The notes under the pieces: model-generated
The model's input: the letters and a program-made list of their open reading frames with translations, nothing else
Database searches by the model: none
Told to the model about the DNA's origin: nothing
Translations under genes and position numbers: made by a program
In this document: in pieces, positions 1 through 13,770 of the stretch
Layout: the number at the start of each line of letters is the position of its first letter
Numbering within the stretch: position 1 is the first letter of the stretch
Source of the DNA: Candidatus Heimdallarchaeota archaeon
Lineage (GTDB): Archaea; Asgardarchaeota; Heimdallarchaeia; Heimdallarchaeales; Heimdallarchaeaceae
Length of the DNA: 13,770 nucleotides
Direction of reading: 5' to 3'
Assembly (NCBI GenBank): GCA_021399395.1
Contig: JAAFKJ010000107.1
Coordinates: 1-13,770, forward strand

Positions 1-1
1 T

Positions 2-139
2 AAGGAAACCAGTGAGGGGGTAAAACGTCTTCATCGCTTGGATCTGGGTCATACATATCATTTCAACTCTCGTGGAAAGGTTAATAGAATCTATTCAGAA
101 AACTTGATAATCCCCGCGGAAAGAAAGTGCCACCTTTAA
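2..139 (+). CDS. 3' fragment of an upstream CDS (5'-truncated by the window), possibly a HerA/VirB4-like ATPase
   Basis: Frame +2 is open from the window edge to TAA at 137-139 and reads KETSEGVKRLHRLDLGHTYHFNSRGKVNRIYSENLIIPAERKCHL. It resembles the terminal ATPase-domain segment of the next gene (EEATKIQSLPTQHCFLFSENSESAIRIKTLDL). Confidence 0.5.
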   Translation, partial: KETSEGVKRLHRLDLGHTYHFNSRGKVNRIYSENLIIPAERKCHL

Positions 140-186
140 TTAACTAAAATCAAAAGAAATCCAGTTTTTTGCTTTATTTTTGGGGC

Positions 187-251
187 TTATATATCTAGTA
201 ATAGTATCTTTTTTAGTGAATCACTAATACCCTGTTCATTCTTCTGAGGAG
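187..251 (+). promoter_or_regulatory. Putative archaeal promoter (TATA box), palindromic operator and Shine-Dalgarno site of the ATPase gene
   Basis: TTATATAT at 187-194. Perfect 7-1-7 inverted repeat TTAGTGA-A-TCACTAA at 213-227, where the TSS would be expected. GAGGAG at 246-251, 6 nt before ATG 258. Confidence 0.55.
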
Positions 252-257
252 AGTTTT

Positions 258-3101
258 ATGGTAAAAAAGAAGAATTTTCCTTCAAGCCAGTATAAATCCA
301 ATAGAAACAGTGGAAGTAAGAAAACACGCATTATTAAGAGAATTATACCTTGGGTACTAGTTATTATAGTTGGCTTAGTGTCTTTTGTTTTCTTATTCCC
401 CGAATTAATCAAACTCTTTCCTTTTGAGCCATTGGTAGTAATTGCTGAATTTAGTGAAAATGTTTCCTTAGCAATGAAGGGCTTCTTCGTGACTATTTTT
501 ACCAATGTAGCAGCTTTATCAGCTATTGGTGGTTTAATTGTTCTACTGATCTTAATCAAGTTCTTACCGTTCTATCCTGTAGAAGATATTAATTCCCAAA
601 CTCAGAAGAAACTGTTTCTACCTTTTTACAGGAAGGTGGGAATAGTAATAGTATCCTCTTCGGTGACAAATAACTCTAATAATCAAAATTCTGTGAGTTC
701 TTACGCCAACAGAATTCACCAAGCTTTCATCAGCTGTCTATCTATGAGGAAGCGAGAACGAATGTTAGCTGTATATAAACACAATACAGGAGTGAGTCTA
801 TTCTTTCCCGTAGCAGCAAAAGGATGGTTGAAGAGTAAGGTAGAAGAAAAGCTAGAACGGGATATTGTTTTTGTTTCCAATTCTATTGAAACACATTATG
901 ATTGCAGGATAAAGACTCTTACAGGAGAACAGGCACGAAGTATGATCAAGACCCTTAATCAGATGAAAGCTAAGAGTAAGATAAAATTTTCAAAAGAATT
1001 AGTTACAAAGTTTAACCTAACAGATCAGATGTATAATATCCTTATTAGAAATGAGATAAAAGATGCATGCTTTATTATAAGAACAGAAAAGAGGAGAAAG
1101 GATGCAAAGCAAGTTAATTTTGATTTACTTCTTTTAGCTGAAGACAAGAAAACAGAGTCCTTTATCCTCAATGCCAGTGGTCTAGGTAAGAAGAAAAGGA
1201 AGATTATTCCTTCGAACAAATCTTTCAATAAGTTGATGTTTTCATCTGTCAAAAACAAACATTCTGTTGAGATAGATGATATTGCTACCCTAGTTCATGT
1301 ACCTCATACCTACAGAGGAGGATCTCTCCCAGTCAGGTCAGAAGATCTTCCTTCAGAGTTATCTAACTTCGTTCAGGATAAAGAATCTATTATTGTAGGG
1401 AGAGCTGTTGATGAGGAAGATATAGGACGAGAAATCACTCTAAATGTTAATGATTTACTTCTTAATGTAGAAATTTTTGGTCAGATTGGTCGCGGAAAAA
1501 CAAAAACCGTTTCATCCATTGTGGGTCAATTGTTTGATAAGAAGATTAGTACTCTTGTATTTGATATTAAAGGAGAATACGCAAAATCATTTTCTGAAAA
1601 TCCAAATGTAGAGATCTTTACAATAGGAAGACCTCATCCTTTGTGTATTAACCTGTTTGAAACAGTAGATGAAGACGATATTCATAATACACTCTTGATA
1701 ATTGAAGAAATGCTAGTTTCTTCAAATCAAGAATTTACTAGTGCAATGAAGAATCTTTTTGAAACAGCTCTATTTTTAACTCATAAGGCTCCTAAAAGAA
1801 ATTTGCAGGTTTTCGTTGAAAATATCTTTAAAGTATCCAAACAGCTGCAAGCAAATACAAACATAACCTATCTACAACAAACCATAGATGCTGTTTTAAA
1901 CAGATTGAATTTCATCTTTAATCCAATCAATTTTGAGATCTTAGGTGCAACAAGAACAACACTAGATTTTTCACTTCTAGAGGGGGGTAAAAGTATAATC
2001 TTAGATTTAAGTCAATTTCAAAGAAGGGCAGCTAGACCCTCAGACATTTTTTTAGTGTGCAACCTTATACTAAAAATGCTCTACAGATATGCTTCCTCAA
2101 AAGAAATGACCAATAAATTGAGATACATGGTAATTCTTGAGGAAGCAATAAACATTATTCCTAATTTCTACCATTCTGAAAGTTCTGCTTCTTTGATTAC
2201 CGCAGAGAATAATTTCTTACTAGGAAGAAGCCTTGGAATAGGGCATGTGACAGTTTCGCAGATGTGGCAGAGTGTGAGTAACATCGTTCATGGTAATTCT
2301 GCAACCAAGTTCATCTTCCGTTCAAGTGAGAAAACAGATTTGATAGCTAAAGCATTAAATCTGAACGAAGAAGAAGCAACCAAAATTCAGAGTCTCCCAA
2401 CTCAACACTGTTTCCTATTTTCAGAGAATTCCGAATCTGCTATCCGGATAAAAACTCTTGATTTAATGAAAGATCCAATTAGTTATGCGGAATATCAATC
2501 AAAAATGCTCAAAAAATATGGGCGAAGTGTTTTTCCCCTTCTGTTTAATAATTTTATAGATATGAGAACTTCGATATATCAACAAAGCAATCAAAATAGA
2601 ACAGGGAAGACAAGTAAGGGTGCTACAAACAAAGCAACTACCAACCCACAGGAAAACCTTGATCACTTTCTTGAAAAAGAAGAATTGGAAGTTAAGGCTA
2701 TTCAGAAACCAAAATTTACTATTGAACAAGATACTTTAGACCTTATAACTTCAGCAGGGATGCTTCCAGAAAATCTAATTTGCGAACGTTTGTGTCCTGA
2801 AAAAAGTAGTAATAAGACCTGCTTGAAATATAATATGGCAGCTAAGATAATTAAATCTACAATAATAAATGAATGTTCAACAGAGGAGATATCAATTCTG
2901 TTGAATGACGAAAAGGAATTACAATCTCTAGTTTCGGCAATATCTGTTAAAAGAAATCTGGAATATGATACATTTCTTGTATTCTGTACTGTAAAGACAA
3001 TGGTTCTTGACTATGCTTCAGACAATATTCTTACACCCAATGAAGCTTACACGATTCTCACACGATTCTCTCCTAGATTGCAGAATACTATTAGTTCTTG
3101 A
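258..3101 (+). CDS. Membrane-anchored HerA/VirB4/FtsK-superfamily ATPase (DUF87-like), 947 aa
   Basis: Two N-terminal hydrophobic segments. Walker A GQIGRGKT (1479-1502), VFDIKGEY motif, Walker B VILEEA (2130-2147), GRSLG..VSQ motif and NSATKFIFR are all typical of HerA/VirB4-like ATPases. C-terminal extension carries a Cys cluster. Confidence 0.85.
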   Translation: MVKKKNFPSSQYKSNRNSGSKKTRIIKRIIPWVLVIIVGLVSFVFLFPELIKLFPFEPLVVIAEFSENVSLAMKGFFVTIFTNVAALSAIGGLIVLLILIKFLPFYPVEDINSQTQKKLFLPFYRKVGIVIVSSSVTNNSNNQNSVSSYANRIHQAFISCLSMRKRERMLAVYKHNTGVSLFFPVAAKGWLKSKVEEKLERDIVFVSNSIETHYDCRIKTLTGEQARSMIKTLNQMKAKSKIKFSKELVTKFNLTDQMYNILIRNEIKDACFIIRTEKRRKDAKQVNFDLLLLAEDKKTESFILNASGLGKKKRKIIPSNKSFNKLMFSSVKNKHSVEIDDIATLVHVPHTYRGGSLPVRSEDLPSELSNFVQDKESIIVGRAVDEEDIGREITLNVNDLLLNVEIFGQIGRGKTKTVSSIVGQLFDKKISTLVFDIKGEYAKSFSENPNVEIFTIGRPHPLCINLFETVDEDDIHNTLLIIEEMLVSSNQEFTSAMKNLFETALFLTHKAPKRNLQVFVENIFKVSKQLQANTNITYLQQTIDAVLNRLNFIFNPINFEILGATRTTLDFSLLEGGKSIILDLSQFQRRAARPSDIFLVCNLILKMLYRYASSKEMTNKLRYMVILEEAINIIPNFYHSESSASLITAENNFLLGRSLGIGHVTVSQMWQSVSNIVHGNSATKFIFRSSEKTDLIAKALNLNEEEATKIQSLPTQHCFLFSENSESAIRIKTLDLMKDPISYAEYQSKMLKKYGRSVFPLLFNNFIDMRTSIYQQSNQNRTGKTSKGATNKATTNPQENLDHFLEKEELEVKAIQKPKFTIEQDTLDLITSAGMLPENLICERLCPEKSSNKTCLKYNMAAKIIKSTIINECSTEEISILLNDEKELQSLVSAISVKRNLEYDTFLVFCTVKTMVLDYASDNILTPNEAYTILTRFSPRLQNTISS

Positions 3102-3126
3102 GATAACAGTTCATCTTCTCTTTTTT

Positions 3127-3218
3127 GATAAGATTTAAAAACAAACAATCTTTGATGTATTTTAGTTCTGACCACGTTGACCGTTGGTTAAAGTTTCAAC
3201 GGAAGTGGTAGAGGCTGA
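3127..3218 (+). promoter_or_regulatory. Promoter and structured 5' leader of the rpl1-rpl10-rpl12 operon
   Basis: TTTAAAAA at 3134-3141. Hairpin ACCAC(3171-3175)/GTGGT(3205-3209) plus CCGTTG(3181-3186)/CAACGG(3197-3202). SD-like GAGGCTGA at 3211-3218 before ATG 3223. Confidence 0.55.
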
Positions 3219-3222
3219 TATT

Positions 3223-3861
3223 ATGGTAGAACAAGAACTTAAAAGTGCAATTGAGAAGATGAAAGATGAGTCTCCTTCTCGTAAATTTGTTGAATCAGTT
3301 GATGTTGCAATCAATCTCAAAGACGTAAATCTTCAAGATCCCTCAAAGAGGTTTCAAATGGAGGTTCATCTTCCTCATCCTTTGGAGAAGGAAGTAAAAG
3401 TTTGTGTCTTAGGAGAAGGCCGTCATCTGGTAGAAGCAGAACCAATTGCTTCTCGAGTGATTAACAAAGATGAACTGGACAACATAAGTAGAGAACCTAA
3501 GTTAGCTAAGAAGCTAGCGCAGGAGTACGACTACTTTATTGCAACAGCATCTTTGATGCCAACAATTGGTCGTAGTTTAGGTAAAGTATTAGGCCCTAGA
3601 GGTAAAATGCCTAAACCGGTACCCCCCACTGCACCTATTGAACCATTGATTAAAAACTATCAATCTATTGTACAAATACGACTTAGACAATCTCCTGTTA
3701 TCCATGCTCGTATAGCTACTGCAGCTATGGATAATGAAGCTATCGCAGAAAACGTTTTGGCCGTTCTTCGAAATGTCGAAAATAGACTTGAAAAAGGCTC
3801 AAACAACATTCGATCAATTTACGTTAAAACTACAATGGGCCCCCCAATAAAAGTAAAGTAG
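3223..3861 (+). CDS. rpl1: 50S ribosomal protein uL1
   Basis: RKFVESVDVAINLK, YDYFIA, LGKVLGPRGKMPKP and SIYVKTTMGP are uL1 hallmarks. Start moved from the TTG at 3184 to the ATG at 3223 (MVEQELK), which follows an SD-like motif. Confidence 0.97.
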   Translation: MVEQELKSAIEKMKDESPSRKFVESVDVAINLKDVNLQDPSKRFQMEVHLPHPLEKEVKVCVLGEGRHLVEAEPIASRVINKDELDNISREPKLAKKLAQEYDYFIATASLMPTIGRSLGKVLGPRGKMPKPVPPTAPIEPLIKNYQSIVQIRLRQSPVIHARIATAAMDNEAIAENVLAVLRNVENRLEKGSNNIRSIYVKTTMGPPIKVK

Positions 3862-3869
3862 GTGGATAA

Positions 3870-4880
3870 ATGTCAAATGTAAAAGTTTCAGAAAAGAAAA
3901 AACAAATTGTTGAAAACTTAATAAATGATTTATCATCCTTCCCTATCATCGGTTTAGTCAAGGTAGACAATATCGATGCCAGCGTTGTACAACAAATGCG
4001 AAAAGATATGAGAAAAGAAGCAAAAATAGTCATGGCTAAAAACAGTCTGATGAAAATTGCAATCTCTGAACTGAAAAAGAAGATAAAAGGGATCGATAAA
4101 TTATCTGACTATATAGTGGGTTCTTGTGCGTTTCTACTTACAAATACCAATCCTTACAAGTTAGCAACTTTTATGGATGAGAATAAAGTCCCCGCACCAG
4201 CAAAAGCTGGGCAATACGCTCCTAACGATGTTATTATTCCTCCAATGAATACAGGTATTCCTCCTGGACCTGTAATTGCGGAATTACAATCTTTAGGATT
4301 AAAAACTAGAATTGAAGGCGGACAAATTCGTATAGTAGAGCCATCTGTTGTAACAAAAGAAGGAGAACGAGTTAATAGAACAGTTGCTCTTCTCTTAAGA
4401 AGATTGAATATCAATCCTTTTCAAGCTGGATTGAAATTCGTAATTGCTTTTGAAAGTGGAGAAATTATTCCTGGTGATTCATTAGTCCTTGACTATGAAC
4501 AATACAGGCAGAATGTACTCTGGGCTTATCAATCAGCAATGAATTTGGCGGTAAACTCACGTTTTATTACTAAACAAAGTTTATCCATGATTCTAACAAA
4601 TGCAAACCAATTTGCCTTAAATTTAGCAGTTAATGCAGGATTTCTAACTGAAAAATCATTACCTATAATACTTTCTAAGGCAGTTCAAGGGTCACTTTCT
4701 GTTGCTGGTGCAATAGCAAATGTTGATTCCAGTGCATTGTCTGATGAAGCTCAAGCAAAATTCTCAGAAGTTCAAAAAGCACAACCAAAAGCTTCTGTCG
4801 TAGAAGAGAAACCCGAAGAACCAGAAGAAGAGGAAGATGAACCCGAGGAAGACCTGGGGTTAGGATCATTATTTGGATAA
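3870..4880 (+). CDS. rpl10: Acidic ribosomal stalk protein uL10/P0
   Basis: MAKNSLM, LLTNTNPYKL, APAKAG, NTGIPPGP, LRRLNINP and an acidic C-terminal tail ending GLGSLFG. SD AGGTGG at 3860-3865. Canonical position after rpl1. Confidence 0.97.
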   Translation: MSNVKVSEKKKQIVENLINDLSSFPIIGLVKVDNIDASVVQQMRKDMRKEAKIVMAKNSLMKIAISELKKKIKGIDKLSDYIVGSCAFLLTNTNPYKLATFMDENKVPAPAKAGQYAPNDVIIPPMNTGIPPGPVIAELQSLGLKTRIEGGQIRIVEPSVVTKEGERVNRTVALLLRRLNINPFQAGLKFVIAFESGEIIPGDSLVLDYEQYRQNVLWAYQSAMNLAVNSRFITKQSLSMILTNANQFALNLAVNAGFLTEKSLPIILSKAVQGSLSVAGAIANVDSSALSDEAQAKFSEVQKAQPKASVVEEKPEEPEEEEDEPEEDLGLGSLFG

Positions 4881-4890
4881 GGTGAAAAAT

Positions 4891-5193
4891 ATGGAATATG
4901 TATATGCAGCATTAGTACTTCATGAATTAAAACAAAAAGTTACTCAAGCAAAAGTAAAAGGAATACTTGAAGCCGCTGGAGCAACAGTAGATGAATCACG
5001 CATCAAAGCATTAGTAGCAGCTTTAAAAGAAGTTGATATTAATGAAGCATTGAAAACTACTGTTATGTCAGCTGCACCAGTTGCTGCTCCTGCCGCAGGA
5101 GCCGACAAAGCAGCCCCAGCAGAAGCTAAAGAAGAAAAGAAAGAAGAACCAGAAGAAGATACCGATTTGGGTCTAAGCGCTCTATTCGGATAA
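4891..5193 (+). CDS. rpl12: Acidic ribosomal stalk protein aP1 (L12p)
   Basis: MEYVYAALVLH N-terminus, Ala/Pro hinge and acidic tail ending GLSALFG. AAGGTGA SD at 4879-4885 supports ATG 4891 over the TTG at 4873. Confidence 0.97.
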   Translation: MEYVYAALVLHELKQKVTQAKVKGILEAAGATVDESRIKALVAALKEVDINEALKTTVMSAAPVAAPAAGADKAAPAEAKEEKKEEPEEDTDLGLSALFG

Positions 5194-5236
5194 TTAATCT
5201 TTTTTCCTTTCTTATTTTATTTTTTAATCTCTTTTT
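5194..5236 (+). terminator. U-rich archaeal-type terminator of the ribosomal protein operon
   Basis: Several T4-T6 runs directly after the rpl12 stop, in the gap between convergent operons. Confidence 0.55.
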
Positions 5237-5553
5237 TATTTATTTTTCAAAAAAACATTGAAAGCATCTACGATGTTATCGCATTTGTCTAGGGCATGAT
5301 ATATCTCTAGATGAGAAAATTCTGATTCTTGATTAACGCTTGAACCAAGAGAAGCTGTTCTAGCTCTTCGAATATTTCCTCTACTATCCATTGAGATAAT
5401 TAGAGTATGATCATCAGCATGCATTAGAACGAAATTAAACAACTGGCTATCTCTTAGCTCTTCAAGTTGTTTCTTCTCGATTTTGCACTCAAGCATCTTG
5501 CCACAATGATCACAACTGAAGGTTTTGTGGATGTATTGTTTATTTTCTACCAT
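5236..5553 (-). CDS. Small putative Zn-binding protein (CxxC ... HxxxH ... DxxGxxR), 105 aa
   Basis: FSCDHCGK and MHADDHTLIISMDSRGNIRR. SD-like AAGGTG upstream of ATG. Last gene of the minus-strand cluster, 23 nt after the GTPase stop. Confidence 0.75.
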   Translation of the reverse strand: MVENKQYIHKTFSCDHCGKMLECKIEKKQLEELRDSQLFNFVLMHADDHTLIISMDSRGNIRRARTASLGSSVNQESEFSHLEIYHALDKCDNIVDAFNVFLKNK

Positions 5554-5576
5554 TTTTATGCACCTTGGTTAATTCG

Positions 5577-6182
5577 TTAGAAACTTGGATACTTTGATAT
5601 TAGCTCATCAGCTAGATTCTGTTCTTTATTCAGGATTTGGTCAACAACATACTCGAAAGGTTCTGACACATTACCTGATAATAAACCACTAACAAGAAAG
5701 TGTTTTTTGATATTATAATTTTTCATAAAATCATGGATGTCTTCAATCGATACTTCAACTTGTTCTAAGTCAAGTTTATTTCCTACAAGCACTTCTGGTA
5801 CATTTGGATAAAAATGATTTGCTAAATAATTCCTAGTTAGATCAACAAATTCGTGTAGATATGCAAGGGTCTCAATGTCCGTTATATCGTACACATACAT
5901 TACACCTTTTACACCTCGTAAGAACACATCAATCATGAATCTAAATTGTTTCTGTCCTGCGAAATCCCAAATTTGTAAGGTAACAGTTTTACCTTGATGT
6001 ATTAATCGCTTTACTGTTATATCCACACCTTTTGTCATTGAAATCTGGTCAATGTCGTTTAATTCGCCTGAGTAGCTTTTTGAGATTGTGGTCTTTCCGA
6101 CAGATCCTAAACCCAATACTGCGACTTTTAGTATGCTTTCATTCTTTGTACTGTGAGGGAGCATTGTATTCATCATCATCAT
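5577..6182 (-). CDS. Ras-superfamily (Rab-like) small GTPase
   Basis: G1 GLGSVGKT, switch I MTKGVDI, G3 LQIWDFAGQKQFR, VYDITD, G4 VGNKLDL and a divergent G5 (VSG). No C-terminal prenylation Cys. The exact start is ambiguous among four tandem ATGs (6171-6182). Confidence 0.92.
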   Translation of the reverse strand: MMMMNTMLPHSTKNESILKVAVLGLGSVGKTTISKSYSGELNDIDQISMTKGVDITVKRLIHQGKTVTLQIWDFAGQKQFRFMIDVFLRGVKGVMYVYDITDIETLAYLHEFVDLTRNYLANHFYPNVPEVLVGNKLDLEQVEVSIEDIHDFMKNYNIKKHFLVSGLLSGNVSEPFEYVVDQILNKEQNLADELISKYPSF

Positions 6183-6197
6183 ATCCTAATAATAGAT

Positions 6198-7541
6198 TTA
6201 AAACACCACATTTTTTTGTGGTGATTTACTATATCCTGCAACCATTCCGTGTACAGAAACAGCTGCATATACTGGTTTGTGATTAATAACAGAAAATTCT
6301 CCTCCAGAATATAGTGTCATAAAGGGTATGTCTGTCCCTAGTGCTTCTGCAATCATCTTGTTCTCTTGTTCTGTTTTGTCTCCTGCTATTAACAATCTGT
6401 TACTACAATTAATGAAAAGACCAAAAACTGGATTATCTATTCCTTGAGCTGCTGATTTTGCACATTGATAAGCGGATTTTTGAACTCCTATACCTGATTG
6501 TGTACAAAATTCTGCTATTCTGTCACTTTCATCTAGAATTTCTTCTGGAATTGTTGATATAACGCCTTCTAAGATTGGATGACATACTGAAACAAAAGGT
6601 AGATTTCCTTGATCTTCTGATTTAAGTGTTGATAAATACAATAGCGAAGCGTAAGCAACTCCTTTGAATGCCTCTTCGTATAGGTTTTCAGGAATATCTA
6701 TAACATTGAGGAATTCTTCTTTAGATGGTTTATCATTTATTGTGTGGACATAACTGCTGCTTTTAAGACCGTTAGAAATCTCAAAAGTTTTAGATCTTTG
6801 TGATTTATCAAATGCCCAACTATGTCCAAAATTCAATGTGTCTGAAGAGAAGATGGTTCCTACCATTGCATTTTGGAAAACATTTTCACCTTGAAATTGA
6901 TAACACGATAGCATATCTAAATCAATTGTTGCTCCACCCAAAGTATTGCTTACACCATTTTCTAACAGTTTTTTTAGAATTTTATATGCAAATGAAGTTA
7001 CTCCATAACCGTTTTTGCCCATGTTTCTGTTAATCAGTTTTCCAATTTGGTTGAACATTCCTCGAAACTTATGAGCAAATATTGTATCAAGCATTTTCAT
7101 GCCATTAAAGGCGTCTGGTGGAAAATTCGGTCCTGGAGTTAGGAAGAATCCTGTTTTATTTTGCTTCTGGTCATCTTTGAATAACTTAACAAGTTTATCT
7201 GCACCTTTATTCGGGTTTAGTCTTATATTTGAATACGAAACAGGAGGCTGAAAATCTAATTCTGCTGACTTAAATGCCATTAACGAACAGCCTTGGGTTG
7301 TTGGTACATCATTTGATGTTGCAACTGCAGGAAATGTACCTCCAATGATATTATTTGTACCACTTTCTTCACAAATTTTTGCTATAGCTTTTTCATATTC
7401 TTTCTTCTCTCTATAATTTGGTGTATAAGCAGCAATCATAAAGTCAGGAGAACCATTAATGTCTCCAATTACATCATTAATGATTTGTTTAGTTGCAGTA
7501 TGGATGGATCTGTGACTTGTTGTTCCTGTTGCAATTTGCAT
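6198..7541 (-). CDS. FIST-domain (FIST_N + FIST_C) sensory protein, 447 aa
   Basis: PDFMIAAYTPNY, IIGGT, LGGATID, YQFQGENVFQNAMVG, FGHSW, VHTINDKP, LFINCSNR and PFMTLYSGGEF follow the FIST layout. SD GAGGTG upstream. Confidence 0.85.
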   Translation of the reverse strand: MQIATGTTSHRSIHTATKQIINDVIGDINGSPDFMIAAYTPNYREKKEYEKAIAKICEESGTNNIIGGTFPAVATSNDVPTTQGCSLMAFKSAELDFQPPVSYSNIRLNPNKGADKLVKLFKDDQKQNKTGFFLTPGPNFPPDAFNGMKMLDTIFAHKFRGMFNQIGKLINRNMGKNGYGVTSFAYKILKKLLENGVSNTLGGATIDLDMLSCYQFQGENVFQNAMVGTIFSSDTLNFGHSWAFDKSQRSKTFEISNGLKSSSYVHTINDKPSKEEFLNVIDIPENLYEEAFKGVAYASLLYLSTLKSEDQGNLPFVSVCHPILEGVISTIPEEILDESDRIAEFCTQSGIGVQKSAYQCAKSAAQGIDNPVFGLFINCSNRLLIAGDKTEQENKMIAEALGTDIPFMTLYSGGEFSVINHKPVYAAVSVHGMVAGYSKSPQKNVVF

Positions 7542-7550
7542 AAAAACACC

Positions 7551-7910
7551 TCACAGATAATTTACCAATAAGAGAGCTTTTCTCTTTGATTCTATTGATA
7601 ACAAACTTAAGTTTGCATTTTTGCTACTTATTGTTGTTAGGATTGTAATATTATTAACGACATAGAAGATTACACAGAACTCATTCAATTCATATGTGAC
7701 TTTGTTGAGGTTACCTGATTTCATTTCTAATGATACTTTGTCAACATTTGCTTTGCACCATTGAATTGTTCTAAGCAATTTATGGGAATATTTTTCCTTG
7801 AATGAAGAATCAACTACATTTCCATCAATACGAAATAAAATTGATGCTTCTACTTCATCCAGATGAGTTAAATCTTCTAGTTCAGAGTTAATTCCCGATT
7901 TAGAACTCAT
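7551..7910 (-). CDS. Roadblock/LC7 (MglB/LAMTOR-like) domain protein, 119 aa
   Basis: Helix-VEASILFRIDGNVVDS-helix-GNLNKVTYEL-three strands-ANLSLL C-terminal helix fits the Roadblock fold pattern. ATGA overlap with the upstream KaiC-like stop. Confidence 0.85.
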   Translation of the reverse strand: MSSKSGINSELEDLTHLDEVEASILFRIDGNVVDSSFKEKYSHKLLRTIQWCKANVDKVSLEMKSGNLNKVTYELNEFCVIFYVVNNITILTTISSKNANLSLLSIESKRKALLLVNYL

Positions 7911-8839
7911 TTCTTAACCTCTTGCAGTATTTGCTTATCAGTTAGAACTTCTACTAGTTCCATGTTTTGTATGGTATCCTTTTTCTCTCTTTCACCAAGA
8001 AGGTTTTTTGCAATTTGAGCTATTATTCGCTTCTTTGGATCTTTGTCCTTTGAAAGATCCTTCACTTTCTTCATTAGTTCTTGATATCTGATATCATATA
8101 CTACAGTATCCATAGCAACTGTTTCAACAGAACTAGTATCAATAGCAATACCTGGTCCATTAACAAAATTCAGAGGATATATTCCTTCATGGTGTGGAGT
8201 TTTACGAGATTTTATAATTTTACAAGTACGATTATATTTTCCACCTAATCCCAAGTTTTGAATATGAACTACGCTATCTGATAAGTATATAGGAACTCTT
8301 GTTTCTGTAGCTCCAATATCTGTCTGTCCAAATGCATTTGGTTCTTCAATAGTTTGTAGAACAGTTCCCAAAGAACTTAGATGCTGATAGATTTTTGTTA
8401 AAACCTTTCTTTGTTCTTTTTCTGATGGAAATTCCCACAAAATAGGAGTTAATGGATCTAAAACTATCCTTGTATGTTTAACATTCCTGTGTTTAAGCTT
8501 CTGTGCTAAAGCTGGAAGAATATTTGTCATAAATTCAACAATTTTTTCACTTTCTACTAGATGGATTAAATCTTCTGAGTCATTTGTTAACCCTCTAATA
8601 TCTATACCTAGAGCTTCAGCTTCACCGATAAGTTTAGACGGTGTTTCTTCAAACGACAAGTATAGTGTATGGTCACCGTTTAGCAAGCCTTGATATAAAT
8701 ATGCTAAAGCAAAAGTAGTTTTTCCTGTTCCGCTACTTCCAACTATTGAGTTAACTGAATTCTTAATCATTCCACCTTGTAAGAGTACATCAATACCCTC
8801 TATACCAGAGGAAATTCTTTCAGTGTTTATCATTGACAT
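7907..8839 (-). CDS. Single-domain KaiC/RAD55/GvpD-family ATPase with a C-terminal helical extension, 310 aa
   Basis: RISSGIEGIDVLLQGG, Walker A GSSGTGKT, catalytic YLSFEE, Walker B RIVLDPLT, YLSDSVV and KxR finger IIKSRKTPH. TATA-like TTTATTTA upstream (8862-8869, minus strand). Confidence 0.9.
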   Translation of the reverse strand: MSMINTERISSGIEGIDVLLQGGMIKNSVNSIVGSSGTGKTTFALAYLYQGLLNGDHTLYLSFEETPSKLIGEAEALGIDIRGLTNDSEDLIHLVESEKIVEFMTNILPALAQKLKHRNVKHTRIVLDPLTPILWEFPSEKEQRKVLTKIYQHLSSLGTVLQTIEEPNAFGQTDIGATETRVPIYLSDSVVHIQNLGLGGKYNRTCKIIKSRKTPHHEGIYPLNFVNGPGIAIDTSSVETVAMDTVVYDIRYQELMKKVKDLSKDKDPKKRIIAQIAKNLLGEREKKDTIQNMELVEVLTDKQILQEVKK

Positions 8840-8994
8840 CTATATTTATATCCAAACAAGCTAAATAAACTCCACAATTTCCTTTTTGCAGTTCTATTGC
8901 TATTAGGTTGTGATTCTTCGTGAAATTTTGGGATTTTATTAATCAACGAGGGGAACATTTTATAATAGAATCAAATCTAATTTCTTCGAGAACT

Positions 8995-9753
8995 ATGAGT
9001 TCATTCTTTCAGAAAATAAAAGATTTATTTGGCTCAGAGGATAAGAAATTCAAATTATTGTTACTAGAAGAGCTAGAAAATAAGAATTTCATCAATATAA
9101 GAAAACTTGAATCAAAACTCAATTTAGAGAAACGTTATGTTTCCATAAGAAAACTATTAACCTCAAACAGTATATCTGGCGTATTTCTCCCAGAAAAATC
9201 GTTTTTCTTTTCTATTACTGATGATGATCTTAACGAAATTCGTAGCACTTTGAAGAAACAAGGAGAACTAGGATTAACACAACTTAAGAATCGCTGGAAC
9301 ATCACAGAGAAAACCTTAATCCCCTTTCTGCAGCATTTGGATAAAGGTTTGATAGGTGGAGATAAATTCTATTCTATTAATTACCTTCATAATTCATTTG
9401 CATCTCTTCTTAGGAATGTGGAGGAATATGACATTCAAGAAATTCAAAAGAAATACAATATTGATGTGGATCAAATCACACATACGATTAGAGAACTGAT
9501 TAATGAGAAAGAGATTAATGGAGTAATACAAGATGAAATCATGTTTCTAGGTTCCCGTCAATTTGAATCCATTATATCTGAGTTTATTGAGGAGAATCTA
9601 GAAGACTCTTTAGAAATGACTTTTGAGAGGATTTCAGAAAAATTAAAAGTCTCAGAAGAAGACACCGAGAAGTTTTTAGTAAAATATGTTGATTCTAATC
9701 CACATAAATTGGTTATTTATCCATTAGAGAAAAAGATTATTTTCAAAGGGTAA
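8995..9753 (+). CDS. Tandem winged-helix (PCI/UFL1-like) repeat protein, about 252 aa
   Basis: Four wHTH-like units: FINIRKLESKLNL, GELGLTQLKNRWNITE, YDIQEIQKKYNIDVDQITHTIRELINEKEINGVI and MTFERISEKLKVSEEDTEKFL. TTTATAAT at 8958-8965 lies inside the GTG-started ORF, which favours ATG 8995. The CDS is solid; the family call is tentative. Confidence 0.65.
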   Translation: MSSFFQKIKDLFGSEDKKFKLLLLEELENKNFINIRKLESKLNLEKRYVSIRKLLTSNSISGVFLPEKSFFFSITDDDLNEIRSTLKKQGELGLTQLKNRWNITEKTLIPFLQHLDKGLIGGDKFYSINYLHNSFASLLRNVEEYDIQEIQKKYNIDVDQITHTIRELINEKEINGVIQDEIMFLGSRQFESIISEFIEENLEDSLEMTFERISEKLKVSEEDTEKFLVKYVDSNPHKLVIYPLEKKIIFKG

Positions 9754-9896
9754 TTTTAATTCCTAAAACCTTCAATTTTTTCATCTGATTCATCAAGGAG
9801 TATGGAATTGTTAAAAATGACTTAAGAACAGTTCTATAAAGTTCCGTATAAGGTTTTCTTCACCAATCCATCTTGTGTATCATCCTATTCTGCGTC

Positions 9897-9910
9897 GAAA
9901 TCTTTAAAAT
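9897..9910 (+). promoter_or_regulatory. BRE/TATA promoter of the OSTC-like gene
   Basis: CGAAA-TC-TTTAAAAT about 30 nt upstream of ATG 9941, with no SD, consistent with a short-leader or leaderless transcript. Confidence 0.5.
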
Positions 9911-9940
9911 AGTATATCATATTTCGAGTTTTAGATAAAG

Positions 9941-10375
9941 ATGGCCAGAAAAATACCATGGTTATTTCCAGGAATAAGAAGACCTAGTTTCAGTTTACAT
10001 CAGGTATCTATACGTATCCCTACCCGTATTCCCATAAGTGTTCTGTATGTTTTGATTTATGCAGTCATTTTCTATATCTTTGCAGGTGGGGCTTATATGT
10101 TAGTCAATAAAGACAATTTAATCAGTATTGGTCAATATGGAAATACCCCTCAATTCATAGCTCGTTCTCTACATTTGCAATATCTGATAGAGGGATTAGT
10201 AGCAGGTTTTATCTTTTCATTTGCTGCACTAAGTTTGTATCTGTTTGATTATGCAACAAGATATGCTTTCGATGTTAGTACAGCACAAAAAGTTGAGTTA
10301 ATTGCCACATTATTAATTGTTATCTGGTATGTTGCTATTTTACTGATATTCAGGGCAAAAACGGCAACAGGATAA
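9941..10375 (+). CDS. OST3/OST6-family, OSTC/DC2-like oligosaccharyltransferase subunit (3 TM), 144 aa
   Basis: Three TM helices. FIARSLHLQYLIEGLVAGFIFSFAALSLYLFD aligns by eye with human OSTC as recalled ([32 protein letters not shown]). Also shares the GGxxY motif at the end of TM1, a basic C-terminal FRAK and similar length. Confidence 0.8.
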   Translation: MARKIPWLFPGIRRPSFSLHQVSIRIPTRIPISVLYVLIYAVIFYIFAGGAYMLVNKDNLISIGQYGNTPQFIARSLHLQYLIEGLVAGFIFSFAALSLYLFDYATRYAFDVSTAQKVELIATLLIVIWYVAILLIFRAKTATG

Positions 10376-10377
10376 CT

Positions 10378-11010
10378 TTAATTTTTTATTATTTCTATTC
10401 CTTTTGCAGAAATGGTATAGTATTCTTCTTCATTTTCATGAGTTGCCTTCCAAAGTTTTCTATTTATATGAATCAAAGAAACTTCTCTGTCAATGTAATT
10501 CTTTATTGCTGATCCAGCAACTGGTCTAAATGATTGTTTTTTCCCATCTTTAAATGGTGTTACTTGGTTTGTAAAAATAATTGGAACATTATATTCTCTA
10601 CTAATCATTCGCAAAAAAGCCAATTGTAGATTCAATGATTTAGGTGATTCCTTTTCACCTTTTTCTGTCCTACCCAATCTGAAATGATCAGTTATCCCAT
10701 TTATCGCTACAAATTTATAATCTGTTTTTCCAAGAAAATTCTGGATTTTCATCACAGTTCTTATTTGTTGTTTTTTGTTTAGAAGGCTGATGATGGTAAT
10801 ATTATCTAATTTAACTCCTGAATCTATTAGAATCTCTCGCAGTCTTTGAGCACTAAAGTTTATCTCGCAATCCAGTATTAATGCCTTATTCTCCTTTTTC
10901 AACCCTTTGCATGTTTGATAGAGCATAGTGGTTTTTCCTGAATTAGGTGGCCCTGCAATATGAGTAATACCAATTGGTACAATAGATTTTTCAAGCAAAT
11001 CTAGGAGCAT
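10378..11010 (-). CDS. RadB-like / Rad51-paralog RecA-fold protein, 210 aa
   Basis: Walker A GPPNSGKT, ILDCExxFSAQRL, YNVPIIFTNQV, RPVAG and C-terminal YTISAKGI. No N-terminal HhH domain, so not RadA. Walker B reads VAING. Confidence 0.8.
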   Translation of the reverse strand: MLLDLLEKSIVPIGITHIAGPPNSGKTTMLYQTCKGLKKENKALILDCEINFSAQRLREILIDSGVKLDNITIISLLNKKQQIRTVMKIQNFLGKTDYKFVAINGITDHFRLGRTEKGEKESPKSLNLQLAFLRMISREYNVPIIFTNQVTPFKDGKKQSFRPVAGSAIKNYIDREVSLIHINRKLWKATHENEEEYYTISAKGIEIIKN

Positions 11011-11116
11011 AGTAACATCACATATGTTTCAATTGTTTAAATATTTGTTTCTTGATATTTAATTATTTTACAGAAAAGCTACTTCTGAGAAATCTTCAAC
11101 GTTTAATTTCTTCATT

Positions 11117-11341
11117 TCATACTAGAATCAAATAAAGTACTAAAGATATAGCAATAAGACCTAACCCTTTCATTATTTTGTGTAAGTGAAATTTCATGTT
11201 TCTATCTATAACCGCTTTGCATGTTTTCTCGACTGTAAACATCAATCCAATAATCAATCCAATTTTAGATATATATAGAATAACTAGGTACATTATATCT
11301 AAGAAGAACTGAAGTGCACTTCCACCTATATCAAATGGCAT
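11117..11341 (-). CDS. Small membrane protein with two hydrophobic helices, 74 aa
   Basis: ATG start, fills the gap between nadE and the RadB-like gene on the same strand, has two TM-like segments separated by a basic loop, and has TATA-like TATTTAAC about 29 nt upstream. Confidence 0.65.
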   Translation of the reverse strand: MPFDIGGSALQFFLDIMYLVILYISKIGLIIGLMFTVEKTCKAVIDRNMKFHLHKIMKGLGLIAISLVLYLILV

Positions 11342-11409
11342 CTATTTCAATATAGATATACCATTGGAAGTTAAATACCCCACAAAAATAATTGATTGCT
11401 AAACTATTA

Positions 11410-12201
11410 TTACTGCCAGTTTCTATCCATTTTGCATATTTTTGGCATTAACCCCTTATGCTTGTTTTTCATTACTAGATTTTTTATTCTGTCAATTTGT
11501 GCTGAACTTAACTCCAAATCCTCTGCTAATTTATCTTCACTAATTTGTTTCTCTAATCCAATTAGAAATTTATCCAATTTTTCATAGGAAACTCCTATTT
11601 CGTCCTCATCTGTTTGGTTTGCCCAAAGACCTGCTGTTGGTGGTTTTTCAATTATTTTTTTATCAATACCAAGTTCTTTGCATATTTTATATAGTTCGGT
11701 TTTGTAAAGATCTCCTATCGGCCACATATCTGCCGCGAGATCTCCAAATTTTGTTCCATATCCAATTGCCAGTTCTGATTTATTTGATGTACCAATAACT
11801 AATTTGTTTTCTAGATTAGCTATGGAGTAAAGAAAGACTGCTCTAATTCTTGCTTTTAGATTTCCTTTAGCCATTCTATCCTCATTTACTTGAGGTAGAA
11901 TTTCGGATATCTCATTTAGAGGATTTGATATCTCAAGAATCTTCAGTTCAATACCAAGTTGATGTGCAATTAGCTTAGCATCATCAGTGTGATTTTTACT
12001 TAATTCTTTTTCAGGTAAATGTACCAAGGTTATATTCTTCTTTCCAATTGCTAAAGCTGTAAGATATGCAACGGCAGCTGAATCGATTCCTCCGCTAAGG
12101 CCTATTACGGCACCTTGAACCGATGCGTTTTCTATTTCTTGTTTGATTGCAGCAACTATTTCTTTAATTGCCTTTTTCTCATTTTTCAGAAACCAATCCA
12201 T
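11410..12201 (-). CDS. nadE: NH3-dependent NAD+ synthetase
   Basis: GLSGGIDSA PP-loop, GNLKARIRA, GTSNKSE, GYGTKFGD, PIGDLYKT, KPPTAGLW-QTDEDEIG and NKHK. No glutaminase domain. Start moved from the TTG at 12270 to the ATG at 12201 (MDWFLK). Confidence 0.96.
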   Translation of the reverse strand: MDWFLKNEKKAIKEIVAAIKQEIENASVQGAVIGLSGGIDSAAVAYLTALAIGKKNITLVHLPEKELSKNHTDDAKLIAHQLGIELKILEISNPLNEISEILPQVNEDRMAKGNLKARIRAVFLYSIANLENKLVIGTSNKSELAIGYGTKFGDLAADMWPIGDLYKTELYKICKELGIDKKIIEKPPTAGLWANQTDEDEIGVSYEKLDKFLIGLEKQISEDKLAEDLELSSAQIDRIKNLVMKNKHKGLMPKICKMDRNWQ

Positions 12202-12277
12202 TTTTAGTCGAGTCTTCTTCAAAAAAATGTTTAATAATCTTCTTCTATGAGTAAGAATGTCCAGAAACAAAGAATTA

Positions 12278-12353
12278 TGGAGCCTCGAAGGGGGTTTGAA
12301 CCCCTGACCTCTGCCTTACCAAGGAAGCGCTCTACCAGCTGAGCTATCGAGGC
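12278..12353 (-). tRNA. tRNA-Thr(GGT), intronless, CCA encoded
   Basis: Minus strand GCCTCGATAGCTCAGCTGGTAGAGCGCTTCCTTGGTAAGGCAGAGGTCAGGGGTTCAAACCCCCTTCGAGGCTCCA. 7-bp acceptor GCCTCGA/TCGAGGC, D arm GCTC/GAGC, anticodon loop TT-GGT-AA, T arm AGGGG-TTCAAAC-CCCCT, U73 discriminator. TTTAAAAA box at 12380-12387. Confidence 0.97.
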
Positions 12354-12572
12354 AAATTAATTGAATTCTTCTTAGATATTTTTTAAAGATTATGATATTA
12401 AGGGGTTCTTTTACTTTCTTTAGAAATGTCTTTCAAATCATTTCTTATTTCAATTAGAACCCATTTTCATCTCTTTTTTGTAGTTTATTCGCAAAAAACA
12501 CCCTAATTTCAAAAATCCACAAAGGGCGAAAAGTCTAAATATACTTTCTTCAAATTCCTAACAAATTGCGCG

Positions 12573-13700
12573 ATGTGGGATAATATGAAAAACCGTTCAT
12601 TAGTATTTATCATAATTTGTTTGCTGACTATAGCAAGTATTCAACCTATTTATTCGGCTACTGAACAACCAACTACTGAAAAACAAATAATTGATTATGT
12701 TATTCTTTACGATGAGTCTCATGGTCAATATTTCAACAGAACTCTTATGACTACTGCATTAGAATCTCTTTCCAATGTAACAGTTCAAGATCCTGAGGTA
12801 GAAATTAGAATAAACGTATTATTCCAAGAAAATGGGACAGAATTCAATTCAACTAATTTACAGGGAATTGATTTATTGATAATAACCAACCCAGGAATAG
12901 ACGACGATGATGTAATTACATCTTCTGAGAGAGACGCTATCTTGGATTATGTTGAACTAGGTGGATCTCTTTTTCTACTCAGTAATCCTCTAACCCAAAG
13001 TGAAAATATAACTGGTCATACTTCAACATTAAATAACTTACTTGCTGCAAGAAGCAATAGACTAACTTCTGCTAGATTTTCCTCATGTCCAGATCAAATC
13101 CATTCTCAAGTTCTTATTGATGATTTTAACAGTACTTATGGAAATGATTCTTTCATAACAATTAATGAATATAACACAACAAAGAACATCCTTACCCAGC
13201 AAATTGATTATTTCTGGCAAGAAGTGGAAATTGATAATGTAACAATATACTCAACTCCCATTACACTAGGAAATGAGAGACCAGATGATGATGACGATAA
13301 TATCGAATTAGCTAAAACCCCATTTACTTCCTATTCAGTTGATGATGAGTACAATATTTTCAGAGATCTAGGAAATGGTTTCCTTACATGGATGTTAAGT
13401 AAGGACTTTGGAAACTCAAGAATGGTCATTTCAGGTTCTACGATTATGTTCAGTGATTATACTATATCTGGAAATTCAACTTGGATTGACGAAAATCAAA
13501 ATCTCGATTTGTGGAATAATCTAATGCTCTGGCTTCTTGAATATACTCCTCATCCCGCTAGAGATCCCCCAGCAATCTGGGTCTTTGAAAATTATGCTTT
13601 AGTTGTTGCTGCTATCTCTATAGTTATTTTTGGTATTTCTGTTTTCATTTATAAATATCGTAGCAAAAGAAGAACTTCAATTAAAATACACACGTTATGA
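12573..13700 (+). CDS. Type I membrane/surface protein with a GIFT (DUF4350/GldG/IFT52/WBP1-like) domain
   Basis: N-terminal signal peptide (start may be ATG 12585). ILYDESHGQ, IDLLIITNP, ILDYVELGGSLFLL, SRMVISGSTIMFSD and NLDLWNNLMLWL are typical of this fold. One C-terminal TM helix with a basic tail, and 10 N-x-S/T sequons in the ectodomain. Confidence 0.75.
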   Translation: MWDNMKNRSLVFIIICLLTIASIQPIYSATEQPTTEKQIIDYVILYDESHGQYFNRTLMTTALESLSNVTVQDPEVEIRINVLFQENGTEFNSTNLQGIDLLIITNPGIDDDDVITSSERDAILDYVELGGSLFLLSNPLTQSENITGHTSTLNNLLAARSNRLTSARFSSCPDQIHSQVLIDDFNSTYGNDSFITINEYNTTKNILTQQIDYFWQEVEIDNVTIYSTPITLGNERPDDDDDNIELAKTPFTSYSVDDEYNIFRDLGNGFLTWMLSKDFGNSRMVISGSTIMFSDYTISGNSTWIDENQNLDLWNNLMLWLLEYTPHPARDPPAIWVFENYALVVAAISIVIFGISVFIYKYRSKRRTSIKIHTL

Positions 13701-13715
13701 AACTTGGTTAAACTT

Positions 13716-13770
13716 GCCAGAAGGCGTCTAACCGTCGTTTAAGTGGGGCCCCTCACGTGTGTTGAGGGGA
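13716..13770. ncRNA. Possible edge of a structured RNA gene (identity and strand unresolved, truncated by the window)
   Basis: 33 of 55 nt are G+C in an otherwise AT-rich window. Hairpin CCCCTCA(13749-13755)/TGAGGGG(13763-13769). No diagnostic motif is visible. Confidence 0.35.

Follow-up and report, generated by a model that had tools for sequence, protein, structure and literature searches.

What do five genes packed one behind the other next to the ribosomal stalk genes of a heimdallarchaeon do, and do they do it together? In the window (the whole stretch of DNA that was analysed, 13,770 nucleotides of a Candidatus Heimdallarchaeota contig), the ORF list contains five tightly packed minus-strand ORFs spanning 5236-8839 (Table 1). 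The spacings between them, in order of transcription, are -4 (an ATGA overlap), 9, 15 and 23 nt, and the L1-L10-P1 stalk genes face the cluster convergently, with stop codons 42 nt apart. All four internal genes are preceded by SD-like motifs (GAGGT, GAGGTG, AGGA or AGGTG-like). A TATA-like element, TTTATTTA, lies at 8862-8869 within the block aaattgtggagTTTATTTAgc; because this places it at -30 to -23 from the KaiC ATG, its position suggests that the first gene is leaderless or has a very short leader. Of the 16 Heimdallarchaeaceae loci printed, 13 carry a near-identical block and three a looser one (gtgttgagtttattta in L028, ggcctttatata in L025 and L026). The start of Roadblock overlaps the end of KaiC by 4 nt in the window and by 20 nt in L031, where Roadblock and FIST also overlap by 4 nt. 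The five-gene layout with its gaps, the SD-like motifs, the one upstream TATA-like box and the convergence on the stalk genes had been described in the earlier note, and the same ORFs, spacings and signals were recovered here. A single conserved block 5' of KaiC, internal SD-like motifs and gaps of at most 23 nt form a one-promoter pattern, and the five genes probably constitute one operon.

Table 1. Coordinates of the cluster and its neighbours in the window
Feature	Positions	Strand	Length	Remark
Promoter block aaattgtggagTTTATTTAgc	8861-8880	-		upstream of KaiC
KaiC-like ATPase gene	7907-8839	-	310 aa	
Roadblock/LC7 gene	7551-7910	-	119 aa	start overlaps KaiC stop codon (ATGA)
FIST_N + FIST_C gene	6198-7541	-	447 aa	
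Rab-like GTPase gene	5577-6182	-	201 aa	
Small CxxC...HxxxH protein gene	5236-5553	-	105 aa	
L1-L10-P1 stalk genes	3184-5193	+		

The five domain assignments made from the sequence alone were all borne out (PF06745, a Roadblock profile and fold, FIST, the Ras family and CxxC...HxxxH). The KaiC-like protein matches PF06745 (2.2e-35) and is a single-domain RecA-superfamily ATPase with Walker A GSSGTGKTT, the catalytic Glu of SFEE and the Walker B Asp; G37, G39, K40, T42, E64 and D128 are invariant in 14 sequences. Its C-terminal tail of ~75 aa is found in Heimdallarchaeaceae and in the locus of a third family (below), and is absent from Hodarchaeales. Circadian KaiC identity was ruled out with NCBIfam profiles (77-114 bits vs cut-offs of 408-546), and KaiB is absent from the module. 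The GTPase matches the Ras family (2.7e-29), scoring 102 bits with Ras vs 27 bits with Gtr1_RagA. Its closest solved relatives are Rab43, Ypt1 and Rab7 (1.7e-21 and weaker), and it also matches the Thorarchaeota Rab 7ezb (5e-17). All its G motifs are intact (GxGxVGKT, switch-I Thr50, WDxxGQ and NKxD), and it carries no C-terminal (lipidation) cysteine. Catalytic motifs are invariant in the GTPase (13 sequences) as in the KaiC ATPase, and both are probably active enzymes.

The Roadblock protein of the window has no Pfam or NCBIfam match. A 16-sequence profile nevertheless retrieved the Thorarchaeota Roadblock 7f8m from the PDB (4.5e-8), and the AF2 model (pLDDT 93.6) has Roadblock topology; in Foldseek, it matches chains of Roadblock, MglB and Ragulator proteins at probability 1.00, with MglC also near. 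On the strength of profile and model, the 119-aa protein is assigned the Roadblock/LC7 fold. For the 105-aa protein, neither a family match nor a fold match was found (AF2 pLDDT 72; best VIA Z 3.5), and its family is very narrow, with 11 cluster representatives at E<=1e-3 among 1.84 billion. C14, C17, H45 and H49 (C14-x2-C17...H45-x3-H49) are invariant in 13/13 orthologues, and the eight remote relatives printed all contain C-x2-C and two downstream His, spaced by x2 to x8; the four residues are a probable zinc site.

Conservation of the neighbourhood across Asgard archaea, which the earlier note had put forward as a check, was found within the family and, for the core, beyond it. All five genes occur in identical order in 24/24 untruncated Heimdallarchaeaceae loci, always with an intact adjacent GTPase; these loci come from five genera, their FIST proteins being as little as 44% identical, and four truncated loci contain whatever genes fit. 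Among named records, the order is conserved in 22/22 untruncated loci, largely the same genome set and not an independent one. Within the genus of the window, the entire neighbourhood is syntenic, ribosomal genes included, and conservation there alone proves little, as would be expected if unrelated genes had simply been inherited side by side with no joint function. That explanation is extremely improbable, as beyond the genus the stalk neighbour is lost and the cluster stays intact, its core recurs in a different order in two other families, its genes overlap and a FIST-Roadblock complex model, described below, passes with clean controls. Because the order is conserved in 24/24 loci and the core recurs rearranged in two other families, the clustering is more than chance. 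The functional linkage claimed for the genes is strong, given an order kept over five genera as flanks change, the recurrence of the core in Hodarchaeales and the complex model.

In Hodarchaeales, the order is GTPase-KaiC-Roadblock-FIST-MFS transporter, and a locus of a third Asgard family (f22) reads KaiC-Roadblock-FIST-MFS, without the GTPase. Roadblock lies directly 5' of FIST in all 13 Hodarchaeales-type loci with upstream sequence; KaiC is found in 12 of them, and an intact GTPase in 10, being missing or decayed in L063, L074 and L075. One of these, L063, retains Roadblock-FIST-MFS with no adjacent KaiC. The Hodarchaeales KaiC, Roadblock and FIST proteins each retrieve the module genes as clear best matches in the genome of the window, and this core is probably orthologous between the two groups. 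The GTPase is encoded downstream in Heimdallarchaeaceae and upstream in Hodarchaeales. In a maximum-likelihood tree, the module GTPases of Heimdallarchaeaceae and Hodarchaeales do not form sister groups (split support 92/80), and the Hodarchaeales GTPase matches four paralogues of the window's genome about equally; there is therefore no support for a single origin of the GTPase link. KaiC-Roadblock-FIST makes up the invariant core, to which a GTPase is usually but not necessarily added; the last gene is variable. As the GTPase is absent or decayed in 3/13 Hodarchaeales-type loci and absent at the f22 locus, the core can work without an adjacent one. The earlier note had likened the circuit to Roadblock-GTPase modules, but that pair is not the conserved core. 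The putative small effector is confined to Heimdallarchaeaceae, and in the other two families the cluster ends with an MFS transporter gene. Calling the circuit 'self-contained' was too strong, since both GTPase and last gene vary between families.

Other Asgard families show further arrangements. FIST is found there between a gelsolin-like gene and LuxE/LuxC genes, where it could have a metabolic rather than a sensory role, and Roadblock-like ORFs occur 5' of FIST without KaiC.

The FIST protein scores 27.5 bits with PF08495 (cut-off 23.2). The FIST_C score of the window's protein, 26.3 bits, is slightly below its cut-off of 28.5, and 12/12 aligned relatives match FIST_N and FIST_C at E<=1e-3; the protein is stand-alone, with no further domain. 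Ligand sensing by FIST is a proposal in the literature, and the protein is here a putative ligand-binding sensor. Complex prediction, also suggested earlier, was applied to the FIST-Roadblock pair: two Roadblock copies with FIST scored 0.86, 0.85 and 0.86 in three runs, vs 0.00 for the controls (best of 3). At least 96% of contacts were common to the runs, with partner pLDDT of at least 86. The mark is reached by 58/80 solved complexes and 2/110 mismatched pairs, rates that are only rough for the own alignments and 2+1 chain design used here. A pass through memorised structures is unlikely, since a profile search retrieved no solved relative of FIST (0 matches at E<=1). In the model, FIST is placed on the two-helix face of the Roadblock dimer (the four-helix 'bottom' face), touching Roadblock residues 12-19, 70 and 96-114 at the end of alpha1 and in alpha3, and the GTPase-binding face of known Roadblock platforms is left free. 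The accessible part of Levine et al. 2013 (PMC3747258) defines this 'bottom' face and seats GTPases on the 'top' alpha2 face. Invariant residues at the predicted interface are K70, N100, E107 and R110 of Roadblock and Q348, S349, I385, G387 and D388 of FIST, whose modelled interface includes the invariant 383-392 motif region. The overlap between invariant and interface residues is modest (FIST 5/30, Roadblock 4/14).

The reading that we favour, and to which we give about an even chance of being right, is a Roadblock/GTPase switch that senses a ligand and includes a KaiC ATPase, acting as a cytoplasmic signalling module of Heimdallarchaeia. All binding in the cell, the nature of the ligand, which way the signal runs, how the GTPase is affected and what KaiC does are inferred. 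The fixed core would be the KaiC-like ATPase, a Roadblock dimer and the FIST protein. FIST would be the input part, binding a small ligand and sitting on the four-helix face of the dimer. The opposite, single-helix ('top') face carries small GTPases in MglB, Ragulator and TRAPP; in the module, it would stay free to receive the Rab-like GTPase of the operon and determine whether that GTPase carries GTP or GDP. The KaiC-like ATPase, which may be translationally coupled to Roadblock, could use ATP, perhaps with autophosphorylation, for gating or for a step of assembly. Output would differ by lineage, through the small C2H2 zinc protein in Heimdallarchaeaceae and through the MFS transporter in Hodarchaeales and one further family, where the module may control, or be controlled by, solute uptake.

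The invariance of KaiC-Roadblock-FIST in three families, from which the GTPase moves or is lost, and the overlap of the KaiC and Roadblock genes are also what a KaiC-centred, ATP-driven switch or timer would produce, with Roadblock as state-dependent partner of a KaiC-like hexamer, FIST as input and the GTPase as a lineage-specific add-on. Elsewhere, KaiB or DEATH-like proteins are the state-dependent partners of KaiC. The accessible part of Makarova et al. 2016 (PMC4858521) fits this alternative, stating that KaiC-like ATPases typically signal via a second component, mostly unidentified in archaea. We nonetheless consider it doubtful: L063 and the Roadblock-like ORFs of other Asgard families combine Roadblock with FIST in the absence of an adjacent KaiC, and an intact GTPase is adjacent in every untruncated Heimdallarchaeaceae locus and most Hodarchaeales-type ones.

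Alternatively, FIST and Roadblock might regulate, or partner in an enzyme-like manner, a solute transporter or acyl-handling pathway, with GTPase and KaiC ancillary and no GTPase cascade. An MFS gene follows FIST in 15/15 Hodarchaeales-type loci with downstream sequence and at the f22 locus (Pfam MFS_1 was confirmed on three of the former and on the latter), and the LuxE/LuxC neighbourhoods point the same way. However, the Heimdallarchaeaceae cluster has no MFS gene, tblastn at 1e-5 found no homologue of the Hodarchaeales one in the 82%-complete genome of the window, and the catalytic motifs of GTPase and KaiC are strongly conserved, so that this accessory role appears unlikely.

Among known systems, the favoured switch resembles MglA-MglB, a bacterial Ras-like GTPase with a Roadblock-dimer GAP, in that the genes of a small GTPase and a stand-alone Roadblock protein lie together. 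Superposed on MglB chains, the Roadblock model reaches Foldseek probability 1.00 and TM 0.78-0.80, at a sequence identity of 11-16%. An Mgl-type polarity or motility switch, in which Roadblock would be the GAP for the GTPase and KaiC would resemble the archaellum/pilus regulator ArlH, draws on this placement beside MglB and MglC, on a weak ArlH/FlaH-like NCBIfam match of KaiC (6.7e-10; 39 bits vs a cut-off of 215) and on the accessible part of PMC4858521, in which KaiC-like ATPases and Roadblock proteins are each frequent in archaeal type IV pilus loci. It is nevertheless highly unlikely: pilus or archaellum genes were not found in the window or the fetched flanks, the GTPase is Rab-like rather than MglA-like by best matches, and Mgl systems contain nothing equivalent to KaiC, FIST and the zinc protein or MFS.

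The ligand-sensing switch also shares features with other systems. Archaeal KaiC-like ATPases such as ArlH/FlaH and CirA are proposed signalling hubs, and the module likewise encodes a single-domain PF06745 ATPase next to proteins that may serve as input and output. Stand-alone FIST proteins such as NosP are proposed ligand sensors. The module FIST is similarly confined to FIST_N and FIST_C but has Roadblock in place of a histidine kinase or c-di-GMP partner, and, unlike in NosP, no invariant His was found in its 12-sequence alignment.

Ragulator/LAMTOR, the Rag GTPases and SLC38A9 form a eukaryotic nutrient-sensing platform, in which the Rags carry a C-terminal Roadblock domain. The module likewise combines a Roadblock-dimer platform, its model matching LAMTOR chains, with a small GTPase, a putative small-ligand sensor and, in Hodarchaeales, a solute transporter gene. 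The different uses predicted for the two sides of the dimer agree with the platform rule in the accessible part of Levine et al. 2013 (PMC3747258). Unlike a Rag, the module GTPase has no C-terminal Roadblock domain and scores with Ras, as above; the module has no evident membrane anchor, and FIST and KaiC lack Ragulator counterparts. The resemblance is best taken as analogy, with homology of the systems not implied. No earlier description of a KaiC-Roadblock-FIST-GTPase operon was found in the literature searched. The accessible part of Liu et al. (bioRxiv 10.1101/2020.10.19.343400) reports a conserved Asgard operon of a LAMTOR1-like Roadblock, a Rab-like GTPase and DENN, for which GTPase regulation is proposed. 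Both operons join a Roadblock-superfamily protein to a Rab-like GTPase, but the further partner there is DENN, whereas the present operon adds KaiC, FIST and either the zinc protein or MFS; theirs is described as conserved in most Asgard archaea, ours was found in 25/28 and 21/21 genomes of two families and only sporadically elsewhere. Since the archaea nearest to eukaryotes retain its core, the present module provides an unusual opportunity to test an Asgard GTPase together with the proteins that probably regulate it.

The window spans contig C5 in full. The genome (2.8 Mb, 82% complete) is from Heimdallarchaeaceae, the family that also holds AB_125 and Ca. Heimdallarchaeum. Five minus-strand ORFs fill positions 5236-8839, with spacings of -4, 9, 15 and 23 nt, and meet the L1-L10-P1 ribosomal stalk genes tail to tail. 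The Roadblock start overlaps the KaiC stop in an ATGA, and every internal gene is preceded by an SD-like motif. The first gene, KaiC, carries instead a TATA-like TTTATTTA at -30 to -23, within a 21-nt promoter block. Of the 16 same-family loci printed, 13 carry this block almost unchanged and three carry a looser form. The pattern of SD-like motifs and TATA-like box agrees with one promoter for the cluster, whose first gene would have a short leader or none, and the five genes are probably co-transcribed. The earlier note had described this five-gene arrangement (ORFs, strand, spacings, SD-like motifs, TATA-like box and convergence on the stalk genes), and it was confirmed.

Of 30 genomes of the same family, 27 have a FIST homologue. 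By tblastn, the five genes occur in the same order in all 24 same-family loci that lie whole within their contigs, and four loci truncated by a contig end keep the expected part of the cluster. A set of named records, covering largely the same genomes as the tblastn set, gave the same order in 22 of 22 loci. Synteny extends to the flanks in the window's genus; in other genera the cluster is intact and its ribosomal neighbour is gone.

Outside the family, Hodarchaeales-type loci have the order GTPase-KaiC-Roadblock-FIST-MFS, with a FIST that is 22-26% identical to the window's. Among those with the needed sequence, Roadblock lies upstream of FIST in 13/13, KaiC is present in 12/13, an intact GTPase in 10/13 and an MFS gene downstream of FIST in 15/15. 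Of the three loci that depart in the GTPase, L063 and L074 have none and L075 has a remnant. A third family, f22, has the order KaiC-Roadblock-FIST-MFS. No homologue of the Hodarchaeales MFS gene was detected in the window's 82%-complete genome (tblastn, 1e-5). In a phylum-wide scan of 301 genomes, FIST relatives came up in 25 of the 28 from the window's own family, in all 21 of the Hodarchaeales-type family, in 8 of 68 of the large family f14 and in a single genome in each of four other families; the scan retrieved none in the other 23 families it covered (0/76 in one of them). The five-gene cluster was also present on a 6.8-kb contig (L019, G048:C96) in a genome of family f6, the one FIST-bearing genome of 11 in that family. 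Its identities to the window (KaiC 79%, FIST 58%) are typical of the window's own genus, and mis-binning of the contig seems more probable here than gene transfer.

The invariant core is therefore KaiC-Roadblock-FIST, to which a Rab-like GTPase is usually attached in one of two positions, with either a zinc protein or a transporter as the last gene. The earlier note had proposed a kinase-free circuit in which FIST is the ligand sensor, KaiC the hub, Roadblock the GAP/GEF, the GTPase the switch and the small protein the effector, and neighbourhood conservation was its first check. That check supports the proposal in part: the order is kept within the family, and the core recurs, rearranged, in the Hodarchaeales-type loci and f22. 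The conserved module stands, but its centre is the three-gene core with lineage-specific outputs, as the GTPase and the last gene vary. It is very probable that the cluster is a real functional module.

Coordinates of the module genes, of neighbouring genes and of features in loci of relatives (L-numbers)
Locus	Positions	Strand	Feature	Length (aa)
Window	258-3101	+	HerA/DUF87-type ATPase	947
Window	5236-5553	-	Putative zinc-binding protein	105
Window	5577-6182	-	Rab-like GTPase	201
Window	6198-7541	-	FIST protein	447
Window	7551-7910	-	Roadblock protein	119
Window	7907-8839	-	KaiC-like ATPase	310
Window	7907-8131	-	C-terminal tail of KaiC (residues ~237-310)	~75
Window	8920-9753	+	Winged-helix-repeat protein	277
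Window	9941-10375	+	OST3/OST6-like membrane protein	
Window	10378-11010	-	Short Rad51/RadB-like ATPase	210
L031	8506-9954		MFS gene after FIST	
L063	5346-6785		MFS gene after FIST	
L075	5368-6711		MFS gene after FIST	
L078 (f22)	6999-8213		MFS gene after FIST	
L078 (f22)	3353-3838	-	Protein with sub-threshold longin match	161
L082	3495-9893		Second cluster, with a distant FIST gene	

The KaiC-like ATPase belongs to the Pfam KaiC family by score (PF06745, 2.2e-35, 122.5 bits against a cut-off of 26.6, residues 10-234) and by its intact motifs, with G37, G39, K40, T42, E64 and D128 invariant in 14 sequences; these we take to be Walker A, the catalytic Glu and Walker B. It is a single-domain protein without the duplicated CI+CII architecture (~500 aa) of circadian KaiC, and its scores fall far short of the cut-offs for the circadian equivalogs (NF006799, 113.7 bits against 408; TIGR02655, 77.3 against 546). 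Its C-terminal tail (SKDKDPKK...LTDxQILQEVKK) is conserved in Heimdallarchaeaceae and f22 and is absent from the Hodarchaeales KaiC.

The window's Roadblock protein has no match to PF03259 at E<=0.1 and none in NCBIfam, and four of 16 relatives match PF03259 weakly (best 7.4e-4). Despite this failure in Pfam, three lines of evidence assign it the Roadblock/LC7 fold. A profile of the 16 sequences retrieves the Thorarchaeota Roadblock 7f8m (4.5e-8), the AF2 model (pLDDT 93.6) has the element order of a Roadblock, and the top Foldseek matches of that model are Roadblock, MglB, MglC and LAMTOR chains. W51, K53 and E62 in its alpha2 helix are invariant.

The FIST protein matches FIST_N (PF08495) with 27.5 bits against a cut-off of 23.2, and FIST_C (PF10442) slightly below the cut-off (26.3 against 28.5). 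Both domains are matched by 12 of 12 relatives at E<=1e-3, which places the protein among the FIST_N+FIST_C proteins. Profile searches retrieved no solved relative. We consider it a putative ligand sensor and the candidate input of the module.

FIST and two copies of Roadblock were modelled as a complex; no other pair in the module is as widely conserved or has as little precedent. Three runs scored 0.86, 0.85 and 0.86, against 0.00 for the best of three controls, with at least 96% of contacts in common and a partner pLDDT of at least 86. Of 80 solved complexes, 58 reach the score mark used, as do 2 of 110 mismatched pairs; these counts apply only roughly to custom alignments and this chain design. 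Among the pairings that the earlier note had put forward for complex modelling, FIST-Roadblock is the one scored, and it passes with clean controls; the model makes binding between the two proteins fairly probable. No FIST-Roadblock fusion was found among 47 clusters of 239-804 aa. In the model, FIST contacts Roadblock residues 12-19, 70 and 96-114, that is, the end of alpha1 and alpha3, on the four-helix 'bottom' of the dimer, and leaves the alpha2 helix free. GTPases bind the 'top' of such dimers, made by the single alpha2 helices, according to Levine et al. 2013 (PMC3747258). The modelled contacts fit a FIST-Roadblock dimer-GTPase sandwich, in which the GTPase would occupy the opposite face.

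The GTPase is assigned to the Ras family by Pfam (102.3 bits, against 27.4 for Gtr1_RagA), and its closest solved relatives are Rab43, Ypt1, Rab12 and Rab7 (1.7e-21 to 1e-18). The GxGxVGKT, T50, DxxGQ and NKxD motifs are conserved, so that G1-G5 and the catalytic Gln accompany the Rab similarity. All 13 aligned GTPases lack a prenylatable C-terminal Cys, and we therefore call the protein Rab-like and not a Rab. Nor is it a Rag/Gtr protein, as it consists of a G domain with no Roadblock domain fused C-terminally. The KaiC, Roadblock and FIST of the Hodarchaeales module have clear best matches in the window's genome, namely the module genes of the window; the Hodarchaeales module GTPase has no clear best match to the window's GTPase in that genome. 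A tree likewise left the module GTPases of the two families unlinked (split support 92/80), with its paralogues drawn from the window's genome (18 ORFs with E<1e-15) and none from Hodarchaeales. These comparisons neither support nor firmly reject a common origin of the two GTPases.

The last gene of the window's cluster appears to encode a C2H2-type zinc-binding protein, judging by its sequence: C14, C17, H45 and H49 do not vary across the 13 orthologues, and the eight remote relatives printed keep C-x2-C and two downstream His, with a His spacing of x2 to x8. It matches no Pfam family. The family is tiny, with 11 cluster representatives at E<=1e-3 among 1.84 billion, and its relatives in the protein atlas are unnamed Promethearchaeota clusters. 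The AF2 model is middling (pLDDT 72), and a wide VIA fold search with it gave a best Z of 3.5 and none of 5 or above; no fold was assigned. An NCBIfam match to Elf1 (0.013) is at chance level. A sub-threshold Brz zinc-ribbon match (7e-4) in one of the remote relatives is a lead only. Two longer relatives, P0009 and P0010, were considered as fusions of the zinc domain with a Roadblock-like domain and rejected (hhalign probability <1%).

Several genes beside the cluster were also recorded. Divergent from KaiC lies the winged-helix-repeat gene, whose product has weak Pfam matches to E3_UFM1_ligase (3.9e-6), PCI and DDRGK. In four of the five other-genus loci whose upstream sequence is available it adjoins KaiC, in one case (L057) on the same strand, and an unrelated gene takes its place in L058. 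It is a possible sixth member of the cluster. Its product may regulate the operon or belong to a UFM1-like system of Asgard archaea; an Asgard Ufm1 candidate is mentioned in PMC12962969. The OST3/OST6-like gene (5.3e-6, slightly below the cut-off) and the Rad51/RadB-like gene (PF08423, 1.6e-12) are syntenic within the genus, where the HerA/DUF87-type ATPase gene also keeps its position upstream of L1-L10-P1. In f22, the gene divergent from and upstream of KaiC encodes a protein with a sub-threshold longin match (Fuz_longin_1, 1.4e-4).

Distant FIST genes of families f14 and f27 (L079-L086) lie in a second conserved cluster. It consists of a Roadblock-like gene (134-142 aa), a protein with a Roadblock-like region (311-323 aa), a gelsolin-like gene (172-193 aa), FIST, a LuxE acyl-protein synthetase and a LuxC acyl-CoA reductase. 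Its Roadblock calls are sub-threshold (Pfam 6e-4 to 7.5e-3). On these calls, the linkage of Roadblock with FIST recurs in a different context.

We hold the full sensor-platform-GTPase mechanism to be evenly poised between right and wrong. A bolder reading, which is unlikely, makes the module by design a prokaryotic counterpart of the eukaryotic Roadblock-platform nutrient switch. In it, a metabolite-loaded FIST sensor would dock on the bottom face of the Roadblock dimer, and the top face would then control whether the Rab-like GTPase dedicated to the module holds GTP or GDP. The KaiC-type ATPase would gate the assembly, and in Hodarchaeales an MFS 'transceptor' would close the loop. If true, Roadblock-GTPase-transporter nutrient signalling would already have existed in the archaeal lineage nearest eukaryotes, and FIST-Roadblock would be a new sensor-platform pairing.

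In Asgard genomes, small GTPases and Roadblock or longin proteins number in the dozens; the window's 82%-complete genome has 31 GTPase-like ORFs. The operon provides one putative GTPase-regulator match, which Heimdallarchaeaceae and Hodarchaeales share; these two groups are placed closest to eukaryotes. It also contributes a candidate input (FIST), an ATPase and lineage-specific outputs. In MK-D1, GTPase genes are generally not in operons with Roadblock genes (Tran et al. 2024, PMC10933270), which makes it difficult to match regulators to GTPases from genome layout and a conserved GTPase-Roadblock pairing useful. The small size and solubility of the proteins would allow in vitro tests of the signals and targets of Asgard GTPase switches, and the FIST-Roadblock model supplies interface residues for mutation. 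A defined partner for FIST domains and archaeal KaiC-like ATPases would follow.

Roadblock-GTPase pairs are known from MglAB and Ragulator-Rag, and KaiC-like ATPases are already known as hubs. A further pair is the Asgard LAMTOR1-like/Rab-like/DENN operon of Liu et al. Full-text searches over the main texts of the accessible literature returned no description of a KaiC, Roadblock and FIST set or of a FIST-Roadblock complex, and the available parts of PMC12962969 and PMC6393860 hold nothing on a KaiC-Roadblock-FIST operon. The cluster may already appear among the asCOGs or neighbourhoods tabulated by Liu et al. and Makarova et al. Set against these systems, the module is made of parts of known kinds, combined in a new variant.
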